The translations under genes were made by a program, and so were the position numbers. A DNA stretch of 64,000 nucleotides, taken from the NCBI RefSeq assembly GCF_963676685.1, contig NC_092346.1, forward strand, positions 71,114,001-71,178,000. Direction: 5' to 3'. This document shows, in pieces, positions 1-64,000 of the stretch; position 1 is the first letter of the stretch; each line of letters starts with the position of its first letter. The notes beneath the pieces were generated by a model, which saw nothing but the letters and a program-made list of their open reading frames with translations, was not told the origin of the DNA and did not search any database. Source of the DNA: Mytilus edulis (Eukaryota).

Positions 1-460
1 CCTTATCTTTTCGCCTTTGTTAACGCATTATTATTAATATTATTAAATTTGATGCGACTGTCGTACAAGTGAGATGTTTGGTGCTGTAAAACCAGATTCA
101 ATTCACCCTTTTCTACATTATACAGTTTCTGACGAATTCGATGGTGTCAAAAGTCCTTATAAGGGCAATATCCAATGAACAAATAATTGACCTCTTCACC
201 TTATCTTTTCGCCTTTGTTCACGCATCATTATCATTATTATAAAATTTGATGCGACTGTCGTACAAGTGAGAAGTTTAGCGCTGTAAAACCAGATTTAAC
301 CCACCATTTTCTACATTTGAAAATGCCTGTACCAAGTCAGGAATATGCCAGTTGTTGTCCATTTCTTTGATGTGTTTTGTCATTTAATTTTGCCATGTGA
401 TTAGGGACTTTCCGATTGAATTTTCCTCGGAGTTCAGTATTTTTGTGATTTTACTTTTTA
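1..460 (+). repeat. Dispersed ~250-bp repeat (probable 3' end/pseudo-LTR of PLE family B), with a local ~198-bp-offset partial duplication
   Basis: GATGCGACTGTCGTACAAGTGAGA...AAAATGCCTGTACCAAGTCAGGAATATG...TTTGTGATTTTACTTTTT recurs at ~9110-9345, 47624-47760(-), 53915-54150 and 57900-58140; 1-115 repeats at 199-315. Confidence 0.8.
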
Positions 461-1185
461 GACCAGGAAATGAATAGGATTTTGCTTTGCCAAAAAAATC
501 ACAAAAAAGCAGTGAACGCAAATCTATCAGGAGTGGATCCTGGATTTGTTTTTAAAGGATGTTATTCAAGAAAACAACATATCTTGGACGATTTTATTTT
601 TTTAAAATACGCCTTTGATATACTTTGATTATAATTAAGATTGGTTCGGAATCTTCAAACAATACAGTATAAAATTGAGAATGGAAATGGGGAATGTGTC
701 AAAGAGACAACAACCCGACCAAATAAAAAACAACAGCAGAGGGTCACCAACAGGTCTTCAATGTAGCGAGAAATTCCCGCACCCGGAGGCGTCCTTCAGC
801 TGGCCCCTAAACAAATATATACTAGTCCAGTGATAATGAACGCCATACTAATTTCCAAATTGTACACAAGAAACTAAAATTAAAATAATACAAGACTAAC
901 AAAGGCCAGAGGCTCCTGACTTGGGACAGGCGCAAAAATGCGGCGGGGTTAAACATGTTTGTGAGATCTCAACCCTCACCCTATACCTCTAACCAATGTA
1001 GAAAAGTAAACGCATAACAATACGCACATTAAAATTCAGTTAAAGAGAAATCCGAGTCTGATGTCAGAAGATGTAACCAAAGAAAATAAACAAAATGACA
1101 ATAATACATAAATAACAACAGACTACTAGCAGTTAACTGACATGCCAGCTCCAGACTTCAATTAAACTGACTGAAAGATTATGAT

Positions 1186-1259
1186 TTCATCATATGAACA
1201 TCAGGCACAATCCTTCCCGTTAGGGGTTTAGTATCATACCATCATAACATATATGAGAA
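1186..1259 (-). promoter_or_regulatory. SECIS element (form 2) in the PLE 3' UTR
   Basis: Minus strand: ttctcatat-atgtt-ATGA-tggtatgatact-AAA-cccctaacggg-aa-ggattgtgcc-TGA-tgtt-catatgatgaa: helix I, AUGA/GA quartet, ~10-bp helix II, unpaired AAA and apical mini-stem. Confidence 0.8.
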
Positions 1260-1306
1260 GAACATAACCCGTGTCATGCCAACAACTGTTTTTAGAATAA
1301 ATGTGT

Positions 1307-2908
1307 TTAGTTCCGATGCAAAGACCTTATCAGTGACTCAATATTAACGCCAAAATATGCAATCTTTAATGACTTGACAACAGTATCGTAATTATATCCC
1401 TTCTTAATAAGTCTATTCAAAGGTTTTGTAAGTTTCTGAGGTGAATACTGACACCTTTGTGCTTTATAAAGAATATTTCCATTAAAAATTGAATGTGAAA
1501 TACCTGAACGTATTAGAAGTCTGCATGTTGAGCTATATTTACGAATGATGTCTTTATACCGATGATAAAATTTAGTAAATGTTTTGACAAGTTTGTGATA
1601 TCGAAAACCCTTGTGTAATAATTTTTCAGTAATACATAAATTTCTCTCGTTAAAATCTAAAACATTGTTACATACACGAGCGAATCGTACAAGTTGAGAT
1701 ATATAAACACCGTAAGATGGTGACAAGGGAACGTCACCATCTAAAAACGGATAATTAACGATAGGAAATGAGAAATCATCCCTTTTATCATAAATTTTAG
1801 TATTCAGCTTTCCATTTGTGATATAGATATCAAGATCGAGAAAAGGGCAGTGGTCATTGTTAGTATTAGCTTTATTTAAAGTAAGTTCAACAGGATAAAT
1901 TTCATTAATATACATACTGAAGTCGTCATTATTGAGAGCCAAAATATCATCCAAATATCTAAAAGTATTATTAAATTTGTTTATCAGATGTTGTTTCGAT
2001 GGGTCTTTGCTTATTTTTGTCATAAATTGTAACTCATAACAATACAAAAACAGGTCCGCAATAAGTGATGCACAGTTAGTCCCCATTGGAATTCCGATAA
2101 TCTGACGATATACGGAATCCCCAAAGCGAACAAAAATGTTATCTAGTAAACATTCAAAGGCATATATAGTATCAAAGCATGTCCAATTAACATAGTTTTT
2201 TTGTTTATTGCTACTAAAAAATTACCTAAAAGAGTTTGAACATATATATTCACATTCTGATTTTTTGAATGCCCATTTAATTAGGTGTGTGAATTTTTTC
2301 TTAATGAGAATGTGAGGCAATGTGGTATACAGGGTAGAAAAATCAAAACTTTGAACAGATTCAAAATCACCAATATAAGCATGCAATTTATCAAGTACTT
2401 CCAACGAGTTCTTGACACTCCAAAAGTAATATATTCCACTATTTTCGAAGGCCTTATTTGAACAATTTATTATCAGGTTTTTAATTGTACCAAGTGTGCT
2501 GGTAAGAAGAATAGACAATTTAGTAGTTGAACAATGGTTTGAAGACGAAATAAATCTATATTTGTAAGGGGTTTTGTGTAGCTTCGGAAGCCAATACATA
2601 GTTGGGACTTTCATTGTATTTGGCTCTGCTTGTAAAGCGGTGGCTAAAAGTTTATGTTTGTTACAGATTTCGTTTTCTGAAAATGGAGTCAGTTGGAATG
2701 TTGGTGAATTGGTGATTTCCTTTTTCAGAACCTCAATGTAAAATTTACGTCAAACAATAATAAAATTATTAGCAGCTTTATCTGCCGGGACAAAAACAAA
2801 TTCCTTGGCTAGTTCTTTTAGTTTATCTTTGATACGAGAAATAGGTTTATAGTGGTTATTGTTTATAGTAAAATGTTCTTTAAAATGTTGAATACGTATA
2901 TCAACTAT
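1307..2908 (-). pseudogene. PLE reverse transcriptase frame (534 codons) interrupted only by TGA at 2750-2752 (candidate Sec) and TAA at 2222-2224
   Basis: ORFs 2222..2614 and 1307..2086 share a frame; manual translation is open from 2908 to 1307 apart from these two codons. Confidence 0.88.
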
Positions 2909-4879
2909 CTAAACTAAACTCATAAACTGTATAATTAATAGGTTTAATTTTGGTACTATATTTGTAAAATAATGTTAAAATCATTTTGTTAAACTGTTTA
3001 TCTTGCTTTTTTCTTTGGTGCCTTTTTTAATTGAAATTGGTTTCTTTACGATGTCAACTAAAGACATTTGTTGTTGAAAGGTTCAGAAGATAAGAAAATA
3101 GGAATTCCCTGATTAAAAATAAACTATTTGTAACTTTTCGCTTAGTTTATAGTTTTTTTCATAAATAAATTCTATTTTATTTAGACATAAGTCAGGATAT
3201 GAAACAATAATATGTGTCTGTATTATTATTTGATTCTAGTAAAAACGATCAGATGCAGTCAACATAGTCACCAAACTTTTAATTGACTAGCGAAAAAAAA
3301 CACCGTAATATCGGGTTGTGAGATTAAAGGTTAAATTATTGTCAGTTATATTTTGTTTTCTAAAAAAAGTTCTATTGTGAACAATAACGTTCCCTTGGAG
3401 TTTAAGTTAATGCACGATAATGAAAAAAGACGTTAACATAAATAAACAACTAAAAACAAATAGCCATACGTAGTTTTGTTTGCAAGTCAAGACCTACAAG
3501 AGACCATATTATACATACTAATGTTCATATAAAATGCGCAAAACTGAGAGAAAAGCGCATCTGAGGCTCATCCGCGGCTATGGTTTGCTGGTCTTAATGT
3601 GCATTTCCCTTAAAATTATAAAACAGTGAAAGGAAGCTTAGTTAGGTGGATAATACTGTTGTTTATGAAACAATGTTGCGCCTATCAGTCGTCGATGTTT
3701 AGTTAATAAACGGATATAATTATACATATCCACTGTAAATATACCTCTCAATATACTCTTGTTATTGGTTGCTTGCTATTTTATCCAATGAAGAAAAACA
3801 AAATAAAGACAAACAGTTAAGTTCTCAAAAGAACTTCTCTGCACTTTACGTCACAATTATCCTTAGTTTGAACAAATCATAGTTTGTTAAAACAAAACAC
3901 GTTAATTCCAACAAACAGTTCACCACCATCAAAAAAACTTTTTTTTTGGTAGTTTGATACTTTTTTGGTGAATATGCTATTCATCAGATAAGGCAACACG
4001 CTATATTACTTTTCACCTAAACTTATTCCTTTTGGCAATTAAATATGCGGAAGGTGTCATACATTTCCTCTCTGTAAGAAATACATATAGAACACACAAA
4101 GAAAGCAACAGAAGGCTTGAATGAGAACTAAACTTGACTATAAAAACATAATGACTTGGATTGTTCCATTTTGAAAATTTAATTTGTATAGCAACTTTCT
4201 AACAGCACCGGTGCTCTTTTCTTAAATATGACCTGGCTATCCCCCAAATAATACAACATACAGTGTACCAGGATGTGTGTTGTAGCTTCTTTACTTATAT
4301 TTTTATTTGTTATGTTTATTAGTCACCATCAGCTCCTTATTAACATCTAGATTCATCTAAATATATGTGTCGTTCCACTCTGATTTTTTTTTTTGTTCAT
4401 GACTTTTCGGCGGATAAGACTTTTTCAAATATTAATTGTTACCATGGACAACACTATTGAAGAGGGAACAACTAACCATTGTTCTGCAGTACGTGCATTA
4501 AAATCAGGTTTATTATCAGGATCTTACGTAGCATAAAAAACAGTAATATCAAACTGTAATCACTTAAGGACTCATCATATTGCTTTTCTTTTGGTCTTCG
4601 TGTTGTCTTTCCTTTACGACTTACATGACGTGATAGGTCCGTTCTTTTTTTAATTTTAAATGAATATGTGATAATCAGTCTATCTTAGTAAATATTATCA
4701 CTAGTAAGGGACTTTCCTTTTTGAATTTTCATCGGAGTTCAGTATTTTTGTGATTATACTTTTAACTGTTATTGTCAGACATTCAGTTCGGAAAAACAAA
4801 TCTTAACGGGCTTTGGGAACATCAAACAATCACCAATTAACGCCTTTCACCCTTAATTAAATTGAGTGTTTACAAATTT

Positions 4880-5102
4880 TTTAATTTTTTGAATTACTAA
4901 GGCTTTTCTACCTCAGGCATAGATCACCTTAGCTGTATTGGCAAAACTTTTAGGAATTTTGGTCCTCAATGCTCTACAACTTCGTACTTTATTTGGCCTT
5001 TTTAACTTTTTTGGATTCGAGCGTCACTGATGAGTCTTTTGTAGACGAAACGCGCGTCTTGCGTATATACTAAATTTAGTCCTGGTATCTATGATGAGTT
5101 TA
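4880..5102 (+). mobile_element. Retrozyme-like monomer fragment carrying a minimal type I hammerhead
   Basis: Related copies at ~45985-46160, 46600-46915 and 56143-56345; contains the hammerhead core. Confidence 0.75.
5021..5064 (+). ncRNA. Minimal type I hammerhead ribozyme
   Basis: gcgtca-CTGATGA-gtc-ttttgta-gac-GAAA-cgcgcg-TC-ttgcg; palindromic stem III (ACGCGCGT); one mismatch in stem I. Confidence 0.8.
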
Positions 5103-7026
5103 TTTTTTATCAAAATAATATACAATGTTATAATAAGTGACTTCCTTTATGATAAGTTAAAACTAAAAAAAATATAGCTGTACCTTTTCACATCCTGAAC
5201 TAGTGTTATAGTAAAAGTGACAATCATTTCCAAAAGCAGACATCAGTCCTTAATGCATGTATTAAATGATAGCATTCGAATACATATGCATATAAATAAG
5301 TAGTTAGACAGATAACCACATAAACGCTTATAAATTCTTACACGAAACTGTGCCGATCGATAAGTCGAACTCTACATTGTAAATCCCCGGATATAAAAAA
5401 AATTATGTAAGTGTGTATATTTTTGTCACTATCAACTACATACCTTTTTGAAACAATAAGAATTCAAGTTTCGCTTTCAATTTAAAAATCAATTGATTCC
5501 AAGTTGAAAAGTGTATCAAAAAGGTTCATCTTATTTTCGAGAGAGATTGATGCTGCTAATTCATACGAATTTGGTCTACACTGGGACTTTTACATTAATA
5601 TATAATATCGTAGGTCTACTTAATGGCTTCCACCCAACATAAAAAAAAATCTTTTAAAACACAATACCTGTAGCTAAATCAGGTATTATGCGTTCTTATC
5701 AAACAAAACTAGAAGCAACGAGGACAGTTTTTGGAGATTTTCTTGAAATTCGTCAAAAAGGCAATTTCTAATGCACAAATGATTGACTTCGTGACCATAT
5801 ATATTCGTCTGTAAACCAAGTTATGATTGAGATATCGCTTTACAAAACAATCACAATAAGCAGTGATAAAAAAAATAAAGGAGGCAGATCCAAGTTTTTT
5901 AAAGACCGCATAATTGCAGACACCTAAAAATAATTTTGACGATTTGATGGAAAAAAATAAACCGATTATATATGCCCTGTATACATTTACCTTTGACTCC
6001 TCTTTTGACTACTGTATTTTATCAAACTGTGAACTTTGGAACAAACATTATTCATTGGACATACTTGGATTATAAACTTACAAATCATTTGAAATCAACA
6101 AACTATAGAGTATATATTTGTAGTATCTGACTGCAGGTTTAACTTTTGTATATTTGTAAAATAAGGAAAGAATTGTTTTTTTTCAAATGTTTATTTCTAT
6201 CTTTTCTGTGATGGTGTTAATTGAGTCGTACACTCATTTTCCCTTATACAAATAGTTTTTTTTTCACGTTGTCATCTCAAGTCATTGGTATTTGTAAGTT
6301 AACAAAATGTAATTAGGGAATTACTGAATATAAATAAACGACTTGTACATTTTAATAACGCAGTTTTTTGTATTTTTCACAAGTAAATGATATAATATTA
6401 CTAGTATAGACTTGAATTAGGATATGCTGTAAATTTAAGACGTAACCGTCGTGTGAATCTAATAATGATGTATTTCCAATTGTGTACAAGTGGTAAAAAA
6501 TAGATTCTTATACCGATCGAGACATGTCATTAGAGAAACTTTTTCTTGGCAATGGACCACTACAAACAATGTTATTTTAAAATTTTATCCGTATATTTCT
6601 ATCGAAGATTGGGTACAGGTGCTAAGAATTACTAGTTAATTGAGTTCTAAACAACAGAATCAGTTTAAGCATAGTATTACTATGATAATTTTGATAGCAA
6701 TTATTTAAGAGCAAAAATAACTGAAAAAAGTGGAGATAAAACACTATAAAAATATTTGTTTTTGAACTATTAGATAAATAAACCAATTGAAAAGTGGAAT
6801 GTATGTTAAAATATCCTACATCTGTGAAGTGTAAACCTAAGTGCAAAGTTGACCTTAGCCAACAAATTTGCTGCAATGCTATTCTGTACTTAAATTTGAT
6901 AATAAACTCAAAATCAAATATACAGTAAACTCAAAGAAAATGAATATGAATTGTGAGCCTAGAACTGTTACATTGTCTCAGAATACATTCCATCATTGCT
7001 GACTAAAAATGAGTTATGTGGCACAT

Positions 7027-8370
7027 AAAAGGCTCTCAAGAGCCCGAATTGCTCATCTGTAATATTTTGCTTAAATCTTTCATCAATGATTATTTTTGCT
7101 TTACAACATATATTAAGGAGTGGCATAATGTCATTGTAACTAACTTTGTATTTGTTATATTTTCCCTAAAAGCCAAAGAATGCATTTCACCCTACCCCTA
7201 TCTTTCATTTTAGCAAAAATGGCTACGTTTCTTGAAGTACAGGGAAACTAAATACAAAATTTATACTAGATACCATGGAACTCATTCAGCCTAAGTTTGG
7301 CTGAGATTGATTCATCAGTTTCAAAGTAGATGATATTTTTTAAACTAAGCAAACTAGATGACCAAATTGTGACATATTGTCTTAAAAATGCTATAACTCC
7401 TTAAAGGGTCTATTGACAATTTTGATTTTATCAAACTTACTTGTAGATCTTACTTTGCTGAACATTTTTGCTGTTTACAGTTTATCTGTATCTATAATAA
7501 TATTCAAAATAATAACTGTAAAACTGCAAAATTCATAAAATTTACCAATTTACTAGCAGGAACAAAACAATGGGTTGTTAGATTCATCTGAAAGATTCAG
7601 TGCTGAAAGAACATGACCACATAAACCATTTTAAAGCATGTCACATTTGCTTTAGATCTAAATGCTTTAGTTCTTGAGATATAAGCTAAAAACTGCATTT
7701 TACCCCTTTGTTCTATATTTAGCTATGGCGGCCATGTTTTTTGAAGAAACAGAAAATAAAACACAAACTTTGTTCTGGATATATCAAGGATCATAGAGCT
7801 TTAGTTTGTTTTTTTCAGAGTCGAGGATTTTTTAAAGTTAGAAAACATGATAAACAAATTGTGTAAAATTGTCCTTAAAGGGCAATAACTCCCTGAGGGG
7901 TCAATTGACAACTTTGGTCATATAACTTATCTGTAGATCTTACCTTATCTATAATAATATTCAAGATGATAACCAAAAACTGCAAAAATTTCTTTAAAAT
8001 TTACAAATATAGTGGTAGCAACCCAATAATTGGTTATCAGATTCTGAAAATTTAAGGCCTGACAGAACTTGACCTAATAAATACTTTAACTCCAGATAGA
8101 TTTGCTTTAAATGCTTTAGTTTTTGATATATTTTTTAGCATTTTACCCGCTATGTTTTATTTTTAGCCATGGCAGCAATATTTATTTTCAAAAACAGAAA
8201 ATAAAACACAAAATTTATTCTATATATCCTAAGGATCCTTCAACTAAAGTTTGGTTGGAATTTGTCAGTAGTTTCAAAGAAGATATTTGAAATAGTTTAC
8301 TCCGGACGGACGGCAACAGACACCAAGAGAGATGGCAAATGCTCATATTTCACTCGGAAAGTGAGCTTAA
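7027..8370 (-). mobile_element. Degenerate Helentron-associated/pearl-like non-autonomous element with internal duplication
   Basis: Terminal hairpin GGCTCTCAAGAGCC, GGAC microsatellite remnant at ~8303, GCTCA...TGAGC hairpin; similar to 25163-25976. Confidence 0.65.
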
Positions 8371-8675
8371 AATGATGGGTTTTTTCATAGGAAGTGAATT
8401 TTTGTTAAGCTACAAAAAAACTGAAGTAGTAAATTATTGTTGATACGAAATCAACTAAATGACAAAAGTAGCAAAAAGAAAATTCCTGAACAACAATTAC
8501 TTAAATACTTCTCCTGTCAACAACTGCTGGTATGCAATCAAAAGAAAATGTATCTATTACACAGCATATGATGCATATCATACACCAAACACCTGTAGTA
8601 TGTACTTCTTCTTGTGTACACATAATTCAAAATAAACTTCAACTACATAAACATAATCAAGTTGTCAATCATTTT

Positions 8676-9345
8676 AATAACGTGTTATAATAATTTTTTT
8701 TATATGCCTTTATGAACATTACTTTTACTGTTCAGTCTGGTTTTTGATGAAATCAATTTGGCATGGCTCTGTACTTATACATCCAATCCTCGTGTTATTG
8801 TTCTATAATATTATTTGTATTCTTGTCTTTCATTTTTGATAATGTGTTTTTTTTATATGCCTTTTTGTGTTACTTTTTAACATATAAAGCGGCTCTGTAC
8901 TTTTACATCCCATCATTTAGTTATTGTTCTATGAATTTTGTATTCTTGTTGTTCATTTTTGCTTATGTGCTTTGTCTTTATGCCTTTTTGTGCTTCGGTT
9001 ACATTTTTGTTTGTTTTTATATTGATTAAGATTATAAGACATTGTTGAAAGCTGTACCCCTAAATGTGACATTTTTTACCTATTATGTCTGTTTGTTTTG
9101 TTCACACATTGTTGTCAATATAATGGAAAAAGATGTGACTGTCATACAAGCGAGAGGTTTAGCTAGCTGTAAAACCAAGTTTAATCCACCATTTTCTACA
9201 TAAGAAAATGCCTGTACCAAGTCAGGAATATGACAATTGTTATCTATTCGATTGATGTGCTTGAACTTTTAATTTTGCAATTTGATCAGGGACTTTCTGT
9301 TTTGAATTTTACTCTGAGTTCAGTTTTTTTGTGATTTTACTTTTT
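8676..9345 (+). mobile_element. 3' UTR/pseudo-LTR of PLE family B (solo, ORF-less)
   Basis: 8676-8835 matches the sequence following the RT stop at ~63330-63490 and continues into the common 250-bp repeat. Confidence 0.65.
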
Positions 9346-11334
9346 ATGTGACACTTATTTCCATATGACTTGATAAAAATATATAACAACTGTACAAACT
9401 GTTCATTGCCTGTATTGCCACTGTAGGAAAAAGAAAGGCAATAAATGTACTAGTATTTCACCATCTAAAACTTTAATGTCAAATAATAAAACGACAAAAA
9501 GTGTATTATCAAGTAAAAACTTTTCATTAAATAAAGGCAACAGTATTATACCGCTGTTCAAAACTCGTAAATTGATGGACAAAAAACAAGATCGGGTAAC
9601 AAACTAAAACTGAGGGAAACGAATTAAATATAAGAGGAGAACAATGACACAACATTAAAATGTAACACAGTTTTATAAACCACATAAAGTTTATGATTGA
9701 TAAATAATCAGACTACATAATTCTTAACATGCATCTATAGGCAAATAAAAATTGTATTTTATCAAAATGATTCACTACCATTTCTAACAAATTTGCTAAA
9801 AATTGAAAGTCAAATATATCAAAATATGTGGTATTTAATTTAAAAGTAATGTTTGTAGCTTACACTGAATGATAATTGTGTAGTGACTGCAATGATATTG
9901 TCTCTCTAACCTATCAAATATTTTATATTTAACCTTTTTTCATGTAATAGTGTATATTTAAATTACTGGTTATCTATCTTAACGAAGATTATGTTGTTCA
10001 GCCTTTTGGTGAGAGACTTTTCTACTCCAGAATAACATCTTACACAAAGTTATCAAATTGTTATTCACTAAAAACTTGCATGCATAATTTATAAAGGTAG
10101 ACAAAGGCTAAAATGTTTGCTAAAGTTATGTACCTTAATGCAATTGTATTTTAAGAAACTAAATAAAAAACGATAGGGGAAATAAAATTAATTTTAACCA
10201 GATTTGTCTATTGGTTAAATTATAAACATTATTTTATTTTATTCCAGAAGTCAATGAAACATAGGGAAACAAGTCACTGACAGCATCATCTGACTGGCTG
10301 AGGAAAACCAATTAAAAACAGTCAAAATATATCTAAAAAACAAAAAAACTTTTGAAAAAACATTTTTCATTTTAAATCAAACATTTACACTATAGGTAAT
10401 TATCATTATGTATTCTTATTCTCTGTGCTTAAAGAAAGTAAAATTGATACAAATTAACAAATGAAAAACCCAATGTATATGATACTCTCATCCATATGTT
10501 GATTTAAAATGAACTTCAAACTGCATTAAAAACAACAAATAAAATTACAAAATAAGCTAAATAGTATAAACTAACTTATAATTAGAACTAATCTATCTTT
10601 TCTTTGACTTCAGATTTTAAAACACAAATGGTTTTTGATCTACAAAAATCATTAGTTAAGAATCAAATAAATCATTACAATCCTATGATATCAACTAGTA
10701 TTTTTTGTATAAAACAAACATTATTGTTTTTTTTTAATGTAAGATATACTAAACATACGATTATAATAATATAGGTCATAATAAATGTATAAATGATTGT
10801 TCTTCAGTCATTTTTAACATGAATGCCTACTTATAACTTAAATTAACTTTGATATCTTAGGACAAAAAAAAATCATATTATCTTTCAACTGCATGCATAG
10901 GTTAATTTCTTATCATAGTTAAAATTTATAAAAAATAATCAAGACCAATGGGAATCACATCAATTTAATGCAGTACACTAGGTTTTTGCAATATAGAACT
11001 TGTTGATATCATAAAATTAAAGTACAGATTTCTCATATAAATTTTCATAAATGCTACCTAACGACTTATATTCAAACTGGTATCTGATCGATCATTGATT
11101 ATTTTTGGGTCCCTCTGTAATAATAAAAACAATTCATAATATTCATAGCTAGGTATATTTTAACAAAAGATGTGCTCTTGATTATATGATACATCAAAAC
11201 AAATGACCAATACTCTTCTAAAAAACAATTACAGCTTGTTGTAACTAAAACAGTTCCATAAAATGATTAATACAGCTGCCTTTAAATAGTTTCTCATCTT
11301 ATATTGAAGATAAAACATGGTCGGTTTTATTAGT

Positions 11335-12783
11335 TTATTCCACATCCATATCTGGTTCTTGATAGAGAGGTAAGTCCTTTGGTTTGTAATCTTCATCATC
11401 AGCTGTAGAACCATCATCATTCTCTTGTGAATCATCTGTCTTTTCGTCATCATCGGTATTGTCTTGTGAATCATCTGTCTTTTCGTCATCTTCATCACTC
11501 TCATCACTGTCTATGTAAACCCATGGTTGGAAGTTTTTTTGGTGCATCTGCTCCAATAACGCTGCCTCTTCTCTCAATTTGTTGAACAAACTGATTCTTT
11601 TATCCCATCCATATTTTCTCTCACTTTTCTCACTTTCAATCAGAAGATCAATATAATCTTTATCACTGAGTGGATTTGGTCTTAGAGCAATGTCATGTAA
11701 CTTATTGATGAGGAGACGGACCTCGTGAACCATCTTCATTACATCTAAACCAAGAGTTGAAAAAGCTGTTTTCACTTTTCCAAGAACAGATTTATGTTTT
11801 TCTGCTTCTTTCTGAGCGACTTCATACTTTTTCTTTAGTTCATCATAAGTCTTCGTGACTTTCATGGTGTAAGTGTCAAATCTGAATGAATTATTTTTGT
11901 GAATATTCCAGTGACAGTGCATTGGACATATGGTACACTTTTCACCATCAATGGCGGCACAGTTTTGTTTGTTTTTGTCGTCAGGAATGCCACATGGGAA
12001 ATGACATGTTCTGTTACATGCCATACAGTTAGTAACATAAACTCCAGGTTCAAGGTCAATCTGATACATGTGAACCTCGTCCACTTCATATGTAAAATCC
12101 TTCTTTGCCTTTATATCCTCCTTATGCCTCTTTAGAATTTCTTTTTCCTGTTTTATAGTATTGAGTTTATTCATACCATCCGCAATCTGCTTCTGTAACC
12201 CTTGAATAGTAGTCTCAAGTCTCTTTCTTAGCTGTAATACTTCTGATGTTAGCAATAAACTTTTAGATTCCACTGTTCTCAACTCATCAAAGAAAGTTTT
12301 GAAGCTTTCTCTTCCCATTTTCCAAAATAAATTTCCCATTTCTGCTTCAGCTTGGTTTTCAGGTGATGCATATAATGCTGAATTATTAAACTTATAAGAT
12401 TTTTGATAAGGCACATTAGCTGCCTTCAAGGCTGCCCTAACTGGTGGTTCATTGGCATCTGCAAATGTTATTAGAACAAAAATATTAGATTTAATATCCT
12501 GACCGAAAACAGATAAGATCTGATCAAATATGTACCTCTGTGGTGGAGTGAGTTTACCAAGAGGGGCTTGTGTAACAAAACACACTGCATCAAGACATGT
12601 AATCCCCTGACGTCCAGGTGTGGTGAAAAATTCTCTGATCTGATCAACTATTCTCTTGTCACGTGGTATACCCCTAGTATCACCAAATCCAGGAGTATCT
12701 ATGATGTTTAGGGTATAATCTATGGTACTACCTTCCATCTTGTTAATTGTATAACATGTGATCCATTCTGTTTGAGATTCAGA
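11335..12783 (-). CDS. Terminal exon: GTPase G2/G3 region (SQT, IIDTPGFGDT, LITFAD, FNNS), Cys/His cluster, coiled coil, acidic tail
   Basis: 467-aa ORF extended to the acceptor at 12784-12785; CMACNRTCHFPC...C...CTICPMHCHWNIH. Confidence 0.93.
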   Translation of the reverse strand, partial: SESQTEWITCYTINKMEGSTIDYTLNIIDTPGFGDTRGIPRDKRIVDQIREFFTTPGRQGITCLDAVCFVTQAPLGKLTPPQRYIFDQILSVFGQDIKSNIFVLITFADANEPPVRAALKAANVPYQKSYKFNNSALYASPENQAEAEMGNLFWKMGRESFKTFFDELRTVESKSLLLTSEVLQLRKRLETTIQGLQKQIADGMNKLNTIKQEKEILKRHKEDIKAKKDFTYEVDEVHMYQIDLEPGVYVTNCMACNRTCHFPCGIPDDKNKQNCAAIDGEKCTICPMHCHWNIHKNNSFRFDTYTMKVTKTYDELKKKYEVAQKEAEKHKSVLGKVKTAFSTLGLDVMKMVHEVRLLINKLHDIALRPNPLSDKDYIDLLIESEKSERKYGWDKRISLFNKLREEAALLEQMHQKNFQPWVYIDSDESDEDDEKTDDSQDNTDDDEKTDDSQENDDGSTADDEDYKPKDLPLYQEPDMDVE

Positions 12784-15700
12784 CTGAAATAGTTGAAATG
12801 ATATATTACTTTCATTATGATATTTTCAAATTTTATATAAAATAAACCTGTTATAACATTTCAGCACAAAGCATTTTTCTAATCATAGAGGAAAATGAAT
12901 CCATATAAACAAAATGAAATATTGAAAGCAAGTCAAAAAGGGAGAAGGTTTGGTACAAATAAAACGCTTAGGCCATAGTTATTATATTTTTAGTTTACGA
13001 AATTTTTTGACAAAACCAATGGGTAGGAGGACGAAAAAAAAAAAAAAAAAAACTGCTGCTGCTGATTTTTTTTTTTTAATACCAACCGTCAATATCAAAA
13101 TTTTTTTTTTTTTATTTCACCAGGAGATTTTCTACTAGTGTAACAACTATTTTTTTTTTCTTGACAAGGTTTGAATTGAAAATCAATGTGCAACAACTTA
13201 CTAAATCACCAAGAGCATAAATTTAGATTCTTTCATGCAGTTATGAACTAAAATTTTTTTTTTTTGCATTAAAAACATTGGGTCGGAGGAGAAAAAAAAA
13301 TAAAAATTTGTAAGGGTTCCGCGGAACCCAGTGTCTCGCCTATTTTTGCTGTAAATCGCAATGAGGAAAAAAATCAATAAAAATATTCCTCTTGTTACTA
13401 TTTTATGATTGTAAGAAAATCTAAGTCCATTTGAAAGTAAATTACAGAAAAAAACAGAGTAATCTTTTTACAAACTTTACTTCTGGATACAATCTTATGA
13501 TCATAAATAAGGTTATTTCCAAGTTTGGTACAAACCCAGGATAGTTTAAGAAAGTTATTTAAATTTTAAAAACTTTAACCACAGAGTGAATGTAATGGTT
13601 CCCTGCAGAAAAAACTAAGTCCATTTATAAGTAAAATACGGAAAAAAATTGAATTTTTTTTTACAAAATTTTCTTCTGGATACTATCTTATGATCATAAA
13701 CAAGCTTCTGTCCAAGTTTGGTACAAACCCAGGATAGTTAAAGAAAGTTATTAAAATTCTAAAAACTTTAACCACAGAGTGAATGTAATGTTTCCCCGCA
13801 GAAAAAACTAAGTCCATTTATAAGTAAAATACGGAAAAAATGGAATTTTATTTTTACAAAATTTACTTCTGGATATTATCTTATGATCATAAACAAGCTT
13901 CTGTCCAAGTTTGGTACAAACCCAGGATAGTTTGAGAGAGTTATTAAAATTCTAAAAACTTTAACCACAGAGTGAATGTTTTGTTTCCCCGCAGAAAAAA
14001 CTAAGTCCATTTATAGTAAAATACGGAAAAAATGGAATTTTATTTTTACAAAATTTACTTCTGGATACTATCTTATGATCATAAACAAGCTTCTGTCAAA
14101 GTTTGGTAGAAATCCAGTATAGTTTAAGAAAGTTATTAAAATTTCAAAAACTTTAACCACAGAGTGAATATTTGTTGACGCCGCCGACGACGCCGACGAC
14201 GACGGAATGTAGGATCGCTTAGTCTCGCTTTTTCGACTAAAGTCGAAGGCTCGACAAAAATCAACATTTTTGATTTTATTTTTTTTCCTATTTGGCAAAA
14301 ATTAGGGTAGGAGGGTTCGTAAAACTAAAAATAAAAAAAACTACGGCCTAAAATAATTCTGCTGCAATTGTTTGTACCTGTCCTAAGTCAGGAATCTGAT
14401 GTTCAGTGGTTGCCATCTGTTTATGTGGTTCATAAGTGTTTCTCGTTTTTTGCTTTTTTATAGATAAGACTATTTGGGCCCTTTATAGCTTGCTGTTCAG
14501 TGTGAGCCAAAGCTCCATGTTGAAGGCTGTACCTTGACCTATATTGGTTTACTTTTATAAATTGTTACTTGGATAGAGAGTTGTCTCATTGGTATCATAC
14601 CACATCTTCCTATATCTATAAACATTCTGATTCAAGTAGCAATACTAAATATTATGTATACTATAGATTAACTGATTTTTTTATGAACAATTAATTTCCA
14701 TTCTTTGAGGAAAAGAGTATTTGCTGAAAAAGGGCTGAGCTCCAAATCCAGGAAAAATCAGGAAAAAGTTTGTCAAACAATTCTAAAACAGAGTTGAACA
14801 ACATCAATATGAATGTCAACATTTTGTAAAGTTTCAAGGACCTAACTTGAAACTGTAGGAAGAGTGGATTATACAAAATATATAAATGCCCGTTAACTAC
14901 TATCATCATGCCAAAGTGTTGACACTGAATTAGGCAATATTTTTAGTTTTTTTTATTTACTACCAATTTGAAAGTCATAAAAAATAATAAAGATATTTAT
15001 TTATTGTTTTCAATGATTCTTACTTCACTAGCTTTCCTCTTCTTTTCGTCTTCTGTTAGATCTACCATAGAGAATCTGAACTCGTCTTCCCATGATACAT
15101 CAGTGATGTAATTTATCATTCCATCAACAAGAGTTGTCTTTCCTGATCCAGTGGCCCCTATTACCATTATAGTTTTCTCTCTTCCAGGAACGTTTTCCGA
15201 AGCTGAAAAAGAAGAGTACTTAGATGCAAAAAAATGTTAAGCTAAATTTAAAGGATATACATGTCATATATAATGCAATTGATTTCTTTTTTTACCACAC
15301 CAGTATGATAAGGCTCTATAGATGTTCTTTTGGCCTCTTTTTTGGAAAACATATAATATATATAATTGTGACAATTTATGACTTAATTTCTACGAACTAT
15401 GCATGTGTATTATTTAGGAAATAGCACATTATCATACAAATGTGAGATTAATCATTGTGATTTCTGGAAGTGCTGTATTAATAATGCAACCAAAATTTAA
15501 AACACAAGTTCTTATTTTTGCAAAATACATTCCAATGCAATTTTCCAGATCATAAAAATATTGCAATAATTTCTGAATTCACAATATTCAATGCATTACA
15601 AATGTCTTAACTATTCAGGGTTTTGATTAGACTGCAATATACCTGATCAAAATACATATTTCCTATTTTTAGCAAGCTCATTGACTGTATAATGCAATCA

Positions 15701-18700
15701 AAATTCAAAACACAAGTTCTTATTTTTGCAAAATATATTCCAATGCAATTTTCCAGATCATAAAAATATTGCAATAATTTCTGAATTCAGAATATTCAAT
15801 GCATTACAAATGTCTTAACTATTCAGGGTTTTGATTAGACTGCAATATACCTGATCAAAATACACATTTCCTATTTTTAGCAAGCTCATTGACTGTATAA
15901 TGCAATCAAAATTCAAAACACAAGTTCTTATTTTTGCAAAATATATTCCAATGCAATTTTCCAGATCATAAAAATATTGCAATAATTTCTGAATTCACAA
16001 TATTCAATGCATTACAAATGTCTTAACTATTCAGGGTTTTGATTAGACTGCAATATACCTGATCAAAATACATATTTCCTATTTTTAGCAAGCTCATTGA
16101 CTGTATAATGCAATCAAAATTCAAAACACAAGTTCTTATTTTTGCAAAATATATTCCAATGCAATTTTCCAGATCATAAAAATATTGCAATAATTTCTGA
16201 ATTCACAATATTCAATGCATTACAAATGTCTTAACTATTCAGGGTTTTGATTAGACTGCAATATACCTGATCAAAATACACATTTCCTATTTTTAGCAAG
16301 CTCATTGACTGTATAATGCAATCAAAATTCAAAACACAAGTTCTTATTTTTGCAAAATATATTCCAATGCAATTTTCCAGATCATAAAAATATTGCAATA
16401 ATTTCTGAATTCACAATATTCAATGCATTACAAATGTCTTAACTATTCAGGGTTTTGATTAGACTGCAATATACCTGATCAAAATACACATTTCTTATTT
16501 TTAGCAAGTTCATTGACTGTATAATGCAATCAAAATTTAAAACACAAGTTCTTATTTTTGCAAAATATATTCCAATGCAATTTTCCAGATCATAAAAATA
16601 TTGCAATAATTTCTGAGTTCACAGTATTCAATGCATTACAAATGTCTTAACTATTCAGGGTTTTTATTAGACTGCAATATACCTGATCCAAATACACATT
16701 TCCTTGTTTTAGCAAGTTCATTAACTGTATCAATGTTTTTAGTTAGTGGCAGCTTGTAAACAACTGGATGACCATCTTCTATCTTGGTAGCCTTTGGAAT
16801 GAGAGATCTTGCCAAGGATGATACTGTTGACAATTTGATAGGAAGACAAAATGGCCCCTCTTCGCCGTCTTCATTCACAGCACGAACTTTGAATTCATAC
16901 TTGGCCTCAGCTTTCAAGTCCTTTACTTTAACAGTTCTTTCTGCTCCCTCTGACAAAACAGATACCCACTTCCCTTTCCCCTTCTTACATTCCTTATATT
17001 TTATTTCATAATGGTCTACAGATTTGACGCCTCGTTTTGGGCGATTCCATTTTAATGTAATACTATTTGATGAAGTAGCTACAGATGTTGGTACACTTGG
17101 ATCAGATGGAACATCATCATTGTCAGACTCTTCATCTGCTGCCTTTTCTGGGGCTTTTGTTTCCTTTGGACTTTTGGACTGCAACCCACTGCCTATATCA
17201 AATATAAAATGTTTTAATTTAAACGTTTCATCAAGAAGGTATTTTGTTTGTTGTTAGTTGTGAGAACCTTTTTCTTATTTTTCTTAAGGTTTCTGATATT
17301 GTACTCTGTACTTTAAATAACTTCACTTTTTGTTGACTTATTATTTTCCCCCCTTTTTATCCAAAGTCAAATTTAAATTATGTCAGTCAAATGTGAAGTT
17401 TCTAGTTATCAATAATCCTTTTACTCTACTAGTAAACCAATTCTTTTTTAATTTCCAATAGGTAAATTAGCTTTCAGGTCTATTTGAGACCTTTTGAACA
17501 GGGTTCTTTTTATCCATTACATCGATCTTTCAATTTAAAATAGCAAGAAAACTACTTCAAATCTAAATTGCAACCTTATTATGATAATATTAAATGGCTG
17601 TTTGTTCAAACTGTCATAACAGCCAAACATCTGGCCTCACGGTCATAAAACTTTCGAGCATGGTTTCATGTTTCGAGCACGTTTTTTGTGCTCCGAGCAC
17701 TGAGCAAAGTTTTATGCTCTCACTGCCAAAAAATTACAAAAATACACAATTTTTTTTTTTACTTTTTCAAAGGGGAGAGAAACCCTATTTTGAAATGACC
17801 TTTTTTATATTGATAATTAAACTTTTAAAGATATTAAGAAGGATCCTCACAAGTTGTGTAACGTTTGTGCTCATTCTCTTTTAGATTTTCAGCAAAACCC
17901 TTTAATTTCCAGCACCACTCCTATTTTTCTCAGCTGAAACCTTACATGTGATAATATGAAATAATTTTGGAGAATTTTTAATCAGTATAAAGTGGAGATA
18001 CTATACATTTCTATAATAAACTTTTGAACTTTTTTTTGGTTATAAAATAAAAATATAATTGAATTTTTGAAAACCATATATACATATCCAACATTGAAAA
18101 TATATCTGTGGTAATCCCTGTGTTATCTTACCTGATGGTTGGTCTTCTCTAGAAGATTCCTGTTTGGTCTGGTCTTTTTTACTCTCTGGTTTATCTTTCT
18201 TTTCTAAAATGATAATTAATTATGTGTAAATATTGATATTATATATATGTATAGAACCACTAATTCGGGCCTGGTCTGAAAGAACATACAAGAAAGGAGT
18301 ACATATTTAAAAAACAAAATAGTTCCTACGCATAGCTGTAACTTCTTAAATTTGTAAAATATTTTGGTAATTTTGGTATCAAATGAAGGGTGAATTACTG
18401 TGGATCATTGTAGAGCCTTTGTTGAATGATTATATTAAATAATAAAAAAGTTGTGTATGAAATTGAAACAGGAAGGCGTTTATTGCCTGATTTTCAGATC
18501 TGAAGTACCTGTTTTAGTACTTCCAAACTGCTGGGAACCAGTGCGGTCTTATATGCAATTAAAGGTATGATGATTTTTCTAGCATGGGTAACCAAAAGGT
18601 ATTGTTTTGACATAGCATGAGTGTCATTTCATTTAAACTTAAAACGAAAGAGCTATAAAAGCTTGAAAATAAGGAATTTAACATAGAAAGCAATGGGACC

Positions 18701-21700
18701 ATTGATTAGTGGTTGTATTCCTATATGGTAACATTTTAAATATAAACAAAATGTTTTTCAGTAGGGTCAGAACTCATTTGTAGACAGATATGATTATGAT
18801 TTGTCTATTTTTGTTACAAAAGAAACCTGGGATTCTAGCTAGTTACAACTAAAAAGAGGAACAAGAATGAAAAAAATATCAACAGACACCCACATTCCTT
18901 ATCTATTGCCTCTGCTGGTGGACTATTAGTCCCCAAGGGTATCACCAGCCCAGTAGCCAGTACTTCGGTAATGGCATGAAAATACGGATTTTTTGTGTTA
19001 TTCAAATTTGCTGTTACAAAATATTAGAAATTATTATAAATTAAGGAATGTATCTCCCTCATGCAAAGCTCTGATTCCTCTCACGGATTTGGCTATACTC
19101 TTTGGACTTTTTGAATTATAGCTCTTCATCTTTTATATAAGCTTTGGATTTCAAATATTTTGGCCACAAGGTCACTGAAGAGACATGTATTGTCGAAATG
19201 CGCATCTGGTGCAAGAAAATTGGTACCGTTAATTTTATTACTACCACTGGGTCGATGCCTCTGCTGGTGGACTATTAGTCCCCGAGGGTATCACCAGCCC
19301 AGTAGCCAGTACTTCGGTACTGGCATGAAAATACGGATTTTTTGTGTTATTCAAATTTGCTGTTACAAAATATTAGAAATTATTTTCTAATGATTATTAT
19401 CTAATTATTATTAAAAGAGATTTCTTTTTGATTTAGGAGATCATATAACATCCTTGGTTCGATCAATAATAAAACAAAACAAAAAAGAAGGAATTCATTG
19501 AAAAAGTTTTGAATTGTCAAAATCCTCGCTTAATTGGTCATTCTAGGTTAAAGTGTTCATTGACATCTTTGATTACAATAATGGGCAGAGACAACTAATT
19601 ATTTGTTTGTTTTACAATTTATAAATTCTTGTCTGAATTCTATAAGGCATTCAAAACTTTATGATTGAAAGCTAATTTCCCTAATCACGATATAATAAAC
19701 AGTGATATAAGTATAAGATGTGAAAATAAATGTTCCTGTCATAAACAATATTACCTACGGCAATATCCCGGTACTTAATCCTATTGATTTTTAATCACAG
19801 GTAAACCAAACTATGACACGGTAATTAACAACTTGCAGTTATTTTCCATGAACAGTTTTAATCAATTTTAAAAAGTAAATTATCACTGATATTCGATATA
19901 TTTATTATAGATTTAATCAAAATACTTGTATTTTCTTTCAATAAAAATCATGTGTTATGTTCCAATGTTTATCGCTAGTCAACACTATACTAGAACTGCA
20001 AAACATAACCGGAAATAAACATGAAACTTCATACACATTTCTCGGGATTATTCTTCGTTGAATTCTTAAATTCGTGGTTCGCTGTTACCCACGAAACCCA
20101 CGAAAATTGGTATACCACGAATAAAAATGAATCCACAGTATGTCTTTCTCACTGAGAAAAACTTTCTAAAAACATTCATGCCAGTGTACATGAGCAAGTT
20201 ATTCTTTCAATAAAATTAAAGGATGTATTGTTTAACACAAAGTTCCATGTCCCATACATATAATTGAACTGAATCATTTGCAACATGAAAATAAAAAATA
20301 TATCAAATTTGAACTTGACCTGAGAGACGATCTTCTTAACATTAAGGAGCAGAACTCTAAATAAAAACACATTTGAAATATGTCAAATTAGCCTCATCTT
20401 GCACATTATAACAGGGAATATATAGTAAACTATACCTGGTGTTCTTTTATTTTTCTTAACTACAGGTGTTTTCTTCATAGCTTCAGCCTTACTAACTTTG
20501 GAGTCTGTAAAATATAATAACAATCTGTTGTCTTGTCTGACAAAATGCCTGTCATCCTTTCTTAAGGGTCAGTGTATTCATTTAACAAGTTTTACAGTCA
20601 CCATCCTTTTGACATTAATCTTGACCTTGACACTTGCTCCTGGATGTGACTTTGGAATAGTATAAAGGACAATAAATGTAAAAGAGGAGAATGTCTATAC
20701 ACATATGGTCATCTATGACCATTCCTTCTAGTTTTATTTCAAAGCCTTGCTAAACTCTCTTAATTTTCTCTCTAATATTTTGTCTTTTTTCAGCTAGATC
20801 ATAGAAGTAAAATTTCAGAATGACCACTGGACAAATGGAGAACATTAGCAACAGCTTCATACCATTTTAATGCAAATAGTTGTTTAGCTGTGTGAAAAAG
20901 AAAAAGTGTGAACATGTAACAGGAGAGCATGATTTTCATATAAAATGTAAAATCGTAGGATTTGAATAACTGTAGAAGCACAGAAAACCTTGTATTGTCT
21001 TTTGACTCAGTTATTCTATTAGTTATTTTATAACGGTGGATGGAAAAGTCATGTAAACTATTACAAATTTGAAAAGGGAAATAAATATATACAAATGAAC
21101 ACTATCTTTTCATCCAACCAAAACATACTGTGAATTCATTTATTAGCTCACCTGGCCCGAAGGGCCAAGTGAGCTTTTCTCACCACTTGGCGTCCGTCGT
21201 CCGTCGTCGTCCGTCGTCGTCGTCGTTAACATTTTACATTTTGAACTTCTTCTAGAGAACCACTGAATGGAATGAAACCAAACATGGCATGAATGTTCCT
21301 TATGAGGTGCTAACCAAGTGTTGTTACTTTGTTGCCGATCCATCATCCAAGATGGCCGCCAGCCGGGGACTTAGTTTAACATAGGACCCTATGGGAAATG
21401 CATACAAATGACTTCTTTTAGAGAACCACTGAATGGAATGAAACCAAACATAGCATGAATGTTCCTTATGGGGTGCTGACCAAGTGTTGTTACTTTGTAG
21501 CCGATCCATCATCCAAGATGGCCACCAGCGGGGGACTTAGTTTAACATAGGACCCTATGGGAAATGCATACAAATGACTTCTTCTAGAGAACCACTAAAT
21601 GGAATGAAACCAAACATAGCATGAATGTTCCTTATGGAGTGCTGACCAAGTGTTGTTACTTTGTAGCCGATCCATCATCCAAGATGGCCGCCAGCCGGGG

Positions 21701-24700
21701 ACTTAGTTTAACATAGGACCCTATGGGAAATGCATACAAATGACTTCTTTTAGAGAACCACTCAATGGAATGAAACCAAACATGGCATGAATGTTCCGTA
21801 TGAGGTGCTGACCAAGTGTTGTTACTTTGTTGCTGATCCATCATCCAAGATGGCTGCCAGCCGGGGACTTAGTTTAACATAGGACCCTATGGGAAATGCA
21901 TACAAATGACTTCTTTTAGAGAACCACGGAATGGAATAAAACCAAACATAGCATGAATGTTCCTTATAGGGTGCTGACCAAGTGTTGTTACTTTGTAGCC
22001 GATCCATCATCCAAGATGGCCACCAGCATGGGACTTAGTTTAACATAGGACCCTATGGGAAATGCATACAAATGACTTCTTTTAGAGAACCACTGAATGG
22101 AATGAAATCAAACATGGCATGAATGTTCCTAATTTGGTGCTGACCAAGTGTTGTTACTTTGTAGCCGATCCATTATCCAAGATGGCCGCCAGCCGGGGAC
22201 TTAGTTTAACAGAGGACCCTATGGGAAATGCATACAAATGACTTCTTCTAGAGAACCACTGAATGGAATAAAACCAAACATTGCATGAATGTTCCTTATG
22301 AGTGCTGACCAAGTGTTGTTACTTTGTAGCCGATCCATCATCCAAGATGGCCGCCAGCAGGGGACTTAGTTTAACATAGGACCCTATGGGAAATGCATAC
22401 AAATGACTTCTTTTAGAGAACCACTGAATGGAATAAAACCAAACATGGCATGAATGTTCCTTATGAGGTGCTGACCAAGTGTTGTTACTTTGTAGCCGAT
22501 CCGTCATCCAAGATGGTCGCCAGTGGGGGACTTTTGAATGAAATTAAAGATGTTCCTTTCCTTATAAATGAGGTTGTGTTGTCACTTTTAGCCAAATTTT
22601 ATATTTTTTTAAATGATTTCAAAAACCCAAGTAGAATCAGGTGAGCGATACAGGCTCTTGAGAGCCTCTAGTTTTTGTGGGTATCCATTTTCGTTGATTG
22701 AGGAAAACTTGCATTTTCCTTGGTTTTTATTTGGTGGTTTTGCCAATCTCTACATACAAAGCCTATAGAAAATCTGTATTTCATTGAATATTAAAATTCG
22801 TGATTCACCTGTACCCACGAAACCCCCAAAAAATGTATTTTCTCTTTTGTATATCATGTATACCTGTCTCCTCACTGACAACATCTGGTATCTTTGCCTT
22901 GCCAATAATTATCTCCTCTCCTTCTGCAGGTGCACCACTGTCATCCATACGTTCTGTTACAGAAATTTCTCTTCCATTAACTTTATTTTCTAATCCAGCT
23001 GATGCTTCACCTTGTTTACTATTGGTTTCTGTCTTCTGTTCTTCAGTTATATCATTACTGTCCTCTGTTCTCATTTCATCAACATCAATTGATACAATCT
23101 GTTCTGCATCAACAAACTTATCCTCAATTACTTCTTCATCTATTTCAACTTCTGTATTAATCAAATGTTTGCTAATTAGGATCATATATCTGAGACTTTT
23201 TAACAAACTTCATTGTTGACAAATTATACTTTAAGCAGCTAATTATACCAAAGCTAAATAGTAGCATATAAAAAGTTTTAGTCAAAAGTTAGTTTGACAA
23301 ACAATTTAAAATGTTGTGTATATTTATGCATCATAAATAGCCAATATTAACAAATTACTATTAAATGATAACAAAATACAGTGAAATAAATATAAAAAAT
23401 CTACCCAGGTTTACAAAAAACAAGGTTTTTTATTTCTATATAAGAGTACCTGTTTGGCCATTATGTGGCATATTTTCTTCTTCCTCTACTTCTATAGATT
23501 TCTCTTCCTTCTGGTTTACTACAACAATAATTCATTTAAAAATATCAAATCTGACAGACTTAAGCAATTATTTTTAAGATATACTTTAAATACAAAATTT
23601 TACATGTAAAACATCAACGTTTGATCACAGATAGAAAAGCGGTATAATTGAGAGAAATGGCTTACATAATTAGCAAAAGACAAAACGGGTCTAAGATTTC
23701 ATCATAATTAATCAAGCAAAGATGTCTAGAAATCAACAAATGTCCTAAATAATACACAAGTTTTAAATACCATATATCATATTTGCAACTTGAATGTAGG
23801 ATTTCAAATATATTTAAGGTAGATAATTTCAAATATATATTCATGTCTAATTTAAAATATGCATTTTGGACGAATCACTTTTCTTGGTAATCACTGGATT
23901 AAATCATCAATTGATTATATAGGTTGGTATTGTAGAAAAGATCTCTTGCAAGAGATAGCTGTTCAAATGGTTTGAGAAAATTTTCCTATTTCAAAGATTA
24001 TCTGTGTCTTAGCTTAGGGTCATCCATAATTGTCAACCATTTTCCAAAGTGTACAAACATAAACTTTTTTAGACCCCCCACCCTCCCTCAAAAAGTGTAC
24101 ATCAACCATTTTCAGATTTCAACAGAGGAATCAATCATTCTTAATAAAAAGAAGATCCTGTTTATTATATTTTAGTTTAATATAGAAATTAAACTAAAAC
24201 ATATCTGACTGTTTTATTTGATGACATCTATCTGTGATGTTTGTGGTAACTCCAATGAAAAAGGGCACCTAGAGCATTCAAAAGATTAACAAAAGGGCAC
24301 ATAAATTATGCTAAGAATCAAAGAAAGGGATATGCATGGTTATATTGCATTGATAAAGTATGGACTGACACTTGTTGATGGAATCAGAGCTCAAGACAGC
24401 AATCAATAAAAGTTTTATGTTTTAAAACATTTTAAGTTTTTAAATTTCTCGGCTGTATTTCTATTTAAAAGGTCCCTGTAAATTTGCCATTCATGCCACT
24501 ATTATCGTTTATATATATATAATGTAACAGACATGTACATGTATTGGATATTTTAAGTTAAGGTTAAACTTCATATAGAGGTGCTCCTAATTAAAGGAGG
24601 CTTATACTAAGAAAAATAAGTTTACTTCCGGTTTACTGGTTTACTATTTTGGAATGCATTACAAGGAAATTAATCAAAGAACCAGTTTAAAATCTTTTCA

Positions 24701-27700
24701 CAAAATGGCGTCTTGTCAAAATCAAAACATTCAAAGAATTTAGTGTTTCCATCGATTTTGTTTATTAAACAGAGTGAAACGATAACGATCTATAATAAAG
24801 CAGGTGAAATTGACAATCGGGGGTACTGAGAAATGCTTGCAAACTTTTTGTTTAAATAATTTTACTAGTTCACATTTTTGAAAGATTTAGTTTTCATATG
24901 ATTTGATCTTTTAATCGTTCAATCCAGATTGAGGAGAATTATGATATTGAAGTAAATATCATCAAGTGAAAATAATAAAGAAGAAATAAGAAGAGAAACA
25001 CACCCTAGCCAATTCTCGATTTTATACATCGACCTTTCCTATGGAAATGAAATAAAAAGCGTACAGTAAAAATGTTGATTTTTTTCACCCCCTCCCCCCA
25101 AGTGTACGTTTTGTACACTTTAGAAAATGGTTGACAATTATGGATGACCCCTTAGTAATATCAACTAGAGGCTCCAAAGAGCCTGTGTCGCTCACCTTGG
25201 TCTATGTGAATATTAAACAAAGGACACACTGTCAGATGGATTCAAGACAAAATTGTGGTTTGGTGATGGTGATGTGTTTGTAGATCTTACTTTACTGAAC
25301 ATTCTTTCTGCTTACAATTATCTCTATCTATAATGAACTTGGCCCAGTAGTTACAGTGGAAAATGTTAGTAAAATTTTACAAATTTTGGGAAAATTGTTA
25401 AAAAATGACTATATAAAGGGCAATAACTCCTTAGGGGGTCAATTGACCATTTTGGTCATGTTGACTTCTTTTCAGGTCTTACTTTGCTGTACAGTATTGC
25501 TGTTTACAGTTTATCTCTATCTATAATAATATTCAAGATAACAACCAAAAACAGCAAAATGTCCTTAAAACTACCAATTCAGAAACAGCAACCCAACAAA
25601 GGGTTGTCCCATTGGTCTGTAAATTAGGGCAGATAGATCTTCACCTGATTAACAATTCTACCCCATGTCAGATTTTCTCTAAATGCTTTGGTTTTTGAGT
25701 TATAAGCCAAAAACTGCATTTTACCCCTATGTTCTATTTTTAGCCATGGCGGCCATCTTGGTTGGTTGGCCGGGTCACCGGACACATTTTTTAAACTAGA
25801 TACCCCAATGATGATTGTGGCCAAGTTTGGTTTTATTTGGCCCAGTAGTTTCAGAGGAGAAGATTTTTGTAAAAGTTAACGACGACGGACGCAGGACAAC
25901 GACGGACACCGGACGACGACGACGGACGCAAAGTGATGGGAAAAGCTCACTTGGCCCTTCAGGCCAGGTGAGCTAAAAATGAACATAATCATCACTTCAT
26001 ATTTAAATATTTACTGCTTATCCAAATTCACTAGCTAGCTATTTCAATGAGTTAACAGCTTATTTCCCCAACTTTTTACATGGATTCATTTCAATAACTA
26101 TTTACATGACTCATTTCAATAACTATTTACATGGACTCATTTCAATAACTATTTACATGACTCATTTCAATAACTATTTACATGACTCATTTCAATAACT
26201 ATTTACATTACTCATTTCAATAACTATTTACATGGACTCATTTCCTTAACTTTTTATAAGGACCCATTTCCCTAACTTTTTACATGGACCAATTTCCCTA
26301 ACTTTTTACATGGAGCCATTTCCCTAACTTTTTACAAGGGCTCTTTTCCCTAACTTTTTACATGGGACTCTTTTCCCTAACTTTTTACATGGACTCATTT
26401 CCCTAAATTTTTACATTAACTCATTTCATAAACTTAAAACTTATAAACATAAAATTTCTCCCACTATTGACAGAATCTGCTCCATCCTCCATTTGTATTG
26501 TGCCTCCTGTTTCTCCTAGTGAGGACTGGAGTATGATAAAATCTTCTATGTTATCACACAGCTCATTCAGATTACTAAATAGTTTTGTATATGTATGGTG
26601 GAATGTCATCTCTGAATGAACCATTATATTCCCTGGACTAAAAAAAAAAGAAAAATCAGTAATCATAATTTATATGTTAATAATATATGTAATAAATTAT
26701 TAAAGTGCCCATCTAAATTTTTTGCCTGCCTTTTAATAGAATTTTGTGTTGAAGTCAAGGTAAGGTTTTTACTACAGGTATCAAATAAACTTAACATTAT
26801 AAATGATTCCTAAAAATGAGGTCCAGGTCCAATGAAAGTTGCTGGAAGGATATGTATGCACCTTAAAATCATCCAATGCTCTAAATCAATTTACTGATTG
26901 TTTAAAGTATCTGAGCTACAAATTAACCATATAACTGAATGTTACCCAAGCAATGAAATGAGGTCAATGTCAGGCATGAGGTGAACAAATATATACCCCT
27001 TGTTTTACCCTCTCTTTCTTGTAGAAATAGTTTAAACTTTGAGACATTTACCTTTTTCTTGTAGATCTTGTATTGTTCTGTATATTGCTACAAATAAATT
27101 AAAAGAAAATATAAAAGGTAAACGACCAATAAATTAAAATTTTGTGTAAGTTGAAATTACCACCAACTTAGACTACTATATATAACTTTATTTCCTCTAT
27201 CATAGAGATTTGGTGTACATGAGCAATATTCCTGCGCATATTGCAATTTAGGAAATATAAATGACTTGCAATTACAGATTTTCGGCGATGAAATATTTCA
27301 TACAATTGTTTTTTGACATCTTAGCCAAAAGCACATGGGATAATAAACTACTTAGGGATTTCTATTAAGCACTATTTCCTATGTGCAACTTCAAATATTA
27401 TAAGTCATTCGACGATCATTTAAGGTTATTCTTGTCATATTTTTTGTATTCCAGAATTAAAAGTATGAAAGAAGTGTCCAATTAGTTATAAATAACATAT
27501 AAGCCTGCTAGATTTTAACAATGGCACTTTTTTAAGCATTCGTTGGGAAGAACACAACTCTAGGGTGCTAGCATAAAGCAGCTTATCTGCCTAAAAATGT
27601 ACCTGTATTTTATAACAACTACATCATTCATATAAACTTTAGAAACATTACTGTTCTGCAGCAGTCCATTAATCTGAAACAATACAAGAATGTCTTGTGA

Positions 27701-30700
27701 GAAATTTAAAACCATTAACCATAAGGACATTTGCATTTAGGCTTTTACTTATTATTACTGTGACATTTCTTTACAGAAATTGTGATTTCACTAAATGGAA
27801 AACATTATTATATATGTATTTCATAAAATTTATGAAATATTATTTAACATCAATGGCCCTTATCACTGAAAAAATATATTGCAAGTTATACATCATGCAG
27901 AATAACTTGTGATATGTTCTAGTACATATTGTAATATAGTATTTTTTAACAGAGCTTCAGTATCTAGTTAATTGCAACCCATGAAGTTTTCTTCACAAGC
28001 TGCAAGTTTTGGTTCAATATGAAAATACACTTCTTTTTCAACACCAAATAAACCTAAATGTAACTGGTGCAATTTCATCTAAGGTGGATTAATTGTGTAT
28101 TTGTGATACCTTGAATTTCATATTTACTTAAATTGTCAAGTCTTTAAACTACAGATACAAATTCACTTAAATTGTCAAGTCCTTAAATTAAAGATACAAA
28201 CTAACTTAAATTGTCACATCTTTATACTACAGATACTTAAAGTGCATATTGAAAAGGATTTTTAATTGACTGTTACAGATGTATTTGGTTTGTTCATTTC
28301 GTAAGAAACAGAGTTTGTTTCAATATTTAAAATAATAAGGATGAAGTACAGAACAAAAGCCAGAAAAACAATGTTGATATTTGTATTTACTGACAGCATA
28401 AGTAATATAAAGATAATACCTCTGTGATATTTGTATTTACTGACAGCATAAGTAATAAGATAATACCTCTGTGACAAAATTTACTGACAGCATAAGTAAT
28501 AAGATAATACCTCTGTGACAAAGTTTGTTGACAAGGTTTTGTACTCCTCTGTAGAAGGATCTAGAAGATCATCTGTCCATTTATTCTTCAGTTTGATTTT
28601 ACCTTCTAGTGTAACAGTACCTACAATGAAATCAAATATACAGTTACAATATAAAAAAATGCATTAAGGATGTTCACTACTCTTTTTAAAAATAACAAGC
28701 TTTTTAAAAGACCGTTATAAATTGAAAGTATATAAATAAAGAAACTAAAAAAGCAGAAAAAAATGGAGGGGGATTGTGCTTGTTTTCGAGATATAAGCCG
28801 TTGAAAATTTGGCGGGAAATAATTCTCTATAGATTTTTCTTTCACTTAACATTGGCACCTATTTTGTTTAAAAAACTATGAAAAAACAACAAAGATTTCC
28901 TAAGATTTTGAAATATGGCTTTTTAAATAATATGTAATAAAAATATGAAAAGAAAAGTAGGGGTTAGTGTGCAAAATTTTTTAATGTTTATTTGTTAATA
29001 CATGGATAACACCAGAGGATTACGAAAATCTGGCAAAAATTCAAAAAGTAGAGGAGCGAACATTCTTAATTCATAAATCACTTGTAAGATCTAAATACAA
29101 ATTCTGTTGTAGGCAGAAATCTTACAAGTGAACATATTAATCTAAGTGAAAAATATAAATACAAGTAAAAGTGATTCAATTTTTTCCTATTTTACTTAAA
29201 CCTTTATTTGATCATATAAGGCATGGAGCATGTTTTCTGAAGTGATTTTTATTGTAAATTAGTCTATTTACATCTAGCAATTAGCCAAAAACATAAAGTG
29301 ATAATTTAACTTGTAGCTAGTCCTAGATTGCTCTAATTAATATAATGACTGATAGATTTTTTAAGGACTTGTTTGAGTAGTAAAGAAAAAATTTCATATA
29401 GAAAACATGAAAATTACTGACTTAAGGGTTTCTGTTTTGAAATAGGAATAGATCCAGTTTCAAGTATCTAAATTATACATTACTGGCTTTTTTTCTTCAT
29501 TTTACTCCATGCATATGTCTCTTTTATTCATAAACTAAGTTATTTACCGCCTGAAGCACAACCAAAGCTTTATTATCATTAACCTACCTTTTTCAGCAAA
29601 ATAATTTCACTTTGAACAAGATATTGTGTTCTCACATAATTTCAAATCATGCTTCATGTGAGCCAATTAATGCAAATTGGTTGACATGTGCTATATTTAC
29701 ACATGGTAGATTGGATAAAGAGCAAAATCTTGTAAATATATGCAGGTCAGCCGGAAAAATGTATAAATGATTAACTCTCAATATTCTATGCACACATAAA
29801 AAGTCATAATGAAACAAAACAGTTAGAGGACAACTTTTTTAAACAGAAACTGGAAACAGCAAAAATAGATGGTTGAAGGGAATAACATTTTCATTTGTGC
29901 TACAGGCAGTTTTCTTAGCCAAAATTAATTAATGTTCTTACCTTTACGGTCTGTAAACATAGAACTTGCTTTTTTGGGGGACAAACTGTTTCTGTTGGAT
30001 ACTGAACCACTTGCACTTTCATCTAAAATGTATCTACATGTGCAGTCATAGTAGCATGCTAGAACAAACTGATTTGATAAGTAAACTAGAGGCTCTCAAG
30101 AGCCTGTGTCGCTCACCTTGGTCTATATGCATATTAACAATGGACACAGATAAATTCATGACAAAATGGTTTTTTGGTGATGTATCTTGACCTGATAAAC
30201 AATTTAACCCCATGTCAGATTTGCTCTAAATGCTTTGGTTTCAGAGATATAAGCCAAAATCTACATTTCACCCCTATGTTCTATTTTTAGCCATGGTGGC
30301 CATCTTGGTTGGTTGGCCGGGTCACGCCACACATTTTTTAAACTAGATACCCCAATAATGATTGTGGCCAAGTTTGGTTTAATTTGGCCCAGTAGTTTCA
30401 GAGGAGAAGATTTTTGTAAAAGCTAACGAAAACGACGCAGGACGACGGACGCAGGACGCAAAGTGATGAGAAAAGCTCACTTGGCCATTTCAGTCATGTT
30501 GACTACATCATACTCTACTAATTGCTCTAAATTTTTGAATTATGACTTAAGTTTTGCATGTGTGCTGTATATTTATTTGTGGTTAATTTTAGTTGTTGAA
30601 ATTTTAGTTGTGATTCAGTTCTGGCATGTTTAGATGTATAGTTTAGCAATGATTTGCATGTATTCAATACGCCAATGCTGTCTCTATGCATTTGAAATAG

Positions 30701-33700
30701 TTTGCTGCTTATATATCTTATGTGCATGTAGTGTGTTTTAATGTTACGTATATGTTATTTTTTATTTGATAAAAATCTCTCAAGAGCTTATGTTTGAATA
30801 TGTGAACCGTATCAAAATAAAGATTTCATATTTGTATTTGTAAACAATTTATTTAAATGAAATATTCATATACATTTATTTGTTATCAATTTTATTTCAT
30901 GAATATATGTTCATTGTCAGAAATCCTTTGACAAAATAAAATCATTATCAGTAAATAAATAAGATAAACCTTAAATACCTTTGATGGAGTTGTCTCCTTT
31001 TTCAGTTACAATAGGACTATCTCCAGTTTTTCTCCCTAAAAAGTAAATTAACAAAATTTATTGCAATTTCAGAGACACATGAATTTAATCATGATTATCG
31101 TAATTTTAGTTTGCTGTAAAAGTCAATAAAATTTTCACACAGATAAATTGTGGTGGCCATACTTGACCAATGATATAAGAATGATTCTCCTGTATTACTA
31201 CTTTCATTATTATCTTTCAATTCAATAACCATATTCCTTAAAAACAATGTTCTTCGTAGAGCAAATTTTGATGTATTCCATTTATCTTTTTCAATTTAGC
31301 AAGACAATTTAATTAACGTGGTTTATTTCATGTGTAAATTGTGTGTTGTCAACACAAACATAAAATTTGTAGGATGTGGAGCAAGAGCTCAATTATGGTC
31401 TAGGGAGAGATGCAGTGCATTTATATATCCATGATTTTGAGTTCTTGGGACTTTAATCATACATGTATGATACATGTAGTGCTCATGTTGTGGGAAGACT
31501 ATAGTCACTCTATTCTCAGCAATTTTCCAACATAAACATGATTAAGAAAAGATGAATATTAGATTTCTTCTGTGGTTCTTCCAATTTTGAAGATACAGTT
31601 TTTTTCTGACAGTTCTAAATGTTTCCAATATCTTTAGCTTCAAGCAATATTTGATAAAAAAAAATCTTACCAACACATTTTACAGAGATATCCTTCTAGA
31701 AACTTCTTTATAATTCAGAATATTGCTAGAATTGCTCTAAACAAACACACATTGTAATATTTTCCCCCACAATAAAAATAAATAAAATGCTTTGCTGACT
31801 GCATCCTGATATGATCACAGAGGTTAAATCCTGAACAGTTGGGGCAAATTTTGACACAATATTCAAGCTTGATATTGTCTGAATTTGGATTGTAATCAAA
31901 TTTTTGACATTATATAGGTTTCTGGCACAAAATAAATATGGTCAAAGATCTTAAAAATCTATTGCGCAATACTTTGCACTTGAAGATTTCTTCTTGAAAC
32001 TTTACAAAAAATTTTGAAAAAAAATAATACATGTATTCTCCTTAAAAAAATGAAAAAAAATCCCCCCTAAACTTTTTGAGCACTCCTCTTAGCAATTACT
32101 CCAAAACTCAATTCACGCCTTCCCTTTGTAGAATGGAACCTTGTAGTACAATTTTAGAGGAACCATAAAATTAAACACAAGTTATTGTCCAGAAACAACA
32201 AAAATGCTTGTTTTTTGCCCCTGATTCCTGCATGTAAGGGGCAATTACCCCAAAACTCAACCACAGCCTTTCCTTTGTGATATGAAACCTTGTGGTACAA
32301 TGTCAGAGAGATCCATACACTTACACACAAGTTATTGTCCAGAAACAACAAAAATGCTTGTTTTGGCATTTATTCCTAACCTGTTGATACCATAAACCCA
32401 AAATCAATCCATATCTTCCTCTGTGGTATTGAATCTTCTTGTGAAATTTCATAGAGATCCATTCACTTAAACTGAAGTTATTGTTTGGAAACCAAATGTG
32501 TCTTTGGATGATGACAACACAGACACATACAATGACGACATAGTAGCAATATGCAAACCCAAAAACATTTTTGCGGTCATATTAAAATTATTTGCCGCTA
32601 ATTTATGTTGGATTTGGGATCCTGTCTTTATAATGCTGGAAAAAAATCACCTATAAACACAGAATTATTCATCTTAAGAATATTCATTTAATACATACAA
32701 GATAAATTTGGCATAAATTTTCCAAGGAAACTTTTATAAGAAGATCTGCTTGGTGATTGGTTAATAGAGGTTTCATCATCCTGTAAACTGGTATTCTCTT
32801 CAGTAATGTCATTCTCTCCATCATCTGGAAGAAGAACAAGTATATTCAATGTACAAACAAAATTTTGTTTAATATGTGCAAATCATTATGAACATTACAG
32901 TGCTCAGTATGAGAGGGGATAGGCCCTTTATCTGGACTCTGGGATCTTTTTTTTAATTCGGGAAGTAAGGATTTAAATTTATTTAAATTTAGGACCTCAG
33001 GATTTCGTGTTTTTAAGACCAGGATCAGAACCCTCCAACCCCCTCATAGTATGTATCTTATATAATAATTCAATATATTTTACAATGTACATGTATTTAA
33101 GAAATAATTCCATCATTCCATGTTCTATGTTAATTTTAACATTGGTAGACAATTACTAGCCATTATATTTCATCAATATCTTCATACTAAGTGTTAGAGA
33201 TGTGTGAATATTGGCAATCATTTCAATTCTAATAGTAAACTTTGAATTTTGTTTGTTTGATCATGTAAGATGTACAATTTGTAAATGTGATTAACTTAAT
33301 ACATGAAGTACTTATAAAACTATTATTTTCTACAATATTTTTGATTGTGTAGCCTTGTTAGTGGTTGTCATTGTCCACCTAGAAATTTGATGTTAAAGTT
33401 GAGTTTTTATACACAATGTATATGAATAGATTCCTCTATTAACTTTTCTCAATTGTCAATGTAATAATGATTAATATTCATTTGTAGTCTGCCATATGGA
33501 TTGTAACCCTTGTAAAGACTACATTAGTGACTACTGCCTCAAAGGTATAATCCAACTCTTTATTCATGGATAACCAGAGATGTATATTGGAACATAATTC
33601 TACATATGAACAAGAACGTGTCCCCAGTAAACCGAAGTCCCATTCACACTATCATTTTCTATGTTTAGAGGACAGTTGAAATGGGAGAAAATCTCTAATT

Positions 33701-34515
33701 TGGCATTAAAATTAGAAAGATCATATCATAGGGAACATGTGTACTATGTTTCAAGTTGATTGGACTTCAACTTCATCAAAAATTACCTTGACCAAAAACT
33801 TTAACCTGAAGCAGGACGGCCAGACGAACGGACGGAAGGATGAAGGGATGCACAGACCAGACAACATAATGCCCATAAATGGGGCAAAAAAGAAGCCAAC
33901 AGGTAAGTTAGGGGTCTCAGTTTCTCACTAGGGGATGAGTTCCCCCTGTTTCTGATAAGCCCATAGGATAATAACTTAAAACCAGTTCCAATCTTACAGT
34001 CTAATCTGTGTGCTCCTCTCATTCCAAACACATACAGTATATTTATTTAAAGTGATTCTACAAATTTAACTTCAGTGCAATTGTTGAAAAATACATTCAA
34101 TTTTAAAAATTTCAACTAACAATACAAACAATGGGAATGTAGAAGTAATGGTGTTTTGCATAAATTATATACATGTATACATTGCAATTTATTTTTAACC
34201 TCATTTAATTAAAGTTTCACTTCTTTTTTTTTTACATGTTCTCCATCCTCCAAATGAATTAAATACTAACTTGTACATTACTTCAAATAATCATCTTCCA
34301 TTGAAATATTTATAACCTGGTAAACATGCTTTGAAGCTTTCTAAAGGTAAACAAATTTTGATTTCCTTGGATTTCATCATATTTTCATAAGAGATGCTAG
34401 AGAATGTTAGAGAATAATGTAAATTGTATAAACCTTCATTCCCTCCTTCATCAGATAGTCTACTTCTCTTTTCTGCTGGTTCATCTGATTCTGTTAAATT
34501 CTTTCTTTTAAACAT
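11335..34515 (-). CDS. Multi-exon gene, ~1099 aa: NLS-like N-terminus, SEA-like domain, acidic linker, FN3, septin/AIG1-like P-loop GTPase, Cys/His cluster, coiled coil. Coding exons: 34434-34515, 32699-32824, 30979-31035, 29942-29950, 28511-28620, 27603-27673, 27052-27087, 26465-26637, 23450-23518, 22864-23151, 20436-20504, 18132-18203, 16683-17192, 15024-15202, 11335-12783
   Basis: All exons AG/GT-bounded, phase-compatible and stop-free, total 3300 nt. The last three exons are very secure; linkage of the upstream small exons is inferred from phase and composition. Confidence 0.7.
13311..14258 (-). mobile_element. Helentron/pearl-like element with ~4 internal 193-bp tandem repeats
   Basis: Hairpin GGGTTCCGCGGAACCC, ACCACAGAG at 13578/13771/13964/14156, GAC/GCC microsatellite, TTCGACTAAAGTCGAA hairpin. 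Confidence 0.8.
15024..15202 (-). CDS. Exon with Walker A/G1 motif (IMVIGATGSGKTTLVDGMINY)
   Basis: Manual translation; cag acceptor, gtaag donor; phase 1 to 0 fits both neighbours. Confidence 0.92.
15481..16729. repeat. 208-bp tandem repeat (~6 units) that includes the FN3 exon 3' end and its splice donor
   Basis: CTATTCAGGG at 15611, 15819, 16027, 16235, 16443 and 16651. Confidence 0.95.
16683..17192 (-). CDS. Exon encoding a fibronectin type III domain
   Basis: SITLKWNRP...YEIKYK...W...VKDLKAEAKYEFKVRAVNEDGEEGP; phase 1-1. Confidence 0.92.
18251..18717. mobile_element. MITE-like element
   Basis: Imperfect terminal inverted repeats ATAGAACCACTAAT / ATTAGTGGTTGTAT. Confidence 0.5.
18907..19384 (+). 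mobile_element. Retrozyme, 349-bp unit (~1.4 copies) with a hammerhead at ~19171-19212
   Basis: Direct repeat 18907/19256; gtca-CTGAAGA-gac-atgtatt-gtc-GAAA-tgcgca-TC-tggtgc. Confidence 0.85.
21143..22673 (+). mobile_element. Helentron-associated (HINE/pearl-like) element with ~7.7 x 166-bp satellite core
   Basis: Subterminal IR GCTCACCTG/CAGGTGAGC, (GTC/GTCC)n microsatellite, 3' hairpin AGGCTCTTGAGAGCCT, T-rich flanks; GAGAACCAC every 166 bp from 21255 to 22416. Confidence 0.88.
24017..25151. mobile_element. PIF/Harbinger-like non-autonomous DNA transposon
   Basis: TIR GGGTCATCCATAATTGTCAACCATTTTC / GAAAATGGTTGACAATTATGGATGACCCC with TTA on both flanks. Confidence 0.8.
25163..25976 (-). 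mobile_element. HINE/pearl-like element
   Basis: Termini are the reverse complement of those of the 21143 element; GACG microsatellite. Confidence 0.85.
26081..26425. repeat. 23-26-bp minisatellite (TTTACATGGACTCATTTCAATAACTA and variants)
   Basis: About 14 units with a gradual sequence gradient. Confidence 0.9.
26465..28620 (-). CDS. Four exons encoding a SEA-like domain
   Basis: TLEGKIKLKNKWTDDLLDPSTEEYKTLSTNFVTE|INGLLQNSNVSKVYMNDVVVIKY|SNIQNNTRSTRK|SPGNIMVHSEMTF resembles the SEA pattern (W/F-x-x-D-L-x-D-x-x-S-x-x-Y ... PGSVVV); recognised by eye only. Confidence 0.65.
28370..28521. repeat. 44-47-bp tandem repeat triplicating a splice donor
   Basis: GATAATACCTCTGTGA three times (GT at 28509-10, 28465-66, 28418-19). 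Confidence 0.9.
28664..29069. mobile_element. TTAA-flanked MITE
   Basis: TTAAGGATGTTCACT ... AGCGAACATTCTTAA imperfect TIRs. Confidence 0.6.
30083..30490 (-). mobile_element. Internally deleted HINE/pearl-like element
   Basis: Same hairpin and termini as 25163-25976. Confidence 0.8.
30495..30842. repeat. Dispersed repeat, second copy at ~38590-39003
   Basis: Shared CAGTTCTGGCAT...AATACGCC..TGCTGTCTCTATGCATTTGAAATA. Confidence 0.7.
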
Positions 34516-35364
34516 CTTTAGTTATCATTCATTGTTTCTACAACTAGAAATAAAAAGATCCTCTTCTGCTCTGCAAAATCCAATTGTGAATATTTTATTT
34601 TTTAAAATCACATTTTCTTTAAATATCTATGCAATGCAAATATTCAGTTTTTACTGAATCTGATTTTATTACCAATGCACTGTAAGCATGGTACATGTAC
34701 ATAGTAAGTTCTAATAGAAAATGCATGACCAAATTTAATCTGCCAATTGATTTCCAATTTATTGTCAGACCTGTCAACAATCCCAATTTATTAGGGCTAT
34801 CCCAATTACAACAAATGTAGAGGTTTCAACCTGAATTTTGAAATATGTTAATTTTATAACTTGAACACCTCAAAACAAGCATTAACATTGTTAAAGGGGT
34901 ATTTAAGCACATACATGTACATACCGATTCAAACACTTATGACAATAACACAGTAGCATAAGTTTCTGTTTTGCTTAAAATCCTATTCTTGACCATGGGA
35001 CACTGATCACCCAAATACGATCTTGATCTGAGTTTTTTGGTCATAAGCATTGTGTATAAATTTGAAAAATTTGGTTTAGGCAACTCAAGTCTTTTAAGTA
35101 AGAGAAAGGAAACAAAAAATTCAGTGACTTTCATTTGTAGAGGGGCATATCTTTAGAATGACAACAGTGATGCCACCAGAATTCAAACTTGATCTGTGCT
35201 TTTTGAATAACAATCATAGTGTATCAGTTTCCTAAGTTCCTAACATTTGGTTGAGCCAAACTAAAGTTAGAGAACAGAAACCAATATACAATGTAGGGAT
35301 GTCATACGTACAGACTTACATGTACAACTACAAGAGTAACACTTAATGCCTCCTCCCCTTCAGG

Positions 35365-36945
35365 CAGGGATGGGGTCGATTACTTTAAAATGTAATCGAT
35401 TAAATTACAATTACTTTGCTAATAAAATGTAATCGATTACATTACAATTACACCCTTTTTCATATGTAATCGATTACATTAGATTACTTTTCTTTAAAGT
35501 AATCATGATTACTTTAGATTACTTATGATTACATTGTATATTGCAATATCAAAGTTTTTTTATAAATTTTTATCCTCACAAAAAAGCTAATTTTGGTGAT
35601 TTTTTTAAAAGCCTTAAATTACTCATCTTAATTGAAAGAATTTATAGACAAGTACAGCGTAACATGTATTATTTGATAAAATAGCTATTACAGACAAATG
35701 CATGTCCTTCCTCTATGTAAAAGATATAACTTTATTTTTTTCTACAAATTTTAACCAACTGCCTAATTAACAAAAAACCTGAACAAATAAGGAAAATTAA
35801 TTAAGTATAGTTTTATTGTCTGTTGGGACATAATTGACACATCCATTAATGTTTTTACAGGTGTTAATCACCACTTCCATTTTTTTTTAACAAACAATAG
35901 GTGAGCTTGGGTATTAAAATTTTATTGTCTTAATAACAATATCAATAAAGTTAAAAGTGGTTGATTGTCATTATTTTGTTTGAAATTTTTCAATACTTGA
36001 TCTAATTAATAATTATTGTCAGATGAAAAAACAAAACAGCTTTGTAACTTAGGAAAGTATATACATTTCTCTTTAAATTAAGAAGCAGTTTATTTTAATA
36101 AAATACATTTTGTCCTAATGAAACTTCTGACGTCACCTGTTGTTTACTATGCATATTGTTTGATATTATGCCATATGTATACACTGTACATGTACTTGTT
36201 TGTACTGATGAGCCGTAAGGCTCAAAGTTAATAAAGAATAAAAATTAGAAAGCACATATTATACACGAATTTATGGAAAACAAAATTTATTCAATTTGTC
36301 AATAAATGAAATCCGGTTTTAACTTCCATTTTGAATTAAGTGAGCTCATATATTTATGTCGACCATCGAAGTAAAATTGGAACTAAATGTTTTCTGCATT
36401 TGAATTTCAATGTAGTTATGTAAAAATATTGGTTAAATTTGTATGAAATTGGAGTTAATATCAGAAGTTTTCAATCAAGGAAAAAAATGCTTTCAAGGCA
36501 TATTCTTGTATCATAGGAGCTCAATCTTACAACAAAATATTGGAGAGGCAATTTCCTTTAGTAAACTGTTAACAAAATAAAACACTTGGTTATCCAAATT
36601 TGTTATATAGATGATACAATTTATCACATTAAACAAGGTCCCATCATTGTGAATACCAGTTTCATGATTTTTCATTCAAGCTTTACATTTTCTTATTTTC
36701 ATATTGTCTATCAAAAACTATTTTCATATATATACAAGATTTGTAATCAGCAAGTAATCATATGAATGTAATCTTAAAGTAATCTAAAAGTAATCATGAT
36801 TACACCTGTTTTTTGCAATGTAATCGATTACATTATGATTACTTGTAATCAGAAATGGCATGATTACTGATTACATAGGATTACACTGCAAAATGTAATC
36901 GATTACAGCTGATTACGATTACTGATTACGATTACCCCATGCCTG
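35365..36945. mobile_element. hAT-like non-autonomous DNA transposon with subterminal GATTAC/GTAATC arrays
   Basis: TIR CAGGGATGGGGT / ACCCCATGCCTG; 8-bp TSD CCTTCAGG/CCTTCAGC. Confidence 0.8.
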
Positions 36946-39084
36946 CCTTCAGCAGGGGCATATAAATGCTGTCTATTGTCAAAAATATCAACAGGGTTAT
37001 TACTGCCCCCCCCCCCCCCCCCCTCCTCATTACTGGCTGCTATAAAGTTCATATTTTGTAAAACATTTCTTTACATTAAGAAATTTTTAATCAGAGCTGG
37101 CAAAATAGCATACATGTAAATTGCAGAAATCACTTTCTTTCTTCCAGTCTCGTTTGTCATGAAACCTTGAGTGAAATATATGTCTATCAGTCTATCAAAA
37201 TATATATATATAGGAAGTCTATCAAAAGTCTATCAAAATATATATATATAGGAAGGAGCAAAATAACAATTTCATTTTTAATAGTTATTTGATATGAAAA
37301 ACATTACCTGATGATAGCGTTTCTTTGTTTTTATAAAAAAAAAAGATGTCATAACTTAAATGACGACACAACTAAAATCTCTAACAACAGGACCAAAATT
37401 CGAAGCGTTACAGTATTTTGGTTTATTTTTTAACAGATTTTGAAATTAAAATAGGCTTGAATTAAAAAAATAATTCTTTATGGACTTCGTCCTCTTTCAC
37501 AGGTAATGCCTGTCTCAGTTTTTACCAATTCATATGGTACCTAGTAAAAGTTTTCAGTTTATGTCTTCCATAATCGTTTATGTTTCCTCTAACTAAAGAT
37601 CTAAACTGCTGAATGATCTATCATGGAGTAAGATTTGTTTTTACATCAAAAAGGGTTTCCCTCGCGAATTGAAAGTGAAAGTGAAGGCAAGTGTAATGTC
37701 TTCGAATTAATGCAAGAGTTTGATAATTGAAAATTAATAAATTGTGATTGTAATGCTAATATATTTTTTGTATATATAAACTTGTACTAACAGCAAAAAA
37801 ACAGGGTTCTAAAAGTTGTTTGCAAAATTATTTGGTTAATTTCTGTTTACACCGGAAGTGGTTTCTAATTTTTTTGGTATCGGTGACACTAGTGTAGTAT
37901 TTTCCGGAAATTGACAGTGAATGTGCTGTCAACGTATATTTGTTCCGCCTATAAACCAACGGAAACTTTATTATAAACATTGTCATAATATCTATTTCTG
38001 TTGGAACAAATACTCTATACCATTTATTCCGTTAGGATATACTAAAATATTTATTCCTGTGGAAATAATATTCCAGAATATATTTTTTTCCTTTTGGAAC
38101 TTATACTAAAGGAACTTATATTCCGGGACAACGATCCATTTCAATCCTCTCCACAGGGAAGTGGATCGTTACCCTTGGCTAGAGAAGATGAAGCATACAT
38201 CAAAAGGTAACATTATTTGATATTCATGAGGACGATAGGTTTCAGGAAGTCTGTGGCGCTCAGCTTGCCGCGAGTTTCCCCATAAGACTGATACCGTGAA
38301 CGAATGCATATAATATTTTTGTTGCATTGAAACCGTGTTATACAAGATCGTGCATTGACTGAACCACCCGAGAACTGCAAAAATTTCTATGAAAACGTGT
38401 GATGGTTTAAGATTATATAAATGTACATAGATATATTCTGAGAGACAAGAGCATGTGTTAATTTTTGCTGAACAGAGCTTGTCTTGAAAAATTTTGAATT
38501 TTCAGCTGCTTCTCTGTGGAACACAGCCTACATGCTGACTATTTCACGGGACTGAAAATAGTTTCTCAATTTAAGAGCCTTATACAGTCCTGGAATGGAC
38601 TAACATGTTGTTTTCTGCATGTAGATAAGCTTTTTCATACTTAAGTAATTGCTCTAAATGTTGGCATTATGCCTTAAATTATGCATTTGTGTTTTATTTT
38701 TATTTGTGCTAAATTTTAATTGTGCTTAAATTTTAGTTGTGCTTCAGTTTTTATTTATTCTTCAGTTCTGGCATATTAGGTGTGTAGATTAGTAATACTT
38801 TGCATGTATTTGAATACGCCTGTGCTGTCTCTATGCATTTGAAATAATTTGTTGCTTATATATATCTTATGTGCATGTTGTATGTTCTAATGTTATATGT
38901 GTAAGTTATGTTATTATATATTCTGTAAAAAGCCCTCAAGAGCTTTATTGTATTGTTATATGTGAACCGAATCATAATTAAACTTTCGAATTTGTAAATT
39001 TGTATTCGTACACACAAGGACCGCCATGGGAAATGATCCAAATAAATTGAAAGATATGAAGTTTCGGAAAAATTCATAATAATG

Positions 39085-39400
39085 GCCGAAGCTGACATCA
39101 TCAAGGTGCTTGATTTTTTTAACAGCATATAGTAACTATGTTTGTATAACGTGCTTTTTTCAACAGAAAATCGACATTTTTAAGGGAACCAACTGCCAAA
39201 AGTGTTCGCAACTATATCGTTGAAATGAAAAAAAGTTACCACTTGTACAAATAAGTCTGCTTCATATATTGAACTTCATCTAAACATTAACAACAAAGGG
39301 TAGTCTGAGAACTGAACTTTCAGACAAAATAGTCCAATTGTGAACTTTCCATTCGCGCGTAGAAGCATTCCATCCGCTCCTGAATATTGAGTATATATAA
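39085..39400 (+). pseudogene. Highly decayed PLE RT fragment (partly duplicated at 40432-40612)
   Basis: Remnants of GTNC, SASY(L)(D)L, PIVNFPF and IPSAP(A)Y motifs. Confidence 0.55.
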
Positions 39401-41149
39401 CTAACAGTGTATACTTATTGACGGGGTATGAGTGGACTAGTAAGTTTATTATCCCGAGGAGCAACTATTGTCCTGAGGCGTAGCCGAGGGCAATAGTTGT
39501 ATCCGAGGAGTAAGTGTTTTATTGTATCGAAAAACACAACAAACAATAAATGGCGGTGATAGATCAACTATTGTTATAAAGAAGAAACCAAACCATAACT
39601 TTTACTTCATAGATATGTTCAAATGCTAAAGCAACGTCTTGCAATGACATCAACCCTATACTAGATACAATAGGTAAAACACGACGTCGTTACTCCCGCG
39701 TTTTTTTTTTTCAAAATCCTTCAATCTTGTAGACTGGTTCTCTGTCCTTTATCTGTTTGGCTGTGATACCCGTATGTTGCAAGGGAGAGGACCAGCCTGT
39801 CAATCTTGTGGCTGCATTTTAAATTTTGCGAAATATAATGACGCTTGCGGTCAAATAGTTTCACCCGGGCCAGGTCCAATAGTTGGAAATTTTTGACCGG
39901 TCCAATAGTTCAAAGCTTGTAATTTGCAAAATAGTGAAACTATTGTGTACTTATTTTATATAGAAAATGATAACTGAGGTAAAATGATTGATACTATGTA
40001 CTAGGGCTTTCGTTTCCTATCACAAGAAAGCTATTGAGTCTATCCTAAGAACCTAAGAAAGTTTTACGGTCGCAACTATATTTGGTTGATATTTATGGAA
40101 TAAATGTGTCAATGTGACCGATGATAATTATGTTCCTCTTGTTATAGTCATAATCATTCTTTCTTTTTTTCCCTCGATTGTGACATGACAACATTTTAAA
40201 ATTTCAAAACGAGTTTTTTTAATTGCAATGAGTAACACGACGGGTGCAAATAGTAGAACATGAATATACCTGACTGTAGTTTCTTATTCATTCATAGCCA
40301 CGGTAGCTGTGTTTGATAGGGGATTACTTTTTGGTTTTGATTTAGCTTTTAAATTTGTATTTTGAGCTATTCAATTTTCAAGTAATATCTTGTCTTATCC
40401 GTTAAATGCATTGTTTTGTGCCCGCTTTTCAAAGGGTAGTCGGAGAACTGAACTTTCAGACAAAATAGTCCAATTGTGAACTGTCCATTCGCGCGTAGAA
40501 ACATTCCATCCGCTCCTGAATACATGTATTGAGTATATAACTCACAGTGTATACTTATTGACTGGGTATGAGTGGAATAGTAAGTTTATTGTCCCGAGGA
40601 GCAACTATTGTCCTGTTTTCATTTCAATTTCTATTTCCTGTTCGATCAAGCTCTAGAGTTTTAACGATTACATGTATCAGTGATTTTTTTTTTTTTTTTT
40701 TTTTGGGGGGGGGGGGGGGGTAATGTCCCATAAAGAGACATTCACAAACAAAAGGTGCAAACAAGGGGGTTAAAACAACCTAAAGTCTTTCTGTGATGTA
40801 TGAACTATATGGAGCAGAATAACATTGATTCTAACAGCATCATCACAAACAACACCAATGAGGAAGCTGAAATCATAAACACTCGTTTACATACAATACT
40901 GACAGGACAAAACATTTATGCACCATGTACGAACACATCGCCAATAAAAACCAAAACATAAATCAAAGAACGTACCATTACACCTAGAACCTGAAACTGA
41001 GGAAACCAAATAATACCCTCCAACAAATATTGGACTACACAGAATACCAAAAATTGGTTTAATATCCCGCACAAAAGAACTGTCACCATATATCACATCT
41101 GTATACTTCAGAAGATTGAACAAAGCGAGATTGAATACATGGCTACAAG

Positions 41150-41485
41150 AGGATCATTCTAGTAGATGTGACCATCGTTGATTTCTGAAAGGCCTCACAA
41201 CAAAGTACTAGCGAAACTCACTAGTCACGATATAACAGCAAGGTAACTTTTATATATAACCTTCACGCTTCCTTACATCAAGATCATTTCAATCGAGTAG
41301 TGGCTGATATATAATCTTGATGAGCCACAAAGAACTGTCCCTGGACCTTTACTGTTCGCTGCAATAAAAAGATCTACCCGAATCACAGGTTGTCAGACTT
41401 TTTGCAGATGTCCGATTGTTATTTAGGCACATTAAATCATTCACCATGCAAAAGACATCCAGAGTTTCCAAGATGAATTGCAACC
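41150..41485 (+). pseudogene. Decayed non-LTR (LINE) RT fragment
   Basis: Remnants of DFxKA, PQ(G)TV(L)GPLLF and VRLFAD(D) motifs with frameshifts. Confidence 0.6.
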
Positions 41486-42146
41486 TCAAAGATATGTATA
41501 ACATATAAGACTTCAGAGGAATAAACATAACAGATTGAAGTCAAGAAATGGTACATAATAAATATGAAGTAGTTTGTGATAAATTTGTTTTTGCGAGGAA
41601 GTGGAGAAAATAATATTTCTTTGACCCATTTATTCATTAATTACCTATTGCAGTTAGATGTGATGGTCTTTATATTGACTTGTTGAACTCAAATTATATA
41701 CAGTTGCTTTGTCAATATTCCAGTGTTTGAAAGTGATAATGTTTCATATAAAATTACACCACAATCTGTCTTAAAAAAAACCCAACATTTGATAAACAAT
41801 ATATTGATTGTTTTGAGGTATGATATTTCATTTCAAGATAATCGGAGATGGAATAACAAACTACATCTCATTTAAAAAAGAAACATGCATAGTTTTGGGT
41901 TAATCGTTTTCAAAAATACACCTGCCAAAAACCTATGCCAGTATTTTTTACATTTTATGTTTGAATATCATTATCAATGCTATAAATACTATAAATAATA
42001 TAAGTCAAATAAAATCATACATAACTACAATTTTTAGTATATAAAGACAATAATGTCTACGTTCATATCAAAGCGACGATATATCGTGCAACTCTCATGT
42101 TAACATTATATCTAACGGTGTGTGTACTGTATTAGAATAAGCCTTC

Positions 42147-45100
42147 CTATTTCTCTCTCATCATCTTTATAAATTCTGAAAACAGAGGAAAATAACTATT
42201 ACTTCATAAACTACAAATCAAAATGGGATAATAGTTCATTAATTAATTATTTGTTGTATTGTGGTTTAAACAAACTACTATTCATTTATGGAATCTTACG
42301 ACTTCTTATTCATGTTGAGCGTTGTATTTTGATACTCACGTATTATTATATGTTATTGCGTTTGTGTTTTGGTCTGATTTCCACTCATTATGTTGTATGT
42401 CTTCTTATGAATGGACTAACGTGTTTTCTCTTCTTTTGACTGGAGTGTTAATGATCTGATATTTGTTTCTGTTTTCGTAGTTATAGTTTGCTTCATAAAT
42501 TCTTTTTATATTATGCTTGTACAATATTCATATTTATTTATTCATATTGTGTAGATAACAAACTAAGTACGAAAAGCAGCGTTCTAAATGAAACTTATAC
42601 CCACGCAATTATGGGAGGCTATGGTCGTATATTTGCACCAAACTGAAGTAAAGTTGATAAAACCAAAGCAACCTTCTTCCATCAACAATCTTAACATGTA
42701 GACATTATATTTCTAAAATCCAACCCTTTTTTTGTACTTGTTTCCTAGTCTATAAGCCTTTATATTTTTTTCTGTATGTTCCATATCTAATCTCTCACTT
42801 TCTGACAATTTGTTTTCAAAGTCTAGGTCATTCTCATTACTTTGATTAACACGTTTGACTGTACCATTAATAAAACTTGCCTACCTGTCAGATCTATTTG
42901 TCCGTCTCCATCAGAATCAGCCTCCATTATCATTTCTTCTGCCTCTGCCTTGGATAAATTTTCTCCCATTGAATTCATAGCTGCTCTAAACTCATCAGAG
43001 GTAATGATGCCGTTACCATCCTTATCGTACACATTGAATACTTCTCTATAGTCGTCATCGGTACATTGTTGTCTCATAGCATCAGACATAAGTTCCAAGA
43101 ACTCTTCATAATCTATCCCCTCATTTCCTAAAATTAAGTTTTAGATTAGCACTAGGTTCGTATTCAGCACTATAGCAAGTCTTTAGTTAACTCATTTTGG
43201 GTTATTTCTATTAATTTTCTTCGGTTGTTTGATGGATTTTGTTTGTTGTTCTTTTATCAGATGTTTTAATGACTATTAAACAAACGACGAAAACAAGTAT
43301 ACATTTAGAAGAGAAAATAAAAAAAAAAAGATCGAAAAACAATTATATTTATCCGATAATAGCTATTATAAATCTTCAAAGAAAACAAAACAACTTTAAA
43401 TAGAAAGTAATCCTGAGCATTAGCACACAGTCAACCACACATACTATAAAAAAGAAATCATATACTATTATACCCTTCTGATCTATCTCTTTGATTATAT
43501 CCTGTAGTTCAGCTTCAGTTGGACTCTGATTAAAGGTCCTCATGAGTAAACCAAGATCATTTGAAGATAACTTATCATCTTTTTTCTTGTTAAAATGGTT
43601 AAAGATATTCTGTATTTCTAAAACAAAAATACATGTATCATATATGGTCCTGAAGCAAGTGAATTGAGTATAAATTTCATATTAAAAGTCGAAAACAGAT
43701 TTCTATACTACAATCCGTTATGTGACAATTAAGCGCTTCGGACGCAAGAAATTAATAACGTGTTGTTTTCAATATTTTACATCACTGGGTCGGTACCTCT
43801 GCTGGTGGACTATCAGTCCCCGAGGGTATCATCAGCTCGGTAGTCAGTATTTCGGTCCTGACATGATTTAACAAACTTTACTAAAATTGTCCGTTTATAA
43901 ATTTATAAATTATTAAGAAACTAAGGTTTCAACTCCCTCAGGCAAAGTTGGCTTTAGATTAATTTGGCTAATTATTTTTGGTATTTTTTGACATTCAGCT
44001 CTTCAACGGTTTCGGTACTTATACATCTTCGGATTTCAAATGTTTGGCTTTGAGCGTTCCTGATGAAGGTAAATCCAGAAAAGCGCTTCGGACGCAAGAA
44101 ATTAATAACGTGTTGTTTTCAATATTTTACATCACTGGGTCGGTACCTCTGCTGGTGGACTATCAGTCCCCGAGGGTATCATCAGCTCGGTAGTCAGTAT
44201 TTCGGTCCTGACATGATTTAACAAACTTTACTAAAATTGTCCGTTTATAAATTTATAAATTATTAAGAAACTAAGGTTTCAACTCCCTCAGGCAAAGTTG
44301 GCTTTAGATTAATTTGGCTAATTATTTTTGGTATTTTTTGACATTCAGCTCTTCAACGGTTTCGGTACTTATACATCTTCGGATTTCAAATGTTTGGCTT
44401 TGAGCGTTCCTGATGAAGGTAAATCCAGAAAAGCGCTTCGGACGCAAGAAATTAATAACGTGTTGTTTTCAATATTTTACATCACTGGGTCGGTACCTCT
44501 GCTGGTGGACTATCAGTCCCCGAGGGTATCATCAGCTCGGTAGTCAGTATTTCGGTCCTGACATGATTTAACAAACTTTACTAAAATTGTCCGTTTATAA
44601 ATTTATAAATTATTAAGAAACTAAGGTTTCAACTCCCTCAGGCAAAGTTGGCTTTAGATTAATTTGGCTAATTATTTTTGGTATTTTTTGACATTCAGCT
44701 CTTCAACGGTTTCGGTACTTATACATCTTCGGATTTCAAATGTTTGGCTTTGAGCGTTCCTGATGAAGGTAAATCCAGAAAAGCGCTTCGGACGCAAGAA
44801 ATTAATAACGTGTTGTTTTCAATATTAAATGACATAACGGCTTTGACTGTAGTGATCTCAAATATGCGTATTTCGTTTATTTTTACTTTTTGACTTCATG
44901 TACAAAGCATTTTATGGTTATAAATAAAAGAGGGACGAAAGATATCTAAGGGACAGTCGAACTCATAAATCGAAAATAAACTGACAACGCCATGGCTAAA
45001 ATTGGAAAGGACCAACAGACAAACAATAGTACACATGACACAACATAGAAAAATAAAAAATAAACAACACGAACCCCCGAATAAATGCAACGTAAAATTG

Positions 45101-45541
45101 CATTTTGAACTCATGATATTGTAGAGTCTGCATTGTTTGCAAAATAGTACATGTCTTACATGCGTCGTTGAAGACCATTATGGCTTGATGCGTTAATTGC
45201 GTAAGATGTTTTAGGCCGTGTGCTTAAAATTGAATTAAAATGTATATATGTGTATTTATATAATTGCATTGTTTGTTTTTTCAAATATTTAATGTATTGA
45301 AAATGTCCTTATACAAACCTTCTAACTGGTCTTCTGTAAAATCAGACGCCTGTTTGAAACAAACAAATATACATTACTATGATCGTCATTTAAGATACAA
45401 ATACTAAATATGAATATTTGCAGATTCCCAAGTATCAAAAGATGAAACATTGAAACCTAACAACAAATAAGAATTAAGAATAACTGATCTATTCCTGACT
45501 AGTTAAATAAAATCACTCGCAAAAATAATAAAACTTACCAT
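42147..45541 (-). CDS. Calmodulin-like gene 1 (149 aa). Exons 45539-45541, 45319-45349, 43474-43617, 42885-43127, 42147-42175
   Basis: MASDFTEDQLEEIQNIF...QSPTEAELQDIIKEID...DKDGNGIITSDE...DSDGDGQIDLTEFIKMMREK*; calmodulin-type exon sizes 3/31/144/243/29. Confidence 0.92.
43731..44826 (+). mobile_element. Non-LTR retrozyme array: three apparently identical 350-bp units plus a partial unit
   Basis: AAGCGCTTCGGACGC at 43731, 44081, 44431 and 44781; one hammerhead per unit. Confidence 0.9.
44054..44095 (+). ncRNA. Type I hammerhead ribozyme variant (copies at 44404-44445 and 44754-44795)
   Basis: gcgttc-CTGATGA-a-gg-taaat-cc-a-GAAA-agcgct-TC-ggacgc; 6-bp stem I, palindromic stem III AAGCGCTT, atypical stem II. 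Confidence 0.8.
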
Positions 45542-47623
45542 TCTGCTATGCTTTTTTATTTTTAAACGTTATGAAACTCGACACCAACTTGAACATATTG
45601 ACCTAATAATCTAGTGCGAAGAAGAATTCACCATTCAAGGTATTTAAAACCTTTTAATTATTTTCGTAATTCTCCTTGATTTTTGTTATTACATTTTACT
45701 TTACATTGAACGGGTTGTTCCTATCACTGCGTCTATTAGATTTCTCCTACTGTGTGATTAAAATTCTTTTCTGATTATATTGAGAGAAAAAAAAACAATA
45801 GACAGATAAGTCTTTGAAAGGATTATATACAAAGGGTTATTCAATTATGTCTCTTTTTATTTAGATATTTTATCGACAATCGTCTTGTAATTGGTTTAGG
45901 TTTTATTTACAGGTAAAACATATTTTATTTACCCAAAGTTGGTTGGACACAATTAATCAAACTTGTGTAATATTTTCGAGACTGCTTAGCCATATTTGGC
46001 ACATTTTTGATAATTTTGGGTTTTAATGCTCTTCAACTTCGTATTTAATTTGACTTTACAATTGTTTTGATCTGAGTGTCACTGCCAAGTCTTATGCCGA
46101 CGAAAAAGTGTGTCTGGTGTACATTATCATAAGCCTGGTATTCTTGATGAGTTTTTATAACCACTGGGTCTATTCTTTTGCTGATGAACGTTTCGGGTAT
46201 AACCACTTCAGAAACCTTCTAATACATTGTTATTTTTAGTTTTTTCTGTAATGAAAAAAAGACAATATGCTAGACATACTTGCTGCAAGTGTACAAGAGA
46301 GGGAGGCAAAAGATATAAAAGATACATTAAAATTCATAAAGGTCAAAAATAAATTGAAAAAGCAATATTAACAAAAGAAAAAGACTAAAAGAAAAACAAC
46401 AGTATACAAAACAAAGAAAATTAAAGACTGAGCAACACGAAGGGTATGCATATCCTGTTCAACATATGACATCCATCGAATGATATGATTTAAGTGGTGA
46501 ACTTATTTTTTTTTTTTTTTAGAATATGAGCGTTCAACGATGAAGGTGGAGTTAGGAATCGGACACACCACTCATTTTATTATACACGTACATTTCAGCA
46601 ATAAATATATCACCAGCCTTGAAGTCAGCACTTCTCAATTGATATGAATTAGCATTGATATGGTCATACTTGTAAATTAACTATTTTAATAAACTTACAA
46701 TTGCCCGAAACATTAATGATTTTCTACCAAAGGAATATATTACCTTAGATATATTTGGTAAAACCTTTCGCAATATTCGGTCCTCAATGCTCTTTAACTT
46801 CATACTGTAATAAGCCTTTAATTTTTTAGTCGAGTGTCTTTGGTGTGTCCTTTATAGATGAAACGCGCGTTTGGTTTACAAAATTATCCCCTTGGTATCT
46901 TTGATGAGTCTATTTAAAGGTATTTTAATCGGAGCGATGCTCCAATTGCAGTTTAATCTAAATGAAAATCTAAATTCTAAATTCATTTGATTGGTAATCC
47001 AACAACATTTTCCTCATCTATTGCAACTAAGATTTTAAAATACAAGCACGTGTTTCGGGATCTCAATATTGACGAATTTAAAATGGCCATAGTTATATTA
47101 GAGTCCGTTTCTGTGTGTGTTACATTTTAATGTTGTGTTTCTGTCGTGTCGTCGTTCTCCTCTCATATTTGATGCGTTTTCCTCAGTTTTAGTTTGTAAC
47201 CCGGATTTTTTTCTCAATCGATTTACGAGTTTCGAACAGCGGTATACTGCTGTTGCCTTTATTTAAGTATAAACCTTCTGTCAGAATCAGTGCTAGATCT
47301 CAATATAGATATATTCCAGCTTTCCACGTTATTGCAAATGACATGAACATGGTCTAAAACACTTTCACGCGAAATGTGATATCCTAAGGCCCGAAATATT
47401 ATGAGCCTAGATCCAGTAATTGGAAACACAACTTTAAAATACTAATGAATCAATTTGAGGATTATGACAGGCAATGGTCTAAGCCATAAAAATAATTCAA
47501 AGATACCCTTTCCGAAAAGGTTATTACAGTGAGGTCATTGAATCTCATTAGAAATTTGAATGAGTCTATAAATACATATGCTATGTGGATCTTTAAGGAG
47601 CCAAATGTCGCTATTACAAATAT

Positions 47624-48047
47624 TGACAACTGTCATATTCCTGACTTGGTACAGGCATTTTCTAATGTAGAAAATGGTGGATTGAACCTGGTTTTATAGC
47701 TAGCTAAACCTCTCACTTGTATGACAGTCGCATCAAATTCCATTACATTGTCAACGATGCGTGAACAAAACAAACATACTCAAAGAGTAAAAATGTCAAA
47801 AATAGGGGTACAGCAGTCAACATTGTGTTATCATCTTAATCACTATAAAAACAACAAATGTAACGAAGAAGCACAAAAAGGCATACATCAAGTTTAACAT
47901 CCTCATTTTGCTTATCTTATACGATTTTATGTATCTATGTAAAGTCTAACCGTAAAGGATGGAAAGTTTTCAGTACTGGTGTAAAATTGCGCGTTTGAAA
48001 TTCGCACAGGTAGACATAACATAATTTTGTCGTTCAAAGTATGACGT
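47624..48047 (-). mobile_element. PLE family B 3' end/pseudo-LTR, interrupted by the family A copy (continues ~49360-49626)
   Basis: Reverse complement of the common repeat; GTCGTTCAAAGTATGA motif on both sides of the insertion. Confidence 0.65.
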
Positions 48048-49358
48048 AAAATTGAGAATGGAAATGGGGAATGTGTCAAAGAGACAACAACCCGACCAAA
48101 TAAAAAACAACAGCAGAGGGTCACCAACAGGTCTTCAATGTAGCGAGAAATTCCCGCACCCGGAGGCGTCCTTCTGCTGGCCCCTCAACAAATATATATT
48201 AGTCCAGTGATAATGAACGCCATACTAATTTCCAAATTGTACACAAGAAACTAAAATTAAAATAATACAAGACTAACAAAGGCCAGAGGCTCCTGACTTG
48301 GGACAGGCGCAAAAATGCGGCGGGGTTAAACATGTTTGTGAGATCTCAACCCTCCCCCTATACCTCTAACCAATGTAGAAAAGTAAACGCATAACAATAC
48401 GCACATTAAAATTCAGTTCAAGAGAAGTCCGAGTTTGATGTCAGAAGATGGAACCAAAGAAAATAAACAAAATGACAATAATACATAAATAACAACAGAC
48501 TACTAGCAGTTAACTGACATGCCAGCTCCAGACTTCAATTAAACTAACTGAAAGATTATGATTTCATCATATGAACATCAGGCACAATCCTTCCCGTTAG
48601 GGGTTTAGTATCATACCATCATAACATATATGAGAAGAACATAACCCGTGTCATGCCAACAACTGTTTTAAGAATAAATGTGTTTAGTTCCGATGCAAAG
48701 ACCTTATCAGTGACTCAATATTAACGCCAAAATATGCAATCTTTAATGACTTGACAACAGTATCGTAATTATAATATAAAGGTTTTGTAAGTTTCTGAGG
48801 TGAATACTGACACCTTTGTGCTTTATAAAGAACATTTCCATAAAAAAATTGGATGTGAAATACCTGAACGTATTAGAAGTCTGCATGTTGAGCTATATTT
48901 ACGAATGATGTCTTTATACCGATGATAAAATTTAGTAAATGTTTTGACTAGTTTGTGATATTGAAAACCCTGGTGTAATAATTTTTCAGTAATACATAAA
49001 TTTCTCTCGTTAAAAACATTGTTACATACACGAGCGAATCGTACAAGTTGAGATATATAAACACCGTAAGATGGTGACAAGGGAACGTCACCATCTAAAA
49101 ACGGATAATTAACGATAGAAAATGAAAAATCATCCCTTTTATCATAAATTTTAGTATTCAGCTTTCCATTAGTGATATAGATATCAAGATCGAGAAAAGG
49201 GCAGTGGTCATTGTTAGTATTAGCTTTATTTAAAGTAAGTTCAGCCTTTTATCATAAATTTTAGTATTCAGCTTTCCATTAGTGATATAGATATCAAGAT
49301 CGAGAAAAGGGCAGTGGTCATTGTTAGTATTAGCTTTATTTAAAGTAAGTTCAACAGG
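48048..49358 (-). mobile_element. Second Naiad-type PLE family A copy, 5'-truncated, with deletions and a ~110-bp terminal duplication; SECIS at ~48563-48636
   Basis: Near-identical to 670-1895; 49135-49243 repeated at 49245-49353. Confidence 0.9.
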
Positions 49359-49647
49359 ACGGCATACATAAATGCAGAGTCACGTAAAGTATAACAAAAA
49401 ACAGACTTAACAGTAAAAGTAATAATAATAAATAAAATAATTTTGTGGTTCAAAGTATGACGGGATACATAAGTACAGAGTCACGTCAAATGTATATCAT
49501 AAAAAACAGACTTAACAGAAAAAGTAGTATTAAAGAATAAAATAGTTTTGTCATTCAAAGTATGACATGATCCATAAGTAAAAGTAATATTAATAAATGA
49601 AATAATTTTGTCGTTCAAAGTATGATGTTTTAATTAAACTGATTGAA

Positions 49648-50232
49648 AGCGACAACAACCCGACCATAAAACAGACAACAGCCGAAGGCCACCGATGGGT
49701 CTTCAATGTAGCGAGAAACTCACGCACCCGGAGGCGTCCTCCAGCTGGCTCCTTAAAAATATGCATACTAGTTCAGTGATAATGGACGTCATACTAAACT
49801 CCGAATTATACACAAGAAACTAAAATTAAAAATCACACAAGACTAACAAAAGACCAGTGGTTACTGACTTGGGACAAGCGCAAAATTGCGACGGGGTTAA
49901 ACATGTTTATGAGATCTCAACCCCCCATACCTCTAGCCAATGTAGAAAAGTAAACGCATAACAATACGCACATTAAAATTCAGTTCAAGAGAAGTCCGAG
50001 CCCGATGTCGGAAGATGTAACAAAAGAAAATAAACAAAATGACAATAATACATAGATAAGAACAGACTACCAGCAGTTGACTGACATGCCAGCTCCAGGC
50101 CTCAATTAAACTGATTGAAAGATTATGTCTTCATCATATGAATATCAGGCACAACCCCTCCCGTTAGGGGTTTAGTATCATACTATCATAAAATATATGA
50201 GACGAACATAACCCGTGTCGTGCCAACAACTG
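49648..50232 (-). mobile_element. Solo pseudo-LTR of a family A subfamily; SECIS at ~50130-50203
   Basis: Diverged copy of ~705-1288 with ATGA/AAA/TGA core retained. Confidence 0.85.
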
Positions 50233-50797
50233 TAAGTATTTTTATGATTCAATAAAAACTACGACGACTTTTTAACATTGCTTTTTACATTTTTTCATTA
50301 TGAGCGTATCTACGGTCCACTTAGGTTTTTGACTTGCATCACGTTCATGAATACTCAAGGAATGTCATGTACATATGATTGTGGGCCGTATGTTCTCCCA
50401 TAGTTGAAAATGCAGAAAAATGTTTGGAAATTTGTTTGCCCTTTTCGCAACTCTTGAGGAGTTTTCAGCAACAAAGCCGTACAAAAATTTAATCTTGGTA
50501 TCTTTAATGAGTTTAGTATGATAAAGATCACATATTCCTATTTTTTCACTATACAACAATACTAAAAAAAGAATAAAAACAAGCATGCTGTGAGACAATT
50601 TAATATTTTCACTAATAACTATAATAACTTACAAAAAACCTACATTCTTTACATTACATAACATGAGAAAACATTTAAGAGAACTGGAAACTTTCCTTGT
50701 AGTGAAGGACATACGTGTACTTTTTTTAAAATAAATAAATAAATGCTTGTTAAAGTCAAAACTGTTCACATCTTCATCATATATGACTGTTCCTTTA

Positions 50798-53700
50798 TTA
50801 TTTTGATGTCACCGTCATCACAAACTCTGAAAGTAAAATCGTATGTTATAATTTTGTTAATTATAAAATTGCCACACATCTTTTTTTTTATTCACATATG
50901 AGAATTGTCTTAAAATTGACAGTTTCTTTGAATTTATTGCTTCTTTAGCAGAATTTTTTCCCTCACTTTTATTATAACTGGGACTGTCATCAGGTGAAAA
51001 GAAATCTTAACATAACCCAAAATGAGCCTCCTTTTTCTCCCTATTACTTTTTGTCTTTTTTTCTTTTGTCGTGCTGTAGTCTAAAATATTTGTCTAAATA
51101 TTTCTAAAGTGTGGAAATAAATTTCATCAATTAAAAGTTACAATGGGTAAAATGTTGTCTTTTAAAATTATTGTTATTGTACGTTTTCCATCGAATTTTC
51201 GAGTACAATAACAAGGGATTTTGGAAGGGATATTTCAAATTTCCCTTAAATTTTAATGGGTCAAAATAATTAACTTAATGAAACATGTATGTAGTGTAAT
51301 TCGAATATCAAAAAGCATGTTAATCCCGAGGGTATCACACGGCCAATTGCAAATACTTTGATTTCAATGGATATTAAAAAGTTATGTTTAAAATATGACA
51401 CAGGAAAGAATGGCCCGGCCCTGGATTTCCCTTGTTTTTAGTTTTCTTCGAATTTCCATTGTTCATATTTCTTCAGATATTCAAATTTGTTTAGTTTTTA
51501 TTACATTAGAATGAAATTAAAAAAAGTGTGGCTGTGGCCATTGATTGACACATTAAATTCATCCACTGACTGGGACAATTTACGTGAACGTTTGTCTGTA
51601 ACGACCACTGTTCACGACGTACCTACGATAGACATTTAAACTGTGGGGTCACCGAAGGTTTCTTAACGCCTTTAATTATAAAATAATTCGAAAAATTAAT
51701 CAGGAATAACCTTTATGTTTTGATTTATATAATTGATATAAATCAAAACATCGTGTTATTTTTTATTAATTTTTCGAATTACTTTATTAAGGTGTTGAGA
51801 ACCTTTGGTGACCCCATAGTTTAAGTGTCTTTAAAAAGTACATAGTGAGCAGTGGTCGTTACATACAAACGTTCACCTAAATTGTCCCAGTCAATGGATG
51901 AATTTAATATGTCAATCAATGGCCACATCCACACTGTTTTAAATTTCATTCTATTTTAAAAGCAATTAAAAGTATAAAGACATTAACATTACCTTCGTAA
52001 TGAATTTTCCCCTCGCCGTCTTTATCTGCTTCTTGAATTAATTCCTCTATTTCAGCATTTGACATTACTTCACCCATAGTTGTCATTAGGTGTCTAAAAT
52101 GTTTGGAATCAATGTATCCTTTCCCATCCTTATCGAAAACTTTAAATGCTTCTTGAAGTTCTGTCATAGGATCTTTTGGTTTCATTCGAGTTGTCATGAT
52201 ACTCAACATTTCAGAAAAGTCTATAGTTTGGTTACCTGAGAGAAAAAAAACATGATGATGGTATTTTAAGTTTTAATTGTACTTTTTTTTTCTCTCACTG
52301 CAATCATATTACATCATCCTGTTTTCATATTGAGCAAGTTAGAAAAGAATTATTTCGTATTCTAATATGAGGTTAGAAAAAAAAGAAGAAATTGTTTATT
52401 TTCTTATGATACAAAATATGGAATCCACTGTACAAATCCGAAAAACATAGAAAGGTCGCTTCTATTCGGATATTCTTCTCAACAATGTCACAATTAAGAA
52501 CTTCAACGCAGAACAAAACCTTGCACCTTGCTGCTAGCTCACGACTCCCTCATAGCACCGGTTTTGAAAGGAACTATGACTATGAACATTTCGAACGCTA
52601 CAACGTGCATTGATGAAAACACCTGTGGTGTAATATAAGCAAATACAGATTATAACGGAAAAGGAATTTCTGTCTTATAAGAGTCCTAATTTTTAGTTGG
52701 GGTGATTTTTACATGGATGATTTATGGTTTGATTTTCCCCTTTATTTAATGTTAATATGATGTTGTAGATGATAGCACAGAAGAAAAGAGGAAACGGTCA
52801 CAATAAATTCGTAGCTCTATTATATAGTACGTTTCGACCCAGGTTTGGCTTAAATCTAGATAATCGTCGTAATTATCAAATGAGAATCGAAATGATTTAG
52901 ATATCACACTTGAACATTTACTTAGCTTTTGGTTAGCAAATCTTATTAGTAAACCTGTTTGATAGTCTTTAGTCGTCGGCGAAGAAATTTGTTGAGAAAT
53001 TTATAAGAATTTAAACAAATAAAGATGTCATTTGTATTCTAGAATTGAATTCTTGTCTGTATCATGGCAAATCGGATGCAAGTTATTCATCTTAGATATT
53101 GATAAACAAAAATGTGTATTTTGTTCCGCCTTGGTGTATATTTCACATTAGTAGCCATGAATTAAACCACTTTTTACTTCAAAACTAAAATTAAAGTATT
53201 ACATTTAGTATATTTTCTTGTAAACAACACATAAGGTCCAAGAACACAACGGTCGTCCCTTGATTTTCGTTGCTCACAAATATATAGTCCCTAGTGTTGA
53301 CAGTCGGTTACTTGCCATTAATTTTTATACCCCTTTCAAATTTATTTCTTCATGTTTAATGCCTCAAATTGCAAGTAAGGGGGTTGAAATTACACTGTAA
53401 AAAAATTTGGGTCCAGAATTTTAAAGGAAAGTAGTGATTTGGTCCAGCTGAAAAAGGTTAAAAATTAGCACTTCGGAAGCTGTCAAAAGATTTCAAGACG
53501 CCCTAAACATAAAAGTGTCCATATTTTATCTTAGAGCCGATGAAGTATTCTATAATTTTGATATAATTTGTCCCAAAAGTAGTACAACACACTGTAAAAG
53601 TTTCTTTGAGAAAGCGCAGGTGGGATTTGTTTTATTTTCATTTATGTTCTAAAAGAAATGCACTACGAAATAATTGTGGTCTCGGACCATAATACATACC

Positions 53701-55108
53701 ACCTTCATCATAGCTTTTAGTTAACATTTCTATTTCAGCCTCTGATGGACTCTGTCCTAACGCTCTCATCACTGTACCTAGCTCTTGGGGATTGATAAAA
53801 CCATCATTGTCCTTATCAAACAATGTAAAACATTCTTTAATTTCTGAAATAATTGATTTATAAAGTAGATTTTAAACTTGAAAGCATAGCTATATATGTA
53901 TATGCATTTATTATATTGTCAATATAATGGAATTTTATGCGACTGTCATACAAGTGAGAGGTTAAGTTAGCTATAAAACCAGGTTTCATCCACCGTTTTC
54001 TACATAAGAAAATGCCTGTACCAAGTCAGGAATATGACAGTTGTTATCCATTCGTTTGATGTGTTTGAGCTTTTGATTTTGCCATTTGATTAGGGACCTT
54101 CCTTTTTGTATTTTCCTCGGAGTTCAGTATTTTTGTGATTTTACTTTTTATCAAGAGTTTATCAAAGAAACATTTTATCAGATCCTATGATGCATCTATC
54201 TTTTAAATGAAAAGCATGCGTGTCGGATTCGTATATCGTTTAATCAAACAAAGGTATTAATTGTATTGAATGGGTTCTTTTTTCTAGTGCTGTGTTTGTA
54301 CTTTATATCTGCCATAGTTGATATTTGATTGCTTGTACTGTCCTTTCATACTGTAATTTGTGTTGTTAAATTTCAACGACTATCGGTCATATTTTCTCAA
54401 AATAAGAAGGCATGAATTACGCCTGAGTTATAATATTTGGTATATATACCTGTTATTTGATCCTCTGATAGCCCGTCAGCCTGTAATAAAGAAGAAAATA
54501 ATCGAACATAGCTATGGTATCGATAAAGGGTGTTTTTTTCAAATTGAAAGTTACCATCATTGGGTTGCTTCCTCTAATGGCAACTTGTTAGGCTAAAAGG
54601 TTTTATTGGTAAAATAGATAACGCTTGTATTCTTATTACTTTGGAAATAAAGGATAATAGGAGAAGCACATTTATAGACAAAATCCCATTTGATTACTTT
54701 GATACTGATACTCGTAACACTTTGATTGCTTGTTTTTCATGAAAGTTGCTTTAAGGTCTTCAAGGATGAAAAAATTAAAACTTTATACTAAACAAGACAG
54801 TCTCTAACGTTGACTAACGTGGTATTTTTTTTATCATCAACCATCGCTACATGTGTCTTTGAAGGTAAATACGAGCGAGTTATAGATACATTTCAACAAG
54901 ACTCGTTAATTATTTCAGTTGAATGGCCGAATAAAACTGAAAACTTTCGGGACACAATTTTATCTTTGCAGCAAAATAATGTTTATTTATTAACTTAAAA
55001 AAATAAAAGAAATTATAAGCTTTCGGTTGTATGCAATATTACAATTGCTTTTGAAAGTACGATTACAGCATTGAAAAAATAAAACAAATATTGTGTTTTA
55101 CTTACCAT
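50798..55108 (-). CDS. Calmodulin-like gene 2 (149 aa). Exons 55106-55108, 54450-54480, 53700-53843, 51993-52235, 50798-50826
   Basis: [48 protein letters not shown]...[20 protein letters not shown]; canonical splice sites. Confidence 0.93.
51507..51953. mobile_element. Fold-back MITE, ~447-bp imperfect palindrome
   Basis: Arms pair over their full length (TAGAATGAAATT...GTGTGG / CCACAC...AATTTCATTCTA), centre ~51730. Confidence 0.9.
53232..53690. mobile_element. MITE-like element
   Basis: Imperfect TIR TAAGGTCCAAGAACACAA / TTGTGGTCTCGGACCATA. Confidence 0.55.
53915..54149 (+). repeat. PLE family B 3'-terminal repeat
   Basis: Well-preserved copy of the common 250-bp repeat. Confidence 0.8.
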
Positions 55109-55643
55109 ATCGACTGTACATGTGTATATTTTAGTGCACTAGAGTTAGAATGGTGTCGAAACAGTTGTAAACACGACACCTATTTTCTTTAGAAATTGAT
55201 TTAATTAATTTGCTTAACGATCCGGTACACTGCTGACTTTCTCTTTGTCTTACTACAAGTCAACGAAAGTTAAAAAGCCAATGTTCACAAGTTTAAATGA
55301 TTCATTTTCCAATATATGTGTATGTACCTGCTAATTTATAATTCATTGTGGTTCGTGTAACCCCTGCTGTTTTCTGCAAATTAAAAGTAATTATATTGTC
55401 AATAATTAATTTCTTGTCAGCGATAGCATCACCTATACATTGTACATATAATTGCAGTTACTGTAAGTTTGGTATAGTATTTGTAACATTGTGATTGATA
55501 TTTCCTATTAAATAATTATAAACGCATGAATGGCATAATATAATTTTGGCTATTTGTAACTAATGAAATGAGATTTCTTTTGTATGGTATATATCAATGT
55601 CCAAAACTAATTGTAAATATATAGCTTTGCTTTACTTTTTATA
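55109..55643. promoter_or_regulatory. Putative bidirectional promoter/5' UTR region between calmodulin-like genes 2 and 3
   Basis: Divergent ATG|GTAAGT first exons separated by 535 bp of repeat-free sequence. Confidence 0.65.
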
Positions 55644-58600
55644 ATGGTAAGTTTTTTAAATACTGATTATATAAAAAAAAAAATCACATAAAATGTGTAT
55701 TTTGTTACAAGTCTTTTGTACCAAATGAATATGCATTCGTTGTATGATATTAACTTCACGTCTTAGCAAAAAAAAAATAACATTGTGTAAAATTTATTAT
55801 GGATCAAAAATTGGTTGGACATTTTTTAAGTAAGAAGCATACCAAATGACGTATAAAGTATTTTAGTTATATGAATCGACAGTTATATAAAGAAGACACC
55901 AGGATATCTTATTTTGAAATATATTTTTTCAGGCTTCTTCATTAGGCCAGGCAGAAAAAGATGGTACGTAGAAACTCACCCGATATTTAAACAAAACCGT
56001 TTTTAAATGTTTTATTTAATACATATTAACTTCAATAAGAAGGAACTTTTTTTATTTTTTATTTTTATTTTTATTTTTCCATGAGCGTTTATTTATTTAA
56101 AAGACTTATTCGTTTTTGCCATATTGGATCAGACAGAATAAAATACTAAGGCTTTTCCACCTCAGGAAAAGATTACCTTAGCTGTATTTGGCAAAACGTT
56201 TTGGTCCTCAATGCTCTTCAACTTCGTACTTTATTTAGCCTTTTTAACATGTTGTTTATACGAGCGTCACTGATGGGTCTTTTGTAGACGAAACGCTCGT
56301 CTGGAGCAAATATAAAATTTCAATCCAAGTATCTATGATGAGTTTACAGTACTTACATTTCATTCTTAAAGGTAAAAAATAAACAGATTATTCAAATATA
56401 TTAAAACACATATCTGTATTCGTCATTTATAACAACACCTATTCTACATTTTAAATCTGTTGTTTCAGAAATCAGAGATGTGTATGATTTGTATGACATA
56501 GAGAAAACAGGAAAATTACCACAGGATGACTATGCTACTATAGTTCGTGGTATGGGACACAACCCCTCAGAGAAAGAGCTACAAGAAATGTTTCAATCAA
56601 CAAGACCAGATCGTAAGTGTAACAATAATTTATCTTACCTCCTATACATTTCTAGGAAAATGATTGGTTAAAAGCGTCCTCGTGGAAACCGTGTATATTT
56701 GATATTAGGTTAGTAGGGAGGCGGGGCTTATTTCATACACGGTTAGTAGTGGAGTTACGTCCCTTTATATTCCATATAAGGTTGTAGGGAGGAGGGGCTA
56801 ATTTCATACACGGTTAGTAGTGGTGTTACGTCCCTTTAGAAAAACAAAACAGTACTTAGAAAAAATCTTAAAGGTTTCAACAGACGAAGAAATTGATGAT
56901 TAAGATTGAAATAAATTTATAAAACACTAAAAATCTAACAAAAAAACAAGTTGTCAATGTTGGCATCTGTTTTTTTTATTGGATAAATGGAGTAGTTTCT
57001 TAATCATGTTAATGCTAACTGTAATGAAGACTTGCTCATTTTGATAGGTCACTGGTCTAAATTTTACACGTTAAGATAGTCGGTAAGATAAATTCGTTAC
57101 ATAGTGTGCTAGTGACGTAATACGGTATATATGGGGTCAGTAAATTCCATATGGGGATTCGAGCTTCGCTCTCACCCCATATGGAATTTACTGACCCCAT
57201 ATATACCGTATTAGGTCACTAGCACACTATGTAACTAATAATACGGTATATCATACTATCATACTGTAACCATGCAAGTCATTTAGAATATGTTTAAATA
57301 TAATAATTCTTAGCTGTAAAATATATTCCCCAAGACTGTAATATCATAACATTGAATATTTTCGGAACTAGTGATTATTATGCCGAAGTTTCTTATTGAC
57401 AACATATTTGTTGAACTTGGAGGTAGACATTCTCAACAAATTGTCGGCATTCCTATGGAAACGAAGTGTGCGCCTCTCTTTGCCGACCTCTTCTTATTTT
57501 CATATGAGTCGGTGTTACTTCAGACACTTATTTATAAAATACAAGACATATTAATGAAACACTATCTTTTAATTTCACATTCAGATGTATTGATGATGTT
57601 CTTTCCATTAAAAATCTAAACTTTTGTAACTGGATTCCATTAAATAAAGGCAACAATAGTATACCGCTGTTCAAATGCCATAAATCGATTGAGAGAAAAC
57701 AAATCCGCTAAATCCCCCAGAACTAGAAAATAAAGAAACAACAGACACGGCTTCCTCCGCCTCATTTAGACGTCAAATTTGACATACGAGGTCATCTCAG
57801 TATAATGTTTTTTTTTATAGTGATTAGGATTGTAACACAATGTTGACAGCTGTACCCTAATTTTGACATTTTTACCTATTATGTCTGGGTTTTTTTTGTT
57901 CTCACATCGTTGTCAATATAATGGAATTTGATGCGACTTCCATACAATGAGAAGTTTAGCTAGATATAAAACCAGGTTTAGTCAATCATTTTTTACATAA
58001 GAAAATGCCTGTACCAAGTCAAAATACGACCGTTGTTATCCATTCAATAGATGTGTTTGAACTTTTGATTTTGCCATTTGACTACGGACTTTATGTTTTG
58101 AATTTTCCTGGGAGTACTTTATTTTTGTTGTTTTACATTTTTCATGTACGAAACACGAGTTTTGCGTACACGGTTATAAGCCTGGTATCTTTGACGACTT
58201 TATGTAAGCTAGTATATTTTCCAATATTGATGGAGTTCGATGAGTGGATGCTGGAAAATGTATTCTTAATCCCACTTTGGTGTGTTTTTATCATGATGGT
58301 TTTCAATCTGATTCTTACCGTTTTGGGATGAACGATTTTAGTTTGATTTGGATAAGACTTTCCTTGCTGACAAAATCCTGCTCAGTAATTTAAATTAATT
58401 TGCTCTAGACTTAGCGGAGAAATAAAAAGCTGTCTTCATCAGAAAAGTGTTTTTTCATCGAATTACCAGGGCGTAAGAAGAGTTCAAATCTATCCCTATA
58501 TCCAGATATGAATAAAATTAACGTTACACTGTAGATAGAATTAGGAATTTAATTTCTTAATTCAAGTATATTATTAAACAATTTCCAGAAAGATTTCCCT

Positions 58601-60487
58601 TAGTTATGTATGAGCCCAATGTAAGGTTCTGCTAATGATTGCAACGATAACTTATAATTATCTACTAAAGGTGCTGGAATGGTGGACTATAGTGATTTCC
58701 TCGATGCATATGCAAAGCACTTTAATACCAAAAAGAACGAAGAACGAGAAATACGGCAAGCTTTCAGAGTTTTTGACAGAAATGAAGAAGGTTTAATAGA
58801 TGCCAATGAACTAAAACAAATTGTCACAACAAGAGGTGAACGACTATCAGAATCGGAAGCAAAATCTTTGATTAAACAGGCAGAGGTGGATAGTCAAGGG
58901 AAAATAGATTATGAAGGTGAGTGTCTTTTTTCTAATTTTACAATGCTATGAGTTTGAATGTTATTCTTTTAAATTTCAGCCACGATATTGTGTTTATCCT
59001 TCTTCTACTTATGATTTGTATTGCTAATTCAGTATGTTAAATATTTCTTTGTCAATAATATACTTCACGTAAGAACAGAGTAATTGTGTCCCAAAAAGAC
59101 TGATACTAATATCTTGATTAACATGTAAGTGGTAAGTACAAAACCATTTTTAGAGAAAGAATTAAAATGAGGAGAACTATATACATGATATAAAAAAACT
59201 ACCTACTAAAATAATTGTTCTTATGGTCAAAACTTTCTTCATTTCCCTAAGCCTTTATATTGCTTTGCGTGTTCATTAAAGCATTGGCTGTGAAGCAGGA
59301 AGATGGACGAGGGGTACTATTTCACTTCACTTTCGAAGTTGTGGGTGTAGCTATGCTATGTTTTCATTTTTATACGCCCGTCAAAATTTTGACGGGACGT
59401 TTTATGGTATACAAATGTCCGGTGTCCGTCCGTCTGTCTGTCCGTCTGTCTGTCCGTCCGTCTGTCCGTCTGTCTGTCCGGCGTAAACATGTCGCACCGT
59501 AACTTGAGAACGACTTATCCAAATTTCATGAAACTTAACATAGTTGTTTCTTATGATGGTCAAATGATCTGTATACTTTTTGGTGAAAATTAGATTAAAA
59601 CTTTTTGAGTTACGGCACTTTGTAACTAAAACAGGGGTGTGTGTTTTTCACATGTCGCACCGTATCTCAAAAACGATTCTTGATTATGGCTTAAAACTTT
59701 AAACACTTCTTAGTTATATTAATCTTAATATCTGTATACTTTTTGGTGATGATTCAAAATTTTATTTTTGAGTTATTGAGTATTTTGTAAAAAAGGGGGA
59801 GGGTTTTTACATGTCGCACCATATCTCATAAACGATTTATGATTATTGCTTAAAACTTTACACATGTCTTTGTTATATTAATCTAAAGATCTGTATACTT
59901 TTTGGTGATGATTCAAAATTTCATTTTTGAGTTATTGAGTATTTTGTTAAACAGGGGAGGTGTTTTTTACATGTCGCGCCGTATCTCAAAAATGATTTAT
60001 GATTATTGCTTAAAACTTTACACACTTCTTTGTTATATTAATCTAAAGATCTGTATACTTTTTGGTTTTGATTCAAAAATTTTATTTTAGTGATATTTTG
60101 TTTTTTGTAAAAAAAAAAAAAACAGGGTTGGGGGTTTCACATGTCCCGTCGTGTCTCAAAAACAATATCTGGTTATTGCTTAAAACTTTTTCAGAAACTA
60201 TTTATGATTATTGCATAAAACTTCCACACAAGACGTCGGGCGTATCATGCGCTCATGGCGCAGCTGTTTATTTTGTTTTAAATCTAATGATGATTAAATT
60301 ATAAATTAAAAAAAAAACATATAAAGTTTTAACTTTTCTATTAACGTGGGTTTAATAAAATGTAACGGTCTGAATCCTGGCGAATGAAACACTCCTCTTT
60401 CAGTAATTTCGTTATGTTTGTAGTTGTAAAACTTTAATTGTAGTAATATTCTTCTTTTCAGAGTTGACCAAAGTTATAAAGGTGTAA
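55644..60487 (+). CDS. Calmodulin-like gene 3 (149 aa, most divergent). Exons 55644-55646, 55933-55963, 56469-56612, 58671-58916, 60462-60487
   Basis: MASSLGQAEKDEIRDVYDLYD...GHNPSEKELQEM...AFRVFDRNEEGLIDANE...GKIDYEELTKVIKV*; exon sizes 3/31/144/246/26. Confidence 0.9.
56143..56345 (+). mobile_element. Retrozyme-like monomer fragment with mutated hammerhead
   Basis: Homologous to 4880-5102; core reads CTGATGG...GAAACGCTCGTC. Confidence 0.75.
57096..57235. repeat. Near-perfect 140-bp hairpin (~61-bp arms)
   Basis: GTTACATAGTGTGCTAGTGAC...CCATATGGGG / CCCCATATGG...GTCACTAGCACACTATGTAAC; loop contains GAGCTTCGCTC. Confidence 0.9.
57385..58142 (+). pseudogene. Decayed PLE family B RT fragment followed by its 3' repeat
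   Basis: FLIDNIFVELGG...QQIVGIPMETKCAPLFADLFLFSYE; frameshifted YIDDV. Confidence 0.8.
59367..60269 (+). mobile_element. HINE/pearl-like element with ~5 x 160-bp core
   Basis: ATACGCCCG/CGGGCGTAT subterminal IR, CCCGTCAAAATTTTGACGGG hairpin, (GTCC/GTCT)n, 3' hairpin TGCGCTCATGGCGCA. Confidence 0.85.
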
Positions 60488-61038
60488 ATGGAGGACATCT
60501 CTCGACAAATACAAAGCGTTTTGTGATGCTTAAAGTTATCAAAATGGAATCACTGGATATACTCATACTGTTTGATATTGATGTTTGACACTGCATACCA
60601 ATCTAACAATCTTACAACCTATTATGTTGTTAAAATATGCTTGCAATTCGGGCAATAATAGAGTCAAATAATACTTCTGACTTTGTTATAAATGAGTAGA
60701 CTTCTTATATATAACTGTTCTACATATTTCAAACTTGCAAGAAATTCTCATATCTGTAATCGATTTTGAAAACAAAAGCAATAAAGCATTTCCCCCACCA
60801 AAAGTGATCAAGTTTATGAGGAATGTAAAGTTTTCTATTGACCGTACGAGTTTTCCCCTACTTTTGATATTGTTTTTTTATGTTATGTTATGTTATGTTA
60901 TGTGGATTTTAACATGAATGAATAAATATTGATCATCAGAGCACTGATCGATCGTTTTTTCCCATCCATTTGTATAAAAGGATATGTCGGGAAAACGTCA
61001 ACAAAATAGCCACCCAACGACACAATAAAACCAAAACG

Positions 61039-61535
61039 ACATATCGTCGCTGTTATGCAAAAATCTCGTATCTCAATTTTTTGCGGAAATCTTTTTATCG
61101 ATTAATTAGAATTTAAATATGTATCTTCCACTGTATGCGAAAATATCTGATCTTCTAACCAATCATTAACCCGAATTCTGACATGTGACGAAAAAGTGTA
61201 GTCGGATTGATGACACATTTTGTTGTGCGAAAATATCGTATCTCAAAAGAAAAACACATGTCACGGCAGCTGACATTATAACAGGTACAGTTTTATCAAT
61301 TTTAGGTTCTAATATAGCTTAGAAATAATGAAAAGCTTTGAAATTACAATATATAGGTGCAGAAATTTTTGCTCGTCTTGGTAATTGATTGGTTAGAAGG
61401 TCAGATATTTTTGCATACAGTGGAACATACATATTTAATTCTAAATAATCGATAAAAAGATTTCAGTTTTTACTGCCTGGTGTAAAATTATCAAAACCTT
61501 AGATACGAGGTTTTTGCATAACAGCGACGATATGT
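61039..61535. mobile_element. MITE with long composite inverted repeats
   Basis: ACATATCGTCGCTGTTATGCAAAAATCTCGTATCT / AGATACGAGGTTTTTGCATAACAGCGACGATATGT plus an internal IR 61089-61165/61380-61462. Confidence 0.85.
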
Positions 61536-62199
61536 TTGCTATTGGCCACTGATACACATGTTATTATGTTGTTGATTAATCGGTCACTTGACTTTTATTT
61601 TGGTAAATTCCCGCCACGACTATTATTGAAGACAGAAGACAAATACCATATTTCAAGACTTCTGTTGAAGATAAATTAATTCAATTCTGATTTATAGAAA
61701 ATGTTGGTGACGGTAAAATCTATTACACGATTTAAAGAATTCTTTTATTAATATTGAGTACTGAATTACCGTTCTATTATTAATGTCTGTAGCGAAATGC
61801 CTGACGACTCTTTTGTTTTATAAACAATTTAACTGTTCTCTTTTTAATTATATTATATTTACAATGCATGAATACGCATACTTTAATGGTAACGTGTCAA
61901 TATTTTGCATTGTTAGTTGCAGACAATAGGATCAGCATGGTAAGTTGTTTTATTTATAAGAAAAATGCTATTATTTGTCTGGTTAAGTTGAATGTTTTTT
62001 CATATTTTTTTGTGTTGCTGTGGTATGATTTATTTGTGTATATTTTTAATACACTGAAAAAGAGTTGGTTGATTTGAAGAATTTTTTTGTATGATGGTTT
62101 AGTTAATAGTCAACCACGAAAGTTTTGATAATCTTTACCTAATCTTCATTTTGTAAAAGCAAATGTATCAGCTGGAACATTCAAAACATATCCCCTAGA

Positions 62200-63492
62200 G
62201 TATGGACAAAAGAAGGTTTCTGACTTTTCAATTTAACTCATTACGGCCAGTTACATATCTTTTACGACGTTCGACGAAAGAATTGTCCATTAAATTGACA
62301 AAAATTCTGTCCGCAGTGAAAGAGAGTCTTCTAAAATACTGTGAAACTGTTTACTGGCGTAGTGGTATTAACCATATCTGAATTCTAAAAAAAACTCTAA
62401 AGAACTTCTGGATAATTTTAAATCTCGATATTTCTCTGAAATTAGTTTTAAAACCCTGTATACCACCATTCCCAATGTGAAATTGAAAAATTGTTAAGAA
62501 ATAATCCACAATTTTTTTCAACATAAAAATGGTAGCATACGCTATAAATTTATGACTTTGGGATACCATACGGCATATCTTGTTAATAGTGAAAAAAAAG
62601 TCAAACATGCTACACAGAGGAACAAGAAGTCAGTATGCTGGAGTTTCTTATTGACAACATATTTGTTGAATTTGGAGGTAGATTTTTTCAACAAATTGTC
62701 GGCATTCCTATGGGACGAACTGTGCGCATTTCCTTGCCGACCTCTTCTTATTTTCATATGAGTCGGAGTTCCTTCAGACACTTATCAAAAACAAGATGAT
62801 CAAAGAAGCCAGATCATTTAATTTCACATCCAGATATATTTATGATGTTCTTTTCATTAACAATCCAAACTTTTCTGATTGGGTTCCATAGATATATCCT
62901 CCAGAACTAGAATTTAAAGAAACAACAGACACGGCTTCCTCTGCCTCGTTTTTAGACTTATACCTCGAATTTGACTTAAACGGGCATCTCAGTACCAGAA
63001 TCTATGACAAATTTTAATTTTGAAATTATCAATTTCCCCTACCTTAGTAGCAATATACCAACTTTACCTGCATATTGGATATACATTTCCCAACTCATTC
63101 GGTATTTAAATGCTTGAAGCTGCTACTCAGACTTTGTTAAACATCACCAGTGTCTGAGCAAAAAGTTGATGAACCAGGGTTATGTCAAAGAACGTCTCGT
63201 CCTTTTTCTAAAAAAAAGTTTATCAAAGATACCAAGACCTTGTTGATAATTATTCCGTATCAACTTCACAAATAATACACGATGGACTTGAAGTATAGAT
63301 CATAGGTACTGACGTTGTTTATCATCTTAATACCATGTTATATTATTATTTTATTTGTCTTTGTAAATTATTACTTTTACTGTATGGTCTATTTTTAGTA
63401 CTATCCATTTGACGTGGCTCGGTACTTATACATCCCATCATAGTGTTATTGTGCTATGGTAAAAAAAAAGTATTCTTGTCTTCGTTTTTGCC
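62200..63492 (+). mobile_element. Decayed Naiad-type PLE family B (RT region plus start of 3' UTR)
   Basis: Frameshifted LYTTIP, EFLIDNIFVEFGG, VGIPMGTNCA, ADLFLFSYE, ASFLDL, YISQLIRY and KLMNQGY motifs; stop near 63298. Confidence 0.85.
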
Positions 63493-63748
63493 TAGAACAC
63501 GGTATTAAATAAAACTGGAAATCAACATCAAGTTTAGAAAACCTGCATTACTTCTTACAGCGTAATTTCAATGTTAGTTAGATTATTTTTGAATTTGATG
63601 TTACTATATTTTTTTCTTCTTAGTTGATTTTTTCATATTCAACCTCTTTATTATGATAAAAAGACATATTTTGCATTATAACTACCGTAATAAATAAATT
63701 ACAAACACTTGATAGTGTGACTAAACCTTTTCATATTATGTAAATATG

Positions 63749-64000
63749 AAATTTGAGAACTAAGCTTATTCCATGCATGCATGGACGAAGGCAACTAACG
63801 TTAACTTAGTCCATACTTGCATGGACTAACTTTAAAGTCTGCTTGAAAAATTAAATAATTTCAAATGTCCATGTAAAGTTAGTTAAGCTCATGCATGCAA
63901 TTGGGCCAAGTTTGTTGTGTTAGTCCATGCAAGTATGGACTAAGTTAACGTTAATTGCTGTCTTCCATGCATACATGGCATAAGCTTAGTTCTCAAGTTT
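63749..64000. mobile_element. Fold-back MITE with nested palindromes (reaches the window edge)
   Basis: TTGAGAACTAAGCTTAT...GGACTAAC / GTTAGTCC...ATAAGCTTAGTTCTCAA. Confidence 0.85.

What the first reader, a model, noticed from the sequence alone, without database searches (positions are those of the whole stretch)
1186..2908. Candidate selenoprotein-encoding retrotransposon: in-frame UGA at a conserved Cys plus SECIS in a Naiad-type PLE
Seen: the RT frame reads VPADKAANNFIIV-[TGA 2750-2752]-RKFYIEVL and stays open on both sides; about 50-120 nt past the stop the minus strand forms a form-2 SECIS (AUGA, 10-bp helix, AAA, apical mini-stem, UGA, helix I). Known: this position is normally Cys in the PADKAxNNxxxVC motif as I recall it; Naiad PLEs have an N-terminal GIY-YIG (consistent with none after the RT here), and Sec-encoding Naiads have been reported in spiders and clams. 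Inference: RT translation needs Sec recoding, which would tie retrotransposition to selenium status. I cannot tell whether this lineage is already described. Caveat: this copy also has a TAA at 2222-2224 and is 5'-truncated, so it is itself dead.
Basis: partly seen in the sequence, partly recalled or inferred. Interest (0 to 1): 0.9.

Follow-up and report, generated by a model that had tools for sequence, protein, structure and literature searches.

The report
Dead copy of selenocysteine-coding Naiad retrotransposon
This is a broken, 5'-truncated copy of a very abundant Penelope-like "Naiad" jumping gene whose full-length copies need four UGA codons read as selenocysteine, helped by a SECIS hairpin in the element's own 3' end; that kind of element was described in clams and spiders in 2021, so this adds a host lineage and some detail, not a new principle.

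Summary
On the minus strand the RT frame reads ...PADKAANNFIIV-TGA(2752-2750)-RKFYIEVL... and stays open. A private TAA lies at 2224-2222, the true stop is TAA 1309-1307, and a SECIS_1 match lies at 1255-1191.

The copy (window 2910-669) is one 5'-truncated member of a young family, about 99% identical between copies. The DKA-site region occurs 1,438 times in the genome and the SECIS core 7,028 times. TGA is fixed at this codon: 619 TGA, 2 TGG, 3 other, 0 TGT/TGC.

Full-length copies are about 3.96 kb and form partial tandems. They carry a 1,008-codon frame with no TAA or TAG and four TGAs. All four sit at cysteines that are invariant in 36-45 distant homologues.

Variants shared between copies are mostly synonymous, unlike singletons (p=1.3e-4; after the UGA alone p=2e-4). 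The SECIS shows compensatory changes against a sister family that is 75% identical. The host has tRNA-Sec genes.

This matches the Sec-Naiads of Craig et al. [quoted passage not shown] I rate it a new member of a known kind. Earlier follow-ups in this scan reached the same reading on other DNA of this genome. Sec incorporation itself was not tested.

The parts
669..2910 (-). 5'-truncated copy of the Sec-Naiad family (element positions about 1723-3964 of a 3.96-kb unit)
   Evidence: 29 other copies align to window 2910..~669 at 98.3-98.9% identity with a common 3' end. Their 5' ends vary and their flanks are unique. This copy has 19 private differences.
1310..2908 (-). Remaining coding part: the C-terminal half of the EN-RT ORF (about codons 475-1008), with the DKA motif and RT motifs (FDFSTLY, GIPMGTNCA, RYLDD)
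   Evidence: Translation. 3,228 homologues at E<=1e-10.
2750..2752 (-). In-frame TGA, the predicted Sec codon, 8 residues after DKA
   Evidence: Genome-wide tally with exact flanks: 619 TGA, 2 TGG, 2 AGA, 1 GGA, 0 TGY. Cys in 45/45 distant homologues.
2222..2224 (-). Inactivating TAA, almost private to this copy (TCA in most copies)
   Evidence: 2 of 30 copies have TAA and 28 have TCA.
1307..1309 (-). Genuine ORF stop (TAA)
   Evidence: TAA in 30/30 aligned copies.
1191..1255 (-). SECIS element (AUGA, 10-bp helix, AAA, 3-bp mini-stem, UGAU), starting 52 nt after the stop
   Evidence: Rfam SECIS_1 at 32.3 bits, E=0.0011, cut-off 35. Compensatory changes against the sister family. A copy of the family elsewhere scores 41.4 bits.
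669..1190 (-). Rest of the 3' UTR/tail. In full-length insertions this part forms the pseudo-LTR.
   Evidence: Partial tandem copies of the last 283-1,700 nt sit upstream of full-length copies. The 3' end ...TTCTCAATTTTA is fixed.
48046..49243 (-). Second, shorter truncated copy of the same family, with an identical SECIS at 48632-48568
   Evidence: blastn 96.6% identity. SECIS_1 at 32.3 bits.
49646..50233 (-). 3' fragment of an older subfamily (88.6% identical), with a SECIS at 50199-50135
   Evidence: SECIS_1 at 28.4 bits.

Best explanation
The window holds a dead insertion (5'-truncated, with one nonsense mutation) of a recently active Naiad-clade Penelope-like retrotransposon. Its single ORF encodes an N-terminal GIY-YIG endonuclease followed by a reverse transcriptase, and it is a selenoprotein gene.

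In full-length copies four UGA codons replace strictly conserved cysteines:
- the second Cys of the C-x4-C-xx-C finger;
- the Cys before GIY;
- the first Cys of the CCHH finger;
- the Cys 8 residues after DKA.

A SECIS in the element's own 3' UTR would recruit the host Sec machinery so that ribosomes read through all four UGAs.

Shown here: the anatomy, fixation of TGA, Cys homology, purifying selection downstream of the UGA, SECIS covariation, and host tRNA-Sec genes. Inferred: actual Sec insertion, and therefore dependence of transposition on selenium supply.
For: 1. TGA is fixed at the reported codon: 619 of 624 exact-flank copies, none with TGT or TGC. It is 30/30 in aligned copies.

2. 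Three of 8 full-length loci have a 1,008-codon frame with no TAA or TAG and exactly four TGAs. All copies with distinct sequence context keep TGA at the other three sites: 15/15, 18/18 and 16/16.

3. All four sites align with Cys in every non-gapped row of 45 full-length homologues of 27-37% identity: 36/36, 41/41, 41/41 and 45/45. If four one-step TGA mutations fell at random, all would hit Cys codons with p of about 0.004.

4. Variants shared by 2 or more copies have N:S = 23:34, against 191:90 for singletons (Fisher p=1.3e-4). No shared variant creates a stop, while 17 singletons do. For codons 528-1007 alone, which lie after the UGA, the counts are 10:23 against 79:37 (p=2e-4). Shared changes fall at third codon positions in 34 of 57 cases, against 105 of 281 for singletons.

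5. SECIS_1 hits lie at the homologous 3'-UTR place in this family (32.3 bits), in an 88% subfamily (28.4 bits) and in a sister family 75% identical at the DNA level (28 bits). Six pairs have changed on both sides, and 92.6% of cells pair against at most 50% when the partners are slid. AUGA, AAA, the mini-stem and UGAU are invariant. One family copy scores 41.4 bits, above the cut-off.

6. A family only 54% identical in protein (L057) has TGA at the same DKA+8 site, at the pre-GIY site and at the CCHH site, in a frame open for 984 codons.

7. The host has five tRNA-Sec genes above the cut-off, with anticodon TCA.

8. Craig et al. 2021 report the same UGA positions plus a SECIS in four Naiad families.
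Against: - The SECIS of this copy scores below Rfam's curated cut-off (32.3 against 35 bits), and its folding energy is not unusual (z=-1.0).
- The selection signal is not significant for codons 103-526 (12:9 against 102:47, p=0.33), so translation of the segments between the UGAs is supported mainly by the open frame.
- Only 35 copies could be analysed.
- One SECIS would have to serve four UGAs lying 1.5 to 2.9 kb upstream, with unknown efficiency.
- Pfam does not recognise the ORF pieces themselves.
Confidence: 0.85

Rival explanations
1. The TGAs are real stops. On this view the family is a non-autonomous or dead lineage copied in trans by Cys-coding Naiads, and the SECIS-like hairpin is chance.
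For: The genome holds a huge Naiad load: 54,861 first-look candidates for a Naiad RT, so helper enzymes could exist. The SECIS score is below Rfam's cut-off.
Against: Four stops all fall at invariant Cys positions and nowhere else in 1,008 AT-rich codons. Purifying selection acts on shared variants downstream of the UGA. The same sites are TGA in a family 54% identical. The SECIS shows covariation. The best matches to the Cys-bearing relative P0003 in this genome are all this TGA family, at 80% identity.
Confidence: 0.05
2. The UGAs are read through, but not as Sec. Near-cognate insertion of Cys or Trp, or another programmed read-through, would do it, with the hairpin serving as a stimulator or having some other role.
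For: Nothing here identifies the inserted residue. TGG occurs in rare copies, and some public relatives are predicted with W at these sites.
Against: The hairpin has all the SECIS-specific motifs at canonical spacing and they are invariant across families. Exclusive use of Cys positions is the signature of Sec/Cys exchange. The W residues are more simply explained by gene callers reading TGA under genetic code 4; that explanation is my inference and was not tested.
Confidence: 0.07
3. The ORF is expressed in separate pieces by re-initiation after each UGA, for example from the Met after the DKA site, so no recoding is needed.
For: An ATG lies 45 codons after the UGA (the 130-aa and 435-aa ORF calls). 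Selection is clearest downstream of that UGA.
Against: The DKA motif and the N-terminal RT region would be cut off from the catalytic core. This does not explain why the breaks are always TGA at Cys positions, nor why a SECIS is conserved.
Confidence: 0.03

Closest known systems
[quoted passage not shown] 2021, PMC8557442)
   Same: N-terminal GIY-YIG followed by RT. UGA at the Cys before GIY-YIG, at the first Cys of the CCHH finger and at the Cys 8 aa after DKA. A SECIS just after the stop. Partial tandems, 5' truncation and high copy number.
   Different: This family has a fourth UGA at the second Cys of the CX2-5CxxC finger. In the paper that site is UGA only in a spider family. The SECIS starts 52 nt after the stop (1-21 nt in the paper) and has the mini-stem form (the paper calls its four type I). 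The host has 14 large scaffolds in 1.37 Gb, which points to a mussel. That identification comes from earlier scan notes and I did not verify it. The sequences could not be compared directly because the paper's supplements are not held.
Naiad_Sdum and Naiad_Smim, the spider Sec-Naiads (same paper)
   Same: UGA within the CX2-5CxxC finger, before GIY-YIG and after DKA; a SECIS is present.
   Different: The spider families lack the CCHH-site UGA and are said to lack the IFD. The paper infers an independent origin for them.
Selenoprotein P
   Same: Several UGA codons are decoded as Sec from 3'-UTR SECIS signals, and this is especially developed in bivalves (Baclaocos et al. 2019, as cited).
   Different: SelP is a host transport protein with two SECIS elements and a Sec-rich tail. 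Here a mobile element carries one SECIS, and its Sec residues sit in zinc-finger-like and RT motifs.
Canonical Penelope-like elements (Penelope/Poseidon, Neptune, Nematis)
   Same: Related RT, GIY-YIG endonuclease, pseudo-LTR tandems and 5' truncation.
   Different: Their endonuclease is C-terminal, they carry hammerhead ribozymes, their motif is DKG rather than DKA, and they have no Sec codons.

Membership tests
Naiad clade of Penelope-like elements (Craig et al. 2021) | GIY-YIG endonuclease N-terminal to the RT in one ORF | tested here: met
   Full-length copies read ...IIYLLT(U)NKPGCGIQYVGE... at codons 96-115 and RT motifs after codon 520. The aligned homologue P0186 has Pfam GIY-YIG at residues 96-151 and RVT_1 at 653-809. 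The window copy itself lacks this part because of its 5' truncation.
Naiad clade of Penelope-like elements (Craig et al. 2021) | CX2-5CxxC and CCHH zinc-finger-like motifs in the endonuclease | tested here: met
   The fingers read C-HAKK-U-LT-C and LT-U-NKPG-C, and the U columns are Cys in all aligned homologues. The two His residues of CCHH were not checked one by one.
Naiad clade of Penelope-like elements (Craig et al. 2021) | KR-rich block, CxC motif, GxKF/Y motif, and DKA instead of DKG | tested here: met
   FRKKRSHGSRTNRNQRKFR, TSCNCS, GPKYRP and PADKAANN were read in a natural full-length copy. DKA is also present in the window copy.
Naiad clade of Penelope-like elements (Craig et al. 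2021) | Insertion-in-fingers domain between RT3(A) and RT4(B) | not tested
   The spacing between motifs A and B was not measured against canonical PLEs.
Naiad clade of Penelope-like elements (Craig et al. 2021) | PLE insertion structure: partial tandems (pseudo-LTR), frequent 5' truncation, body of 3.4-4.4 kb | tested here: met
   The unit is about 3.96 kb, and 283-1,700-nt 3' pieces sit directly upstream of full-length copies. Truncation points range from 184 to 1702, with a fixed 3' end.
Naiad clade of Penelope-like elements (Craig et al. 2021) | No canonical hammerhead ribozyme | tested here: met
   No hammerhead family matched at E<=10 in window 1-4000, and nothing reached gathering score in the whole window.
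Naiad clade of Penelope-like elements (Craig et al. 2021) | Insertion bias for microsatellites, e.g. (TA)n | tested here: not met
   The flanks of 35 copies are unique, non-repetitive sequence. The paper describes this as a tendency rather than a requirement.
Eukaryotic selenoprotein gene | In-frame UGA at a position that is Cys in homologues, with a conserved frame downstream | tested here: met
Eukaryotic selenoprotein gene | SECIS element in the 3' UTR | tested here: inconclusive
   All motifs and the architecture are present and covary, and one family copy scores 41.4 bits. The window copy scores 32.3 bits, under the 35-bit cut-off. SECISearch3 was not available.
Eukaryotic selenoprotein gene | Host Sec-decoding machinery | tested here: met
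   Five tRNA-Sec genes at 77-79.6 bits. ARAGORN calls tRNA-SeC with anticodon TCA. SBP2, eEFSec and the other factors were not searched.
Eukaryotic selenoprotein gene | Sec actually incorporated | not testable with these tools
   This needs 75Se labelling, mass spectrometry or ribosome profiling.

The most novel reading that the evidence does not exclude
Sec use may be ancestral to a broad, diversified clade of bivalve Naiads rather than an oddity of four families, with individual Cys sites switching between UGA and UGY.

- This family has U at DKA+8 and Cys at the first Cys of CxC.
- Its sister family, 75% identical, has the reverse (TGT at DKA+8, TGA at CxC) and keeps the SECIS.
- A family 54% identical has U at both sites.
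- Many public predicted proteins stop exactly at these two sites or show W there.

In addition, more than 7,000 truncated copies scatter ready-made SECIS hairpins through this genome. They could seed new host selenoproteins, the pathway Craig et al. proposed.
Probability: 0.45. Interest if true: 0.6.

Novelty: new member of a known kind. Interest (0 to 1): 0.4.

Why it matters
Selenoprotein-encoding transposons are so far known from one paper and four families. This family extends them to another host, probably a mussel. It adds evidence that the paper did not give:
- selection on the RT downstream of the UGA within a living family;
- SECIS covariation between families;
- turnover of Sec and Cys between sister families.

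It also has a practical side. Standard gene callers cut these ORFs at each UGA or render it as W, so such elements are systematically mis-annotated in bivalve genomes. Thousands of dispersed SECIS copies will also confuse selenoprotein prediction.

Tried and rejected
The selection test therefore rests on 35 copies, and the 41.4-bit SECIS copy could not be read.

Searches that gave nothing useful:
- Pfam finds nothing in the ORF pieces of this family.
- phmmer against PDB sequences gives only noise.
- The listing of cluster members gave no names or accessions, and the protein atlas gave no useful taxa, so I could not verify the host species. Paper searches for the assembly and for the accession prefix JACCDL found nothing.
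- A viral-contig scan found no relatives.
- The paper's supplementary sequences are not held, so there is no direct alignment or tree with Naiad_Scon, Mmer, Sdum or Smim, and the question of single or multiple origin stays open.
- A weak SECIS-like hit in L057 (18.3 bits, E=2.9) is treated as inconclusive.

I tallied codon states across natural copies and used one natural copy only as a coordinate ruler.

Rejected reading: that the copy is a chance ORF with a chance hairpin (see rival explanations).

Full report
**Observation.** On the minus strand the frame reads ...KELAKEFVFVPADKAANNFIIV, then TGA at 2752-2750, then RKFYIEVLKKEI... It continues to TAA at 1309-1307 and is interrupted only by TAA at 2224-2222. 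Rfam's SECIS_1 model matches 1255-1191(-), 52-116 nt after the stop, at 32.3 bits and E=0.0011 for the 4-kb search. The curated cut-off is 35 bits. The match has helix I, AUGA, a 10-bp helix II, AAA, a 3-bp apical mini-stem and UGAU. The MFE fold gives the same shape, but its energy is not unusual (z=-1.0). Only the extent needs correcting: the repeat unit runs from 2910 to about 669.

**What the copy belongs to.** A DNA search of the window's own genome (1.37 Gb, 14 large scaffolds) returned 3,149 first-look candidates, and the 40 that were scored are 98-99% identical to the query.
- All copies share the 3' end ...TTCTCAATTTTA. Their 5' ends vary from element position 184 to 1702, and their flanks are unique. 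That is the signature of many independent, 5'-truncated retrotranspositions.
- Eight loci fetched with more upstream sequence show a unit of about 3.96 kb. It is often preceded by 283-1,700 nt of another copy's 3' end, forming partial tandems or pseudo-LTRs.
- The window copy differs from the majority of 29 others at 19 of 2,242 positions. It is a young insertion, but it is dead: it lacks the first ~474 codons and carries the TAA, which 28 of 30 copies read as TCA.

**The full-length ORF.** In three of the eight long loci the frame holding PADKA is free of TAA and TAG for 1,008 codons and contains exactly four TGAs. Read in a natural copy the order of features is:
- a C-x4-U-xx-C finger;
- DIT-U just before the GIY (IIY) motif;
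- LLT-U-NKPGCGIQYVGE, where U is the first Cys of the CCHH finger inside GIY-YIG;
- a KR-rich block;
- a CxC motif (TSCNCS);
- GPKYRP;
- PADKAANNIIIV-U;
- the RT motifs FDFSTLY, GIPMGTNCAPL and RYLDD.

These are the diagnostic features that Craig et al. 2021 list for Naiads. [quoted passage not shown]

**Is TGA the family's state?** Pattern counts over the whole genome, with 32 exact flanking bases (one further flanking position left free), give 619 TGA, 2 TGG, 2 AGA, 1 GGA and no TGT or TGC. With up to 2 mismatches there are 1,438 matches, against 0 for the reversed control. At the three endonuclease sites every copy with a distinct sequence context has TGA: 15/15, 18/18 and 16/16.

**Are these Cys positions?**
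- A full HMMER scan with the 424-residue piece between the third and fourth UGA found 2,758 relatives.
- In an alignment of the 45 relatives that are at least 850 aa long (27-37% identity), all four U columns are Cys in every non-gapped row: 36/36, 41/41, 41/41 and 45/45.
- The closest public relatives that span the site (P0002-P0004, 76-80% identical) read IIIVC or IIVVC.
- About a quarter of the ORF's codons that lie one step from TGA are Cys codons, so four random hits would all land on Cys with p of about 0.004. That figure takes no account of their being the published sites.

**Was the ORF translated past the UGA while the family spread?** I compared variants private to one copy, which reflect decay after insertion, with variants shared by 2 or more of 35 independent copies, which arose in replicating lineages.
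- Singletons have N:S = 191:90, and 17 of them are new stops. Shared variants have N:S = 23:34 with no stop (Fisher p=1.3e-4).
- For codons 528-1007 alone, the part after the UGA that the window holds, the counts are 10:23 against 79:37 (p=2e-4).
- 60% of shared changes are at third codon positions, against 37% of singletons.
- For codons 103-526 the trend is the same but not significant (p=0.33), and fewer copies reach that far.

The RT downstream of the UGA was therefore under purifying selection in the lineages that made new copies.

**The SECIS.**
- The same hit recurs in two further truncated copies in this window: 48632-48568 at 32.3 bits, and 50199-50135 at 28.4 bits in an 88% subfamily.
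- A metagenome scan with P0003 returned contigs of a sister family 75% identical at the DNA level. It has a SECIS_1 hit (28 bits) at the homologous place, 55 nt after its stop.
- Across the three versions, 6 of 18 pairs have changed on both sides. 92.6% of cells pair, against 29-50% when the partners are slid. AUGA, AAA, the mini-stem and UGAU are invariant.
- A genome-wide SECIS_1 search gave a single hit at genome-level significance, 41.4 bits, above the cut-off. It lies 1.52 kb downstream of a listed DKA-site match, which is the family's own spacing.
- The SECIS core occurs 7,028 times in the genome with up to 2 mismatches, about five times the DKA-site count, as 5' truncation predicts.
- The host has five tRNA-Sec genes above the cut-off, with anticodon TCA.

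**Relatives with other Sec patterns.**
- L057 (contig JACCDL010850230.1, 54% identical in protein) has a frame open for 984 codons with four TGAs. They lie before GIY, at the first Cys of CCHH, 8 aa after DKA, and at the first Cys of CxC.
- The sister family L055 has TGT at DKA+8. Its frame begins, at the contig edge, with TGA at the first Cys of CxC (U-N-C-ENSSYIY against this family's C-N-C-SNSEYIY). That would explain why it keeps a SECIS.
- Among 150 cluster representatives, 7 end exactly 7 residues after DKA, and 7 end exactly one residue before the CxC Cys.
- Several others show W at one or both sites. I take these to be TGA read under genetic code 4 by metagenome gene callers. That is an inference and could not be tested without the DNA.

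Together these results suggest a wide Sec-using Naiad clade in which Sec and Cys turn over site by site.

**Comparison with what is known, and verdict.** The kind is published (PMC8557442). Full-text searches found no later paper on Sec-encoding transposons or on Naiads in mussels. This family differs from the clam families by a fourth UGA in the CX2-5CxxC finger, by SECIS spacing and form, and apparently by host.

Earlier follow-ups in this scan, on other windows of the same genome, reached the same reading and call the host Mytilus. The 14 large scaffolds fit that, but I could not verify the species.

The window copy itself is inert. The link between transposition and selenium supply remains an inference that needs the experiments listed under decisive next steps.

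The run and read tools, contig look-up and further genome fetches were unavailable.

Noticed in passing
window 48046-50233 (-): Two more fragments of the same element sit close together. One is a 1.2-kb truncated copy at 49243-48046, preceded by a 115-nt duplicate of its own start at 49359-49245. The other is an older 88%-identical 3' fragment at 50233-49646. Each carries a SECIS hit.
   Followed up: partly
window 62605-63201 (+), 57386-57636 (+), 47274-47483 (+): tblastn finds fragments of other, distant Naiad-like RTs, 28-63% identical to this family's protein. The window holds several Naiad lineages.
   Followed up: no
G000:C10:14401393-14442259 and G000:C945: There is a tandem array of at least 45 tRNA-like units with an 895-bp period. 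Each scores 45.9 bits against the tRNA-Sec model, just under its 47-bit cut-off. The five genuine tRNA-Sec genes score 77-79.6 bits.
   Followed up: no
public proteins P0079, P0087, P0092, P0104, P0108: These predicted Naiad proteins have Trp exactly where other Naiads have the conserved Cys (DKA+8, and in some the first Cys of CxC). This is probably TGA translated as W under genetic code 4 by metagenome gene callers, which would flag hidden Sec families.
   Followed up: partly
L055:2-4 and L055 codon at DKA+8: The sister family from a metagenome contig has TGT at the DKA+8 site. It has TGA at the first Cys of the CxC motif and keeps the SECIS, so the Sec and Cys positions are swapped relative to this family.
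   Followed up: partly
window 1-320: A tandem repeat of about 198 bp (93% between units) abuts the window start, just beyond the element's 3' flank.
   Followed up: no
window 11335-12738 (-) and 16651-17184 (-): A 467-aa ORF has a weak AIG1/GIMAP-type GTPase match (21 bits, below the cut-off). A 177-aa ORF has a clear fibronectin type III domain (53.7 bits). Both are probably host gene exons.
   Followed up: no
window 760-800 (-) within the element's 3' tail: The last ~330 nt of the element are much more GC-rich than the rest, for example the stretch GGGGCCAGCTGAAGGACGCC. This tail is the most abundant part of the family. No Rfam family matches it.
   Followed up: no
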